A program made the position numbers and the translations under genes. A stretch of 55,786 nucleotides of DNA from positions 1-55,786 of the forward strand of contig JBIJDH010000036.1 of the NCBI GenBank assembly GCA_044344255.1. The letters are read 5' to 3'. This stretch comes from Myxococcota bacterium. Its GTDB lineage: Bacteria > Myxococcota_A > UBA796 > UBA2385. Of the stretch, positions 1 to 55,786 are shown piece by piece (within the stretch, counting starts at the first letter, position 1; each line of letters starts with the position of its first letter). The notes beneath the pieces were generated by a model. The model had not been told where the DNA came from, made no database searches, and saw only the letters and a program-made list of their open reading frames with translations.

Positions 1-70
1 GCGTTCGGCCCTTCTTGACGAGCGAGACCAGGTGAGACCGGAACTCGGGGGTGTAGACCTTGCGTGGCAT
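1..70 (-). CDS. IS3-family transposase OrfA, N-terminal fragment
   Basis: Hand translation MPRKVYTPEFRSHLVSLVKKGRT matches the typical OrfA start (Y-x-P-E-F-R...V.LV..G.T). Too short to appear in the ORF track. Confidence 0.8.
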   Translation of the reverse strand, partial: MPRKVYTPEFRSHLVSLVKKGRT

Positions 71-124
71 GCGGACATCCTCTCACGTTGATTTGATGGT
101 GTCCAACAATTCGGGGCTACTCCA
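1..124 (-). mobile_element. Left end of an IS3-family insertion sequence (runs off the window)
   Basis: Minus strand from 124 reads TGGAGTAGCCCCGAATTGTTGGACACCA, a 5'-TG IS3-like terminal repeat. It is followed by an AGAGGA SD and an ATG at 70 opening an OrfA-like peptide. Confidence 0.8.
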
Positions 125-484
125 GACGTGCGACAGGTGGCCGCAAGGGTCGCCTGCCTGGAGGGGCCGATCCCACCGGTCATCGCCGCCCGGCTGAACC
201 GAGAAGAGGCGCTGCTCGCCTTCGTGACCGGAGACGAGCCCGCCGCACGTCGGGCCCTCCTCGCCGCCCGGGCGCTTGACCCCACCGGCGAGCTGCCCCT
301 CGGGCTGGTCCCCGCGGATCACCCGCTGCGGAGCCTCGATCCGGCGCCGTCCGCGTGGGCCTCGCCGGGGAGGGCCCCCTCGTGCCGCGGCTCAGCCTCG
401 AACCAGACCTCGCCGAGACCGAGCTCCAGGCGGGCACGTCGCCGGTCGCCACGATCTCCCCCACCAGCGCCGCCTTGCTCCTGA
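125..484 (+). pseudogene. 5'-truncated remnant of a helical hypothetical protein next to the IS
   Basis: Protein-like text (VACLEGPIPPVIAARLNREEALLAFVTGD...LDPTGELPLGLVPADHPLRSL) starts right at the IS end with no SD. It degrades after about 360, possibly through a frameshift. Confidence 0.5.
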
Positions 485-596
485 CCTGGGAGGCGCCGCC
501 CCCCTCCCCTCGGCCGCGTACCCCCGCGTCCGCGCTCTCGCCGCCCCCGCTGACCCTGGCCCACGATAGGCGGCCCGACGTCCCGCGAGGTCTCCC

Positions 597-1277
597 ATGC
601 GCCGCTCCATCCTCCTCCTCCTGCTCCTCGCCTGTGGCGGCGCCCGCTCCACCAAGGAGGGGACCGACGGAGCCGACGGGACCGACGGAGCCGACGGAGC
701 CGACGGTACCGATGGCACCGACGGCGGCGGTGACTCCGGCGAGCCCGCCTGCACGCCCATCTCCGCCGTCTTCTTTGACCTCGGCGACACGCTCGTGGCC
801 GCCGACTCCACCGACCTCTACGCCCCGCTCCCCGGCGCGGTCGAGGTCACCGACGCGCTCGTCGCCCGCGGGCTGCCGATCGGCGTCATCACCAACGTGC
901 CGCCAGACTGGACCCGCGCCACCCTCACCGAGAAGATGGCCGACCCGGGCTTCCTCGACCGCTTCGAGGTGGTGCTGTTGAGCAGCGAGGCCAGCGCCGA
1001 CAAGCCTGACCCCATCATCTTTACCGAGGCGGTGGCGCTGCTCTCCGCGCCCCCGCCGATCGAGGAGACCGCCTTCGTCACCGAGGAGCTCGGCCACCTC
1101 GCCGACGCCGATCCCCCCACCGTCGGCGCCCGCGCGGCGGGCATGTTCGGGGTCCACCTCTCCGACCGCGAGCCCAACCCGCGCGCCGACGTCACCGTGA
1201 GCCCCGACGCGCTCGAGGGCATCGCCACCGCGGCCTGGCTCGACTGCCAGGAGGCCGCCGAGGCCGACGGGGGCTGA
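597..1277 (+). CDS. HAD-superfamily hydrolase, predicted lipoprotein
   Basis: Lipobox LLLAC, Gly-X-Asp linker, HAD motifs FFDLGDTL, VITN and KPDP; motif IV region atypical (FVTEE). Confidence 0.8.
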   Translation: MRRSILLLLLLACGGARSTKEGTDGADGTDGADGADGTDGTDGGGDSGEPACTPISAVFFDLGDTLVAADSTDLYAPLPGAVEVTDALVARGLPIGVITNVPPDWTRATLTEKMADPGFLDRFEVVLLSSEASADKPDPIIFTEAVALLSAPPPIEETAFVTEELGHLADADPPTVGARAAGMFGVHLSDREPNPRADVTVSPDALEGIATAAWLDCQEAAEADGG

Positions 1278-1348
1278 ACCCGACGGGGGCTGAACCCGAC
1301 GGGGGCTGAACCCCGGGGTCGGTTCACCGGAGTTCGTCGGGGTTCAGC
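1264..1348. repeat. 3 x 16-bp tandem repeat plus inverted partner (hairpin, possible terminator)
   Basis: CCGACGGGGGCTGAAC at 1264, 1280 and 1296; GCTGAACCCCG (1305-1315) pairs with CGGGGTTCAGC (1338-1348). Confidence 0.8.
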
Positions 1349-1520
1349 GGGCGCTCACGCGCGCGCGCGCCGGCGCGCCTGACCCGGGGTTCTCCGCCAC
1401 ACCACCCGGGCCGCGCCCCCGTCCAAACCCTACGCCGAAGCATCCTTACCGCCCGACCGTTCGCCAATGCGTGTGCGTGGCACGCCCTGTGCTTCGAGGG
1501 TCTCCATCCTTGGAGCCCCC

Positions 1521-2582
1521 ATGCTGTCCCTCGACGTCTTTGAGCACCCCGAGCGCCGCGAGCGCCTGATCGACCTCGGCTCGAACGAGAACCCGTTTGG
1601 GGCCTCGGCCGTGGTGCAACGCGCCATCTTGGGGGCCGCCGCCGACTGCCACCGATACCCAGAGCGGGGCGCGGAGGGCCTCCGCCAGCGGCTCGCGACC
1701 GCCCACGGGCTCAGCGTCGAGGAGGTGATGGTCGGCCCCGGCAGCACCGCGCTCATCGATCAGGTGGCGCGGGCGCGGCTCGCCCGGGGTGGCAACGCCG
1801 TCGTGCCCGCGCTGAGCTTCGTCTCGGTCGCCGCCTCCGTGCGCGCCGCGGGCGGTGAGCTGCGCCTGGCGCCGATGCAGGGCCCCTCCATTGACCTCGA
1901 CCGCATGCGCTCGCTCATCGACCGCGACACGCGGCTGGTCTACCTGCCAAACCCGAACAACCCGACCGGCGCGGCCCACCCCCGAGAGGCCGTCGAGGCC
2001 TTCCTCGAGGCGCTCCCCGACGACGTGCTGGTGCTCTTCGACGAGGCCTATCAGGAGTATGCCCAGGCCTTCGCCGACGCCGAGGGCTGGAGCCTCCCCG
2101 ATGGGCCCACGCTGGTGCGACAGGGGCGCAACCTCCTGGCACTGCGCACCTTCTCGAAGGTCCACGGCCTCGCCGGCCTCCGAGTGGGCTACGCCCTCGG
2201 CGCGGCGCCCCTGCTGCGCGGCCTCTCGGCGCAGGCGACGCCCTTCCCGGTCGGGCGCCTCGCCACCGCGGCCGCCCTCGCCGCCCTCTCCGATTCCCAC
2301 CACGTCGCCCTCTCCGCCCAGCGAAACCGCTGGGGCCTCCGGCAGCTCCGGCGGGGTCTCCAGGTCATCGGCCTCGAGCCCGCGCCTTCGGTGGCGAATT
2401 TCCTGTACGTGCCCCTCGGTGAGCCGGCCGCCCCGGTCGTGACCGCGCTCCTCCACCGCGGCGTCCGGGTGCGGTGCATGGACACCTGGGGCGCCCCCGA
2501 CGCGCTGCGCGTCGCCGTGGGGAGCCCCGAGGACAACGCGCGCTTCCTCCGCCTGCTGGCGGGCCTGCTGGCCGCCCGCTGA
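1521..2582 (+). CDS. HisC-like PLP-dependent aminotransferase (histidinol-phosphate/aromatic type)
   Basis: Motifs LGSNENP, NPNNPTG, DEAY and RTFSKVHGLAGLRVGY (PLP Lys); GGAG precedes ATG 1521. Confidence 0.9.
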   Translation: MLSLDVFEHPERRERLIDLGSNENPFGASAVVQRAILGAAADCHRYPERGAEGLRQRLATAHGLSVEEVMVGPGSTALIDQVARARLARGGNAVVPALSFVSVAASVRAAGGELRLAPMQGPSIDLDRMRSLIDRDTRLVYLPNPNNPTGAAHPREAVEAFLEALPDDVLVLFDEAYQEYAQAFADAEGWSLPDGPTLVRQGRNLLALRTFSKVHGLAGLRVGYALGAAPLLRGLSAQATPFPVGRLATAAALAALSDSHHVALSAQRNRWGLRQLRRGLQVIGLEPAPSVANFLYVPLGEPAAPVVTALLHRGVRVRCMDTWGAPDALRVAVGSPEDNARFLRLLAGLLAAR

Positions 2583-2647
2583 GGCCGGGCGACCCCGCCG
2601 CTCCTCCCTCGCCGCACGCCCCCTCTCTCCTCTCTCCGGAGTCCGTC

Positions 2648-4408
2648 ATGTCCGTTCCGACACAAAACCAAGAGGTGGTCGGCTGGGGTCGCGCCGGCGC
2701 CGCCTGGGCCTCCACCGAGACCCCGAGCCTCTCCCGCGCCCTCGCCGACGCCTTGCACGGCCTCGGCGTGGAGCGGGCCTTCGGGCTGCTCGGCGGCGGC
2801 ATCGCCCCCTTCGCCGCTGGCCTCTCGCAGAGCCCAATCCGCTTCCACAGCTTCCGCCACGAGGCCGGCGCCGGCTTCGCGGCGATCGAGGCGTATATGG
2901 CCAGCGGCCGACCCTCCCTCGCCGTGGTGACCACCGGCCCGGGCCTCCTCAACATCCTCAACCCCTTGATGGCCGCCCGGATGGACGGGGCGAAGCTCCT
3001 CCTCATCTCGGGCTTCACCTCCAGGGCCCAGGCCGGCCGCGGGGCGGTCCAGGAGACGAGCCACCAGAGCATGCCGGTCGATCTGCTGCGCCCCGGCTGC
3101 TTCTTCGACGAGGTCTGCATCCCGGAGTCCCCCGAGGAGCTCGTGCCCTTCCTCGCCCGCCTCCAGCGCGCCTGGGCTGGGCCCGGGGGCTGTGTGGCCC
3201 ACCTCGGCATGCCGCTCTCGCTCCAGACCCGCCTCCTCGAGGGCCCGCTGAAGCTCCCCTCCGGCTGGAGCATCTCGCCGCCCCGCGCCCCGACGGAGGC
3301 GCTCGACCGCACCCTCCTGCGCCTGCTCGACCCCTCCGCCCTGCTGTGGGTGGGCTCGGGCGCGAAGGGCGCCAGCGCCGCGCTCCGCCGCTTCGCCGAG
3401 GCGGCCGGCCTGCCCGTCGTGAGCTCGCCGCGGGCCAAGGGGGTCTTCCCCGAGTCGCACCCCCTCTTCGTCGGCGTCAGCGGCGCCGGCGGCAGCCCGG
3501 CGGTGCGCCAGCACTTCGCCGCGCGCCCCCCCACCACCGCGCTGGTGGTGGGCACGCGCCTCGGCGAGGTCACCTCCTTCCTCGCCCCCGCGATGACGCC
3601 GACGGTGGACTGGATCCACGTCGACCTCGACCCCGCCGCCTTCGGCGCCGCCTTCCCCGAGCGGGCCGGCCAGGGCATCGTCGCCGAAGCGGGGGGCTTC
3701 CTCACGGACCTCCACGCCCGGGCCGAGGCCACGGGCTGGTTCAACCGACGCCGCCCCGCCGAGGCCCTCCGGCCGCACACCGCTCAGGCCCTCTCGCCGC
3801 GCGCTGCGGGCGACGTCCGCCCCCCCTACCTCCTCCAAGAGGTGCAGCGCGCCGTCGTCCTGGGCAGCGACGCCCTCGTGATGAGCGAGGCCGGCACCTC
3901 GTTTACGTGGTGTAACGCCCTGCTGCGCTTCGAGGCCCCCGGCCGCTACCGCACGAGCCCGGCCTGGGGCTCGATGGGCCACTTCACCACCGGCCCCATC
4001 GGGGCCGCCCTCACCGGCCGCCGGGTGGTCACGGTGGTGGGCGATGGGGCGATGCTCATGAACAATGAGATCAACACGGCGGTGCAATACAAGGCGCGCG
4101 TGCTCTGGATCGTGCTCAATGACGCGCAGCTCGGCTTGAACGAGCACGGAATGACCGCCCTCGGGATGCAGCCGGTCGAGACACAGCTCCCCCGCACCGA
4201 CTTCGTGGCCTTCGCCCGGAGCCAGGGCGCGGACGGGCTCGCCGTGCGCACCGAGCCCGAGCTCGCCGCGGCCCTCGAACAGGCCCTCGCCGCCGAGGGG
4301 CCCTTCGTGCTCGACGTGACCATCGACCGCAGCTTCCCCTCTCCGGTCGTCGCCGAGCGGGTCGCCAGCCTGCAGCGCCAGGCCGCCGCCGCCCGCGGGG
4401 AGGCCTGA
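2648..4408 (+). CDS. ThDP-dependent enzyme, ScyA/CybE-like acyloin synthase subgroup
   Basis: FRHEAGAGFAAIEAY.ASGRP, TTGPG, RGAVQETS, GSMGH and the GDGA...LN ThDP motif. The AIEAY.ASGRP and QETS wording recalls ScyA rather than IlvB. Confidence 0.8.
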   Translation: MSVPTQNQEVVGWGRAGAAWASTETPSLSRALADALHGLGVERAFGLLGGGIAPFAAGLSQSPIRFHSFRHEAGAGFAAIEAYMASGRPSLAVVTTGPGLLNILNPLMAARMDGAKLLLISGFTSRAQAGRGAVQETSHQSMPVDLLRPGCFFDEVCIPESPEELVPFLARLQRAWAGPGGCVAHLGMPLSLQTRLLEGPLKLPSGWSISPPRAPTEALDRTLLRLLDPSALLWVGSGAKGASAALRRFAEAAGLPVVSSPRAKGVFPESHPLFVGVSGAGGSPAVRQHFAARPPTTALVVGTRLGEVTSFLAPAMTPTVDWIHVDLDPAAFGAAFPERAGQGIVAEAGGFLTDLHARAEATGWFNRRRPAEALRPHTAQALSPRAAGDVRPPYLLQEVQRAVVLGSDALVMSEAGTSFTWCNALLRFEAPGRYRTSPAWGSMGHFTTGPIGAALTGRRVVTVVGDGAMLMNNEINTAVQYKARVLWIVLNDAQLGLNEHGMTALGMQPVETQLPRTDFVAFARSQGADGLAVRTEPELAAALEQALAAEGPFVLDVTIDRSFPSPVVAERVASLQRQAAAARGEA

Positions 4409-4409
4409 G

Positions 4410-5171
4410 ATGAGCGCCCTCCCCCACCCCGCTTCTGCCCCCCGCCCCCGCGAGGGCCTCTTCGATCGGCTCACCTTCCCCGAGCGCCTCACCGGCCGGG
4501 TGGCCTCGCCGGGGCCCGATCCGCGCATCCACGGCTACTCCGTCGAGCAGGACCTCGTCTGGAACATCGACTTCACCGCGCTCTGCTTCCTGTCGCTCTC
4601 GGGCGAGCTGCCGAGCCCGGGGGAGCGGGCCGCCCTCTCCGCCGCCCTCACGCTGCTCGCCCCCCTGCACGTCGGGGAGGCCCCCGCCCACGCCGCCGTG
4701 CTGGCGCGGATCGCCGGCGCGCCGGCCACGGTGATCCCGGGCGTCGCCGCCCTCGCCCTCGGCGAGCTGAGCGCCGCCGAGCAGGCCGAGCTCGGCGCCC
4801 TCTTGCGCTTCCTCGCCGGAGAGGCGATGGCCCCTCCTCTCTCTGCGCTCCTCCCCGAGCCGACCGCAGAGGATGAACAGTCCTACGCGCGGCTGCGGGC
4901 CGCCTCCGCCGCCTGGCTGGGTGAGCCCCTGTCCCTCCCCGCGGGGGTGGTCCTCGGCCGGGTGGCCTGTGGTTACGCCCTGCTCGCTCGGCTGGGCCTC
5001 GGCGATCCCTATCGCCTCGTCACCCTGTCCACCCTCGCGCGCCTGCCCGGCGTGCTCGCCGAGGCCCTCTGTGTGCGCCCCGGCGGCGTCAGCGCCTATC
5101 CCGCCCGCCTGCCCGCCTATCGATACGTCGAGGACGGCCCCCTGGCCTCGCCCCCGACGGAGCAGCCATGA
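4410..5171 (+). CDS. Citrate synthase/citryl-CoA lyase-fold protein, degenerate
   Basis: RIHGYSVEQDL...FTALCFLSLSGELPS N-terminus and ARLPGVLAEA C-terminus; starts 1 nt after the upstream stop. Confidence 0.6.
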   Translation: MSALPHPASAPRPREGLFDRLTFPERLTGRVASPGPDPRIHGYSVEQDLVWNIDFTALCFLSLSGELPSPGERAALSAALTLLAPLHVGEAPAHAAVLARIAGAPATVIPGVAALALGELSAAEQAELGALLRFLAGEAMAPPLSALLPEPTAEDEQSYARLRAASAAWLGEPLSLPAGVVLGRVACGYALLARLGLGDPYRLVTLSTLARLPGVLAEALCVRPGGVSAYPARLPAYRYVEDGPLASPPTEQP

Positions 5172-6094
5172 GCACGCCCGCTCCCGCCCTCTCGCCCTCC
5201 CTCTCGCCCCCCCTCTCGCCCTCCCTCTCGATCGAGACCCGCGCCGGCCTCATCGAGGACACCGACAACCGCTTCCTCGGGCGCGCCGTCTTCGCTGACC
5301 TCGCCCACAGCACCGACGAGGCCACCGATCTCGTCGCCCTCGCCCTCGGCCTCCGCGCCGAGGGGCCGGAGGATCGAGACGCGCTCCGCCTGATCGCCCT
5401 CGCCACTGTCTCGCCCGACGCCCGGGTCTGGCCGCTGAAGCTCTGTCGGGTGCTCTCCTCCTACGGCGCGCCCGTCGTCGGCGTCTTTGGCGCGCAGCTC
5501 TTGACCGCCGGCTCGATCATGGGGCCCGGCGTGACCGTCGGCGCCGCCCGCGGGCTCGTGCAGGTCGCCGGAGCCGTCGCGCGCGGGGAGGACCTCGCCG
5601 AGGCGATCGCCGCCCACCGCGCCGCGAACGGAGGCCGCTTCGAGGGCTTCGGCGTCCCCTTACGGCCGGCCGACGAGCGGCAAGTGGCGCTCACCGCCCT
5701 CGTCGAAGGGACGCCCCTCGCCGCGCGGCCCTACTGGCGCCTGCACCGGGAGGTCATCGCGCAGAGCCGGACGCGCTCCCCCGACGCGCCCAACGTGGTG
5801 CTGCCGATCGCCGCCCTGCTGCTCGATCTCGGCGCCCGCCCCGAGCGCTGCGGGCTCGCCCTCTCCACCCTGATGATGCCCGTCTTCGTCGCCCACGCGC
5901 TGGAGGCCGCCGAGTCCGACGGCCTGCTCCGCGCGCTGCCGGCCTCAGTGGTCGCCTTCGAGGGCGCCGCCCCTCGCCACACCGCCACCCCGGCCCCCTC
6001 CACGGCCCCGCCCGCCCTGCGGCGACGGTGGGGCCGCGCTCCGGAGGCGCGCGAGGGCTCGGTCTACAGCCAGCCCCGACCCGCCGAACCGTGA
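5168..6094 (+). CDS. Second citrate synthase-fold protein, degenerate
   Basis: RFEGFGVPLRPADER (compare IPGFGH...DPR), PNVVLPIAALLLDLG and VAHALE; ATGA overlap with the previous gene. Confidence 0.65.
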   Translation: MSTPAPALSPSLSPPLSPSLSIETRAGLIEDTDNRFLGRAVFADLAHSTDEATDLVALALGLRAEGPEDRDALRLIALATVSPDARVWPLKLCRVLSSYGAPVVGVFGAQLLTAGSIMGPGVTVGAARGLVQVAGAVARGEDLAEAIAAHRAANGGRFEGFGVPLRPADERQVALTALVEGTPLAARPYWRLHREVIAQSRTRSPDAPNVVLPIAALLLDLGARPERCGLALSTLMMPVFVAHALEAAESDGLLRALPASVVAFEGAAPRHTATPAPSTAPPALRRRWGRAPEAREGSVYSQPRPAEP

Positions 6095-6098
6095 AGGC

Positions 6099-7022
6099 CT
6101 ACCGGTGGAAGAGCACCCGCCGGACCTCGGCGCTGAGCTGGTCGAGCTGGTCGACCATCGCGCCGAGGAGCAGCCCGCGGAGGCCCTCTCCCTCGGCGTC
6201 GGCGCGCGCGCAGCGGAGCTGGACGACCCGGAGCGGGAGCCGGTCGACGACGAGGTCGGTCTCGGCGATGACCGTGGCGGTCCGGGGCCCGGCGTCGGCC
6301 ACGCCGACGAGGCCGATCAGCGCCGGTCCGATGACGTGGGTCGCTCGCACGAGGGCCCCGCTGATCGGCGCCACGCTCACCCGGGCGCGCCCCTCGCGGA
6401 GCAGCAGGAGCTCCCCCGCCGCCTCCCCCTGTCGCCAGAGGGTGGCGCCCGCCGCGATCCGCGCGCGCTGCGCGCCCGGCTGTCCGGCGAGCACGGCGGC
6501 GGCCAGCCCGGCCTCGAGGGGCTCCCGCGCCCCGACCACGACCCCGAGCTCCCCGGAGCCCGTCACCGTGCGGCGGGCCTGCGCCAGCGAGGCGTCCGTG
6601 GAGCGGAGCCGGCGGGCGATCAGGCGGATGAGCTCGCCCTCGAGCGCCGCCCGCACCGCGGTGCCGCTCAAGCGCTGGAGGGTGGCGCGGTCGACCGTCA
6701 GGGCCGTCGCGTCCGTGCTCGCCTCCACCCGCGCCGACCGACGGCGCTCCGGACCGAAGAGGGCGAGCTCGCCGAGGATGTCGCCCACGCCAACATGATC
6801 GGCGCCCTGCTCCTGGTCGCCCACCACGAAGCGGCTGCGGAGGCGACCGCTCAAGAGCACCAGCGCCTCGGTGGCCGGGCTCCCTTGTTCCAGCACGACC
6901 GCGCCCCGCGGCCAGCTCCGCATGCGGCCGGCGGCCGCGAGGCGGGCGCGCTCCTCCCGGGGCACACGTTCGAGCCAAGGGATCGCGCGGAGCGGATCGG
7001 AAGGAGACAGGCGACACCCCAC
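6099..7022 (-). CDS. Tandem cyclic-nucleotide-binding domain protein (no HTH recognised)
   Basis: Two cNMP domains: EQG...GDILGELAL...RSARVEA and RQGE...PRTATVIAETD. Start uncertain (GTG 7022 or a nearby CTG). Confidence 0.8.
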   Translation of the reverse strand: MGCRLSPSDPLRAIPWLERVPREERARLAAAGRMRSWPRGAVVLEQGSPATEALVLLSGRLRSRFVVGDQEQGADHVGVGDILGELALFGPERRRSARVEASTDATALTVDRATLQRLSGTAVRAALEGELIRLIARRLRSTDASLAQARRTVTGSGELGVVVGAREPLEAGLAAAVLAGQPGAQRARIAAGATLWRQGEAAGELLLLREGRARVSVAPISGALVRATHVIGPALIGLVGVADAGPRTATVIAETDLVVDRLPLRVVQLRCARADAEGEGLRGLLLGAMVDQLDQLSAEVRRVLFHR

Positions 7023-7098
7023 CGGGCTCCGATGAGGGGCGGAGCGGCGCGGCGAAGCTACCCTCTTCCGCACACCGCCGACAAGGCGCCACCCCGCT

Positions 7099-7920
7099 TC
7101 AACGAGCGCCCGGCCCCTGGGGCGCCGGCTCGGCCCGTCCGCCGATCGGCTCCGGCGAGCTCGGAGCGCGGATGGTGCCCACACCCGGGCGGCTGCCCGG
7201 CAGGGCGGCTTCACCCGCCTTGATCTGGTAGGTGATCACCATGGTCGAGGCCACGGGGCTACCGTCTACCGTCTTGGGTCGCCAGGTCCATCGCGCCAGC
7301 GACTCCCGCATGTCCAGGGTGACCCCGGCGGGACAGTGTTCGATGCTCACGTCGGCGAAGGTGCCATCGGCGGCCACCTCGACCAGGGCGCGGCAGTCGA
7401 TGGCGCCCGACTGCCCCGCGTCCCGCAGGGTCTCCGAGCGGACCAGGGCCCGCTGACGCAGCACCTGAACAGGGGTCGTGAAGTGGAGCCCGGCCGGTGG
7501 GGCCGAGCCCCGGACCGCGTCCTCGGACTGAACATAGGTGTCCACGCGGATCTGCCCGTCGCGCTCCACGAGCTCGAAATTCACGTGGAGCGTCTCCTGC
7601 ACCGGCTTGCCGCGGCGGTTCTCGGCGCCGAGCGACCAGCCCGCCGAGGCCTCCTGCACGGCGGCCAGGAAGACTGGGTGGCAATGATGGCCGGGCAGGA
7701 CGGCCTCCACGCGGGGCCCATCCAAGACGACGCGGATGCCGCACTTCTGGTCCGCCGCATCGGGCATCGAGAGGACAGGCACCACCGGCGCCTGAAGGTT
7801 GTCCACCCAGATCCGCTTGCCGGGGCTCTCCAGGACGGCGACCCGCGCGGACGGGCCCTCGGTGCCGGCCATCGCGCTCGACGGGCCAATGAAAAGGAAG
7901 GTCCACAAGATCCAAGACAT
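7099..7920 (-). CDS. Secreted protein with TonB C-terminal-like domain(s)
   Basis: GGAGG SD, signal peptide, and a TonB-like pattern VEVAADG...W.WRPK..DG.PV.S...ITY. Confidence 0.6.
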   Translation of the reverse strand: MSWILWTFLFIGPSSAMAGTEGPSARVAVLESPGKRIWVDNLQAPVVPVLSMPDAADQKCGIRVVLDGPRVEAVLPGHHCHPVFLAAVQEASAGWSLGAENRRGKPVQETLHVNFELVERDGQIRVDTYVQSEDAVRGSAPPAGLHFTTPVQVLRQRALVRSETLRDAGQSGAIDCRALVEVAADGTFADVSIEHCPAGVTLDMRESLARWTWRPKTVDGSPVASTMVITYQIKAGEAALPGSRPGVGTIRAPSSPEPIGGRAEPAPQGPGAR

Positions 7921-8183
7921 CGATCCTCCACTGGCGACCCTTCGATCTCTCGTCGACGGGTCACGAAATGAGCCATGGGAATATCGGCGCGGGGCCGTCC
8001 TGGAGGGCTGCGCTCCTTTCGACCGCTTTCGACCCCACCGCCGGCCAGACCCCCTCCCGTGGCCGCCCCGAAGCCCGCAGCTCGAACGATGAGCCCGCCG
8101 GCTCGTGCGAGGTCGAGCGGCCCAGGGGCCAGTCCGGGGATAGCCACACCCGCCCCAATCCTCCCAAGAGCGCGACCCCGCTG

Positions 8184-8597
8184 ATGAACCTCTCCTCCTT
8201 GCCACGCTCCGCCACCTGGCTCCTTCCTCTCCTCCTTGCCTGCGCCCCGCGCCAGGACGGCGCCGTCACCGCCGCGAGCGCGGGCGCCCCCCTCGCGGCC
8301 GCCTCTCCCTGGTGTGAGCCTTACGCGCGCCTGATGGCGGTGGAGCGCTCCGCCGCGCTGCTCGTCGGCCGCCCGCCCGAGGTGCGCGCCGCCGCGGCCG
8401 CGGCCCGGAGGCAGGCCCTCACCGACCTCTCGCGGGCCCTCGATGGGCACCCGGCCGGCGTGATCGCCGGGATCGACACGCTCCTCACCGAGCCCGACTC
8501 GGGCGAGGGGGGGCCGAGCGACTCGGCCCGGGTGGAGGCCCTGGCGAGCATCACCGACTACGTGGGGCCGGTCTGCGAGCCCAGCGCCGCCCCCTGA
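8184..8597 (+). CDS. Hypothetical lipoprotein
   Basis: LLPLLLAC lipobox; short helical domain bracketed by a Cys pair. Confidence 0.6.
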   Translation: MNLSSLPRSATWLLPLLLACAPRQDGAVTAASAGAPLAAASPWCEPYARLMAVERSAALLVGRPPEVRAAAAAARRQALTDLSRALDGHPAGVIAGIDTLLTEPDSGEGGPSDSARVEALASITDYVGPVCEPSAAP

Positions 8598-8747
8598 GGC
8601 GAGCCTGGATCCTTCCTGCCCGCCGCCTTGTTCGCGCAATGCGGCATAGAGAAGGCAGCGATCATCCAGCGAAGAAGGACCAAGGTCGGCGCTTCACACC
8701 GAAACAGTGCCGCTCCGGGCCGCGACAATCCAAGCAGAGGAGCGTTG

Positions 8748-9302
8748 ATGGAGATGGAGATGCAGCGATGGTTCCCCTCGTTCATGGTCATGGCAGGCTT
8801 AGGATTCATCCTCAGCGCCGCTGCCCACCTCTGCAGTCTCTTCGGCATTCCCATCCCCGGCGGCAAAATGGTGATGGGGCTCCACCTCGGGGTCTTCATC
8901 GTTTGGATTCCGACGTTCCTGGCGTCAAAGAGAGCCACGCGAGGGGCCCCGAAGAACGACCACTGGAAGCTGACCATGGCAGGCTGTCCCGGCTGGATGC
9001 AGAAGGCCGTCATTGCCCTCGGGGCCTACGCCCTCCTCAACTTCATCCTCGCCATCTGGAGGGGGACGGGCCAGTCCGAGCACGCTGGGTCTGTCGATCC
9101 GAGCGAGGTTCGCGGCTTCTCCGGCCACTCTATGTTCTTCTATGGGGTCGCCTTCGCGACCCTGCTCTCGTTCATCCGCAAGCCTGATCTCTTGAATCGA
9201 AAGAGGTGCAGCGGGGGCCACGCAGTCTCCCCCACCGATGAATTCTGCCCCACGTGCGGAAAACCAGTAGAAGACGAGGAAGGTGAAGAATCGTTCCCCT
9301 AA
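8748..9302 (+). CDS. Membrane protein with C-terminal zinc ribbon
   Basis: About four hydrophobic segments; C-x3-H...CPTCG; GAGGAG SD; visibly more A/T than the flanks. Confidence 0.75.
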   Translation: MEMEMQRWFPSFMVMAGLGFILSAAAHLCSLFGIPIPGGKMVMGLHLGVFIVWIPTFLASKRATRGAPKNDHWKLTMAGCPGWMQKAVIALGAYALLNFILAIWRGTGQSEHAGSVDPSEVRGFSGHSMFFYGVAFATLLSFIRKPDLLNRKRCSGGHAVSPTDEFCPTCGKPVEDEEGEESFP

Positions 9303-9353
9303 CCTTCGAGACCCCTCGCCTCCGCCGCCAGCCTCCCCCGCCCGCCCTCAAGC

Positions 9354-10988
9354 TCACTCCGCGGCGGCCGCGGCCTCCGGCACACACTCCATCCCCGCCG
9401 AGGCGCTGAGGAAGCGCACGCCCTGCGCCTCGAGCGGGACCAGCGCCCCCACGAGGTTGCTCACGCTGTTCGACCAGGCGGCGACGGAGAAGAAGGCCAC
9501 CGGCGGGCGCTCGGCCTTGGGCAGGGCCAGCAGGGCCTCGATCTGCGCGGCGATGCTGGCCGACGTGTCCTCATAGGTGCCCACCGCGCGGAGCAGCGGG
9601 ACGCCGCCCACCCGCTCGTGGTCCGCCGCCTCGTGGAAGAGGGGCGGGTAGTAGCCGTCGAGCAGCCCGGTGAGGACGCCGGCGCGCAGGGCCTCTTCGG
9701 CCTGGGACTGCCAAGCGTAGACCCCGCCGCCGGACTCGCGCGGGTCAAGGAGCCAGAGGACGTGGAGGCCGAGCGCCTCCATCTGCTGGAAGCCGAGCCC
9801 GAAGAAGTTCTCCGGCTCGGGGAGCTCACCGCCGTAGGCGTAGCCGGGGCCGATCATCATCACGAGCTCGTCCTCCGGCGCCTTGGTGCGCACGTAGTAG
9901 TCGAGCAGCTCGGGCGCGAAGGTGGCGAGGGCCGGCGAGATCGACCAGTTCAGCGCCAGGGTGCCGCGCTCGGGGGCCAGCCAGTAGCGGCTCGTCGGGT
10001 AGAGGGTCGTGCCGACGACGAGGTTGTCACCGTCGGAGAGGGCGATGACCACGTTGAGCTCGGCGTCCTCGCAGTCGAGCCCGAGGTCGTTCGGAGGGTC
10101 CGGCAGCGTGGGATTGGACACCGCCATCGCGAGGTGGAAAGAGAGGTTGGCCGCGCTGTCCGAGGGGATCAGCATTGCGCCTTGCTGGGAGATCTCGGTG
10201 ACGCTGTTGAGCTCCTGGACGCCGTCCTCGGCGGCGTAGCCGTACACAGCGACCCCCGAGGGCACGCTCGCGAGCGCGGTCTGCACGCTGGCCCACTCCG
10301 GGTCACCCTCGAGGCCGCCCAAGGTGGGGATGCCCTGCTGGATGAAGAGGTCGCGCGTACGCAGCTTGGTCGTGCGAAGCATCGCGAAGCGGCTGAGGTC
10401 AAGGTCGCCGACGGAGGCGGCGAGCGCCTCGTTACAGGCCACCTCGTCCTCCCAGCGGCCCACGACGCTGTCGAGCTGCGGCAGGCCGACGACCTCGACG
10501 TTCGGGGCCTCCCCGGCGGTGGTGACGATGGCCCGCAGCCCGCCCGCGGCGCTGGTCGCGGCGTTCAAGGTCCAGGGCTCGTAGTCGGCGGCGAGGATGT
10601 AGCCGTCGAGCTCGGGCGCGAAGGCGGCGAGGGCGGCGTCGAGGTCACCCTCGCCGATGCGGGGCACCCCGCGGTCCTCGTAGAGGCTGAGCCAGTGTTC
10701 GGCCGACTCGAGGCTCTCCTCGGGAGAGGAGGGATCGTCCTCGTCGTCGAGGATGTAGATGCGCGCTGCGTCGCGGTTGATGACCCCCTGAAGGCTCCGC
10801 CCCATCAGCCGGCGGGTCGCGGTCTCCCCGGAGAGGTCGAGCACCCACAGGCCCTCCACGGGCGGCACCACCATCTCGTAGGGATCGCGGTACCCCTCCT
10901 CCTCGTAGTCGGGGATGACGGGGTAGGTCTTGTCCTGCCCACAGGCGGCGGCGGCGAGCAGCGCGGCCAGCGTGAGGGTGACCCGCAA
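9354..10988 (-). CDS. GxGYxYP-family putative glycoside hydrolase, lipoprotein
   Basis: SLQGVINR, NLSFH, SDGDNL, RG...NWSISP and GPGYAYG; lipobox AAAC. Start approximate. Confidence 0.75.
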   Translation of the reverse strand: MRVTLTLAALLAAAACGQDKTYPVIPDYEEEGYRDPYEMVVPPVEGLWVLDLSGETATRRLMGRSLQGVINRDAARIYILDDEDDPSSPEESLESAEHWLSLYEDRGVPRIGEGDLDAALAAFAPELDGYILAADYEPWTLNAATSAAGGLRAIVTTAGEAPNVEVVGLPQLDSVVGRWEDEVACNEALAASVGDLDLSRFAMLRTTKLRTRDLFIQQGIPTLGGLEGDPEWASVQTALASVPSGVAVYGYAAEDGVQELNSVTEISQQGAMLIPSDSAANLSFHLAMAVSNPTLPDPPNDLGLDCEDAELNVVIALSDGDNLVVGTTLYPTSRYWLAPERGTLALNWSISPALATFAPELLDYYVRTKAPEDELVMMIGPGYAYGGELPEPENFFGLGFQQMEALGLHVLWLLDPRESGGGVYAWQSQAEEALRAGVLTGLLDGYYPPLFHEAADHERVGGVPLLRAVGTYEDTSASIAAQIEALLALPKAERPPVAFFSVAAWSNSVSNLVGALVPLEAQGVRFLSASAGMECVPEAAAAAE

Positions 10989-11022
10989 GGGCAGGACGGC
11001 GGCCGACAGAGGACGATGGACG

Positions 11023-11637
11023 ATGGACCGAGACAGGAGCGCACCCCCGACCGCCCCTCTACCCCCTGAAGCGGGCGGCGGTCCACCGGGGGAGCCTGTG
11101 CTCCCCGCTATTCGCCGTATCCACGGTGAGGTCGACCGCCGCGTGCGCGGCCTCGTCCGCCGCAACGGGGCCCGCCTCCGCTGTGGGCTCGGCTGCCACG
11201 CCTGCTGCACCGACGGGCTCAGCGTCTTCGAGGTGGAGGCCGACCGGATCCGCGCCGGCGCGGCCGCGCTCCTCGCCGAGGGCGCGCCCCACCCCGCGGG
11301 GGCCTGCGCCTTCCTCGACGAGGCCGGCGCCTGCCGCGTCTACGCAGACCGCCCCTACGTCTGCCGCACCCAGGGCCTCCCGCTGCGCTGGACGGAGGGG
11401 GCGGAGCCGGTCGAGGTGGAATACCGCGACATCTGCCCCGAGAACGAGGTCGAGGGCGCGCCCCTCGAGGCCCTGCCAGCCACCGACTGCTGGCGCATCG
11501 GCCCCACCGAGGCCGCCCTCCGCGCCCTCCAGCTCGAGCGACAAGCGGCCGAGGCGGTGCCCGAGGGCGGGCAGGCGGAGCCGCGGCGGGTGGCCCTGCG
11601 CGACCTCTTCCTCCGCGCCCCAGCCTCACTCGGATGA
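11023..11637 (+). CDS. YkgJ-family (CxxCxxCC) cysteine-cluster protein
   Basis: CGLGCHACC...CAFLD...CRVYADRPYVCR. Start 11023 or GTG 11098. Confidence 0.85.
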   Translation: MDRDRSAPPTAPLPPEAGGGPPGEPVLPAIRRIHGEVDRRVRGLVRRNGARLRCGLGCHACCTDGLSVFEVEADRIRAGAAALLAEGAPHPAGACAFLDEAGACRVYADRPYVCRTQGLPLRWTEGAEPVEVEYRDICPENEVEGAPLEALPATDCWRIGPTEAALRALQLERQAAEAVPEGGQAEPRRVALRDLFLRAPASLG

Positions 11638-12116
11638 GCGCGCCGCCCCGCCACGTCGAGACCGCCCTGGTGCTGCTCCACGCGCTCACCTGGGGCCTGC
11701 CGAACACCCTCGTCTCGCTCGGCGGCGCCCTGCTCTCGCTGCCCTTTCGCCCCCGCCTCTCCCGCCACCGCCTCGCCTGGGTGCTGCGCCTGCGCGTCCC
11801 CTTCCACGGCGGGGTCTGCCTCGGGCCGCTCATCCTCGTGCACCACAAGGCCGACGCCCGCCTGCTCGACCACGAGTACGGCCACTTCGTCCAGCACCTC
11901 GCCTTGGGGCCGCTCTACCACCTCGTGATCGGCCTCCCGAGCCTCAGCCACATGCTGTGGTGGCTCCACACCCGGCGCGGCGCCTACGTGCACTTCTACA
12001 CGGAGGCCTGGGCCGACGCATGGGGCGGGGTCTGGGACCCAGCGGTGCACATCCACCCGCGCTGGACCGGCTACCTCTGGCCCGGCCGCCCTCGCCCGCC
12101 CAAGGACCGAGGTTAG
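11634..12116 (+). CDS. Membrane-associated protein with HExxH motif
   Basis: HEYGH...LGPLY...IGLPS...FYTEAWAD; ATGA overlap with the YkgJ-like gene. Confidence 0.7.
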   Translation: MSAPPRHVETALVLLHALTWGLPNTLVSLGGALLSLPFRPRLSRHRLAWVLRLRVPFHGGVCLGPLILVHHKADARLLDHEYGHFVQHLALGPLYHLVIGLPSLSHMLWWLHTRRGAYVHFYTEAWADAWGGVWDPAVHIHPRWTGYLWPGRPRPPKDRG

Positions 12117-12125
12117 GAGACACAG

Positions 12126-12635
12126 ATGCGCACCGCTCACCGACCCTCTCACCCCTCGCCGCTCCTCCCCGGCCTGCTGCTGGGCCTCCTCGCGATCGCC
12201 GCCTGTGAGCGGCCCGCGTCCACGGGGGCCCCCTCGGCCGCCGCCGCGCCCGCCGTCGCCGCGCCCTCCGCTGCGCCTGCCGCTGCGCCTGCCGCTGCGC
12301 CACCCGTCTGGCCCGCCGCCGGCCCCGAGTGGGCCACGGTCGCCCTCGCCGAGGGCGCCGCCCGCGAGGCCCCGGAGGGCAGCGTCCCCGGGACCTTCCG
12401 CAACGCCGCAGGCGCCGTCGCCTGTCCCGTGATGGGGATGGACATCGCGACCCCGGCCGACGCAGTCTCTTTCGCCGACCACGCAGGCGTCCGGTATTTC
12501 TTCTGCTGTGACTCCTGCGAGAAGCTCTTCCTCGACAACCCCGAGGAGTACGCCAACGGCAAGTACATGAACGAGCACGCCCTCGACCGCAGCGCCCCGG
12601 CGGCCTGTGAAGAGGAGGCCGGAAAGGCCGGCTGA
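12126..12635 (+). CDS. YHS-domain lipoprotein
   Basis: AGGAG SD, lipobox AIAAC, CPVMG...YFFCCDSC...F..NPEEY. Confidence 0.85.
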   Translation: MRTAHRPSHPSPLLPGLLLGLLAIAACERPASTGAPSAAAAPAVAAPSAAPAAAPAAAPPVWPAAGPEWATVALAEGAAREAPEGSVPGTFRNAAGAVACPVMGMDIATPADAVSFADHAGVRYFFCCDSCEKLFLDNPEEYANGKYMNEHALDRSAPAACEEEAGKAG

Positions 12636-12677
12636 ACCTCGCCTCCGCACGCCGAGCGCCCGAGGAGTGACCCGCGA

Positions 12678-13466
12678 ATGCCTGTCCTGCTCTTCGCCGT
12701 CCTCCTCTCCTGCAGCGGCCCCGCCGTGGCAGACCCCGCCTGGGCCTGCCCGCTCGGCCCGGTGGTGGGCTCCCCGGCGCTCCAGCCGAAAGTGGAGGCG
12801 GGCCTCCATGAGGCGGAGCTCGACTACTCCCAGGACTCGCTACCCACGATGGAGCGCACCTTCTCCCACGACATCACCGGGCGGGCCTGGCTCCGGCTCG
12901 ACCCCACGGGGGCCTTCGAGGCCTGCCTCGGGCTGAGAGAGACCCGCAGCGCCTCCGTCAGCAAGTACGCCTCGCGAGACGGGGAGCACCACACGAGCGA
13001 GGACGAGCGCCGCAGCCTGATCCACCTGCGCGGCGATTGGACGAGCCGCGAGGACGGCGCCCGACTGGTCGTCCGCCGCCTCGCCTGGAGTGAGTGTGAG
13101 GCGCCGGCCGAGGCGATGCCCCCCTATGAAGGTGCACCGCTCGTCTGTGGGAGCCTCCCCGCCGCGCCGCCCCTGCCGGTGGGGGCCCTCGCCTGTCGGG
13201 CCCTCGGCGCGCTGCCCGGCCTGGAGAGCGCAGGCCTGGAGCTCAACAGCGGGCGGCGCGCCGGCGCCTGGGCCCTACGCCAGTCACCGATGGACCGCGG
13301 GGCGCCCGATCCCTCACCGCCCTGCGGGCCCTGGCTGGTCTTCGGCGCGAGCCCCGGGCTCACCATTCGGAGCGAGGAGGGTCGCCACGACGAGCGGCCG
13401 ACGGTCACCTTCTCCGCGGGCGCCCGCCCCATGGTGCTCAAGGCCTACCTCCCTGGGGCGAAATAG
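12678..13466 (+). CDS. Hypothetical exported protein/lipoprotein
   Basis: GAGGAG SD, LLSC, host-like codon usage. Confidence 0.6.
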   Translation: MPVLLFAVLLSCSGPAVADPAWACPLGPVVGSPALQPKVEAGLHEAELDYSQDSLPTMERTFSHDITGRAWLRLDPTGAFEACLGLRETRSASVSKYASRDGEHHTSEDERRSLIHLRGDWTSREDGARLVVRRLAWSECEAPAEAMPPYEGAPLVCGSLPAAPPLPVGALACRALGALPGLESAGLELNSGRRAGAWALRQSPMDRGAPDPSPPCGPWLVFGASPGLTIRSEEGRHDERPTVTFSAGARPMVLKAYLPGAK

Positions 13467-13490
13467 ACCCCGAGCTCAGCGGAGCGATGA

Positions 13491-14027
13491 ATGCCCGAAT
13501 TCGTCACCCAGTCCGAGACCACCCGTCCACCCGAGGAGACCTTCGACTTCATCGTCGACCTCTCCCAGTGGCCGAGCTTTCGCGGCTATGGGCCCCTGCC
13601 CGGCATCGTGAAGGCAACGCTCTCCGAGCCTGTCTCCGAGACCGGGGGCGCGGGCCCGGGCCTGGGCTCCCGCATCCGGGTCGAGAACACGGACGGGAGC
13701 GTGCACCACGAGGTGGTCGTCGCCTTTGAGCGCGGTCGCCTGCTGCAGATCCGGATGGAGCTCGCTCCGCCGGTCTCCTATGTGCTCGCCAGCATCGACG
13801 AGACGGTGGAGCTCGAGCCCACCCCCACGGGCACCCGGGTGACGCGGCGCTTCGTGGTGCAGGCCGCCTCTGTCTTCAGCGCCCCGGTGGCCTGGCTCTT
13901 CGGCGGGGTGCTCCTCCGACGGGCGGTGGACGCCCACAACGTGGCGGTCTCCGCCCAGCTGGCGCGGCGAGGGTCGGGCGTGGACGGGACGAGACAGGCG
14001 CTTGCGGGAAGATCCTCCGAGGCGTAG
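13491..14027 (+). CDS. SRPBCC (polyketide cyclase/dehydrase-like) protein
   Basis: PPEETFDFIVDLSQWP...GLGSRI...EPTPTGTRVT pattern. Confidence 0.8.
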   Translation: MPEFVTQSETTRPPEETFDFIVDLSQWPSFRGYGPLPGIVKATLSEPVSETGGAGPGLGSRIRVENTDGSVHHEVVVAFERGRLLQIRMELAPPVSYVLASIDETVELEPTPTGTRVTRRFVVQAASVFSAPVAWLFGGVLLRRAVDAHNVAVSAQLARRGSGVDGTRQALAGRSSEA

Positions 14028-14060
14028 GGTCACAGGCTCCCCGCTGGTCCTCGGGTGCCC

Positions 14061-16451
14061 ATGCTCTCACCGTTTCGCCGCTCCGCCCGTCGCTGGTTGT
14101 TCCGCCTCGGGCCAGCCCTCCTGCTGCCCCTGCTCCCGGGCTGCTGGATGAAGGGGGAGCCCGCGGCGGGGGAGGAGGCGCGCGGAGAGGTCGATGGCGA
14201 TGACCGCGACGGAGACGGATTCACCGACGACTGCGGCCCCGACGACCGGGCCATTCACCCTGGGGCCGCAGAGGTCTGTGACGGTGTCGACAACAACTGC
14301 GACGGGGTGGTGGACACAGACGCCGTCGGCCAGGAGACCTGGTACCGCGACCTGGACGGCGACGGATACGCCGGGGACGACGAGACCGTCGTGGCCTGCT
14401 CCGCTCCCGATGCCTCCTGGCAAGGCACGGTCACAGACTGTGACGACACGACCGCGGAGGTGTGTCCGGGGGCCGAGGAGCGCTGCGACGGGCTGGACAA
14501 TGACTGTGATGGGCTGGCCGATCTCGACGACCCCGATCTGGCCGACGCGGCGCTCGTCGAGCTCCACGCCGACGCCGACCAGGATGGCCTCGGAGACCCC
14601 GTCGTGGTCGAGCTGCGCTGCACGGGTGAGACCGGCTGGGTAGACAATGCGCTGGACTGTGACGACGGAGACGCCGCCATCGGCGCCGCCACGGACTGGT
14701 ATCCGGACGAAGACGGGGACGGCTACGGCGTCTCCGGGGCCTCCGTCGAGGCCTGCCTCGAACCGTCCGGATATTCGGGGGTGCGGACAGACTGCGATGA
14801 CGCCGACGCGGCGGCCCACCCCGGCGCCCAGGAGGTCTGTAACACCGGCACGGACGACGACTGTGACGGGCTGGCCGACGACGCGGACAGCTCCACCGCC
14901 GCCTCCAGCCTCCGCACCTGGTACCGAGACACCGACGGCGACGGCTACGGAGACCCCACCGCCTCCACCGCCGCTTGCGCCCGACCCTCCGGATACGCGG
15001 CGAACAGCACGGACTGTGACGACTCCGAGGAGACCATCCACCCTGGCGCCACCGAGGTCTGCGGGGACGGCCTCGACAACGACTGCGATGACAGCGCGGG
15101 GGCCTGCGCGCTGTCCGGCAGCAAGAAGACCTCCGCCGACGACGTCCACATCAACGGTGGAGCCAGCAGCGACAACTTCGGCGATGGCCTCACGCTCGCC
15201 GACGTGGACGGAGACGGGGGCCTGGACCTCGTGGCGGGCGCCGCCGGCTATGACAATGCATCCTTGGCGAGCGCCGGCCGGCTCTACGCCTTCTTCGGGC
15301 CGGTCACGGCGGACAGCACCACCACAAGCGCCGACATCAACGTCAAGGGCGCCTCGGCGACGGGCTACCTCGGCGGGGCCGTCGATCGGGTGGGCGATCT
15401 CGACGGGGATGGCACCGAAGAGGTGGTGGTCGGGGCCTATGGGGTGAGCAGCAGCGCAGGCCGCGCCTATGTGCTGTACGGGCCTGGCTGGTCCTCGAGT
15501 GACACCGCCTCGATCAACGGGAGCGCGGCCGGCGACCTCCTCGGCGGCGCGGTCGCCGGGGTCGGAGACCTGAACGGAGACGGGGATCCCGATCTCGCGG
15601 TCGGCGCATCCGGCGATGATGACGCCGGGGCCAGCAGCGGATCGGTCTTCCTGTTCCTCAACGCGCCCACCTCCGGAGGCAGCACCTCCGTCTCCGCGGC
15701 CTCCGTTCAATGGACCGGGGACGGCGCTTCGGCCGGCGTCGGCTCCGTTCACAGCTTCGCGACCGCGGGAGACCTCGACGGAGACGGTCGGGACGAGCTG
15801 ATCATCGGCGCCTACGCAGGCGGCGGGGGCACAGGGCTGGTCGGCCTCGAGTACGGCAGCGCCGCACCGACCTCCGGCTCCCGAAAGGTGACCGCCGCCG
15901 ACGCGGTGATTGAGAGCGCCACCGGCGGGGCGCACTTCGGCCGCTCGGTCGCGGGCGGCGGCGACCTCGACGGGGATGGATACGACGACTTCGCGGTGGG
16001 CGAGCTGTACGGGGGGGCCAACGCCGGCGCGGTGTGGATCTTCAGCGGAGGGGCCGTGCGCCGCTCGGGCACGCTGGACGCCGCGGCCGACAGCCTCTGC
16101 AGCGTCGAGGGGAGCAGCAACCTCGACCAGCTCGGTCGAACCCTCGGCATCGGAGACCTCGACGACTCGGGTACGGCTGACCTGAGCGCGGGCGCCCCGC
16201 AGGCGAAGGTGGGCAGCTCCGCCTACGCCGGGATCGTCTACACCTGGTACGGCCCCCTCTCGACCGGCACCTACGCAGCGAGCACCGCCGACCTGACCGT
16301 GAGCGCGGTCGCAGCCAATCAGTTCGCCGGGTGGCAGGGCCTCGCGGTGGGCGACGTGAACCACGACGGCGTGGACGACCTGCTCTTCGGCAGCGAGGGC
16401 TACTCCAGCTACAAGGGGCAGGTGAGCGTCTTCTTCGGCGCCGGCCTGTAG
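14061..16451 (+). CDS. Surface lipoprotein with MopE-like Cys/Asp repeats and FG-GAP propeller
   Basis: Repeated DCDD...HPGA.E.C.G.DNDCD units, then several GDLDGDG...VGA FG-GAP repeats. Confidence 0.9.
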   Translation: MLSPFRRSARRWLFRLGPALLLPLLPGCWMKGEPAAGEEARGEVDGDDRDGDGFTDDCGPDDRAIHPGAAEVCDGVDNNCDGVVDTDAVGQETWYRDLDGDGYAGDDETVVACSAPDASWQGTVTDCDDTTAEVCPGAEERCDGLDNDCDGLADLDDPDLADAALVELHADADQDGLGDPVVVELRCTGETGWVDNALDCDDGDAAIGAATDWYPDEDGDGYGVSGASVEACLEPSGYSGVRTDCDDADAAAHPGAQEVCNTGTDDDCDGLADDADSSTAASSLRTWYRDTDGDGYGDPTASTAACARPSGYAANSTDCDDSEETIHPGATEVCGDGLDNDCDDSAGACALSGSKKTSADDVHINGGASSDNFGDGLTLADVDGDGGLDLVAGAAGYDNASLASAGRLYAFFGPVTADSTTTSADINVKGASATGYLGGAVDRVGDLDGDGTEEVVVGAYGVSSSAGRAYVLYGPGWSSSDTASINGSAAGDLLGGAVAGVGDLNGDGDPDLAVGASGDDDAGASSGSVFLFLNAPTSGGSTSVSAASVQWTGDGASAGVGSVHSFATAGDLDGDGRDELIIGAYAGGGGTGLVGLEYGSAAPTSGSRKVTAADAVIESATGGAHFGRSVAGGGDLDGDGYDDFAVGELYGGANAGAVWIFSGGAVRRSGTLDAAADSLCSVEGSSNLDQLGRTLGIGDLDDSGTADLSAGAPQAKVGSSAYAGIVYTWYGPLSTGTYAASTADLTVSAVAANQFAGWQGLAVGDVNHDGVDDLLFGSEGYSSYKGQVSVFFGAGL

Positions 16452-16464
16452 GGCCGGGCCGGGC

Positions 16465-18213
16465 TCAGGGGCCGCTGATGACGAAGATGGCCCCCGCGTC
16501 GGTGCCCTCGGTGTTGTCGAAGGGGGCGCCGATGAGGGTGTCCTGGGCCCCGTCGCCCGTCACGTCGCCCACGCCGAGGGAGTAGCCGGCCCCGTCGGCG
16601 GGATCGGCCCCCGAGACCACCCCGAGGGCAGCGTCGGCGGCGTCGGCGGTGCCGCTCTCGGGCGGGCGGAGGAGCCACACCGAGCTCGCGGCGCTCGAGG
16701 CGGCGTAGCCGGGCGCGCCGACGAAGAGCTCGTCACCACCGGCGTCGTCGATGTCCGCGATCTCGACGGACCAGCCGAAGGCCCCTGCGAAGTCGCCCCC
16801 GCGCAGCGTCACGTCGGCCTCGGAGAGGGCGCGCTCGCCGCTCACCGGCCCGTAGAAGACGCCCACCGAGCCCTCGAGGACGGGGCCCGTGTAGTCATAG
16901 CCGGGCGCGCCGATCGCGAGGTCGGGGTTGCCGTCGCCGTTGAGGTCGCCGATGGCGAGGCCCATCCCCGCCGCGCCCCCGCCAGCCCCGCTCACCGTGA
17001 AGGTGGCGTCACCGAGGTCGGTGTCGCCGGCGCCGAGGTCGGTGAGGACGTAGACCCGGCCGTCATAGGCGTCGGCGAAGGGCGCCCCCACCGCCACGTC
17101 GCCGCTGCCGTCTCCGTCCAGGTCTCCGCCGCGGAGGGTGCGCCCGGCATACTCGCCGCCCACCGAGCCGGTCAGCGTGGCCCACGCGTCCGACAGGGGC
17201 TGGTCACCCGAGACCTCCCCGCGCACCACATAGACCCGGCCCTCGGCCGCGCCATAGGGGTAATAGGGCGCGCCGACCAGCAGCTCCCGGGCGCCGTCCC
17301 CGTCGACGTCGGCCGCGCCGAGCGCCGAGCCGGCCGCGTCATAGGCGGACTCCCCGTCGAGCACGGCGTCGTAGCCCTCGAGGGTGACCGCGCCCGTCGC
17401 GAGGCCGCTCACGACCGCCACCGAGCCCGATCCCCCATAGAAGCCCGCGCCCGGCTCTCCCATCACGACGTCGTCCAGCCCGTCGCCGTCGAGGTCGACC
17501 AGGGCCACGGCGAAGCCTGCGAACTGCGAGTAATAATAGTCCCCGGTGCCGGCGACGTGGGTGTCCGCCTCGGACAGGCTGCCCGACGACAGGGGGCCGC
17601 GCGCGAGGTCAGCGGCGCCGTCGGGGTCATTCGTCCACATCGCGCCGACGAGGAGGTCGGTCACGCCGTCCCCGTTCACATCCCCGGTGGCCAGCGCGTT
17701 GCCGGCGATGTCACCCGAGGAGGCGCCGGTGAGGAGGAGGTCGGCGTCGGCGAGGTCACCCGCGAGGGGGAAGGCGCAGGCGAGGTCTCCGCCCGAGCAG
17801 TCCTGATCGATCGTGTCGGCGCAGACCTCGGGGGCGTCGGGGTGGACGCTGGCGTCGCCGTCGTCACAGTCGCCCGCGGTGGCCGAGGAGGAGGGCGGCG
17901 GCTCGCAGGAGGTGGTGCTGGAAGCCGGGTCCCCATAGCTGTCGCGATCGAGGTCGGTGTACCAGACCGTCTCGCAGCCGGTGTCACCGCCGCCGTCGGC
18001 ACCGTCCGCGCCGTCGGCACCATCGGCACCATCGGCACCATCAGCCCCGTCCGCGCCGTCGGAGCCGTCGGAGCCGTCCGCGCCATCATCTCCCGAGGCG
18101 GCCGGGTCTCGACCGCCCGCGCCGGGCTTGCCGCTGCAAGCGGCGAGGCCGATCAGCACGCCGATAAGCGCGGGGAGTCGGAGGGTGCGGGAGGGGGACG
18201 GGGAGGCGGTCAT
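16465..18213 (-). CDS. Lipoprotein with (GAD)n linker, one MopE-like repeat and FG-GAP propeller
   Basis: LAAC lipobox, DGADG repeats, DCDDGDASVHPDAPEVC, and GDxxGDG...GAP repeats. Confidence 0.88.
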   Translation of the reverse strand: MTASPSPSRTLRLPALIGVLIGLAACSGKPGAGGRDPAASGDDGADGSDGSDGADGADGADGADGADGADGADGGGDTGCETVWYTDLDRDSYGDPASSTTSCEPPPSSSATAGDCDDGDASVHPDAPEVCADTIDQDCSGGDLACAFPLAGDLADADLLLTGASSGDIAGNALATGDVNGDGVTDLLVGAMWTNDPDGAADLARGPLSSGSLSEADTHVAGTGDYYYSQFAGFAVALVDLDGDGLDDVVMGEPGAGFYGGSGSVAVVSGLATGAVTLEGYDAVLDGESAYDAAGSALGAADVDGDGARELLVGAPYYPYGAAEGRVYVVRGEVSGDQPLSDAWATLTGSVGGEYAGRTLRGGDLDGDGSGDVAVGAPFADAYDGRVYVLTDLGAGDTDLGDATFTVSGAGGGAAGMGLAIGDLNGDGNPDLAIGAPGYDYTGPVLEGSVGVFYGPVSGERALSEADVTLRGGDFAGAFGWSVEIADIDDAGGDELFVGAPGYAASSAASSVWLLRPPESGTADAADAALGVVSGADPADGAGYSLGVGDVTGDGAQDTLIGAPFDNTEGTDAGAIFVISGP

Positions 18214-18351
18214 GGGGGCTCCAGCTCCCCGCCCGTGGGGCGCGGGGGTGGGCCCCCTATTCTGCCCGACCCGCGCGGGTGAGCCCCCGACCGCCTCCCC
18301 CGATACACTGCGCGCGGGCCGGCCCGCGGACGGGCGCCCCCTGGAGGCCCC

Positions 18352-20481
18352 CTGGACCGCCCCGAGACCGCCGCAGATCGCTCCAAGGCCGCCGAAGAGC
18401 GCCCCGAGACCGCCGCAGATCGCCCCGAGGCCGCCGGCCCACCCCCCTCGGCGCGCCGGGGAGCCGGCTGCTTGCGCCTCCTCGGCGGCGCCGCGCTGCT
18501 GGCCCTCCTCAGCGCCGGGGGCGGGGCGCTCTGGTGGCGCCACCGCGCCGCGACCCTGGCCGAGGCCCAGGCCGAGCACGCCCAGGCGGCCTTCCAGCCT
18601 GCCCTCGACAAGCTCGAGCCCGCGGCCCCCACCTACGACATCGACCAGACCGTGCGGGTCATCCACGAGCTCGACCTCGCGCTCCAGCAGCAGCGCTCGC
18701 TCGATGGCTACCTCCAGTACATGGCCCGCCAGGACTACCAGGGCGTGGCGCCCGAGGTGCTCGAGGCCCGCCGCCGCGTGCTCGCCGTGCTGCTGCCCCT
18801 CTACGCGAGGCAGGTCGAGGCCGAGGACCAGCAGGCGATGTGGGAGACCACGTCCACCCTCATGCTGTCGGCCCTCTCGGTGGTCTCGGTGCAGGGCAAG
18901 GCCGGCCTCGTCGGGCCGTCGGGGAGCTTCTCCGTCGACCGGGAGCAGGCGCAGCGGGTGCTCGCCGACTGGCAGGCCCGTGAGGCCGAGCGCCGGGACC
19001 GGGTGCGGGACATGGCCGAGCTCGAGACCGAGCTCTATCGGGTGATGATCGACTACTCGGAGGTCTACTACCGCTACGTGGCCGAGTGGGACTCCCTCGT
19101 CGTGCTCCGCGACCGGGCCCGCCTCGCCTCGATGGCCGAGGACTGGCCCGCCACAGAGGCAGCCGCCACGGCGGCGCTGGAGCGGGCCCCGAAGGACAAG
19201 GAGTCGCCGCTGCTCCTGGCGATGGCCTGGATAGAGGCGGGCGGAGAGGAGCGCGACCCCGCGATCCGCGACCTGCTCGGTCGGTACATCGAGGACCACC
19301 CCGACGCCACCGCGCCGGCCTTCCTCCTCCTCGGCGTCAACCATGCGAAGCGGGGTCGCGCCGCCGAGGCCCGCCTCGCCTTTCAGCAGTCAGCCGCCTA
19401 TTACCCGCGACAGGCGGCCAACCTCACTGACATGCTCGACCCCTACAAGATGCGGGCCTATCTGAAGCAGTCCCGAGAGGGGGGCCTCATCCTCGAGGCC
19501 TATCAGAGCTCCATGCTCGGGGCCGGCTACTACAGCCCCGACCTCCAGATGGCCAAGCTCGACTTCGACTCGGGTGACTTCGAGCGGGGCCGCCAGGACG
19601 TGCTCGACCACTTCGCCCGCCGCCGCCAACAGGGGGAGTGGGCCTTCGTCATCCGCGACATCCAGTATTGCCAGGACCTGCTGGGGCCGCACTTCTGGGA
19701 GATCTTCCCCGAAGACTCCTGGCTCGACCTGGAGGTGGGCAAGACGCTCGTGGGCGGGGAGCTCAAGGTGTCGGTGAACAACCGCAGCGCCCGCACGCTG
19801 CGCAACGGCACCCTCGTGCTCGCCCTCCACCTGACCGACATGTACCCGGGCGAATACACGGCCATTCAGGTGCCCCGAACCCAGCCGGCGGTGCCTGCGC
19901 ACACCGTGACCGACTTCGGCTCCGTGCCGATCGCGCTCGGAGAGCCCGGCCGCGAGAAGAGCATCGGCGACATCGTGGAGCACCGGGCCATCCTCATCTC
20001 CGACGAGGCGGTCTCCTGGGTCGACACCGACGCCTACAAGATCGCCGAGTCGCAGGAATTCGCCGACGCCCGCGCCGCCGCCCGCTCCACCGGCCGCGCC
20101 GCCACCGCCCCGCCGCCGAGCCGCCTCCACCCCGAGTTTCAGCCCGCCGCCGAGCAGCTCCTCGCGCGGGCCGCCCGCGAGGTGGGCTTCGAGACCGAGT
20201 CCCGCCTCGGCAAGGACGACATCCTCATCGAGCTCCCGCGTGAGCTCGCCATCCTCCGCCCGGTCTTTCGCCTGCGATACGGCGGGGCAGAGATGGTCGC
20301 CACCGAGAACCTGATCGAGGACGACCGCATCCGCCTGCGCTTCCCCGGTGTGGACAACTTCGAGTCTCTCCCGGACAGCCGGGACGTCGCCCTGGAGATG
20401 GAGACCGCCTTCGGCACCGTCACCTTCGCCTGGACGGGCGGAGGCCAGGTCGGCTGGACCTATCAGGGGCTTCGACGATAG
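18352..20481 (+). CDS. Membrane-anchored TPR-containing hypothetical protein
   Basis: N-terminal TM helix, coiled coil, TPR-like helices. Start is TTG 18472 or an in-frame CTG 18352 after GGAGG. Confidence 0.75.
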   Translation: MDRPETAADRSKAAEERPETAADRPEAAGPPPSARRGAGCLRLLGGAALLALLSAGGGALWWRHRAATLAEAQAEHAQAAFQPALDKLEPAAPTYDIDQTVRVIHELDLALQQQRSLDGYLQYMARQDYQGVAPEVLEARRRVLAVLLPLYARQVEAEDQQAMWETTSTLMLSALSVVSVQGKAGLVGPSGSFSVDREQAQRVLADWQAREAERRDRVRDMAELETELYRVMIDYSEVYYRYVAEWDSLVVLRDRARLASMAEDWPATEAAATAALERAPKDKESPLLLAMAWIEAGGEERDPAIRDLLGRYIEDHPDATAPAFLLLGVNHAKRGRAAEARLAFQQSAAYYPRQAANLTDMLDPYKMRAYLKQSREGGLILEAYQSSMLGAGYYSPDLQMAKLDFDSGDFERGRQDVLDHFARRRQQGEWAFVIRDIQYCQDLLGPHFWEIFPEDSWLDLEVGKTLVGGELKVSVNNRSARTLRNGTLVLALHLTDMYPGEYTAIQVPRTQPAVPAHTVTDFGSVPIALGEPGREKSIGDIVEHRAILISDEAVSWVDTDAYKIAESQEFADARAAARSTGRAATAPPPSRLHPEFQPAAEQLLARAAREVGFETESRLGKDDILIELPRELAILRPVFRLRYGGAEMVATENLIEDDRIRLRFPGVDNFESLPDSRDVALEMETAFGTVTFAWTGGGQVGWTYQGLRR
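18358..18436 (+). repeat. Imperfect 21-bp tandem repeat (RPETAAD-like units)
   Basis: CGCCCCGAGACCGCCGCAGAT twice plus two variant copies. Confidence 0.7.
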
Positions 20482-20505
20482 GGCCGCCGCGGGCCGAGGG
20501 GCCGC

Positions 20506-23500
20506 TCAAGGCACCGTGCCCTCCTCCTCCTCTCGATGACAGGTGTGGGGGAGCACAGCCGCTCCCTCCTCCCCGCCTCGCCCCTCCTTCGATGCCTCCC
20601 CGCCCTCGGCGCGAGCGTTGATCTCGCCCTTCAACCTGGACTTGACCCGCTTGGTCACATAGGCCTGCAGGTTCTCGATCGGAGAGGCGGTGGGGACGTA
20701 CCACTTGGGCGGTGCGACCGAGTCGATGAGCTCCTTCACCGAGCCATCCAGCTCCTGCGTCGCGAGCTCGACGAGCTCGGCGCGGGTGAAACGTCGGCGG
20801 GACTCGCGGTCGAGGGTGAGCAGCGCCTCCTCGGCGGCCTTCAGCAGCTTGTCGTCGCCCATCGAGCCGGCGGCCTCGAGCAGGGCCTGGGTGGCGGCCG
20901 AGGCGCCCTCCCTAGCGGAGGCGACCGCGGCGCGGCGCGCGGCGGCGTCGGGCTGGACAGCGGCCACGCCGAGGAAGGCGCGGAGGTCGTCGACGAAGCT
21001 CCCCCAGCGCGTGACGAGCCGATTGAACAGGGCGAGCAGGCGCTCCGCCGCGGGCCCGCCGAGGCGCTTCAGGAAGGCGGCCGCCGAGCCGGCGAGGCCG
21101 AAGAGCTCGTCCAGCACCTTGCTGGCCGGGCCCATCAGGGCGCCGAGCGCGAGATCGGGCACGGCGAGGAGCGTCGCGCAGGCCTGGAGGGCCGCCGCGA
21201 CCTTGGGCGCCGCCTGGAGCACGGCGCCCGCGCCGGCCGTGAGGATGTACTGCGCGAAGAAGGTCGCCGCGATCTTGCCGATCTTCACACCCACGTCCCA
21301 GGGCTCGACGTCGCCCGCGCCGTGAAAGAAGGCCTCGAGCGCCGCGCCCATCAGGTCGCCGCCCGCCGCCGAGAGGCCGGCGACGACGACGTCCCAGAGA
21401 TCGCCGAGGGCGCGGGCCAGGGCGGGGAGGTCACCGATGCCCTGCTCGAAGGTCTCCGCGAGAGACTTCGCGAGGTCCCACAGGGTGCCCGGCGGCTGCT
21501 CGAGGGTGGGCCCGGCCTGGGCGAGGGGGGTGGCCGCCGCGACGGCCTCGGGGCTGAACTCGTCTTCTTTGTAGTGGGCATCGCCGAGATCGTCAAAGGC
21601 GACCACCGCGCCCCCCGCCAGCCACCAGGCCACCTGGGCCGGCCACGTCAGGGCGAGGACGAGCAGGTCGGAGGCGAGGGTTTGGACCGCGAAGACAAAC
21701 TTCGCGCCCTCAATCACCTGCTCGATCACCCCGACGCCGAGCCCCCACCCGACGCCGCCGAGGATCTGCACCGCGGCCTCGGGAGAGAAGAGCTCGGAGA
21801 TCTGGGACACGAGGGTCAGCTTGTCGGCCGCTGGCAGGGCGTGCACCGCCGCCACCGCGCCGAGGATCACCGCGTGGAGGGCGGCGCCGAGCGGGGGGCC
21901 GAGGCCCGGGAGGGTGAGACAGACGAGGCCCACCACCTGATCGACGTTCGCCGCGAGGAAGGTGGCGAGCGCGTCGAGGATCCCGCCCTTGTAGCAGTCC
22001 GGGAGCAGCGTGAAGGCCGTCGAGAGGAGGATGCGCGGGGTGGCCAGCGGGTTCGCCATCGCCTCTCCCAGCGCCAGGAGCACGGTGCCGTAGGGCCCAA
22101 AGACGCCTGCGGCGGTCTCCCCGAAGCGGTCGAGGGCGGCCTCGAGCTCCCCCCAGAGCGGCGTCTCGAGGAGACCGTTCAGGGCCGTCCAGAGCAGCGA
22201 GAGCGTCGAGGCGAGGCGCTGGAGGATCGGATACCCCACGGCCACGTCGAAGGCCGAGCCGAGGCCGATCACGAGCCGGCGCAGCCCCGCCGTGATCTCC
22301 GCCCCGGTGGCCTTGATCCCGTCCACCACGGCCATGCCGGAGTCCACGAAGCCCGGCACCCAGGTGCCGCCCATCTCCCGGTGCGCGGCCTCCACGAGGT
22401 CCGGGTCACCCAGGTGGGCCCGGAGCCACTGTACACCCTCTACGATCTCTATCCCGAGGTCGATGAGGCGGTAGAGCGCCTCCACCCCGGGCAGGGCGAA
22501 GAGGGCGGCGACGAGCTCTGCCACCACCCCCTGCACCGCGGCGAGGGCCTGCCCCACGACCTCGTCCCAGAGGCGCCCGAAGAGCGCGAGCGTCCCGCCG
22601 TCCGCATCCCCGAGTCCGAGGGCCAGGGAGATCTCGTCGGCGAGCGCCGCGTCGAGGCCGCGCAGCAGCTGGATGCCGTCCTGGATGGCCGTGAAGGTGG
22701 AGGCGATGCGGGGGGCGAAGGCCCAGAGCAGGGCCTCGGTGTAGGAGGCGGCGCCCTCGCCGATCGCGGCGAGGGGGCCGTCCACCCCGGCCTTCAGGCG
22801 ATCGAAGAGCTGCGCCCCCATCGTGTTCGAGAGGAGCCCGTCGGCGAGGCCTTGGAGGCCCTCAATCCAGCCGGGGAGCGCCTCACAGCAGGCCGGGTCG
22901 CCCGCGGCGGCGCCCGAGACGGCCCCCGAGCCCGCGGCGAGGGCCTCGAGGAAGCCGTTGACCTCGGCGGCGAGGTCGAAGCCGCCGACGGAGACGTCGA
23001 GATGCTGGGAGACCTCGGCCTGGAGGGCCTCCTTCAGGGGCTCGACGCCCTGCTCGATGGTGTCGGCGAGCAGCGGCGAGACCGGCCGCACGAGCGCCGC
23101 CAGCCCCTTTGTGGCCGCCCCGGGCTCCTCCTCAAGCGGGGCCTCCTCCATCTTGTGTTGGACCGGCTCCGGGAGCGGGGAGCCACCGCCCTGCTGGAGG
23201 CGGACTTGGGCAGCCTGATTGCCGCCGCGGAGCCACTCTGCGTCGTCCACCCCGGCGAGGGCGCGGCGTATCGTCTCGGCCACCGGCCCGCCGAGCTCCC
23301 CCTCCCCGGCGACACAGGCGGTGAGGAGCCCGTTGCCCAGCCGATCGTGGAGCAGGCCCACCAGATCGGGGCCCAGCTCGCCGACGGGGAGGCCGAGGCC
23401 GGGCCGGCGCGCGAGGTCCCCGGCTCGCGGGTGGGGCCGCCGCTGCGCCGACGGGACGGTCGGCCGGGCGAGCGGGGAGGGAAGCGGGGGGGAGGTCGTG

Positions 23501-23523
23501 GACGGGCGGAGGTTGGCGCGCAT
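20506..23523 (-). CDS. Large helical protein resembling DUF4157/eCIS-associated proteins but lacking the core
   Basis: 1005-aa ORF. LGNG...GGNQA...GGGSPLPEPVQHKMEEA lead-in followed by a long Ala/Leu/Gly-rich helical region. Confidence 0.65.
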   Translation of the reverse strand: MRANLRPSTTSPPLPSPLARPTVPSAQRRPHPRAGDLARRPGLGLPVGELGPDLVGLLHDRLGNGLLTACVAGEGELGGPVAETIRRALAGVDDAEWLRGGNQAAQVRLQQGGGSPLPEPVQHKMEEAPLEEEPGAATKGLAALVRPVSPLLADTIEQGVEPLKEALQAEVSQHLDVSVGGFDLAAEVNGFLEALAAGSGAVSGAAAGDPACCEALPGWIEGLQGLADGLLSNTMGAQLFDRLKAGVDGPLAAIGEGAASYTEALLWAFAPRIASTFTAIQDGIQLLRGLDAALADEISLALGLGDADGGTLALFGRLWDEVVGQALAAVQGVVAELVAALFALPGVEALYRLIDLGIEIVEGVQWLRAHLGDPDLVEAAHREMGGTWVPGFVDSGMAVVDGIKATGAEITAGLRRLVIGLGSAFDVAVGYPILQRLASTLSLLWTALNGLLETPLWGELEAALDRFGETAAGVFGPYGTVLLALGEAMANPLATPRILLSTAFTLLPDCYKGGILDALATFLAANVDQVVGLVCLTLPGLGPPLGAALHAVILGAVAAVHALPAADKLTLVSQISELFSPEAAVQILGGVGWGLGVGVIEQVIEGAKFVFAVQTLASDLLVLALTWPAQVAWWLAGGAVVAFDDLGDAHYKEDEFSPEAVAAATPLAQAGPTLEQPPGTLWDLAKSLAETFEQGIGDLPALARALGDLWDVVVAGLSAAGGDLMGAALEAFFHGAGDVEPWDVGVKIGKIAATFFAQYILTAGAGAVLQAAPKVAAALQACATLLAVPDLALGALMGPASKVLDELFGLAGSAAAFLKRLGGPAAERLLALFNRLVTRWGSFVDDLRAFLGVAAVQPDAAARRAAVASAREGASAATQALLEAAGSMGDDKLLKAAEEALLTLDRESRRRFTRAELVELATQELDGSVKELIDSVAPPKWYVPTASPIENLQAYVTKRVKSRLKGEINARAEGGEASKEGRGGEEGAAVLPHTCHREEEEGTVP

Positions 23524-23739
23524 GGCTGGCGCCCCTGCAGGGTCCGTGCCATTGTATTTTCAGCCATTTACGCCAGAGTGACGACCGTCAGGTGTCCGAC
23601 GGTGTCCGAAATCCCGGCAGGGCGCTCCGTGGGCGGGTCGCTCGAACGGTCAAAGGGGGAGCGCGCATCGAGGTCATCGGAATGTCATGAATTGTCCGTC
23701 GGACCGCCACGGGGCTTCACCGCCTGCGGCGCCCGGACC

Positions 23740-23745
23740 TACAAT
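23740..23745 (+). promoter_or_regulatory. Candidate -10 box for a leaderless transcript
   Basis: TACAAT lies 6 nt before ATG 23752 and no SD is visible. Confidence 0.3.
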
Positions 23746-23751
23746 CCGCCG

Positions 23752-26169
23752 ATGAACCGCCCCTCGCTCGACCCCCGCTCCCCGCGCGCCCCCTGGTGCC
23801 TCTCGCTCCTCCTCGCGGCCGCCTGCGCGGGCGGAGGCACCCCGTCCGACAAAGCGACGGGAGGAGACGGCGCGGCCGATGGCGGGGAGGGCGCCGACGG
23901 CGCGGACGGCGGGGCCGACGGCATCGACGGCGCCGACACCGGGGCGATAGACCCTTGCGCCCACCTCACGGCCTCCCCCAGCGTCGACCACCCTGCCGGC
24001 CACATCCCCTTCCGCCCCACCCTGTCCGGTGCCGCGTCTTGCGGGCCCGCCGAGATCGTAGAGTGGCGCTGGGAGATCGGCGGCACGGTGCTCACCGGGG
24101 TCGACGTGCAGTGGACCGGGCTCCAAGCCGGCACCTTCTCCGCCTCCCTCACGGTCACCGACGCGGCCGGAGACACCGACACCGGCGTCCTCTCCCTCGA
24201 GGTCGTCCCTCAGGAGTGCCCGGAGGTGCAGCCCGAGCTCACCCTCGGCCTCGTCGCCGACGATGAGCTGGTCGAGGCCTCGGGGTTGATCGTCAGTCGG
24301 CGCGACCCCGAGATCCTCTGGACCCACAATGACTCCGGCGACACCTCCCGCCTCTTCGCCCTCGACCGCGACGGCGCCGCGCTCGGCACCTGGAGCTTCG
24401 ACCTCCCGGACAGCGACTGGGAAGACCTCGCCTGGGGTACAGACCCCGACACCCACGCCCCGCTGCTCTTCATCGGCGACACCGGGAACAACAGCGGCGC
24501 TCGCGAGTCGCTCAAGGTCTACATCCTCGAGGAGCCGGTGGTCGACCGCAGCGCCGGCCCCGTCGACACGGTCGTCACGAGCTGGAAGACCCTGACCCTC
24601 CACACCCCCGAGCCCGTCAACGTCGACTCCCTCTTCGTCGATCCCGTCACCGGCGACCTCTTCCTCCTGAGCGACGACACGACGAGCGAGGTCCCCGGGC
24701 CCGCCTATCTTCTGCGTAAGCCCGCACCCCACCAGGACGGCGAAGAGGTCACCCTCGAGGTGGCCGGCCAGCTCGCCTTCGGCGGCGAGTCCCTGCCGGG
24801 AGACGCCATCGCGACCGGCGCCGACACCAGCCCCGATGGCGACCGTATCGTGGTGCGCACCCGCGACGAGGCCTGGCTCTGGCTTCGCGACGGCAGCCAG
24901 TCGGTGACCGAGGCCCTCTTGGGCGAGGCGCCCTGTCCCGTGCCCCTGCCCGAGCAGCCCCTCGGCGAGAGCGTAGCCTTCGACATTCGGGACGGTGGCC
25001 TGCTCACCGTGAGCGAGGGAGAGAACCAGCCCGTCCTCCGCGTGCCCTTCATCGAGGTGGCCGACTGTTTCGACGAGATGTTCGCGGTGCTCGAGGCCGA
25101 TCCGCCGACCGGCCCCCTCCCCTTCACGGTGAGCCTGAGCGCCGCCGAGTCCTGTGTGCCCGCCGGGCTCCGCGAGGCCTCCTGGTCCATCGAGGGGATG
25201 GACGAGACCCTGCTCGGAGAGACCGTCACCGCCACCTTCCTGGCCTCCGGTCGATACTCGGTCCTGCTCACGCTCGAAGACATGGACGGAGACACCGTCA
25301 CCGCCTCTACCGAGCTCGTGGTCGAGAGCGGTGACTGCCCCGTCGCCGGTGAGGGAGAGACCCTCGGAGAGGTCACCGACGAGACCCTGTCTGAGATCTC
25401 GGGCGTGGTGGTCGGCCGCCTGAACCCCGAGGTGCTGTGGGTGCACAACGACTCCGGGCATGAACCCATCCTCTACGCCCTCAACCGAGAGGGGGCCCTC
25501 GTGGGGAGCTGGACCTTGGACGTCCCCTCCGGCGACATCGAAGACATCGCCGCCGGCTACGGGGCGGACGGTACGCCCGAGCTCTGGCTCGGCCGAATCG
25601 GCGACAACGAAAAAGACAAGGAGTCTATCGCGCTCTATCGCGTAGACGAGCCGCTCGTGGTGGAAGGGGAGGAGATCGAGCACACGCTGTCCGAGGCCGA
25701 CATCGACACCCTCACGCTCACCTACCCCGAGGGCCCCCGAAACTGTGAGACGCTCCTGCTCGATCCCGTCAGCGGTGACCTCCTGCTCGTGACGAAGGAC
25801 ACCGACGGCCTCTCCGACGTCTATCGAAAGGCCGCCCCCCACATCGACGGGGAGACCGCGGTGCTCGAGCATGTCGCCTCGCTCACCTTCGGCGGCGAGG
25901 CCCTCCCCGGCTCAAAGACCACCACGGGCGGAGAGTTCAGCCCCGACGGCGCCTGGATCGCGGTGCGCACCTACTCTTCGACCGCCTGGCTCTGGCGGAG
26001 AGACCAGAGCGCCACCCTCGCCGACGCCTTCAATTCGGAGGCCTGTCCGCTTGATCTCCCCACAGAGACCCAGGGAGAGTCGCTCTGCTTCGACGCCGAC
26101 GGGGGCTCCGTCATCGCGATCAGCGAGGGGGTGCACCCGCCCATTCACCGCACGCCCCTCTCTCGATAG
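23752..26169 (+). CDS. Lipoprotein with duplicated PKD + beta-propeller-like modules
   Basis: AAAC lipobox; two PKD-like segments, each followed by E.SG....R..PE.LW.HNDSG...ED.A repeats. Confidence 0.8.
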   Translation: MNRPSLDPRSPRAPWCLSLLLAAACAGGGTPSDKATGGDGAADGGEGADGADGGADGIDGADTGAIDPCAHLTASPSVDHPAGHIPFRPTLSGAASCGPAEIVEWRWEIGGTVLTGVDVQWTGLQAGTFSASLTVTDAAGDTDTGVLSLEVVPQECPEVQPELTLGLVADDELVEASGLIVSRRDPEILWTHNDSGDTSRLFALDRDGAALGTWSFDLPDSDWEDLAWGTDPDTHAPLLFIGDTGNNSGARESLKVYILEEPVVDRSAGPVDTVVTSWKTLTLHTPEPVNVDSLFVDPVTGDLFLLSDDTTSEVPGPAYLLRKPAPHQDGEEVTLEVAGQLAFGGESLPGDAIATGADTSPDGDRIVVRTRDEAWLWLRDGSQSVTEALLGEAPCPVPLPEQPLGESVAFDIRDGGLLTVSEGENQPVLRVPFIEVADCFDEMFAVLEADPPTGPLPFTVSLSAAESCVPAGLREASWSIEGMDETLLGETVTATFLASGRYSVLLTLEDMDGDTVTASTELVVESGDCPVAGEGETLGEVTDETLSEISGVVVGRLNPEVLWVHNDSGHEPILYALNREGALVGSWTLDVPSGDIEDIAAGYGADGTPELWLGRIGDNEKDKESIALYRVDEPLVVEGEEIEHTLSEADIDTLTLTYPEGPRNCETLLLDPVSGDLLLVTKDTDGLSDVYRKAAPHIDGETAVLEHVASLTFGGEALPGSKTTTGGEFSPDGAWIAVRTYSSTAWLWRRDQSATLADAFNSEACPLDLPTETQGESLCFDADGGSVIAISEGVHPPIHRTPLSR

Positions 26170-26193
26170 AGGGCGCGGGGAGCTACCCGTCCC

Positions 26194-26976
26194 TCAGCCG
26201 TCGAGCCAGCTCATGATGTCCCATTGGTCGAGGTCGTAGGCGATCTGCTGCATCTCCATCCCGCGGTTCAGGAGGACATACAGGGGGATGGAGGTGCGTC
26301 CGTACTGGGTGAAGGCTTCGAAGTTGTCGTCGGCCAGCACGGGGAAGGGGAGGTCGTGGTCCTCCGCCCACTGGAGGAGGTCTGCTTCGGTGGGCGTCTG
26401 GTATTCGGCGTCCTCCCCGAGCACCTGGACCACCAGGAGGGGACCGGAGCTCTCGTACGTGTTGGCCCAGTCTCGGAGGTCGGCCGTCCTGGCCGCCGTG
26501 GCTCCGTCCCAAGCGGCGCCGAAGGCGAGCAGGACGAAGTGGTCGCAGAAGTCGTAGAGATGCACCGTGTCGCCGTACTGGTCGAGGAGCGCGAAGTCCT
26601 CGACCACCTCGCCCACGTCGGTGCCGGTCGCGTGGATGGAGTCGGCGCAGGAGTCCTGGGGCCAACCCCCGGTGTAGGGGCCACCCGGGTCGCCGCTGTC
26701 GGTGCCTCCACCATCGGTGCCTCCGCCGTCGGTGCCTCCGCCGTCGGTGCCTCCACCGTCGGTGCCTCCACCGTCGGTGCCTCCGCCGTCGGTGCCTCCG
26801 CCGTCGAGGCCACCGCCATCGGTGGCTCCGCCATCGGCGCCTCCGCCATCGGTGGCGCCACCGTCAGCGGCGCCGTCATCGGTTCCGGCTTTGGTGTTGC
26901 CGGTGTCGGCGCCGTTGAAGGAGCCTCCACAGGAGAAAAGGAGGAGCGTCGAGAGGAGGAGGCGTTTCGGAGCCAT
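26194..26976 (-). CDS. Redoxin/TlpA-like lipoprotein lacking CxxC
   Basis: LFSC lipobox, (GGTDG)n linker, EDFALLDQYG...FPVLAD...IP.YVLLNR; active-site position reads WDGAT. Confidence 0.75.
   Translation of the reverse strand: MAPKRLLLSTLLLFSCGGSFNGADTGNTKAGTDDGAADGGATDGGGADGGATDGGGLDGGGTDGGGTDGGGTDGGGTDGGGTDGGGTDGGGTDSGDPGGPYTGGWPQDSCADSIHATGTDVGEVVEDFALLDQYGDTVHLYDFCDHFVLLAFGAAWDGATAARTADLRDWANTYESSGPLLVVQVLGEDAEYQTPTEADLLQWAEDHDLPFPVLADDNFEAFTQYGRTSIPLYVLLNRGMEMQQIAYDLDQWDIMSWLDG
26699..26881 (-). repeat. 15-bp coding tandem repeat (DGGGT)n
   Basis: About 12 imperfect copies of CCGTCGGTGCCTCC(A/G). Confidence 0.9.
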
Positions 26977-27079
26977 GGGAATCCCGTGGGAGGACGGCAC
27001 TCTACCTCAAGGGCGCCGGGTCGGCGCGGGTTCGGCGACCGTCCAAGTGGGGCTCCGCGCCCTCGTCGGCCGCCGGGGA

Positions 27080-28045
27080 TCAGATCGCCTGCGGCGGGTG
27101 CCCGACCGACACGAGGTACCGGACCAGCGCCGGGCCCGAGAGGGCGGTGGTGCGGTCATTCGTCAGCGGGTGACAGTGCACGAGCGGGGCCTCGAAGAGC
27201 GAGCGCTCCAGCACCACGGTGACGAGGCCGCCGCGGTCATTCCGAGCGGCGAAGGGGGTCACCGCGCCCGGCTCGACGGCGAGGTGCTCGCGCAGGCGGG
27301 CGGTGGAGGCGAAGCTCAGGTTGCCCGCTCCCAGCGCCCGCCCGAGCGCCGCGATGTCGACCGCGTGGTCTTCCGGGAGGGTCACGAGCCACATCCTGCC
27401 CTTCTTGTTGCGCAAGAAGAGGTTCTTGACGTGGACGTCCGGCTCACCAGCGACACGCACGGCGCGGGCCTGCTCGACCGTGAAGACGGGGGCGTGCTCG
27501 ACGGTCTGGGCCTCGATCCCGAGGGCCTCGAGCTCGGCGAAGAGGGGCGCGGCAGGGTCGGTCCAGTCGATCGACTGGGTCACCATGCGGTCTCCGTCGA
27601 AGAGGAAGCGACCGTCGAAACGATAGCCGGCGAGCATCCGCGGCAGCCAGAGCACGTCGTCGGCCCACATCTCGTCGTAGGGCACCTGCTCGACGGGGAC
27701 CCACAGGGGCAGTGCCTCGGCCGTCTCTTGGGGCTCGCCCGCGCAGGCGTCGGACATGAAGACGTGGCAGTGCAGGCTGTATCCATCGACGAACTGAAAG
27801 CGGAGCTCGCCCCGGTGCCGCGGGGCCTCCGGCGTTACGCAGAGCTCCTCCTGAACCTCCCGGATCGCGGCCTCGAGCGGGGTCTCACCCGGCTCGAGGC
27901 GCCCGCCCGGGGCGTTGATCTTGCCCATGCCGAGGCCGCGCTTCTTTCGCATGAGCAGCAGCTCGCCGCCCACACGAACGAAGAGCAGGGTCGCGATGTC
28001 TCGAGGTGTCCAGGCGGTCCAGTCGGGCTCGGCGGGGTGTGTCAT
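27080..28045 (-). CDS. Fusion: MTH1-like Nudix hydrolase + ProX/PrdX (YbaK superfamily) aminoacyl-tRNA deacylase
   Basis: KKRGLG.G, Nudix box GRLEPGETPLEAAIREVQEE and PYDEMWADD; then EHAPVFTVE, KNLFL, GAVTPF and HPLTND. Confidence 0.88.
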   Translation of the reverse strand: MTHPAEPDWTAWTPRDIATLLFVRVGGELLLMRKKRGLGMGKINAPGGRLEPGETPLEAAIREVQEELCVTPEAPRHRGELRFQFVDGYSLHCHVFMSDACAGEPQETAEALPLWVPVEQVPYDEMWADDVLWLPRMLAGYRFDGRFLFDGDRMVTQSIDWTDPAAPLFAELEALGIEAQTVEHAPVFTVEQARAVRVAGEPDVHVKNLFLRNKKGRMWLVTLPEDHAVDIAALGRALGAGNLSFASTARLREHLAVEPGAVTPFAARNDRGGLVTVVLERSLFEAPLVHCHPLTNDRTTALSGPALVRYLVSVGHPPQAI

Positions 28046-28127
28046 TCGGGCTGCTAACCCGCGCCCCCGCCTCCGCCCCAGCCTCCGACCCCGACCCCGC
28101 CCTCGGCGTCAGGCCACGAGGGCCAGC

Positions 28128-28493
28128 TCAGCCCTCGTCACCGTCGTCGGCGCCGTCGTCACCGTCGTCGTCGCCGTCGTCGCCGTCTTCGGCGCCGTCG
28201 TCACCCTCGTCGTCACCGTCGTCACCGTCGTCGTCGCCCTCGTCGCCCTCGTCGCCCTCGTCGCCCTCGTCGCCCTCGTCGTCGCCCTCGTCACCCTCGT
28301 CGTCGCCCTCGTCACCTTCGTCGCCCTCGTCACCTTCGTCGCCCTCGTCGCCGTCCTCATCGGAGGCCGAGCCCGACTCACGGGCCGCGCTGGAGGCGCC
28401 GGCGCCGGAGAAGAGGCCGGCATTGTCTTCGCAGCCGGTGGCGAGGAAGGCGAGGCAGGAGAGGGCGAGCAGCATCATTCGATGGAGAGACAT
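28128..28493 (-). CDS. Small hyper-acidic lipoprotein with Gly-Asp-Glu repeats
   Basis: LATGC lipobox; C-terminal ~75 aa made almost entirely of D, E and G. Confidence 0.7.
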   Translation of the reverse strand: MSLHRMMLLALSCLAFLATGCEDNAGLFSGAGASSAARESGSASDEDGDEGDEGDEGDEGDEGDDEGDEGDDEGDEGDEGDEGDEGDDDGDDGDDEGDDGAEDGDDGDDDGDDGADDGDEG

Positions 28494-28673
28494 GGAGGCT
28501 CCAGACGGTCGAGGGAGGGACATGGGCGGCGGGGACACCGCCCGGTCGGTGACGACGGGGCCACCGACCCCCGCACTGTAAGGGTCCCCTACGACCCTGG
28601 CGCCTGTTCACGTGACGAGAACAGCCCCTTCCGTACTCCATGTTGATACGCACGCACCGCGCCTGCCTCGTGC

Positions 28674-30518
28674 TCAGTCCTCGCCGGCCGCGGTCGCCTG
28701 CTCGCGCCGTCGGGCCTCGCGGGCCGCCTTCAGGCGAGTGGCGACGTGGGCCAGCGGGTCTTCGACGGGACCGCCGGGTTCGGCGAAGCCCGGCAGGCTG
28801 GGGGCGGGCGGCAGCGGCGGGGCGCCGTCACGCACCCGCGGCGGGGGCGTGGGCCAGCGGGCGAGGAGCTGTCGCTCGGCCTCATCCGCCCACGCGCCCT
28901 CGAGCGGGCGAGCGAGCCGAAGCCCCTGGTCACGAACCATGTTGATCGGCAGGCCCTCGCAGCGGGCCTCCACCCGGCAGTCCCGGCAGCGCACCGACTT
29001 CGACCGATAGGCCTCTCGGACGTGGTGGCGGGCGAGGCCGCGGACGTCGAGGCGGCCGGTGTCCGGCTCGAAGAGCGAGGGGTCCAGGCGATGGATCTCG
29101 TCCACGAGCACCGTGTGGGGGGCCGCGCAGGCCGGCAGCCCGCTCGTGCGCAGCGGCAGCCCCAGGGCCCCGAAGAGCTCGGCCGGATCGCGCACATCGG
29201 CGGCGATGGCCTCCGAGACGTGCTCGTGGCTCGGCTGGTGGACCCGGAGCCGCCCGAGCCGCTCCGACAGGGCCTCGCGGTGCTGGAGCATCCAGTCGGC
29301 GGTCTCCCGGTTCAGTCGGACCTCTACCTCCACCCCGGGGGCGAGGGGCGCCCCCACCCAGGCCTCGAGGGCCGCCGCGTCCTCGGCGATCAGGCGGAGG
29401 GGCGGCCCCGCCCACTCGGGGAGGGGCGCGGGGTCTATCACCGCCACCTCCAGGCCGGGAACGTCGGTGGGGAGCGAGCCCTGGGAGACGCCCGACAGGC
29501 CCACGCGGCTGCAGCCGAAGGGGAGCTCTGCGGGGATGTCTCCGCCGGGCGGCACGGTCCACACCTCGAAGGCGGCCGCGCTCTGACGGGCGATCACGCG
29601 GTCCATCGTGGTGCAGAGCGGCTCGATGAAGCAGTGGACGCAGCGGTCTGCCTGTCGGCACTCCAGGCGCTTGCCGGTGTCGAGGTAATTGCGCACCATG
29701 AAACGGCGGCCGTTGATCTCGTCGAGCATCTTGTGCGGATCCTGGATGAGCTCCTCCAGCCCCTCCAAGAATTCGACCGGGAAGCGGTTGGTCCAGACGA
29801 CGAAGCGCGGGTGCCGATTGAGGCGAAAGACCTTGTGCAGGACCGGCAGGTGGTCGCGCACGTCGTAGAAGAGGTCATCCTTGTTGTCGAAGGCGTTGGC
29901 CTGGGGGATGACGTGCAGGAGGTCAAACTCGGTGACCCCGACCGAGATGCAGAGCTCGACGATCTTGTCGAGCACCGCCACATTCTGCTTGTTGATCACT
30001 ACGTCGACGTTGACGATCGGGCCCGCGGGGTCGCGGAGCGCGCGCACCATGCCCTTCATCAAGCGCACGAAGGCCCCCTCGACCTGGGTGAGGTGGTCGT
30101 GCAGCTCCGCGGTGTGGCCGTGCAGGCTGAAGGTGATCTCGCCGAGGCCCGCCGCCATACACTCGCGATAGAAGGCGGCGTCGGCGAAACGATAGCCGTT
30201 GGTGACCGTCTGGACGCGGTCGTAGCCGATAGACCGCCCGTATCGGATGAGCGCGGGGAAGGCCGGGTGCAGGCTGGCCTCGCCGCCGCTGATGATGACC
30301 TTGTCGGCGCCGAGCTCCTCGATGCCGCGCCGGAGCTCCGCCTGGACCTCGGCCTCGGGGAGGAAGATGTTGCGCGGCGTGTCGGCGTCGAGGCAGAAGA
30401 GGCAGCGGCTGTTGCAGGCGGTGACCGCCCGCACCCAGTGTTTGGCCCGGTTGGCCACCCGCTCCCGCTCCAGCAGGTCGCTCCGATCGGCAGGCCCGCT
30501 CGGCCCTGTCTGCGCCAT
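28674..30518 (-). CDS. Radical SAM protein with extra Cys clusters (HxsC-like N-terminal domain)
   Basis: CNSRCLFC, SGGE, TNG, SLHG...HD.LT; additional C-x5-C-x2-C-x5-C and C-x2-C-x5-C-x-G motifs; GAGGAG SD. Confidence 0.9.
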   Translation of the reverse strand: MAQTGPSGPADRSDLLERERVANRAKHWVRAVTACNSRCLFCLDADTPRNIFLPEAEVQAELRRGIEELGADKVIISGGEASLHPAFPALIRYGRSIGYDRVQTVTNGYRFADAAFYRECMAAGLGEITFSLHGHTAELHDHLTQVEGAFVRLMKGMVRALRDPAGPIVNVDVVINKQNVAVLDKIVELCISVGVTEFDLLHVIPQANAFDNKDDLFYDVRDHLPVLHKVFRLNRHPRFVVWTNRFPVEFLEGLEELIQDPHKMLDEINGRRFMVRNYLDTGKRLECRQADRCVHCFIEPLCTTMDRVIARQSAAAFEVWTVPPGGDIPAELPFGCSRVGLSGVSQGSLPTDVPGLEVAVIDPAPLPEWAGPPLRLIAEDAAALEAWVGAPLAPGVEVEVRLNRETADWMLQHREALSERLGRLRVHQPSHEHVSEAIAADVRDPAELFGALGLPLRTSGLPACAAPHTVLVDEIHRLDPSLFEPDTGRLDVRGLARHHVREAYRSKSVRCRDCRVEARCEGLPINMVRDQGLRLARPLEGAWADEAERQLLARWPTPPPRVRDGAPPLPPAPSLPGFAEPGGPVEDPLAHVATRLKAAREARRREQATAAGED

Positions 30519-30662
30519 CCTCGCTCCTCGGGGTCCCCGCGCGGAGCCCCCGTCGCACCCTACCCGAATCCCAACCCTCGAGGGGAGCGTCCCTGACGAA
30601 GTCCCTACCCCAGGCGGGCGCGGGATGGGTCAAGTAGGGGCACCCCGACCCCTGGCGACCCC

Positions 30663-31949
30663 ATGCGCGACTACTCCAACACCGCCCTCACCCACGCGCC
30701 GCGCCCGCCGATGGCCTTCGTGCCCTGCGAGGCCCCCCCGCCGGCGACGCTCCCCTACCCGGAGCGCTTTCGCAACCAGATCGCGCTCGACACCATCCAC
30801 GACGGCGACGTGCTGCCCGCCGAGTACCTCGTCGACCGGCACGGCGAGCCGATCCCGGAGTCGGTCTACCTGCCCCACTACGTCACCGAGCGGGACTGGG
30901 GCGCAAACCTCGTCGCCGAGCGCATCGCCAGCCAGCTCGGCCTCGGCGGTTACCACACGGTCACCACAGCGCGCTGCCTGATGGACTTCGGGCGTTTCCC
31001 CGGCACGACGGTCCAGGGCGGCGCGGCCCACCTCCGCCGCTTCGCCATCAACTACCCCTTCTCCGAGCTCCTCTCCGCGGCCCAGCAGCGGCGCGTGCTC
31101 GTCGAGCAGTACGACGCCATCTCGGCCACGATGGAGCGGGCCATCCGCGGCAAGCTGTTCAAGCTCGCCATCCACACCTACGACCGCCTCAACAAGAGCG
31201 GCACCGAGCGCCCCCACGTCAGCGTGGTGAGCCGGCCGCTCGGCTACCAGAACGACTCGCAGATGCCGCACGGGGTCTTCGATCCGCTCTACCCCGACAT
31301 CCTCGCCGAGTTCACCATCGACCGCATCCTGGGCGACCGCATCTCGCTCACCCTCGAGAAGCAGGGCATCCCGGTGGCCCACAATTACCCCTACCTGCTG
31401 CCCGAGGGGAGCACCGAGATCCGCCACCAGGTCTGGGCCTTCTTCGACTGGCTCCAGTACCGCTTCGAGGCCGAGTTCCCCGAGACCGAGGACGACGACG
31501 CCTACCACCTCGTCTGGCAGATGCTGAAGGACACGAACCTGCGCTCGGTGGAGGCGACGGCGCTCCGCAGCTTCTTGCACATGCTCCGCCAAGCGCCGGA
31601 GGGCCGCGAGCAGGAATTCGAGGCGGCCGAGGACGCCTACCACGACATCACCGGCTTCCTCCGCGCCGACAGCGCGGCCGTCGTCCGCGAGTACCGCTTC
31701 AGCGTCGAGCGGCCGATGTCGCTCGGGGTCGAGGTGCGGAAGGACCTCATCTGGGAGCTCGACCGCGCCGGCAACCCCGTCGAGCTCCGCCCCGAGCGGG
31801 CGCTCTACGTCGCCGACGCGCTCGCCGGCGCGATCATCACCTACTTCAACGAGGACCGGCGCCCCGACCGACAGGCCCGTGAGGGCTTCCTGCGCGGCGG
31901 CGCCTGGAACGAGGGCGCCCACCACGACAAGGCCGGCCCCGGGAAGTAG
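30663..31949 (+). CDS. N-formylglutamate amidohydrolase-fold protein (extended)
   Basis: IHDG, DWGA, R..MDFGR, IHTY, NYPY and EVRKDL. Confidence 0.6.
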   Translation: MRDYSNTALTHAPRPPMAFVPCEAPPPATLPYPERFRNQIALDTIHDGDVLPAEYLVDRHGEPIPESVYLPHYVTERDWGANLVAERIASQLGLGGYHTVTTARCLMDFGRFPGTTVQGGAAHLRRFAINYPFSELLSAAQQRRVLVEQYDAISATMERAIRGKLFKLAIHTYDRLNKSGTERPHVSVVSRPLGYQNDSQMPHGVFDPLYPDILAEFTIDRILGDRISLTLEKQGIPVAHNYPYLLPEGSTEIRHQVWAFFDWLQYRFEAEFPETEDDDAYHLVWQMLKDTNLRSVEATALRSFLHMLRQAPEGREQEFEAAEDAYHDITGFLRADSAAVVREYRFSVERPMSLGVEVRKDLIWELDRAGNPVELRPERALYVADALAGAIITYFNEDRRPDRQAREGFLRGGAWNEGAHHDKAGPGK

Positions 31950-31982
31950 CCCCGAGGCAGGCCCCACCGCGGGGGCTCCCGC

Positions 31983-32789
31983 CTACTTCGAGCGGGTGAT
32001 CGAGATGTGCTTGATCACGACGTCCTTCTCGGGGCGGTCGTTCGGACCCTTGGGGGTGTCGGCGATGGCCTTGACCACGTCGAGGTTCCCACACATCCCG
32101 AAGATGGTGTGCTTGCCGTTGAGATAGTCGGGAGCGGCGCGATCGGTGATGAAGAACTGGCTGCCGTTCGTGTTCGGGCCCGCGTTGGCCATCGCGAGCT
32201 GCCCACCCTCGGTGAAGCCGAGCCCGTTGTCGGTCTCGTCCTCGAACTCGTAGCCGGGGCCGCCCATGCCGGTGCCCATGGGGTCCCCGCCCTGGATCAT
32301 GAACGTGGGGATGACCCGATGGAAGATGGTGCCGTCGTAGAGGGGGCGCTTGACCTTCTGGCCGGACTTGGGGTCAGTCCACTCCCGGCTGCCCTCGGCG
32401 AGACCGACGAAATTGGCCACGGTCTTCGGGGCCTTGTCGGGGAAGAGGGCACAGGTGATCTGGCCGAGGTTGGTGTCGAGCGTGGCGCTGAGCTTCGTGC
32501 CGGGCTCGACCCCGACCTCGCGCAGCAGCTCACCCTTCTGCACGCGGCCGAGCTCACTCTTGAGCTGCTGGACCTGGGCGTGCAGGGAGTCGGCCTCCTT
32601 CTCGAGGCGAGCCTTCTCCTTCTCCATGTCCGTCACCCGCTTGGCGAGCTTGTCCTTCTCGGCGACAAGCGCGGCATCGGGCCCGCAGCCGACGAGGCCG
32701 CCGAACAGGAGGGCGAGGGGCAGGAGCGCCGGGGGGAGCAGGAGCTTGGGGGAGACCAGCGGACGGGCAGTCGAGGCGAATCGGGACAC
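31983..32789 (-). CDS. Cyclophilin-type peptidyl-prolyl isomerase lipoprotein with coiled coil
   Basis: APKTVANF, FHRVIPTFMIQGGDP, MANAGPNTNGSQFFIT, LNGKHTIFG; GGAGG before GTG; LVGC lipobox. Confidence 0.95.
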   Translation of the reverse strand: MSRFASTARPLVSPKLLLPPALLPLALLFGGLVGCGPDAALVAEKDKLAKRVTDMEKEKARLEKEADSLHAQVQQLKSELGRVQKGELLREVGVEPGTKLSATLDTNLGQITCALFPDKAPKTVANFVGLAEGSREWTDPKSGQKVKRPLYDGTIFHRVIPTFMIQGGDPMGTGMGGPGYEFEDETDNGLGFTEGGQLAMANAGPNTNGSQFFITDRAAPDYLNGKHTIFGMCGNLDVVKAIADTPKGPNDRPEKDVVIKHISITRSK

Positions 32790-32934
32790 AGAGACCTCCA
32801 GGCCCACCCCGCTATCGCGGCGAGGGCCGCCCGGGCAGCCGAGCGCTCCCATGGGGCGGATCTCCGCGTTCCATGCTAATGGTGCGCCCCTCCGCTGGCC
32901 GCCGCTCCTCCCCGGGGCCAGCCCCCCCGCCCCA

Positions 32935-33855
32935 ATGACCACCTCCCGCCGCCCCCGTCCCATCGCGCGCCCCGCGCCCCGCCTCCGCGCTCCGCTCCTG
33001 GGAGGCCTCATCGGCCTCCTGCTGGGGGGCTGCGAGTCGCCCACGGCGCGGGGGCGGGTGACCGACGAAGCCGGGCGCCCCCTCGCCGCCGTGACGGTCA
33101 GCGCCGAGGGCTGCACGACGACCACCGACCTCGAGGGCGCCTACGCCCTCCGCTGTCCGGCCGGCCCCCACACGCTGCGCTTCCAGCGCGAGGGTTCGCG
33201 CCCGGCCCTCCTGGGAGTCACCATGGAGGCCGAGGTCGAGACCGTGATCGAGACCACAGTCTTGCTCACCATCCCCGCCGAGAAGGGGCTCTACTGGCTC
33301 GCCCCCGACGGCTGGGCCACGGTCCCCGAGGCGCGGCTGGTCCGCGTCGAACGGCGTGAAGGGAAGGACACACACCGCGCCTACTGCATGGCCCCCTCGA
33401 GCGGCGCCCCTGTGATGGAAGCCACTGTGATGGAAGCCGCCGTGACGGTGGGCCCGGGGCGGGTCACCCTCTTTGATCAACAGCACCCCGGCTGGCGGCC
33501 CTTCCGCCTCGACGCCGAGGGCTGCGCCTGGCGGGACACCCGCAGCGCGCGAGAGCAGTGGTCCGTCGACTATCGCGGCCGCGTGCCGCTCCTCGAGCTC
33601 GACGACACCCCCGCTGCGCGAGGCCCGGCCGAGGGCGCGGAGCCCACCGCCCCGACGGAGGCCGGCGTAGAGCCCACCGCCGAGGGCGGAGCCGCCGAGC
33701 CGCAGGGGCGCCTCGTGGCCCTCGATGTCGAAGAGGGGGACTACTTCTTCGCCGACTGGCGCGGCTTCTTCGTCGCCACCCCCGACAGCGCCGATCCCCC
33801 GACCTACGGCGGCGCCTGGCTCCGCGTGCGGGCCCCGGCGGCCGCGCAGCGCTGA
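32935..33855 (+). CDS. Lipoprotein with carboxypeptidase-regulatory-like domain
   Basis: LGGC; GRVTDEAGRPLAAVTV...TTTDLEGAYAL. Confidence 0.7.
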   Translation: MTTSRRPRPIARPAPRLRAPLLGGLIGLLLGGCESPTARGRVTDEAGRPLAAVTVSAEGCTTTTDLEGAYALRCPAGPHTLRFQREGSRPALLGVTMEAEVETVIETTVLLTIPAEKGLYWLAPDGWATVPEARLVRVERREGKDTHRAYCMAPSSGAPVMEATVMEAAVTVGPGRVTLFDQQHPGWRPFRLDAEGCAWRDTRSAREQWSVDYRGRVPLLELDDTPAARGPAEGAEPTAPTEAGVEPTAEGGAAEPQGRLVALDVEEGDYFFADWRGFFVATPDSADPPTYGGAWLRVRAPAAAQR

Positions 33856-33871
33856 GCGGCGCCGCGCTGGC

Positions 33872-34141
33872 TCAGGCGCCGGTGTCTTCGGTGGTCTCGT
33901 CGCAGGTGCGCCCCTCTTCGGAGTCGGCGTCCTTCTGGTCGTCCAAGGCGACCTGACATTCGTCTTGCAGCTCAGAGTCGGCGTTCTCGTGCTCGTTGCG
34001 GAGCTGCGCGCAGTCGACGTCAGGGTCTGTCTTGTGGCACTCGCACATGTAGTCCACGTAGCGCTCGCAGGGATCCTCATCGGAGCATGCGCTGAGCCAG
34101 AGGGCCGCGAGGGCGATAACGGTGAGGGCTCGGCTGGACAT
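33872..34141 (-). CDS. Small Cys-rich acidic lipoprotein
   Basis: LSAC lipobox, six further Cys, GAGGA SD. Confidence 0.7.
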   Translation of the reverse strand: MSSRALTVIALAALWLSACSDEDPCERYVDYMCECHKTDPDVDCAQLRNEHENADSELQDECQVALDDQKDADSEEGRTCDETTEDTGA

Positions 34142-34219
34142 GGGCAATCCTCAGGTTCGGGTGATCGAGGCCGACGGGGTGTGGGGGCGAAGGTCCGGGG
34201 CCCCAAACAGGGAGACGAC

Positions 34220-35011
34220 GTGCCTCCTCTATCGAGACGCTTCGACCAACGCATCGTCTTCATCACCGGCGCCACGCAGGGCATCGGCCTCGCGTCCGCG
34301 CGCGCCTTCAAGGCGGCCGGAGCCACCGTGATCGGCGCGGGCCGAGACCAGGGCCGGCTGCTCGCGCTCTCGCAGGAGATCGATCTGGCGCTCACCCTCG
34401 ACGTGGCCGCGCAGGGCTCCGTGGACATGGCCGTCACGGCCACCCTCGACCGCTTCTCGCGCATCGACGTGCTCGTGAACAACGCCGGGGTGGGCCTCTT
34501 CGCCGATGAGGCCGAGACCGATGAGGCGGCGCTGCGGGCCCTGCTCGAGGTCAACCTCCTCGGGGCGATCCGGGTGGCCCACGCCGTGCTCCCCGGGATG
34601 CGGGAGCGGCGCTCGGGCGTGGTGATGAACGTCGCCTCGGTCGCGGGGCTCCGCGGCTACGCTCGCCACAGCGCCTACTGCGCCTCCAAGCACGCCCTCG
34701 TCGGTTGGACGGCGGCGGCGCGGCGGGAGCTGCTCGGCAGCGGCGTCCACGTGGGCGCGCTCTGCCCGCCTGCGGTCGACACTGGCTTCTTCGACCACGC
34801 CGGCTACCCGGCCTTCCGCGCCGACCACCCCGGCCTCCGGCTGCTCTCCGTTGACACCGTCGCCCTGGCCCTCCTCGACGCCGTCGAGGCGCGGGCCCCG
34901 CTGCGGGTGGTAGGCCCGCGGGCGCAGCTCCTCCACCACATCGACCACCTCGCGCCGGGGCTGATCGACCGCATCCTCCGCCTCCGAGCCGGCCGGCCGT
35001 CGGCTGGTTAG
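34220..35011 (+). CDS. SDR-family oxidoreductase
   Basis: TGATQGIG, NNAG and YCASK; GGAG before GTG. Confidence 0.92.
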   Translation: MPPLSRRFDQRIVFITGATQGIGLASARAFKAAGATVIGAGRDQGRLLALSQEIDLALTLDVAAQGSVDMAVTATLDRFSRIDVLVNNAGVGLFADEAETDEAALRALLEVNLLGAIRVAHAVLPGMRERRSGVVMNVASVAGLRGYARHSAYCASKHALVGWTAAARRELLGSGVHVGALCPPAVDTGFFDHAGYPAFRADHPGLRLLSVDTVALALLDAVEARAPLRVVGPRAQLLHHIDHLAPGLIDRILRLRAGRPSAG

Positions 35012-35020
35012 CCCGCCTGC

Positions 35021-35737
35021 ATGGGACTCCTCCGAAACCTCGCCCGCGGCGCCCTCCAGCGCGCCCTCCCCAAGCGCCCCTCCGCCCCCGCGGGCATCGG
35101 GGGCCAGTTCAGCGCGGGCCAGGATCGGGCGATGGCCGAGCTCGACGCCGGGGTCGAGTCCGCCTTCCAGCTCATCGGCGCCGCCGTGGTCAGCACCTGG
35201 GAGGTGCTGCTCACCGACGTCGGGCGCGCGCTGGTGGGGCAGCTCCCCGAGGCCGATCGCGCCGCCGTCCTCACGCGCTTGAGCGACGCCCTCGTACCCA
35301 CCCAGGAGCGGGTGCAGGCGGCGGGCCGCACGCTCCGGGCCGCCGTGAAGACAGGCACCCAGGCGGGCCTGCGCAGCGGCCAGCTCGCCGAGGCAACCTC
35401 CCCCCTGCTGCCCGTCGTGCGCGGCCTCGGCGCCCAGGTGGCCGAGGGATGGGCGAGCTCCGTGGCCTACCTCGAGCCCGCCCTCGCCCGGATGGACGAT
35501 CCCGCCGCCTTGAGCGAGCGCTTCAGCGATCTCGGGCCGGCCATCCGCTCCCACCTCGACATCGAGGCCGAGCGCTTCGTGCTGCGGATCGAGGCCCTGC
35601 CCGAGGCCGCCGCGCTCGGCCCCGCCCTCCAAGACGCGCTCGACGTCTGGCAGAAGGGCGTCAGCCGCGCCTTCGAGGTCGAGCTCTACGGCGCCCGCAC
35701 CGCCCTCGTCGAGTCGGCGGCCCGGATCGGCCTCTGA
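35021..35737 (+). CDS. Hypothetical helical protein
   Basis: Host-like codon usage; lies between the SDR gene and nadB on the same strand. Confidence 0.65.
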   Translation: MGLLRNLARGALQRALPKRPSAPAGIGGQFSAGQDRAMAELDAGVESAFQLIGAAVVSTWEVLLTDVGRALVGQLPEADRAAVLTRLSDALVPTQERVQAAGRTLRAAVKTGTQAGLRSGQLAEATSPLLPVVRGLGAQVAEGWASSVAYLEPALARMDDPAALSERFSDLGPAIRSHLDIEAERFVLRIEALPEAAALGPALQDALDVWQKGVSRAFEVELYGARTALVESAARIGL

Positions 35738-35805
35738 GGGCTCCTTTCGCCCCTGAGCGCGGGCAACGACGGGATCCCGGGGGCCCGCGGCATTAGAGGG
35801 GCGGG

Positions 35806-37416
35806 ATGCTCCACAGCTCCGACGTCCTCATCCTCGGCAGCGGCCTCGCCGGCATCCGCCTCGCCCTCGAGCTCGCGCCGGTCGCCCATGTGCGCGTGCT
35901 CACCAAGAAGGCGCGTAACGACAACAACTCCCGCTGGGCGCAGGGCGGCATCGCCGCGGCCTGGCAGGAGACCGACTCCTGGGAGGCCCACGTCGAGGAC
36001 ACGATGATCGCCGGAGCGGGGCTCTGTCGCCGCGAGGTGGTGGAGCGCACCGCCCGCGAGGCCCGGGCCTGCGTAGAGGGGCTGATCGGGCTCGGCGTCG
36101 AGTTTGACCGCTGGGACCGTGACCCCGAGCAGTTTGACCTCCACCGCGAGGGCGGCCACTCGGCGCGGCGCATCCTGCACGCCAAGGACCTCACCGGCGC
36201 CGAGATCATGCGCGCCCTCTTCGCCCGGGTCGAGGCCAGCCCGAACATCGAGCTGCTCGAAGATCGAATGGCGATCGACCTCATCACCGAGGGCTGGCGG
36301 GCCCGGCGGCAGGGCGAGCTGCCCCCCTTCCCCGACCGCGTGCTCGGCGTCTATGCCCTCAACGGCCAGACGGGGGAGGTGGAGGCGCACACCGCGAAGG
36401 TGGTGGTGCTGGCCACCGGCGGGGCGGGCAAGGTCTACATCTACACGTCCAATTCCGACGTGGCCTCCGGAGACGGCATCGCGATGGGCTGGCGGGCCGG
36501 GGCGCGGGTGGCGAACATGGAGTTCGTCCAGTTCCACCCCACCTGCCTCTTTCACCCCCACGCGGGCAACTTCCTCATCAGCGAGGCCCTGCGGGGAGAG
36601 GGCGGCGTGCTGCGGCACCACGACGGCGAGGCCTTCATGGCCCGCTACGACGCGCGCAAGGAGCTCGCCCCGCGCGACATCGTGGCCCGCGCCATCGACT
36701 CCGAGCTCAAGCGCACCGGCCGGGAGTGTGTCTTCCTCGACATGACCCACCTCTCCCGCGCCGAGATCGAGCACAAATTCCCGAACATCCACGCCCGCTG
36801 CCTGTCGCTCGGCATCGACATGGCGGTGTCGCCGATCCCGGTCGTGCCGGCCGCTCATTACACCTGCGGCGGCGTGGTGGTCGATCTCAACGGCGAGACG
36901 AACGTCGAGAACCTCTTCGCCATCGGCGAGGTCTCCTGTACGGGCCTGCACGGCGCCAACCGCCTCGCCAGCAATTCGCTGCTGGAGGCCATCTCCTACG
37001 CGATGCACGCCGCGGAGACCATCCGGGCCCGCCTCCCCTCCCTCTCGCTCCCCGGCGACATCCCGGAGTGGGACAGCGCCCACGCCTCTCCCCCCGACGA
37101 ACAGGTGGTGATCACCCAGGTCTGGGAGGAGGTGCGGCGGATGATGTGGAACTACGTCGGCATCGTGCGCAGCAACCGGCGCCTGATGCGGGCCCGCAAG
37201 CGCCTCGACCTCGTGGAGCAGGAGATCGAGGAGTATTACTGGGACTTCCAGGTGACGGGCGACCTCATCGAGCTCCGCCACATCGCCACCGTGGCGGGGC
37301 TCGTCGTCGACTGCGCGCTGCGGCGCCGCGAGAGCCGCGGCTTGCACACCACCATCGACTACCCGGCCGCGGACGACCGCTTCCTCCGCGACACGGTCAT
37401 CCAACGTCGCTGGTAG
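35806..37416 (+). CDS. nadB: L-aspartate oxidase
   Basis: GSGLAG, AQGGIA, EGGHSARRILHA, QFHPT, ISEALRGEG, HYTCGG, GLHGANRLASNSLLE and ESRGLH. Confidence 0.96.
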   Translation: MLHSSDVLILGSGLAGIRLALELAPVAHVRVLTKKARNDNNSRWAQGGIAAAWQETDSWEAHVEDTMIAGAGLCRREVVERTAREARACVEGLIGLGVEFDRWDRDPEQFDLHREGGHSARRILHAKDLTGAEIMRALFARVEASPNIELLEDRMAIDLITEGWRARRQGELPPFPDRVLGVYALNGQTGEVEAHTAKVVVLATGGAGKVYIYTSNSDVASGDGIAMGWRAGARVANMEFVQFHPTCLFHPHAGNFLISEALRGEGGVLRHHDGEAFMARYDARKELAPRDIVARAIDSELKRTGRECVFLDMTHLSRAEIEHKFPNIHARCLSLGIDMAVSPIPVVPAAHYTCGGVVVDLNGETNVENLFAIGEVSCTGLHGANRLASNSLLEAISYAMHAAETIRARLPSLSLPGDIPEWDSAHASPPDEQVVITQVWEEVRRMMWNYVGIVRSNRRLMRARKRLDLVEQEIEEYYWDFQVTGDLIELRHIATVAGLVVDCALRRRESRGLHTTIDYPAADDRFLRDTVIQRRW

Positions 37417-37455
37417 GGCGGCCCCGGCAGTGATGCACGGGGACCGCCGCCCCGC

Positions 37456-38988
37456 TCAGTTGCAGTTCTTCGAGCCGTCCCAGGCGGCGGGCTCGTTGCT
37501 CTCCTCGACGAAGACCGCCTCCGGCCACCGCACGTAGCCGACCCGCCAGGCCTCGTTGTTGGTGAGCTCGACCTCGGCGGCGGACACCTCGCGGCCGTTG
37601 ATCCACACCTTGACGGTGGCGGTGGTGGTGTGGCCGCCCTTGTCGTGGAAGTAGTGCGCCCAGATCTCGTACTCGCCGTCGGCGGGGACGAGCAGGCGCG
37701 TGTCTTCGGGGCCGAAGCCCTCCTCGTTGTCGAGGGCGAGCTCGGGGTCGTCCTCGGAGACGCCAAGCTCTCCCCAATCGGGGCCGTCGTTACACCAGCA
37801 GACGTCCTCGGGGGAGTCGTACATGCTCGCCCCGGCTTGGACCATGTGGAGGTCGAGGTCGCTGTCGTCGGTGTCCCAGGAGAGCTCGACGTGGATCGCG
37901 GCCTCGGGGATGGCGTCGAACTCGCAGCGGGCGGGGGCCGAGCGGACCCCGACGTCATTGACCACGACGAGATCGACCTCCCAGTCACCGGCGAGGTCGA
38001 CCACCATCGAGGTGATGTCGGCCGAGGCGCTGGCGACGGAGCTCGAGCTGCCGTCGGGGGCCTCGGCGATGCTCCACTCGTAGGCGACGATGGTGCCGCC
38101 GGCCGGATCGTAGGAGGCGGTGCCGTCGAGGGGGAGGGTCACCGGCGGGTTGACGCTGTCCGGGCAGTTGATGACGGCGATCGGATAGACCTCCTCGCCG
38201 CCGCCGTTGCCGATCAGACTGACGTCGACCACCGCCTCATCGGGGTCATTCGAGGCGATGCTGAAGCCCCCGCTCGTGCCGGTCACCCCGGGGGTGTAGG
38301 TGACGATCACGGTGGTCTCGGAGCCCGGCGTGATGACGGTGTCGGCGGCGGGGAGGTTGGGCGAGGCGAAGTCTCCCGAGCCCGACTGATCGACCCCCTC
38401 GATGATGAGGTCGGCGTCGCCTGTGTTCTTGATCACGAACCAGTCGGTGACCGGCGCGGCGGTGACCCCGAAGTCGAGCGAGAGGGGCGTGACCTCGATG
38501 TCGGGCTCCGGCCCATCCACGCCCGCGCCGAAGAGCGGCACGGTGTAGGTGGGGGTCTCTTTGTCGTTGCTCTCGATCGTGAGCGTGCGGGGGAATTCCG
38601 CCACCACGCCCGGCGAGAACACGACCTCGAGGCCGAGCACCTCCTCGCGGAGGATGGTGCCCTCCGTGACGGAGAGGGCGTAGGCGCCGTCATCGTTATC
38701 CGAGACGGTGATGCTGCTCACCTCGAGGTCGGCCCGGCCGGTGTTCAGCACCTGCAGGACGAGCGGCTCGTTGAAGGGCAGCACCACCTCGCCGAAGTCA
38801 AGCTCGGCCGGCGCCACGCCGATCACGGGCGTGAGCGCCGCCACCTCTTGATCGGGGCCCTGGCAGCCGAAGAGCGCGAGGAGCAGCAAGGGGGCCAGGG
38901 GGGAAGCCAGGGGGGAAGCCAGGGGGGAAGCCAGGGGGGAAGCCAGGGGGGCCAGGGGAGCGGCGCTGCGATGGACGGGCAGGTTCAC
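37456..38988 (-). CDS. Lipoprotein: two choice-of-anchor-D/ASH Ig domains + PKD + YfaP-like C-terminal domain
   Basis: LDFG...NTG.ADL...SND twice, LDGTASYDP, ELSWD...DLDLH...GFGPE. Confidence 0.8.
   Translation of the reverse strand: MNLPVHRSAAPLAPLASPLASPLASPLASPLAPLLLLALFGCQGPDQEVAALTPVIGVAPAELDFGEVVLPFNEPLVLQVLNTGRADLEVSSITVSDNDDGAYALSVTEGTILREEVLGLEVVFSPGVVAEFPRTLTIESNDKETPTYTVPLFGAGVDGPEPDIEVTPLSLDFGVTAAPVTDWFVIKNTGDADLIIEGVDQSGSGDFASPNLPAADTVITPGSETTVIVTYTPGVTGTSGGFSIASNDPDEAVVDVSLIGNGGGEEVYPIAVINCPDSVNPPVTLPLDGTASYDPAGGTIVAYEWSIAEAPDGSSSSVASASADITSMVVDLAGDWEVDLVVVNDVGVRSAPARCEFDAIPEAAIHVELSWDTDDSDLDLHMVQAGASMYDSPEDVCWCNDGPDWGELGVSEDDPELALDNEEGFGPEDTRLLVPADGEYEIWAHYFHDKGGHTTTATVKVWINGREVSAAEVELTNNEAWRVGYVRWPEAVFVEESNEPAAWDGSKNCN
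38891..38958 (-). repeat. 12-bp coding VNTR (PLAS)n ahead of the signal peptide
   Basis: AGCCAGGGGGGA-type units, about four copies. Confidence 0.8.
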
Positions 38989-39049
38989 GGTGGTGTCCTC
39001 GGGGGCGCGTCTCTCACGCACAGGAGCGTCAATCACAGGTGCTTCTGCT

Positions 39050-40603
39050 TCAATCACAATTGCTCCCGCCCGTGTACTTCGAGGGCTCATTGTCTTCTTT
39101 CACGTAGGTGCCCTCGGGCCAGGCGATGTAGCCGGCGTTCCAGGCCTCCCCGGCCTTGAGGGTGGCGCTCGTGGTGTCGACGTTGACGCCGTCGATCCAG
39201 ATCTTGAGGGTCGCCGTGGCGGTGCCGCCGCCGAGGTCGGCGAAGTAGTGCACCCACGTCTCGTAGTCGCCGGTGTAGGGCGTGTGGATGCGGGTGTCTT
39301 CGGGGCCGCGGCCGTAGCGGTCGTCGAGGGCGAGCTCGGGGTCATCGGCGGTGCCGGGGTCACCCCACTCGGGCTGGCGGTTGCACCAGCAGCAGTCCTC
39401 CGGGCTGTCGAAGAGGTCTGCCCCGTACTGCACGAGGTGGAGGTCAAGGTCAGAGTCGCCGATGTCCCAGGTGAGCTCGACGTGGATCGCCGCCTCGGGG
39501 ATGGCGTTGAATGTGCACTCGGCGGGCACCGAGACGACACCCTTCTCGTTCGTGACGGTGAGGCCGACCGTCCAGTTGCCGGCGAGGTCGGTGTCGAGGG
39601 CGGTGTAGGAGGTGAAGGGGTCGAGGATCTCGCCGGTGCTGCCGGACGGCGTGGAGATGATGCTCCACTCGTAGTCCGTGATGATGCCGCCGTCGGGATC
39701 GTAGGAGGCCGTGCCGTCCAGGACCACCGAAGTGGGAGGGTCTACCGACTCGGGGCAGTCGATCACGGCGACCGGGTACTCGAAGTCACCGCCGCCGTTG
39801 CCGATCAGCAGCACCTCGGTGTCGGCCTCGTCGGGGTCATTCGAGTGGATGAGGATGCTGCCGTTGTCGCCCTCGGCGTCGGGCGTGTAGGTGACGAGCA
39901 CCGTGGTCTCGGCGCCGGGGGCGATGCTGTCCCCCGCGCCCGGGAGGTTGGGCGAGACGAAGGCAGCGGAGCCCGTCTGGGTGACGGAGTCAATGACGAG
40001 CTCGCCGTCGCCCTCGTTGCTGAGCGTGAACCAGAGGGTGGTGGGCTCACCGACGATGCCGAAGTCAATCGCCGTCAGGTCGACCTCGATGTCGGGCACC
40101 GGGCCGTCCACCCCGGAGCCAGAGAGGGGCACCTCGATGAGGGGCGACTCGGGGTCGTTGCTCTCGATGAGCAGGGTGCCCGTGTAGTCGAGGTAGTTCG
40201 ACGGCGTGAAGCCGATGCCGACGCCGATCTCCTCGGAGGCCTCGATGATGCCCGGCGTGGCGGTGAGGCTGAAGACCCCGCCGCCGTCATCGGAGAGGGT
40301 GATGGCCGAGACGTCGAGCGGAGCCCGCCCGGCGTTGAGGATCTGCACCGTGGTGGAGTCCTCGTAGAGGTAGACGATGTCGCCGAAGATGACCTCGGCG
40401 GGGTTGACGACGATGCCGGGCTGGAGGGCCGTGATGTTGTTCTCCACGCCCGAGCCGCCCTTGTCCGAGCAGCCCACCACGAGGCCGGCGAGGCCCACCC
40501 ACACCGCCGCGCTCACGCGGGAGAAGCCAACACTGCATGGGCCAACACTGCATGGGCCAACACTGCATGGGCCAACACTGGACAAGCCGCGGCAATCTGA
40601 CAT
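39050..40603 (-). CDS. Tandem paralog of 37456-38988 with the same architecture
   Basis: Shared GVDGP.PDIEV, YP.AVI.CP.SV.PP and AIPEAAIHVEL.WD; GAGGAGG SD. Confidence 0.82.
   Translation of the reverse strand: MSDCRGLSSVGPCSVGPCSVGPCSVGFSRVSAAVWVGLAGLVVGCSDKGGSGVENNITALQPGIVVNPAEVIFGDIVYLYEDSTTVQILNAGRAPLDVSAITLSDDGGGVFSLTATPGIIEASEEIGVGIGFTPSNYLDYTGTLLIESNDPESPLIEVPLSGSGVDGPVPDIEVDLTAIDFGIVGEPTTLWFTLSNEGDGELVIDSVTQTGSAAFVSPNLPGAGDSIAPGAETTVLVTYTPDAEGDNGSILIHSNDPDEADTEVLLIGNGGGDFEYPVAVIDCPESVDPPTSVVLDGTASYDPDGGIITDYEWSIISTPSGSTGEILDPFTSYTALDTDLAGNWTVGLTVTNEKGVVSVPAECTFNAIPEAAIHVELTWDIGDSDLDLHLVQYGADLFDSPEDCCWCNRQPEWGDPGTADDPELALDDRYGRGPEDTRIHTPYTGDYETWVHYFADLGGGTATATLKIWIDGVNVDTTSATLKAGEAWNAGYIAWPEGTYVKEDNEPSKYTGGSNCD
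40526..40580. repeat. Perfect 15-bp tandem repeat (3.7 copies)
   Basis: GCCAACACTGCATGG at 40526, 40541 and 40556, partial at 40571. Confidence 0.9.
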
Positions 40604-40703
40604 ACTCGCCTCCTCTGGGAACACCCCCTCATCTTATTGCCGGCGGCGGGTTCCGTCGACAGCCGTTAAGCTCAAGGCTGTCACCGTCGGCCCCCGGAGC
40701 AGC

Positions 40704-41723
40704 ATGACGCCGCGCATCTTCATCCTCGTCGCGCTGATGTTCAAGAGCTGCTACGCCTGCTTGACCATCTCCCCGCCCGGCGCCTCCACCCCGAGCCCGC
40801 CCGACACGGCGACGAACGACACCGGCGAAGACACCGACGAGCCCGAGGACACCGGCGACACCGGCGGCGAGATCCCCGAGCCCTTCTGCCAGCAGAACGA
40901 GGTGGAGCCGAACAACTCGGAGGGCGCGGCCCAGCTCATCGTGCCCGAGAGCTGGATGTGCGGCGAGATCGGCGAGGACAACGACAACGACTACTTCGAG
41001 TTCAGCTACAACGACTCCGGTTGGGTGGGGATCGACGTCGTCGCCGCCGAGATCGGCTCCTTCGCAGACCTCTCGCTCTCCTTCTACGACGAAGACAACG
41101 ACTACACCGCCTTCAGCCAGATGCAGATGGGCAGCACCGACCCCATGTTCCTCGCCCCCGTGCCCGAGGGCCTCGACTGGTACATCAAGCTGAACGACCA
41201 GGAGGGCGCCTGGGGCGAGCACAACCAGTGGCAGATGCTCATCTACGCCGCCAAGGCGCCGGTCACCTGGGACACCGAGGAGATCGAGCCCAACAACCGC
41301 ATCGACGCTGGGCAGACCGTCGAGATCGGCCAGAGCCTGTTCGGCCTGATGGGAGGCGAGACGGGCGACGCCACGATCAACGACACGAGCGACTGGTACT
41401 ACATCAACGTGCCCGCGGGCTCGGTGGGCCGCCTCGTCGTGTCGATGGACGGCTGGAAGTTCGGCTCCCCGATGGACACCGACCTCCACCTCTACTCCCC
41501 CACGAAGATGGCCTCGATCATCAGCGGGGTGGACGCCACGGCCTCCAAGAAGGCCTACGTCGGCGACAACCGCTACGACCTCGACCCCATCCTCAGCTAC
41601 ACCTTCTCCGAGACCACCGAGACGGGCGTGTGGGCCCTCCGCGTGCTCTCCGCCGGTCCCGACGCCACGCCCTTCGGCTGGTACGTGATGACGGTCAACT
41701 TCGAGGCGGACAGCGCCGAGTAG
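40704..41723 (+). CDS. Exported protein with two PPC-like domains
   Basis: EVEPNN...D.DYFEF and EIEPNN...DWYYI. Confidence 0.75.
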   Translation: MTPRIFILVALMFKSCYACLTISPPGASTPSPPDTATNDTGEDTDEPEDTGDTGGEIPEPFCQQNEVEPNNSEGAAQLIVPESWMCGEIGEDNDNDYFEFSYNDSGWVGIDVVAAEIGSFADLSLSFYDEDNDYTAFSQMQMGSTDPMFLAPVPEGLDWYIKLNDQEGAWGEHNQWQMLIYAAKAPVTWDTEEIEPNNRIDAGQTVEIGQSLFGLMGGETGDATINDTSDWYYINVPAGSVGRLVVSMDGWKFGSPMDTDLHLYSPTKMASIISGVDATASKKAYVGDNRYDLDPILSYTFSETTETGVWALRVLSAGPDATPFGWYVMTVNFEADSAE

Positions 41724-41852
41724 GGCCCCTCCGCTCCCGAGCGGTCGGATGCCGCACCGCCGAGTACGGCCGTCGGTGAAGTGAGGGGCGCCTCCAGGCG
41801 TCGTCGGGTAGACTGCGCCCTGGACGGAACGTCGAGAGACGATGGAGGCCCT

Positions 41853-42914
41853 ATGATCACTCGCGCGTGGACCGGCAGGTCCGGACTCTTCCTCGCCCTG
41901 GCCCTCGGGGCCGTCGGCTGCAACAAGGACAAAAAGGAGAGCATCCCGGGCAAGCACAACGACGACACCGGCCAGCCGACCGACTCCGGCGGCAGCGACG
42001 GCGCCGACGGCGGCGATGACACCGCACCCCCGCCCTGCACCGCCTTCTTCCTCGAGAGCACCCCCGCTGACGGCGACGACGACGTCTACTTCCGCGACCA
42101 CGCGCTGCTGCGCTTTGACGGCTCCGACATCGACGCCCAGGTCGATGTCACCGCCGTAGACGCCACCGGGGCAGACCTCACGATCGCCGTCGAGTTTGAC
42201 GAGTCCGGCCTCAACGCCACCGTCCTCGCCCCCACCGACTGGCCCGCCGCGCAGGTCATCACGCTCAACGTGTCGGTCTGCGGCGAGGTCACCCCGGTCA
42301 GCTTCGAGACGAGCGAGTACGGCGCACCCCTCACCGGCGACGTCACCGACCTCATCGGGCGCACCTTCTTCATTGACCTCGGCGACGCCGAGTACGCCAA
42401 GCCGGCGGGCCTCGGCCCCCTCATCGCCACCTACCTGTCGCAGCCCCTGCTCGTGGGCGTCGAAGACGTGAGCGACGAGACCATCGAGCTCATGGGCGCC
42501 CTCGGCTACATTGACAGCTTCACGGGCGAGCTCTACCAGGACACGAGCGCCCCCTCCTTTGACTTTGGCGTCGCCGACTTCCGCGGCAACCCCTACTTCT
42601 CGGCCTCCACCGACTCGCTGGTCATCCTCTACGAGGGCGTCTCGGTCGACATCTTCGAGTTCCACATCGAGGGCACCTTCGATCCGGCGATGGAGTCGAT
42701 CGGCGGCGGCATCGCCTCGGGGCTGGTCGACACCCGCAACGTCGGCGAGCTGATGGGCGTGGGCTCCGACCCCGACGCCGCCTGCACCCTCGCCGAGAGC
42801 TTCGGCATCGACTGCGTGGACTGCCCGGACGGCAACCCCTGGTGCCTGGAGATCGAGGGCTACCTCGACCCCGCGCCCCTCATCCCCGGGATGGAGCTCG
42901 TCCCCGTGCTCTGA
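41853..42914 (+). CDS. Acidic lipoprotein with Ig-like domain
   Basis: GGAGG SD, AVGC lipobox, STPADGDDDV...LRFD (Big_5-like). Confidence 0.75.
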   Translation: MITRAWTGRSGLFLALALGAVGCNKDKKESIPGKHNDDTGQPTDSGGSDGADGGDDTAPPPCTAFFLESTPADGDDDVYFRDHALLRFDGSDIDAQVDVTAVDATGADLTIAVEFDESGLNATVLAPTDWPAAQVITLNVSVCGEVTPVSFETSEYGAPLTGDVTDLIGRTFFIDLGDAEYAKPAGLGPLIATYLSQPLLVGVEDVSDETIELMGALGYIDSFTGELYQDTSAPSFDFGVADFRGNPYFSASTDSLVILYEGVSVDIFEFHIEGTFDPAMESIGGGIASGLVDTRNVGELMGVGSDPDAACTLAESFGIDCVDCPDGNPWCLEIEGYLDPAPLIPGMELVPVL

Positions 42915-42979
42915 CACGAGGGATGGGAGGGCCTCGACCGGCTTAGGGTCGCGTTAGGGCCGGCTGCTGGAGGTGTCCC

Positions 42980-43822
42980 CTGTCCGCGATCATCCCCATC
43001 GCCCTGCAGGCCGGCGCCGTCGCCCTCTGCCTCCTCGTCGGCCACCTTCACCCCCGGGTGAAGGGGCGGCCGCTGCTGCACAAGGAGCTGTTCCTCAACG
43101 TGGCGAACGGGGGGCTCCTCTTCGTCGCGCTGCGGCTCACGCTCGTGCGCTGGGTGGAGGGGGCCACCGCCTTCCACCTCCTGCCCACCCCCTGGCTCTC
43201 GGCGGGCTGGTCACAGGCGCTGTTCAGCTTCGTGGTGCTCGACTTGATGCGCTACTGGCTGCACTTCGCCCACCACCGCGTGCCCTTCTTGTGGAGCTTC
43301 CACCGCGTCCACCACTCGGCCGAGTTCATCGACTCGACGAGCGGCCTCCGGATGCACGCGATGGACTTCGTGCAGCTCTCGGCGCTGCCGATCCTCCTCT
43401 TCGGCGTGGTGCTCGACACCACCGCCTGGGCCCCCTGGGTGGTGCCCTCCGTGCTCGTCATCGGCGCCTTGATGGACGCCTTCGAGCACGCCAACATCGC
43501 GATGGACATGACGAAGCCCTGGAACAAGGCGTGGAACCTGGTCTTCAACAACCCGCACTTTCACTCCTGGCACCACACCATCGACGGCCATGTGCTAGAC
43601 GGGAACTACGGCAACTCGCTCACGATCTGGGACCGCCTCTTCGGCACCGACGTGAGCCGCCAGCGACCGCCGGGGCTCTATGGCCTCGCCCCCTGGAAGC
43701 AGCTCCAGACCTCGATCATCGGCTGGCAGCTCCTCCGGCGGGTGAACCCCGACCTCCCCTATGCGGACCGCCCCGAGCTCTTTGACGCCGTCTCCTCTGA
43801 CCCCTCTTGGAACGGCCGGTGA
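42980..43822 (+). CDS. Sterol desaturase/fatty acid hydroxylase family protein
   Basis: His boxes YWLHFAHH, HRVHHS, HAN and HSWHH, plus NYG. Start is CTG 42980 (after GGAGGT) or GTG 43058. Confidence 0.9.
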   Translation: MSAIIPIALQAGAVALCLLVGHLHPRVKGRPLLHKELFLNVANGGLLFVALRLTLVRWVEGATAFHLLPTPWLSAGWSQALFSFVVLDLMRYWLHFAHHRVPFLWSFHRVHHSAEFIDSTSGLRMHAMDFVQLSALPILLFGVVLDTTAWAPWVVPSVLVIGALMDAFEHANIAMDMTKPWNKAWNLVFNNPHFHSWHHTIDGHVLDGNYGNSLTIWDRLFGTDVSRQRPPGLYGLAPWKQLQTSIIGWQLLRRVNPDLPYADRPELFDAVSSDPSWNGR

Positions 43823-44826
43823 AGCTCAAGATCGGGATCATCCTCCTCATCACCGGCCTCTGCATGGCGGTGGCCCTGTGGGGGCTCGACGTCGACGAAG
43901 CCCTCTCGGCCCTCCAGGCCGCCCGCTGGACCTTGCTCATCCCCATGTTCGGCCTCTACGGGGTGGCACACTCGCTGCGGGCCTGGCGGCTCGGGCTGCT
44001 GGTCGGCCAGCCGGTGCCCTACCGGCGGCTCTTCGCGATCAACACGATCGGCTTCCTCGCCATCAACGTGATCCCACTGCGCCTCGGCGAGATGGTGCGC
44101 CCCTACATGCTCTCCGAGCGAGAGGGTGTGCCCTTCGCCCGCGGCATCGCCGCCATCCTCATGGAGCGCCTGCTCGACATGATGATGCTGCTGGTGATGC
44201 TGGTCGGCCTCACCTTCCTCGTCGAGCTCCCCGCCGAGGGCATCGTGGTGAAGGGCATCGACGTGGTGTCGACGGGGCAGCGGCTCGCGGCGGTCTTTGT
44301 CGCCCTCGGCCTCCTCGGCGGCGGCGGCATGGTGCTCATCGGCGAGCCGGCCATCCGCCTGATTGAGCGGCTGCCGCTGGGCGGCAAGGTGGCGCCCTTC
44401 GCCCGCCGCTTCCGGGAGGCCTTCCTCGACCTCGCGCGGAACCCCGCCCGCGCCCTCGGCCTGCTCGGGCTCTCCGCCCTCATCTGGGCGGTGACGGTGG
44501 CCGCCGTCGGCACCGTGATGGCCGCCTTCCCCGGCCTGCCCACCTCGATCGGCGCCGCCTGGAGCACCTGGGCCATCACCATCTCCGGCATGACCGCCGT
44601 GCCCACCCCTGGCTTCTTCGGCGCCTACGAGCTCTTCTGCACCGCGGCGCTCTGGCTGTGGGGCGTGGACGGCGACCTCGCCCGCACCTTCGCGATCGTG
44701 CTCCACCTCGGCCAGCTCGGCTTCATCGTGGTGGTGGGCGGAATCATGCTGGTGCTCGAGGGGCTCTCCCTGCAAGACCTCGTTCGCAGCGCCGGGCCCG
44801 CCGCCCCCGAGTCGCCGACGGCCTGA
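43819..44826 (+). CDS. Lysylphosphatidylglycerol synthase TM-domain (flippase-like) protein
   Basis: LRAWR, N.IPLRLGEMVR, ERLLD and PTPGFFGAYE; GTGA overlap with the upstream gene. Confidence 0.88.
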   Translation: MKLKIGIILLITGLCMAVALWGLDVDEALSALQAARWTLLIPMFGLYGVAHSLRAWRLGLLVGQPVPYRRLFAINTIGFLAINVIPLRLGEMVRPYMLSEREGVPFARGIAAILMERLLDMMMLLVMLVGLTFLVELPAEGIVVKGIDVVSTGQRLAAVFVALGLLGGGGMVLIGEPAIRLIERLPLGGKVAPFARRFREAFLDLARNPARALGLLGLSALIWAVTVAAVGTVMAAFPGLPTSIGAAWSTWAITISGMTAVPTPGFFGAYELFCTAALWLWGVDGDLARTFAIVLHLGQLGFIVVVGGIMLVLEGLSLQDLVRSAGPAAPESPTA

Positions 44827-44864
44827 GAACCGGGTATCCCTGCCCGTTCTCACCCGGAGGCCCC

Positions 44865-45545
44865 TTGACCCACCCGACCGCGCCCTACCGAACCCGCCTG
44901 CTCCGCCTCGGCCTGACCCTCGGCCTCTTGCTCGGCGCCGCCTCGGCCAGCGCCGCCCCCGAGTGGGAAGACCTCGGCACCCGCAACGGGATCCACAGCT
45001 TCCGCAAGTCGGAGGCCGGCTCCTCGCTCTTCTCCTTTCGCGGAGAGGGCTGGGTGAACGCGCCGATCGCCGTGTTGACCTCGCTCATCGTCGACCCCAA
45101 GTACGGGCCCGAGTGGGTCGACCTGATGGTCAAGAACGAGCTCGCGCGCACCGTCGATCCGAACACCGTGGTCATGTACCAGAGCTACGACATGCCCTGG
45201 CCGGTCGAAGACCGCGACTTCGTGCTCAAGCAGGCCGCCGCTTACGACCCCGAGAAGAAGGTGGTGACCGTGCGCTTCGAGTCCACCACCGAGGGCTCGA
45301 AGCCCGAGGACGCCTGCTGCGTGCGCGGCCAGGTGGTGCGCACCTACTGGCGCCTCTCCGTCGACCCGCGTGACCCCAACCGCACCTGGGTGGAGGGCGA
45401 GGTGGCCGTCAACCCCAAGGGCTCGCTCCCGGACTGGCTGATCAACCTGATCCAGAAGAGCTGGCCCTACAACTCGATCGACGGCCTCCGCAAGCGCACC
45501 GCCAAGGGCGGCATCAGCCCTGCGCCGCAGGTCGCCGGCTGGTAG
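44865..45545 (+). CDS. Secreted START-domain lipid-binding protein
   Basis: GGAGG before TTG, signal peptide, MPWPVEDRDFV and NPKGSLPDWLIN. Confidence 0.88.
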   Translation: MTHPTAPYRTRLLRLGLTLGLLLGAASASAAPEWEDLGTRNGIHSFRKSEAGSSLFSFRGEGWVNAPIAVLTSLIVDPKYGPEWVDLMVKNELARTVDPNTVVMYQSYDMPWPVEDRDFVLKQAAAYDPEKKVVTVRFESTTEGSKPEDACCVRGQVVRTYWRLSVDPRDPNRTWVEGEVAVNPKGSLPDWLINLIQKSWPYNSIDGLRKRTAKGGISPAPQVAGW

Positions 45546-45561
45546 AGGCGGGCCCCCTTTG

Positions 45562-45577
45562 GAGGAGGCCCCTCCTC
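45562..45577. terminator. Short hairpin between convergent genes
   Basis: GAGGAGG-CC-CCTCCTC; no U tract. Confidence 0.35.
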
Positions 45578-45587
45578 ACCGCCCTGC

Positions 45588-48263
<2,676 letters not shown>

Positions 48264-48377
48264 GGCGGGCTCCTGAGGTCGGGGGCCCTCTCTAACGCCG
48301 CCCCCTCTCCGAGGCCCGGCCGGTGAGACAGCCGCCCTGCGCTCCGTCGGTTAGCAAGGCGACCCACTGAGGTCCGC

Positions 48378-49280
48378 ATGGTCCGATCTGAGCCCGACGT
48401 CTGCGTGATCACCGAGGTCTGCGGCGCTGAAGCGGACCCCGGCCGCAGCCCGAGCCTGCTGATCGAGATCCCCCACGGCGCCACCCGCGTGGCCCACTTC
48501 GAGGCCCTGCGCGGCCGCCTCCAGGGCGCGCTGCCGCCCGACCTCGTGGACTTCTTCTGCGTGAACACCGACGCCGGAGCGCCCGAGCTGGCCCGGGCGC
48601 TCTGTCGACGGCTGGTCATCGCGGAGCCGCAGCGGAGCGCGCTCATCGTCGAGAGCCGCATCCCGCGCACCTTCATCGACTGCAACCGCGTGATCGCGCC
48701 GGGGCTCGACTACAAGGCCGGCGGTGTGTCCGCGGGGGTCCAGCCCTACATCGAAGACGAGGCGGACCTCGCGCTCCTCTCTGATCTGCACCGCGCCTAC
48801 CAATCCGCCGCCGCCGCCGCCGTGCACGAGGTCGCCTCCGCGGGCGGCGCCCTCCTGCTGCTGCACACCTACGCCCCCATCTCCGTCGACGTCAGCGTGA
48901 GCCCAAAAATCGCCCAGGATATGCGCTGGGCTTGGTCGGACGCGGTCCGACCGCGCTGGCCGCTGCGACCGGAGCTCGAGATCATCGGCCGCACCGTCGA
49001 GGGGGAGGACTGGAGCCCCCCTGCCGCGGTCGCCGCCTTGCGCGCCGCCGCCGCCCAGGCCGGCTTCGGGGTGGGCGACGGCCGGACCTACCCGCTGCAC
49101 CCGGTCACCACGGGCTACCACCACATGTTGCGCTTCCCCGGCCGGGCGCTCTGCCTCGAGGTCCGCCGCGACCTCCTCGCCGACCCCTTCGAGCCCTTCT
49201 CCGAGATGACGGTGGACGCGGCGCGCATCGAGCGGGTCGTCGGCCCCCTGCTCCACGCGACCCTCGCGCTCTTGTCGTAG
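48378..49280 (+). CDS. N-formylglutamate amidohydrolase-family protein
   Basis: EIPHG, TDAGA, RTFIDCNR, LHTY and LEVRRDLL. Confidence 0.75.
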   Translation: MVRSEPDVCVITEVCGAEADPGRSPSLLIEIPHGATRVAHFEALRGRLQGALPPDLVDFFCVNTDAGAPELARALCRRLVIAEPQRSALIVESRIPRTFIDCNRVIAPGLDYKAGGVSAGVQPYIEDEADLALLSDLHRAYQSAAAAAVHEVASAGGALLLLHTYAPISVDVSVSPKIAQDMRWAWSDAVRPRWPLRPELEIIGRTVEGEDWSPPAAVAALRAAAAQAGFGVGDGRTYPLHPVTTGYHHMLRFPGRALCLEVRRDLLADPFEPFSEMTVDAARIERVVGPLLHATLALLS

Positions 49281-49285
49281 GCCGG

Positions 49286-50998
49286 GTGGCGCCCGCGGTC
49301 CTCCTCGTCTACGCGAACCCGGCCGTCACCGGGCGCCCGGTGCCCCCCTACGGGATGGAGCAGGTCGCCACGGCGATGCGGGCCGCCGGCTGCGAGGTCC
49401 GCTGCCTCTGCCCCTTCATCGAGGCCGACCCGCTGGCCGCTCTCCGCGCCGCCCTCGCTCGGGAGCCCGAGCTCGTCGGCTTCTCGGTGCGCAACATCGA
49501 CGACGCCCTCGTGGTCCGCACCGAGCTCGGCCCGGGCGACATCGACCTCGGCTTCTACCTCGACGACGTGCGCCCCCTCGTCGCCCTGGCCCTCGCGCGG
49601 GTGGGCCCCCGGCGTGTCTTGCTCGGCGGGGCCGCCCTCTCCTCGGGCTGCCTCCCCGTGCTCCGCTACCTCGGCGCGCGCCTCGCCATCCGCGGCGCCG
49701 CCGAGGACCTCGTCTTCGCCCTCGGGCAGCAGATGGCCGGCGGCGGCGAGCCCCACCTCCCCGACGATCCGCGGGTGGTCGACCTCGACCGCCTCGAAGA
49801 GCAGGACCGGCTCTCCGGCCTCGCGCCCCACGCCTCGCCGCCCGCCCCGCGCGGGATGGGGATGGAGCCCGCCGCCGCGCCCCGCCTGACTGAGCGGCTC
49901 CCCGCCTTCCAGGCCCTGGTGGCTGACCGCGACGGCCGCGTGCCCGTGCAGATCTCCACCGGCTGCGACCGCCGCTGCCTCTTCTGCGTCGAGGCGCGCT
50001 TCTCCGGCGGGCGGGTGGCGCTCCGCCCCGTCGACGACGTGGTGGCCGAGATCGACCACCTCCAGCGGCTCGGCATCCGCCGCTTCTGGCTGGGCGCGAG
50101 CGAGCTCAACGTGCCCGACGAGCGGCACGCGATCCGCCTCCTCCACGCCCTCCGCGGGCGCGCCCTCGACCTGCGGGTCTTCATCCAGCCCGCCCCCGTG
50201 AGCGACGCCCTGCTCGACGCCCTCGAGGGGGTCGACATCCAGGCCGTCGACCTCAGCTTCGAGCTCGGCCACCTCGACCCCACCCTGCTCCGCGCCGGGG
50301 CCGGCCCGTGCAACCTCGCCCAGATCGAGGCCCTCGCCGAGCGGTACGCCCGCCGGGGCCACCGCCAGCTCCACGGCTCGGTGCTCTTCGGCGCTCACCC
50401 CGAGGAGTCCCTCGAGAGCCTGGAGCGCGCCTTCGAGATCGCCCGCCGGCTCGACACGATCCTCCCCGACGGCCTCGGGCTCTCTTACGCCGCCGGCGCG
50501 CGGGTCTACCCCGAGACGGGCCTCGCCGACTACATCTCCGCCCACTGGGAGGCCTGCCTCCCCTCGCTCTACACCCTCCCCGGCGAGGCCCCCGACCCGA
50601 GCTTCGTGCGCCCCGTCGTCTTCTCGCGGCCGCTGTCGCCGCGCCGCCTGCTCGGGCGGGTCCGCGCCGGCCTCTCGACGCTGCGGGGCCCGGTGGGCAC
50701 GATGAACAGCGAGGCCCCGAGCACCGCCCGCGCCGTCGAGGCCGAGCGCCTGATCGACCGCGCGCTCTTCCGGCGGGCCGGCGGCAACCACCGCGAGGCG
50801 GCGCGGCTGCTGCAGGCGGCGGTGGCCTCCGACCCCGAGAACATCGAGGCCCTCTTCCTCCTCGCCGACCACCGCCACAACCACCTGGGAGACCGGGTGG
50901 GGGCCCGCCTCGCCCTCGTGCGGGCGGCGGCGGTGCTGCACCCGGGCGATCCCCGCCAGGAGGAGGTGCGCGTCGCCTTACGGGTGCTCGACCGCTGA
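49286..50998 (+). CDS. Cobalamin-binding (class B-type) radical SAM protein with C-terminal TPR
   Basis: PVPPYG, PELVGFSVRNIDD, GCDRRCLFCVE, SELN and RVYPETGL; TPR-like tail (AVASDPENIEALFLLA). Confidence 0.88.
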   Translation: MAPAVLLVYANPAVTGRPVPPYGMEQVATAMRAAGCEVRCLCPFIEADPLAALRAALAREPELVGFSVRNIDDALVVRTELGPGDIDLGFYLDDVRPLVALALARVGPRRVLLGGAALSSGCLPVLRYLGARLAIRGAAEDLVFALGQQMAGGGEPHLPDDPRVVDLDRLEEQDRLSGLAPHASPPAPRGMGMEPAAAPRLTERLPAFQALVADRDGRVPVQISTGCDRRCLFCVEARFSGGRVALRPVDDVVAEIDHLQRLGIRRFWLGASELNVPDERHAIRLLHALRGRALDLRVFIQPAPVSDALLDALEGVDIQAVDLSFELGHLDPTLLRAGAGPCNLAQIEALAERYARRGHRQLHGSVLFGAHPEESLESLERAFEIARRLDTILPDGLGLSYAAGARVYPETGLADYISAHWEACLPSLYTLPGEAPDPSFVRPVVFSRPLSPRRLLGRVRAGLSTLRGPVGTMNSEAPSTARAVEAERLIDRALFRRAGGNHREAARLLQAAVASDPENIEALFLLADHRHNHLGDRVGARLALVRAAAVLHPGDPRQEEVRVALRVLDR

Positions 50999-52273
50999 GG
51001 GTCGCCTGCGGGCCGCGGCGAGGCCCAGCCCCAGGGCGAGGCTGAGGAGGCCGAGCGCCCGCCCACCGGCGCCGGTCGGAGCGGCGGCGCATCCCCCGCA
51101 GCCCTCGCTGGCGGTGTCGGGCAGGGGGACGAGCCCGCCCGGCGGCCGACCCTCCGTGGGGCGGGGGCCGAAGCCGCCGGTGGCCGCGGTGTCCTGGCCG
51201 GAGTCGGGGATCGCGGAGTCGGGGGCGCCGTCTCCGCCGCCGTCATCACCGCCGTCGGTGGTCGAGCCGCCGACGCAGGAGGCGCTCAAGTTGAAGCCGC
51301 TCACCGCCCCGTCCCAGCCGTCGACGACCACGGTGTAGGTGGCGCCGGCCGCGGCGTCGAAGGTGATCCACTCCTCGGAGGCGTCCGAGTTGGTCGAGCA
51401 GGTGATGGCCCCGCTGCCGTCGCAGGTGTCGGCGGACTGGAGGAAGAGGTCGAGGTCGCCGCCGAGGCCGGTGAGGCCGAGGGTGACCGGCTCGGACAGG
51501 GTGGTGGAGAAGGCGTAGGCGATCTCGGGCCCGCTCGAGGCGCTGGTGCCACAGCCATAGACGCTGTGGCTGCTGGTGGCGCCGCCGGCGTTGTTCGCCG
51601 AGGCGAGGGTCTCTCCGCAAGAGAGGGTGTCCACCTGCACACAAGGGCCGGTGTAGGGGCAGGAGACGCCGGGCAGGCCGCCATAGTCGCCCTGAGAGAT
51701 CCAATAGGTGGGGGGCGCGCTGCAGGGGCCGTCGAAGGGGTCGCCCATCCCGCCGCTCGCCTCTCGCACCTCGAAGTGGAGGTGGGGGCCCGTGCTGTTG
51801 CCCGAGGAGCCGGCGTAGCCGAGGTGGGTGCCGCAGGTCACGACCTGGCCGGCGCCCACCGCCACCGTCCACTGCTTGAGGTGCCAGTACCAGGTGCGGC
51901 GGCCGTCGGCGTGCTCGAGGATGACGTAGTTCGCCTCGCCGCAGTCGGCGGTCTCGCAGCGATCGAACTCCCCGTCGTTCGTGGCGATGACGACACCGTC
52001 GGCGGCGGCCACCACCGCCCGTCCCTCGTCCATCCCCGACCAGGAGCCGATGCCGAAGTCACTCCCCTGGTGGCCTCCGTAATAGATCGAGCCGCAATTC
52101 CAGTCGGAGCCGCCCTCGTCCACGTAGGCCGTGGGATAAAAATAACCGTAGTGGGCGTCGCTGGCCGGAAATCGATATGACTGAGCCAAGGCCGCCGCCG
52201 GCGCGGCGCCGAGCAGCAGGGACAGGACGCAGGAGACAGCGCCGGAGAGGGCGCGAGAGGGGCGGCGTGTCAT
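50978..52273 (-). CDS. M23 metallopeptidase with PPC domain and MYXO-CTERM-like tail
   Basis: HQGSD, VVAAADG, YWHL and GNSTGPHLHFEVR; tail GCGGCAAAP...LGLLSLALGLGLAAARRR. Confidence 0.9.
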   Translation of the reverse strand: MTRRPSRALSGAVSCVLSLLLGAAPAAALAQSYRFPASDAHYGYFYPTAYVDEGGSDWNCGSIYYGGHQGSDFGIGSWSGMDEGRAVVAAADGVVIATNDGEFDRCETADCGEANYVILEHADGRRTWYWHLKQWTVAVGAGQVVTCGTHLGYAGSSGNSTGPHLHFEVREASGGMGDPFDGPCSAPPTYWISQGDYGGLPGVSCPYTGPCVQVDTLSCGETLASANNAGGATSSHSVYGCGTSASSGPEIAYAFSTTLSEPVTLGLTGLGGDLDLFLQSADTCDGSGAITCSTNSDASEEWITFDAAAGATYTVVVDGWDGAVSGFNLSASCVGGSTTDGGDDGGGDGAPDSAIPDSGQDTAATGGFGPRPTEGRPPGGLVPLPDTASEGCGGCAAAPTGAGGRALGLLSLALGLGLAAARRRPSAVEHP

Positions 52274-52911
52274 CCTGGCTCCCCCCAGCGGACCGACTGG
52301 GGGCCTGTCGGGCTGTCCCAGCGCAGCCAGGCCCCGTCAAAGCGGAGGGAGCGGCCGAGCGGCGGGGGGACGAAGCCCAGCGGCGCCTGCCCGACGACCC
52401 GCTGCAGGCCGACGTTGGTGAGGGGGCGCGGCGGGGCGGCGCCGTCTACCCGGGCGACCGTGACTTGGGGCAGGCCCTCGGGGGAGGCAACGTAAGCGAC
52501 CACGGCGCCGGAGAGCGCGAGCCGGCCGGGGCGCCCGCCCAAGACCACGGTGGTGGCACGAAAGGCGGCGTCCCAGCAGCGGAGGCGGCCGAGGCCGTCC
52601 TCACCCTCGTCGGCGGCGCAGAGGTGGGCGCCGTCGGCCACGGGATCGAAGCGCAGGCCGAGGACGAGCGCGGCGCCGGACGCCCGGAGCAGGCGGCTCC
52701 CCTCGAGGCGGAGGGCCTCGGCCCCGAGGCGGAGCGTGCCCGCGCCGACGTAGGCGACGTCGGTCTCGGCGCCGGCTGGAGCGGTCGACCGGCCAGCCGC
52801 CGCGCGGAGCTCACCCGCCGAGGCCGCGCCCGCACAGACGAGCCCGAGGTGGAGCCCGAGGGCGAGGCCCGAGGCCCAGGAGGGGCGCCGCCGGAGGGAC
52901 ATGGTCTTCAT
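52270..52911 (-). CDS. Hypothetical exported protein (propeller-like fragments)
   Basis: Signal peptide; ATGA overlaps on both sides. Confidence 0.6.
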   Translation of the reverse strand: MKTMSLRRRPSWASGLALGLHLGLVCAGAASAGELRAAAGRSTAPAGAETDVAYVGAGTLRLGAEALRLEGSRLLRASGAALVLGLRFDPVADGAHLCAADEGEDGLGRLRCWDAAFRATTVVLGGRPGRLALSGAVVAYVASPEGLPQVTVARVDGAAPPRPLTNVGLQRVVGQAPLGFVPPPLGRSLRFDGAWLRWDSPTGPQSVRWGEPG

Positions 52912-54071
52912 CCGGGGCTGAGGCCGAGGCCAAAGGCGGCCCAGGGGTAGGCGCGGTCGAGGTCGGACTGGAGCCCGCCGTCGAGAGAGAGGCCGAGGTG
53001 ACGGCGACCGCCGCCGAGCGGGAGGACCGCGACGGAGAGCCCCGCCGCCCCGCCGCCGAGCACCACGCGGGCCTCGAGGGGGGCCGCGCCGAGGGCGGCT
53101 TCGTCACAGAGGAGGCCGTCCTCCGCGGCGCAGGGCACGGAGCCACCGCTGGCGGACGCCCTGCCGATGGCCACGGTCGGGCCGAGCGAGAGGCGCAGGG
53201 GCCCCGCCCACACGGCCACCCCGCCCCAGCCCTGGCCGAGCTGGAGCCGGGCGGGCTCATCGCCGCCCGCGCCACCCCCACCGAAGACGCCGATCCACGC
53301 GGCCTCGCCGAAGATGCCGACCGTGCGGGTGAGCCCGAGGTCGAACCCGCCGCCCGCCCGCAGACCGCCGCCGCCGAAGGAGGCCGGCTGAGGCCCGGCC
53401 CCGTCCGACTCCCCGGCCCTCCCCGCGAGGCCCGAGACCGTGAGGCGAAGCCCCCGGTGCGGATCCTCCTTCGGCTTGGTCTGCGCGACCACCGGAGCCT
53501 CGGCGGCGAGCGTCACCCGCGCGGCCCCACCCGCGGTGACGGTGAAGGCGCGGTCGCCGAAGGCGTAGGTGCCGATCGGCAGAAAGCCCACGAAGCGGCG
53601 GTCCTTCGAGAGGCTCGCCCGGGCGAGGTCAATGGCGGCGCGCTGGTCGGGGGCCAGGGGCACCTCGGCGGGCTCAAGGTTGTTTCGGGTCGCCTCGCCC
53701 ACGTCGAGCTCGACCGTGCCGAAGTTCGCGGCGATGTCGGCGAGCCAGATCGCGACCTCATCGGTCTTCTGGACCCCCGCCGCGCGCAGCAGCCGCGCCT
53801 TGACGAGCGCGATGTCCCCGGCGTCGCGGGCCGCCTGGGCGCCGAGCAGGTGGTCTGCGTAGGTGAGCGCCACCCCCTTGGCCTCGAGCGCCTCCATCTG
53901 GCGGTAGCTCACCTCCACGCCGCGCCAGGCGTTGCGGGAGGCGAGGCGCTGCATGTCCTCGACGAGGCGCTGGTGCTCGGCGTCTCCGGCCGAAGGAGCG
54001 GCATAGGCGGCCGGAGCGGTGAGCGCGAGCGCCAAGGCAAAGGCCGAGATCAGGCAGAACCGCGGGTGCAT
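52908..54071 (-). CDS. Exported protein with helical N-terminus and probable outer-membrane beta-barrel
   Basis: GGAGGAG SD, signal peptide, alternating Gly/hydrophobic strands at the C-terminus. Confidence 0.65.
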   Translation of the reverse strand: MHPRFCLISAFALALALTAPAAYAAPSAGDAEHQRLVEDMQRLASRNAWRGVEVSYRQMEALEAKGVALTYADHLLGAQAARDAGDIALVKARLLRAAGVQKTDEVAIWLADIAANFGTVELDVGEATRNNLEPAEVPLAPDQRAAIDLARASLSKDRRFVGFLPIGTYAFGDRAFTVTAGGAARVTLAAEAPVVAQTKPKEDPHRGLRLTVSGLAGRAGESDGAGPQPASFGGGGLRAGGGFDLGLTRTVGIFGEAAWIGVFGGGGAGGDEPARLQLGQGWGGVAVWAGPLRLSLGPTVAIGRASASGGSVPCAAEDGLLCDEAALGAAPLEARVVLGGGAAGLSVAVLPLGGGRRHLGLSLDGGLQSDLDRAYPWAAFGLGLSPG

Positions 54072-54164
54072 CGCTCCTCCAGGCTGCCCCCCTGTTAACC
54101 GAAGCCCTCAACCCGAGGCGAGCGGCGGACGTCAGCGGACGCTCGTCGCCCAATTGGAGAGCCC

Positions 54165-55541
54165 ATGTCGCGCTGCACCCCTTCGCTCTGGCCCGCGGTC
54201 CTCCTCGTCACGGCCTGCGGCGCCCCCAGCGGCGAGGGCGGCCCGCAGAGCAGCCCGGTCGAACCGAGCGGCCCCACTTGGTATGGCGATGTCCAGCCCA
54301 TCGTCGCCGCGCGCTGTGAAGGGTGCCACACCGAGGGGGGCATCAGCTTCTCACTGCACGACTACGACGCTGCCAAGGCCATCTCGAGCGCCTTGGCCGC
54401 GGCCACCGGGGAGCGGCGCATGCCCCCCTGGTCGGCCCAGGAGACGGAGGACTGCCAGCCCCGCCTGCCCTGGAAGGACGACCAGCGCCTCACCGACGAG
54501 CAGATCGCCACCATTGAGGCCTGGTCCAAGGCCGGGGCCCCCGAGGGTGAGCGGCCGACCGACGGCGAGGGCGCGCCCGCCGCGGCCTTGGAGAGCCTGG
54601 ACGCGCCGAGCGTGACCTTGACGCCGGAGGCCCCCTACTCCACCTCCGGCGACGCCGACGAGTTCCTCTGCTTCAGCATGGACCTCGGTCTGGACGCCCC
54701 CCGCTATGTCGACGGCGTCGAGATCGTGCCCGGCAACCGCTCTGTCGTCCACCACGCCCTCGTCTTTATCGACTACGACGGCAAGAGCGCCGACCTCGCC
54801 GATGAGGACGGCAAGTACGACTGCTTCGGCGGGGCCGGCGTGAACAACGTCGGCCTGCTGGCCGCCTGGGCGCCGGGCTCAGTCCCCCTGCGCACCCCCG
54901 AGGGGTCTGGCACCGAGCTCCCGGCGGGCGCTCGGCTGATCATGCAGGTCCACTACCACCCGCGCGGGCAGGTGGCCGATCCCGACCTCACGGAGGTCCG
55001 CCTCTCCTGGTCCGAGGAGAAGCCTGCGCTCACGAGCATGCTCTTCCTGATCGGAAACTCCGACTCCGTGCGCAACGGCCTCCTCCCGGACGCCGAAGAC
55101 CCCACCGACAAGGAGTTCCGCATCCCCGCAGGTGAGGCCAATCACGTCGAGGAGATGGTCTACACGCTCCCCCGCGGCACCGGGAACGTCAAAGTCTGGC
55201 TGGCCGGCACCCACATGCACTACATCGGCAAGGACATGTACTTCGGCGTCGAGCGCGCGAACCCCGATGAGGGTGAGCCCACCGACGAGTGCCTCATCCA
55301 GACCCCCGACTGGGACTTCAACTGGCAGCGCGGCTACGTCTATGACGGCACCCTCGACGAGCTGCCCGAGCTGAACGCCACCGACACCCTCGTCATGCGC
55401 TGCACCTACGACAACACGCTCGACCACCCGGGCACCGTGGCCGCCCTGGAGGACGGCGGGCTCTCGAGCCCCATCGACGTCTACCTCGGAGAGGAGACCC
55501 TCGACGAGATGTGCCTCGGGGTCGCCGGGGTCGTGTACTGA
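54165..55541 (+). CDS. Lipoprotein: c-type heme domain + copper type II ascorbate-dependent monooxygenase-like domains
   Basis: VTAC lipobox, CEGCH, MPPW, VVHH, HYH, HMH and EMC. Confidence 0.88.
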   Translation: MSRCTPSLWPAVLLVTACGAPSGEGGPQSSPVEPSGPTWYGDVQPIVAARCEGCHTEGGISFSLHDYDAAKAISSALAAATGERRMPPWSAQETEDCQPRLPWKDDQRLTDEQIATIEAWSKAGAPEGERPTDGEGAPAAALESLDAPSVTLTPEAPYSTSGDADEFLCFSMDLGLDAPRYVDGVEIVPGNRSVVHHALVFIDYDGKSADLADEDGKYDCFGGAGVNNVGLLAAWAPGSVPLRTPEGSGTELPAGARLIMQVHYHPRGQVADPDLTEVRLSWSEEKPALTSMLFLIGNSDSVRNGLLPDAEDPTDKEFRIPAGEANHVEEMVYTLPRGTGNVKVWLAGTHMHYIGKDMYFGVERANPDEGEPTDECLIQTPDWDFNWQRGYVYDGTLDELPELNATDTLVMRCTYDNTLDHPGTVAALEDGGLSSPIDVYLGEETLDEMCLGVAGVVY

Positions 55542-55716
55542 CCGAAGGGCGCGCACCGTCGTCGGGGACAGGCACGCCACCCCGGCGGCAACGACCCAGA
55601 GCAGGAGCCCCCCTGAACGCCCCCGATTGTCGTCTTGGGGTTGGCGAGCGTCCACCGTCTTAGGCCGAAGTTGCGCTCACCAATCCATCGAGAAGGGCCT
55701 CCAGGTCGAGCTCTGC

Positions 55717-55786
55717 TCGATTGTCAAGAATTCACGTGTAGCCAGTAAACCTGGTTGCAGGTCGTGCGCTGGTGGGCTACGAGAGG
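55717..55786 (+). mobile_element. Possible IS terminal inverted repeat (IS256-like) at the window end
   Basis: TGTCAAGAATTCACGTGTA resembles IS256-type ends and the local GC drops. No transposase is visible. Confidence 0.25.

Follow-up and report, generated by a model that had tools for sequence, protein, structure and literature searches.

In known pathways, the product of a ThDP-dependent enzyme is linked to an acyl thioester by the KAS III enzymes CybF and NzsJ/CqsB1 (PMC12395478, PMC7466098). Furanolide clusters include the cyanobacterin cluster cyb (CybE and CybF), the maculalactone cluster, and the cybE/cybF pairs of myxobacteria for (deoxy)enhygrolide (PMC12395478, PMC13288894, PMC8777810). 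The carbazole clusters nzs/cqs comprise the aminotransferase CqsB7 together with NzsH/CqsB3, NzsJ/CqsB1, and NzsI/CqsB2 (PMC7466098).

We have analyzed a stretch of 55,786 nucleotides from a Myxococcota bacterium (the window), in which the gene of a predicted ScyA/CybE-type carboligase is directly followed by two genes encoding divergent proteins of predicted citryl-CoA lyase fold. No description of such a cassette was found in the literature searched, and the surveys and supplements on the cyanobacterin and BbmA/CsmA clusters may bear on its novelty.

The operon and its genes A and B

The operon is located on the forward strand and contains four co-oriented genes. Gene A (1521-2582) encodes a class I/II PLP aminotransferase of the HisC/aromatic type (353 aa), gene B (2648-4408) a putative ThDP-dependent carboligase of the ScyA/CybE type (586 aa), gene C (4410-5171) a divergent protein of predicted citryl-CoA lyase fold that lacks the GxGH...DPR loop (253 aa), and gene D (5168-6094) a second divergent protein of that predicted fold with a rebuilt active site (308 aa). 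The open reading frames and the spacing proposed in an earlier sequence-only reading were confirmed, i.e., 65 nt between A and B, 1 nt between B and C, and a 4-nt ATGA overlap between C and D. A GGAG-type site precedes the ATG of each gene, and their GC3 values are 0.91-0.95. The operon is flanked by a gene encoding a HAD-family protein upstream and by a convergent gene encoding a cNMP-binding protein downstream; no his or ilv gene adjoins it, in agreement with the earlier remark that IlvH, IlvC, and other his neighbors are missing. A scan for promoters and terminators yielded none (0.0 and 0.8 expected, respectively). The best matches in three RNA contig sets of the same study were 18-33 nt long, and thus, they do not point either way on the expression of the operon. 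The operon contains no CoA ligase or acyl supplier, and no sensor is linked to it. A Polyketide_cyc2 gene is found at position 13491, unlinked to the operon and not conserved at other loci.

The sequence of B predicts a ScyA/CybE-type carboligase that fuses two 2-oxo acids. By far its best NCBIfam matches were TPP_ScyA_rel (544 bits) and TPP_ScyA (511 bits), about half of the respective curated cut-offs of 1000 and 1020, and its best PDB match was BbmA; the acetohydroxyacid synthase (AHAS) model TIGR00118 gave 168 bits (cut-off 538). The catalytic Glu (E72) and the ThDP motif residues GDG (465-467) and N491 are present, and among the rows of the B clade, the Glu is kept in 22 of 23 (the other being a gap) and G501 in all 23. 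In the ThDP tree, a quick LG+G4 tree for which two annotated loci of the ThDP+KAS III type from cyanobacteria, along with family scores, served in place of characterized ScyA, CybE, NzsH, and IlvB, B falls within a clade linked entirely to C/D that is nested in a ScyA/CybE-like clade, and it shares a starred clade with ThDP+KAS III pairs from cyanobacteria and myxobacteria.

The A protein matched the Pfam family Aminotran_1_2 (PF00155) with 178 bits, and its best PDB match was 4r2n, annotated as a "putative phenylalanine aminotransferase". A neither reaches the cut-off of the HisC model TIGR01141 (246-247 bits, cut-off 277) nor lies in a his operon. A complete his operon on another contig (C49) carries its own hisC, whose score of 193 is likewise under the cut-off, and A clusters apart from this copy, with aminotransferases of other ThDP clusters (SH-aLRT 92). 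Genes of the A type flank five KAS III clusters and five C/D clusters. A is an accessory, optional gene that likely supplies aryl 2-oxo acids, which agrees with the aryl-pyruvate role previously assigned to the HisC-like enzyme.

It is extremely improbable that B is a housekeeping AHAS and A a housekeeping HisC brought together in an incidental neighborhood. Only two ThDP-fold matches were found in the genome, B among them, and A is the genome's best match to the HisC model, as that explanation would expect, but no ilvC over the cut-off was found in this genome (G000, 95% complete) vs 14 of 14 controls, its ilvD-like match scores below the cut-off, and B was found in only five of 60 relatives. 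The low AHAS score and the separate hisC also argue against it, and the proposal that B is ScyA/CybE-like rather than a housekeeping AHAS was thus upheld.

Predicted fold and active site of C and D

Neither C nor D gave any Pfam match, and their matches to citryl-CoA lyase (CCL) were weak (best 2e-6 and 4e-5); the CCL fold of both is supported by predicted models. The model of C (AF2 pLDDT 90) had 6hxp as top Foldseek match (TMq 0.58, E 1e-5), and the HHalign alignment to CCL gave 95.6% over the first 95 columns. The model of D (AF2 pLDDT 89) gave a Foldseek TMq of 0.66 (E 6e-8) and superposed on 6hxp with a VIA Z of 21.5 and an rmsd of 3.1 Å over 244 residues at 16% identity, the first unrelated fold having a Z of 6.8; its profile match to 6hxp reached 4e-20. 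The direct profile comparison of C with D was not significant (probability 3.6%), and their kinship is deduced from the match of both to CCL. The phylum also has true citryl-CoA lyase homologues, found in catabolic-looking operons with CoA ligases (L107-L113).

A D:C complex was weakly supported by prediction, with a score of 0.32 vs 0.01 for the best control, at least 99% of the contacts shared between runs, and a partner pLDDT of 90-91; the mark used was reached by 116 of 157 solved and two of 215 mismatched pairs, only 18 solved pairs and both mismatches lying at or below 0.60, and the D:C pass may reflect likeness to solved oligomers of CCL or citrate synthase. C is predicted to be the partner subunit and D the catalytic one. 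The dN/dS ratio was below 1 in eight of nine pairs for C and in nine of nine for D, ranging from 0.12 to 0.69 for C and D vs 0.07-0.34 for B (one nearly unchanged C pair excluded).

D keeps the Asp of D-H-G, the GxG loop, D-x-R, and the Asn of N-V-D, but the His of D-H-G is lost, the motif having become D-A/P-R-x-W-P (of 150 homologues, 120 have P and 26 have A at position 85). The His of GxGH is replaced by V163 (V 129, I 9, and T 7 of 150), and the Asp of N-V-D, which we take to be equivalent to D1026 of ACLY, by V211 (A 52, G 37, V 21, and S 19 of 150). The Arg of R-x-x-G-x-x-A-H is lost as well, at the variable M236/M237, where it is not among the five commonest letters. The carboxylate-binding Arg of D-P-R is kept: D169 and R171 are found in 150/150 homologues, with E170 replacing P. 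Twelve positions are near-invariant (D84, R86, W88, K91, R94, R166, D169, E170, R171, N209, E246, and R270, each in 137-150 of 150), R166 being kept in 149 and K91 in 143, and D has no conserved Cys for an acyl-enzyme. K91 is missing from the single-gene variant D' (0/3), which weakens its candidacy as an essential Schiff-base residue. In C, G42, H94, L212, E218, P235, and Y239 are invariant (47/47) and R211 is found in 39/47; the GxGH...DPR CoA/carboxylate loop is missing, about 20 residues being deleted in the four C rows aligned, and the motif is missing from a 25-row alignment.

The acyl-CoA aldol chemistry suggested by the sequence-only reading is therefore unsupported in its ordinary citrate-synthase version, because the residues that it requires are gone. 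In ACLY, D1026 has been proposed as the general base (PMC10115795). Since D has no such Asp, neither His, and no conserved Cys, any chemistry proposed for it is a guess, and it is a candidate CoA-binding protein on the basis of one loop.

A three-gene cassette and the exchange of C/D with KAS III

The conserved unit consists of three genes, B, C, and D. The ThDP gene, C, and D were complete in 55 of 59 C/D loci, which are kin, partly duplicates, and not all independent; of the other four, three run into a contig end and one has only part of C. C and D were not seen without a ThDP gene, no KAS III gene was found within 3.5 kb of any of the 59 loci, and there is no further conserved neighbor, whether CoA ligase, transporter, or dehydrogenase. 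Of the conserved four-gene set envisaged earlier, the wide co-occurrence of the ThDP gene with C and D stood, but the set itself was rejected, as A adjoins only five of the 24 ScyA-type C/D loci in the tree. The family comprises 244 clusters at 50% identity (E up to 1e-30). The cassette is present in the cultured strain Nannocystis radixulma NCELM, and B orthologues are also found in N. pusilla and Nannocystis sp. SCPEA4.

C and D serve two ThDP clades that are only about 30% identical, between which they moved at least two times, the window-type D having arisen inside the D of the other clade, a pattern in keeping with a product, not a protein, being recognized. The C/D-linked ThDP enzymes do not form one clade (AU p 5e-43).

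The partner slot of 77 distinct ThDP rows was occupied by C/D in 47, KAS III in 21, the single-gene D' in three, and other genes in six, one of which has a KAS III upstream (21-22 KAS III in total), and in no row were C/D and KAS III found together. The tree requires at least six changes among the three partner types. In the wider clade of B, outside its own subclade, KAS III is in the slot for 16 of 19 rows, and the catalytic Cys was kept in 19/19 KAS III partners. Locus L144 carries a sensor kinase, a ThDP gene, and a KAS III gene with 14-nt gaps; its ThDP enzyme is 68% identical to a C/D-linked one and nested among C/D operons (AU p 0.03, a modest value for a group picked after seeing the tree), and no D was found in its genome. 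Two relatives (G004 and G020) carry A, B, and KAS III with the gene order of the window. No CybF-like gene that could act in trans was found in G000 or G003; the best candidate in the genome is an ordinary FabH (1e-51), CybF-like genes elsewhere giving 1e-96 to 1e-144. One D' operon (L104) starts with an intact ketosynthase.

This exchange suggests that C and D most likely perform the job of CybF and attach an acyl-CoA to the acyloin acid through a new kind of chemistry, although a shared slot is not proof of a shared reaction. The pair had been placed where ScyC or CybC/CybF would be; it does occupy the CybF slot, and nothing specific to a ScyC- or CybC-like role was found.

In sister operons, whose ThDP enzyme is nearest to BbmA (442 bits), a sensor kinase is linked to the ThDP gene, C, and D. 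The sensor domain had no useful PDB match (best E 0.27) and no named Atlas cluster, and as its Pfam matches are all sub-threshold (Arabinose_bd in six of 11, HNOB in two, MetOD1 in two, and V4R in one), the term H-NOX/V4R-like, presumably justified by a clan link, is only a lead. Among 20 further matches to this domain, the three strongest (L144-L146) lie beside ThDP genes and the 17 weaker ones do not. A search of G000 did not find the cognate domain, and five other cassette genomes gave no match of full strength (best 2e-15).

Proposed function and comparison with known systems

We propose, with a probability of roughly 45%, that the operon makes a small molecule of the furanone (butenolide) or acylated-acyloin type, in which C:D attaches an acyl-CoA unit after the action of B. 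In an optional step, A would transaminate Phe, Tyr, or Trp to aryl-pyruvates. The predicted reaction of B is the fusion of two 2-oxo acids. R86 and R171 of D would then hold the carboxylate of the resulting acid, the retained GFG-P-x-R166 loop would place the CoA ester, and E170 or D84 are candidates for the base. The lactone would arise by decarboxylative acylation and an aldol reaction that closes the ring, with CoA set free and C serving as a scaffold subunit. The product would leave the cell and be detected by the sensor kinase of the sister operons. The C/D pair thus likely completes, in a new way, a small molecule of the lactone type, which may be a signal. A bolder version, which we hold tentatively and consider rather doubtful, is that a duplicated and rebuilt CCL fold has become a furanone synthase of two subunits, a convergent replacement of CybF. 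On this view, the ThDP+C+D cassettes would produce a family of lactone signals in myxobacteria, and a dedicated kinase whose sensor domain is H-NOX/V4R-like would read these signals in sister operons; the ScyA-type, receptor-less cassette of the window would be an orphan synthase of an aryl-substituted version aimed at other cells.

AlsD follows AlsS and ScyC follows ScyA, and by analogy, C:D could work without acyl-CoA or any cofactor and act as a decarboxylase, isomerase, or cyclase, converting the unstable beta-keto acid made by B to one defined acyloin, as end product or signal. This is unlikely, although all thioester-enolization residues are lost, the carboxylate-binding Arg is kept with a new Arg added, K91 could form a Schiff base, and a three-gene unit without acyl supplier or other conserved neighbor would suffice. 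The slot partner elsewhere is a KAS III that uses acyl thioesters, even where the kinase is the same and the ThDP enzyme is 68% identical, the GFG loop and its basic residue R166 are kept, and D' lacks K91.

IlvH regulates IlvB, and C and D might similarly be non-catalytic, serving the ThDP enzyme as a carrier or regulatory subunit to which the product or CoA esters bind. The loss of every canonical catalytic residue, the faster evolution of C and D than of B, and their constant association with a ThDP gene would fit, and in ACLY, an allosteric CoA-loading role has been argued for the same fold (PMC10115795). We consider this quite unlikely, since one family serves and has moved between such distant ThDP enzymes, the twelve near-invariant positions of D are polar or aromatic, and the pair alternates with an enzyme and not with a regulator. 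A catabolic module, with B cleaving an acyloin or a 2-hydroxyacyl-CoA, C:D acting as a retro-aldol CoA lyase, and the sister sensors detecting the substrate, is very unlikely. Sensor kinases are common beside catabolic genes and the true CCL homologues of the phylum lie in catabolic-looking operons, but the closest relatives of B and the sister ThDP enzymes are the biosynthetic ScyA and BbmA/CsmA and not HACL, the neighborhood has no conserved CoA ligase, transporter, or dehydrogenase, and the catalytic residues of the lyase are missing.

If acyl attachment by C:D is true, a function could be assigned to a large unannotated family, and the citrate-synthase fold would carry out a reaction that it is not known to catalyze. 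Furanolide genome mining looks for CybE plus CybF, and thus, clusters of the ThDP+C+D type are missed. The product can be sought in N. radixulma, since this cultured species has the cassette, the natural swap of C/D and KAS III allows their direct comparison behind the same ThDP enzyme, and the linked sensors would make a small-molecule signaling circuit of myxobacteria testable.

With scytonemin ScyA (NF035923) and BbmA/CsmA (8x3x, 8x3z), B shares its best family and structure matches, but it reaches about half of the ScyA cut-offs and no scy genes are nearby. C and D resemble the CCL of Hydrogenobacter thermophilus (6hxp) and the CCL/CSH module of ATP-citrate lyase in fold and size; they differ in their 16-21% identity, in being two genes instead of one, and in having no linked citryl-CoA synthetase or CoA ligase. 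Unlike the nzs/cqs clusters, no KAS III (NzsJ), ACP, or carbazole synthase/cyclase (NzsI) is found beside B, and an indole substrate is not indicated. The operon of the window also lacks the KAS III, CoA ligase, and ammonia lyase of the furanolide clusters, the slot being filled by two genes of predicted CCL fold without a conserved Cys. Nevertheless, it shares with them a ScyA/CybE-type ThDP carboligase with the partner gene directly after it, as well as a minimal cassette for which transaminases would provide the keto acids, a source also proposed for Plesiocystis.

The window operon and its ThDP enzyme

The genome from which the window comes (8.2 Mb, 95% complete) carries on the forward strand the genes A (1521-2582), B (2648-4408), C (4410-5171), and D (5168-6094), for an aminotransferase, a predicted ThDP carboligase, and two citrate-synthase-fold proteins, respectively. 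All four are ORF calls with a GGAG-type site before the ATG, and their GC3 is 0.91-0.95. The tight spacing described from the sequence alone holds, i.e., a 65-nt gap between A and B, a 1-nt gap between B and C, and an ATGA overlap between C and D. The flanking genes, a HAD-family gene upstream and a convergent cNMP-binding gene downstream, do not recur at other compared loci. Upstream of the operon, a 16-nt unit occurs three times in a stretch that spans the HAD stop codon (1257-1313), followed by a perfect 11-bp inverted repeat (1305-1348); this region may be a terminator or a binding site for a regulator, or it may reflect stutter in the assembly. The window also contains two unrelated radical SAM genes (28674-30518 and 49286-50998), one of them with a B12-binding-like domain and TPR.

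B contains all three TPP domains and retains E72 and the GDG...N motif. The proposal that it is not a housekeeping ThDP enzyme was borne out: it scores 544 bits with a ScyA-related model and 511 with ScyA versus 168 with acetohydroxyacid synthase (AHAS), every one of these scores being under the cut-off of its model. AHAS has a Trp at the position matching G501 of B, where a Gly makes a wider pocket. This G501 aligns with G484 of BbmA, the closest solved structure, and is conserved in 23/23 rows of the clade of B. BbmA (there spelled "BpmA") and CsmA are termed CybE homologues in passages of PMC12395478. More than 110 clusters share 56-70% identity with B. Because no ilvC gene was found in this genome (it is present in 14/14 control genomes), a branched-chain role for B is unlikely, and this result, together with an ilvD-like match that falls under its cut-off, suggests that the bacterium is a branched-chain amino acid auxotroph.

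The top PDB match of A is 4r2n, a mycobacterial putative phenylalanine aminotransferase, and in the tree A clusters with nine further aminotransferases of ThDP clusters (SH-aLRT 92). A separate hisC is present in the his operon of the genome (G000:C49; L012 5729-7468); its ORF of 579 aa is ~230 aa above the usual length and is probably a fusion with a second domain. The sequence-only reading had envisaged a conserved four-gene set, which did not hold up: of the 24 C/D rows with a ScyA-type enzyme, just 5 have an A-type gene alongside (two of them upstream, three downstream), and such a gene also flanks five loci where the ThDP gene is followed by a KAS III gene. A is an accessory gene.

Sequence features of C and D

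C and D are predicted to have a citryl-CoA-lyase-like fold; the genuine citrate synthase gene sits elsewhere in the genome. Aligned with the citryl-CoA lyase of Hydrogenobacter thermophilus (6hxp), D shows D-A-R-V-W-P replacing D-H-G-I-A-P, G-F-G-V in place of G-Y-G-H, and N-V-V where 6hxp has N-V-D, and the Arg of G-R-V-P is missing at the aligned position. We take residues D1026, H900, R1065, and R976 of ATP-citrate lyase to fall on these sequence motifs. Excerpts of PMC10115795 give D1026 as essential and the other three as CoA-site residues. D retains R166, D169, R171, and N209 and has gained the near-invariant R86, W88, K91, R94, and E170, each kept or added position being found in 137-150 of 150 homologues. 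The GxGH...DPR loop is absent from C in the alignment, and C has invariants of its own, including H94 and E218 (47/47). Both genes are under purifying selection, with dN/dS <1 in 9/9 pairs for D and in 8/9 for C, whose remaining pair is almost unchanged. The predicted D:C complex scored 0.32 versus 0.01 for the control, a weak pass within a range (<=0.60) that held just 18 of 157 solved pairs plus both false passes, and the score may reflect likeness to solved oligomers.

At three loci (L103, L104, and L105), a single gene, D', occupies the C/D position. D' has D84, R86, W88, P89, R94, D169, E170, and R171 in common with D, does not keep K91, and branches outside D in the tree. We infer that C and D are products of duplication and specialisation. 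D' also has an extra N-terminal segment, carries Arg where GxGH has its His, and lacks the C-terminal arm; an intact ketosynthase lies upstream of it at L104 and DUF2378 at L103 and L105. True citryl-CoA-lyase homologues retaining E-H-G and GFGH (L107, L108, and L110-L113) lie together with a CoA ligase in an operon that recurs, and a number of these loci have further neighbours in common.

Distribution and two versions of the cassette

At E values up to 1e-30, the D profile matched 244 clusters, and a strong D match is present in 21 of 401 phylum genomes, that of the window among them. The census comprises 59 loci (23 by the D profile in genome_contigs, 16 by the C profile in metagenomes, and another 20), several being duplicates or near-copies. 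The ThDP+C+D cassette is complete in 55 of them, three others being ended by the contig edge and one having a partial C; none of the 59 has a KAS III gene within 3.5 kb. The literature searched, which took in few subscription papers and not the cyanobacterin paper, yielded no description of the cassette, nor did the sections of PMC12247030 that were covered. The cassette includes a candidate new enzyme.

The version found in the window has a ScyA-type ThDP enzyme and no further conserved gene. The other version has a BbmA-type enzyme, ~30% identical to B, mostly with an adjoining membrane histidine kinase (L083-L093, L098, L145, L049, and L050). The 12 best matches to the sensor domain of this kinase among the 401 genomes all adjoin a cassette (ten of these genomes contributed query rows, two did not), and the genome of the window has no match. 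This N-terminal domain contains Cys and has no family name; weaker relatives occur in 71/401 phylum genomes in all. The window-type D clade (25 rows, support 100) is nested among kinase-type D, and in the D tree L035 marks another, second event in which D was recruited to a ThDP enzyme of the ScyA type.

Exchange of partners and proposed function

ThDP homologues of both clades were gathered irrespective of partner, removing five identical rows and rows <430 aa; the trees were quick ones, built on uncharacterised homologues. The partners of the 77 rows are C/D in 47, KAS III in 21, D' in three, and others in six (the outgroup counted among these six), one of which has KAS III upstream; C/D and KAS III occur together in none. 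B falls in a 23-row all-C/D clade (support 100) within a 42-row ScyA/CybE-like clade (support 100); among the 19 remaining rows of the latter, KAS III is the partner in 16. The sister of the clade of B (SH-aLRT 85) comes from two genomes in the same family as that of the window and has the arrangement aminotransferase+ThDP+KAS III. At least six changes of partner type are needed on the ThDP tree. A single clade for all C/D-linked ThDP enzymes was rejected by the tree test. At L144, KAS III comes after the sensor kinase and a ThDP gene that is 68% identical to a C/D-linked one, and this ThDP gene nests among C/D operons (AU p 0.03, for a group picked after the tree was seen). No D was found in its genome nor in four further KAS III genomes (87-95% complete). 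DUF2378 lies upstream of ThDP+D' operons and also of ThDP+KAS III operons that group with them in the tree.

Around these genes, L144 1373-10716 (G386:C142) has two divergent ThDP+KAS III operons on either side of a response regulator and sensor kinase, and a comparable pair of regulator and kinase is close to a ThDP+KAS III operon at L146/L165 (G184). Tailoring genes accompany some ThDP+KAS III loci (L009 16008-18000, L168, and L191), with an O-methyltransferase and a P450 at L009, a halogenase at L164, and a luciferase-like monooxygenase at L166; none is recurrent at C/D loci. At L171 (6144-10514), a ScyA-type ThDP gene precedes a Polyketide_cyc2 gene (weak Pfam match), and the two may belong to a pathway that resembles carbazole formation or uses some other cyclase. 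L179 and L180 show a further partner type: on one side of the ThDP gene is a dehydrogenase-like gene of the NAD(P)-binding kind, and on the other a Ser/Thr kinase of very large size.

The simplest reading, to which we give a probability of about 0.45, is that C:D is a non-orthologous replacement that would take the alpha-hydroxy-beta-keto acid expected from B plus an acyl-CoA and would yield a furanone or an acylated acyloin. The hydroxyl of the substrate itself would attack, standing in for the lost hydrolysis machinery. This chemistry suits the citrate-lyase fold, in which a keto acid and a CoA thioester meet. Against the reading, no acyl supplier is present in the operon, no base or nucleophile was identified in C:D, C:D need not perform the same reaction as KAS III for occupying the same slot, and the trees are quick ones. 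C:D might instead be a CoA-free decarboxylase or cyclase, which we regard as rather doubtful. That the pair is a non-catalytic subunit seems unlikely, and a catabolic role of the module is more improbable still. A pair of adjacent aromatic amino acid lyase genes in the genome (G000:C42 130932-133900) could supply acyl donors of the cinnamoyl type, or may just serve histidine catabolism.

The KAS III partners retain the Cys in 19/19. Separate CybF-like genes exist in three other C/D genomes; G000, that of the window, and G003 gave FabH-level matches only. Two-gene myxobacterial cybE/cybF pairs are proposed deoxyenhygrolide makers in parts of PMC8777810, one supplement of which contains neither "citrate" nor "Nannocystis". 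As described in portions of the respective papers, an acyl thioester is joined to the ThDP product by CybF via O-acylation, an MBH reaction, and a hydride shift (PMC12395478, PMC13288894), and by NzsJ/CqsB1 via decarboxylative condensation (PMC7466098).
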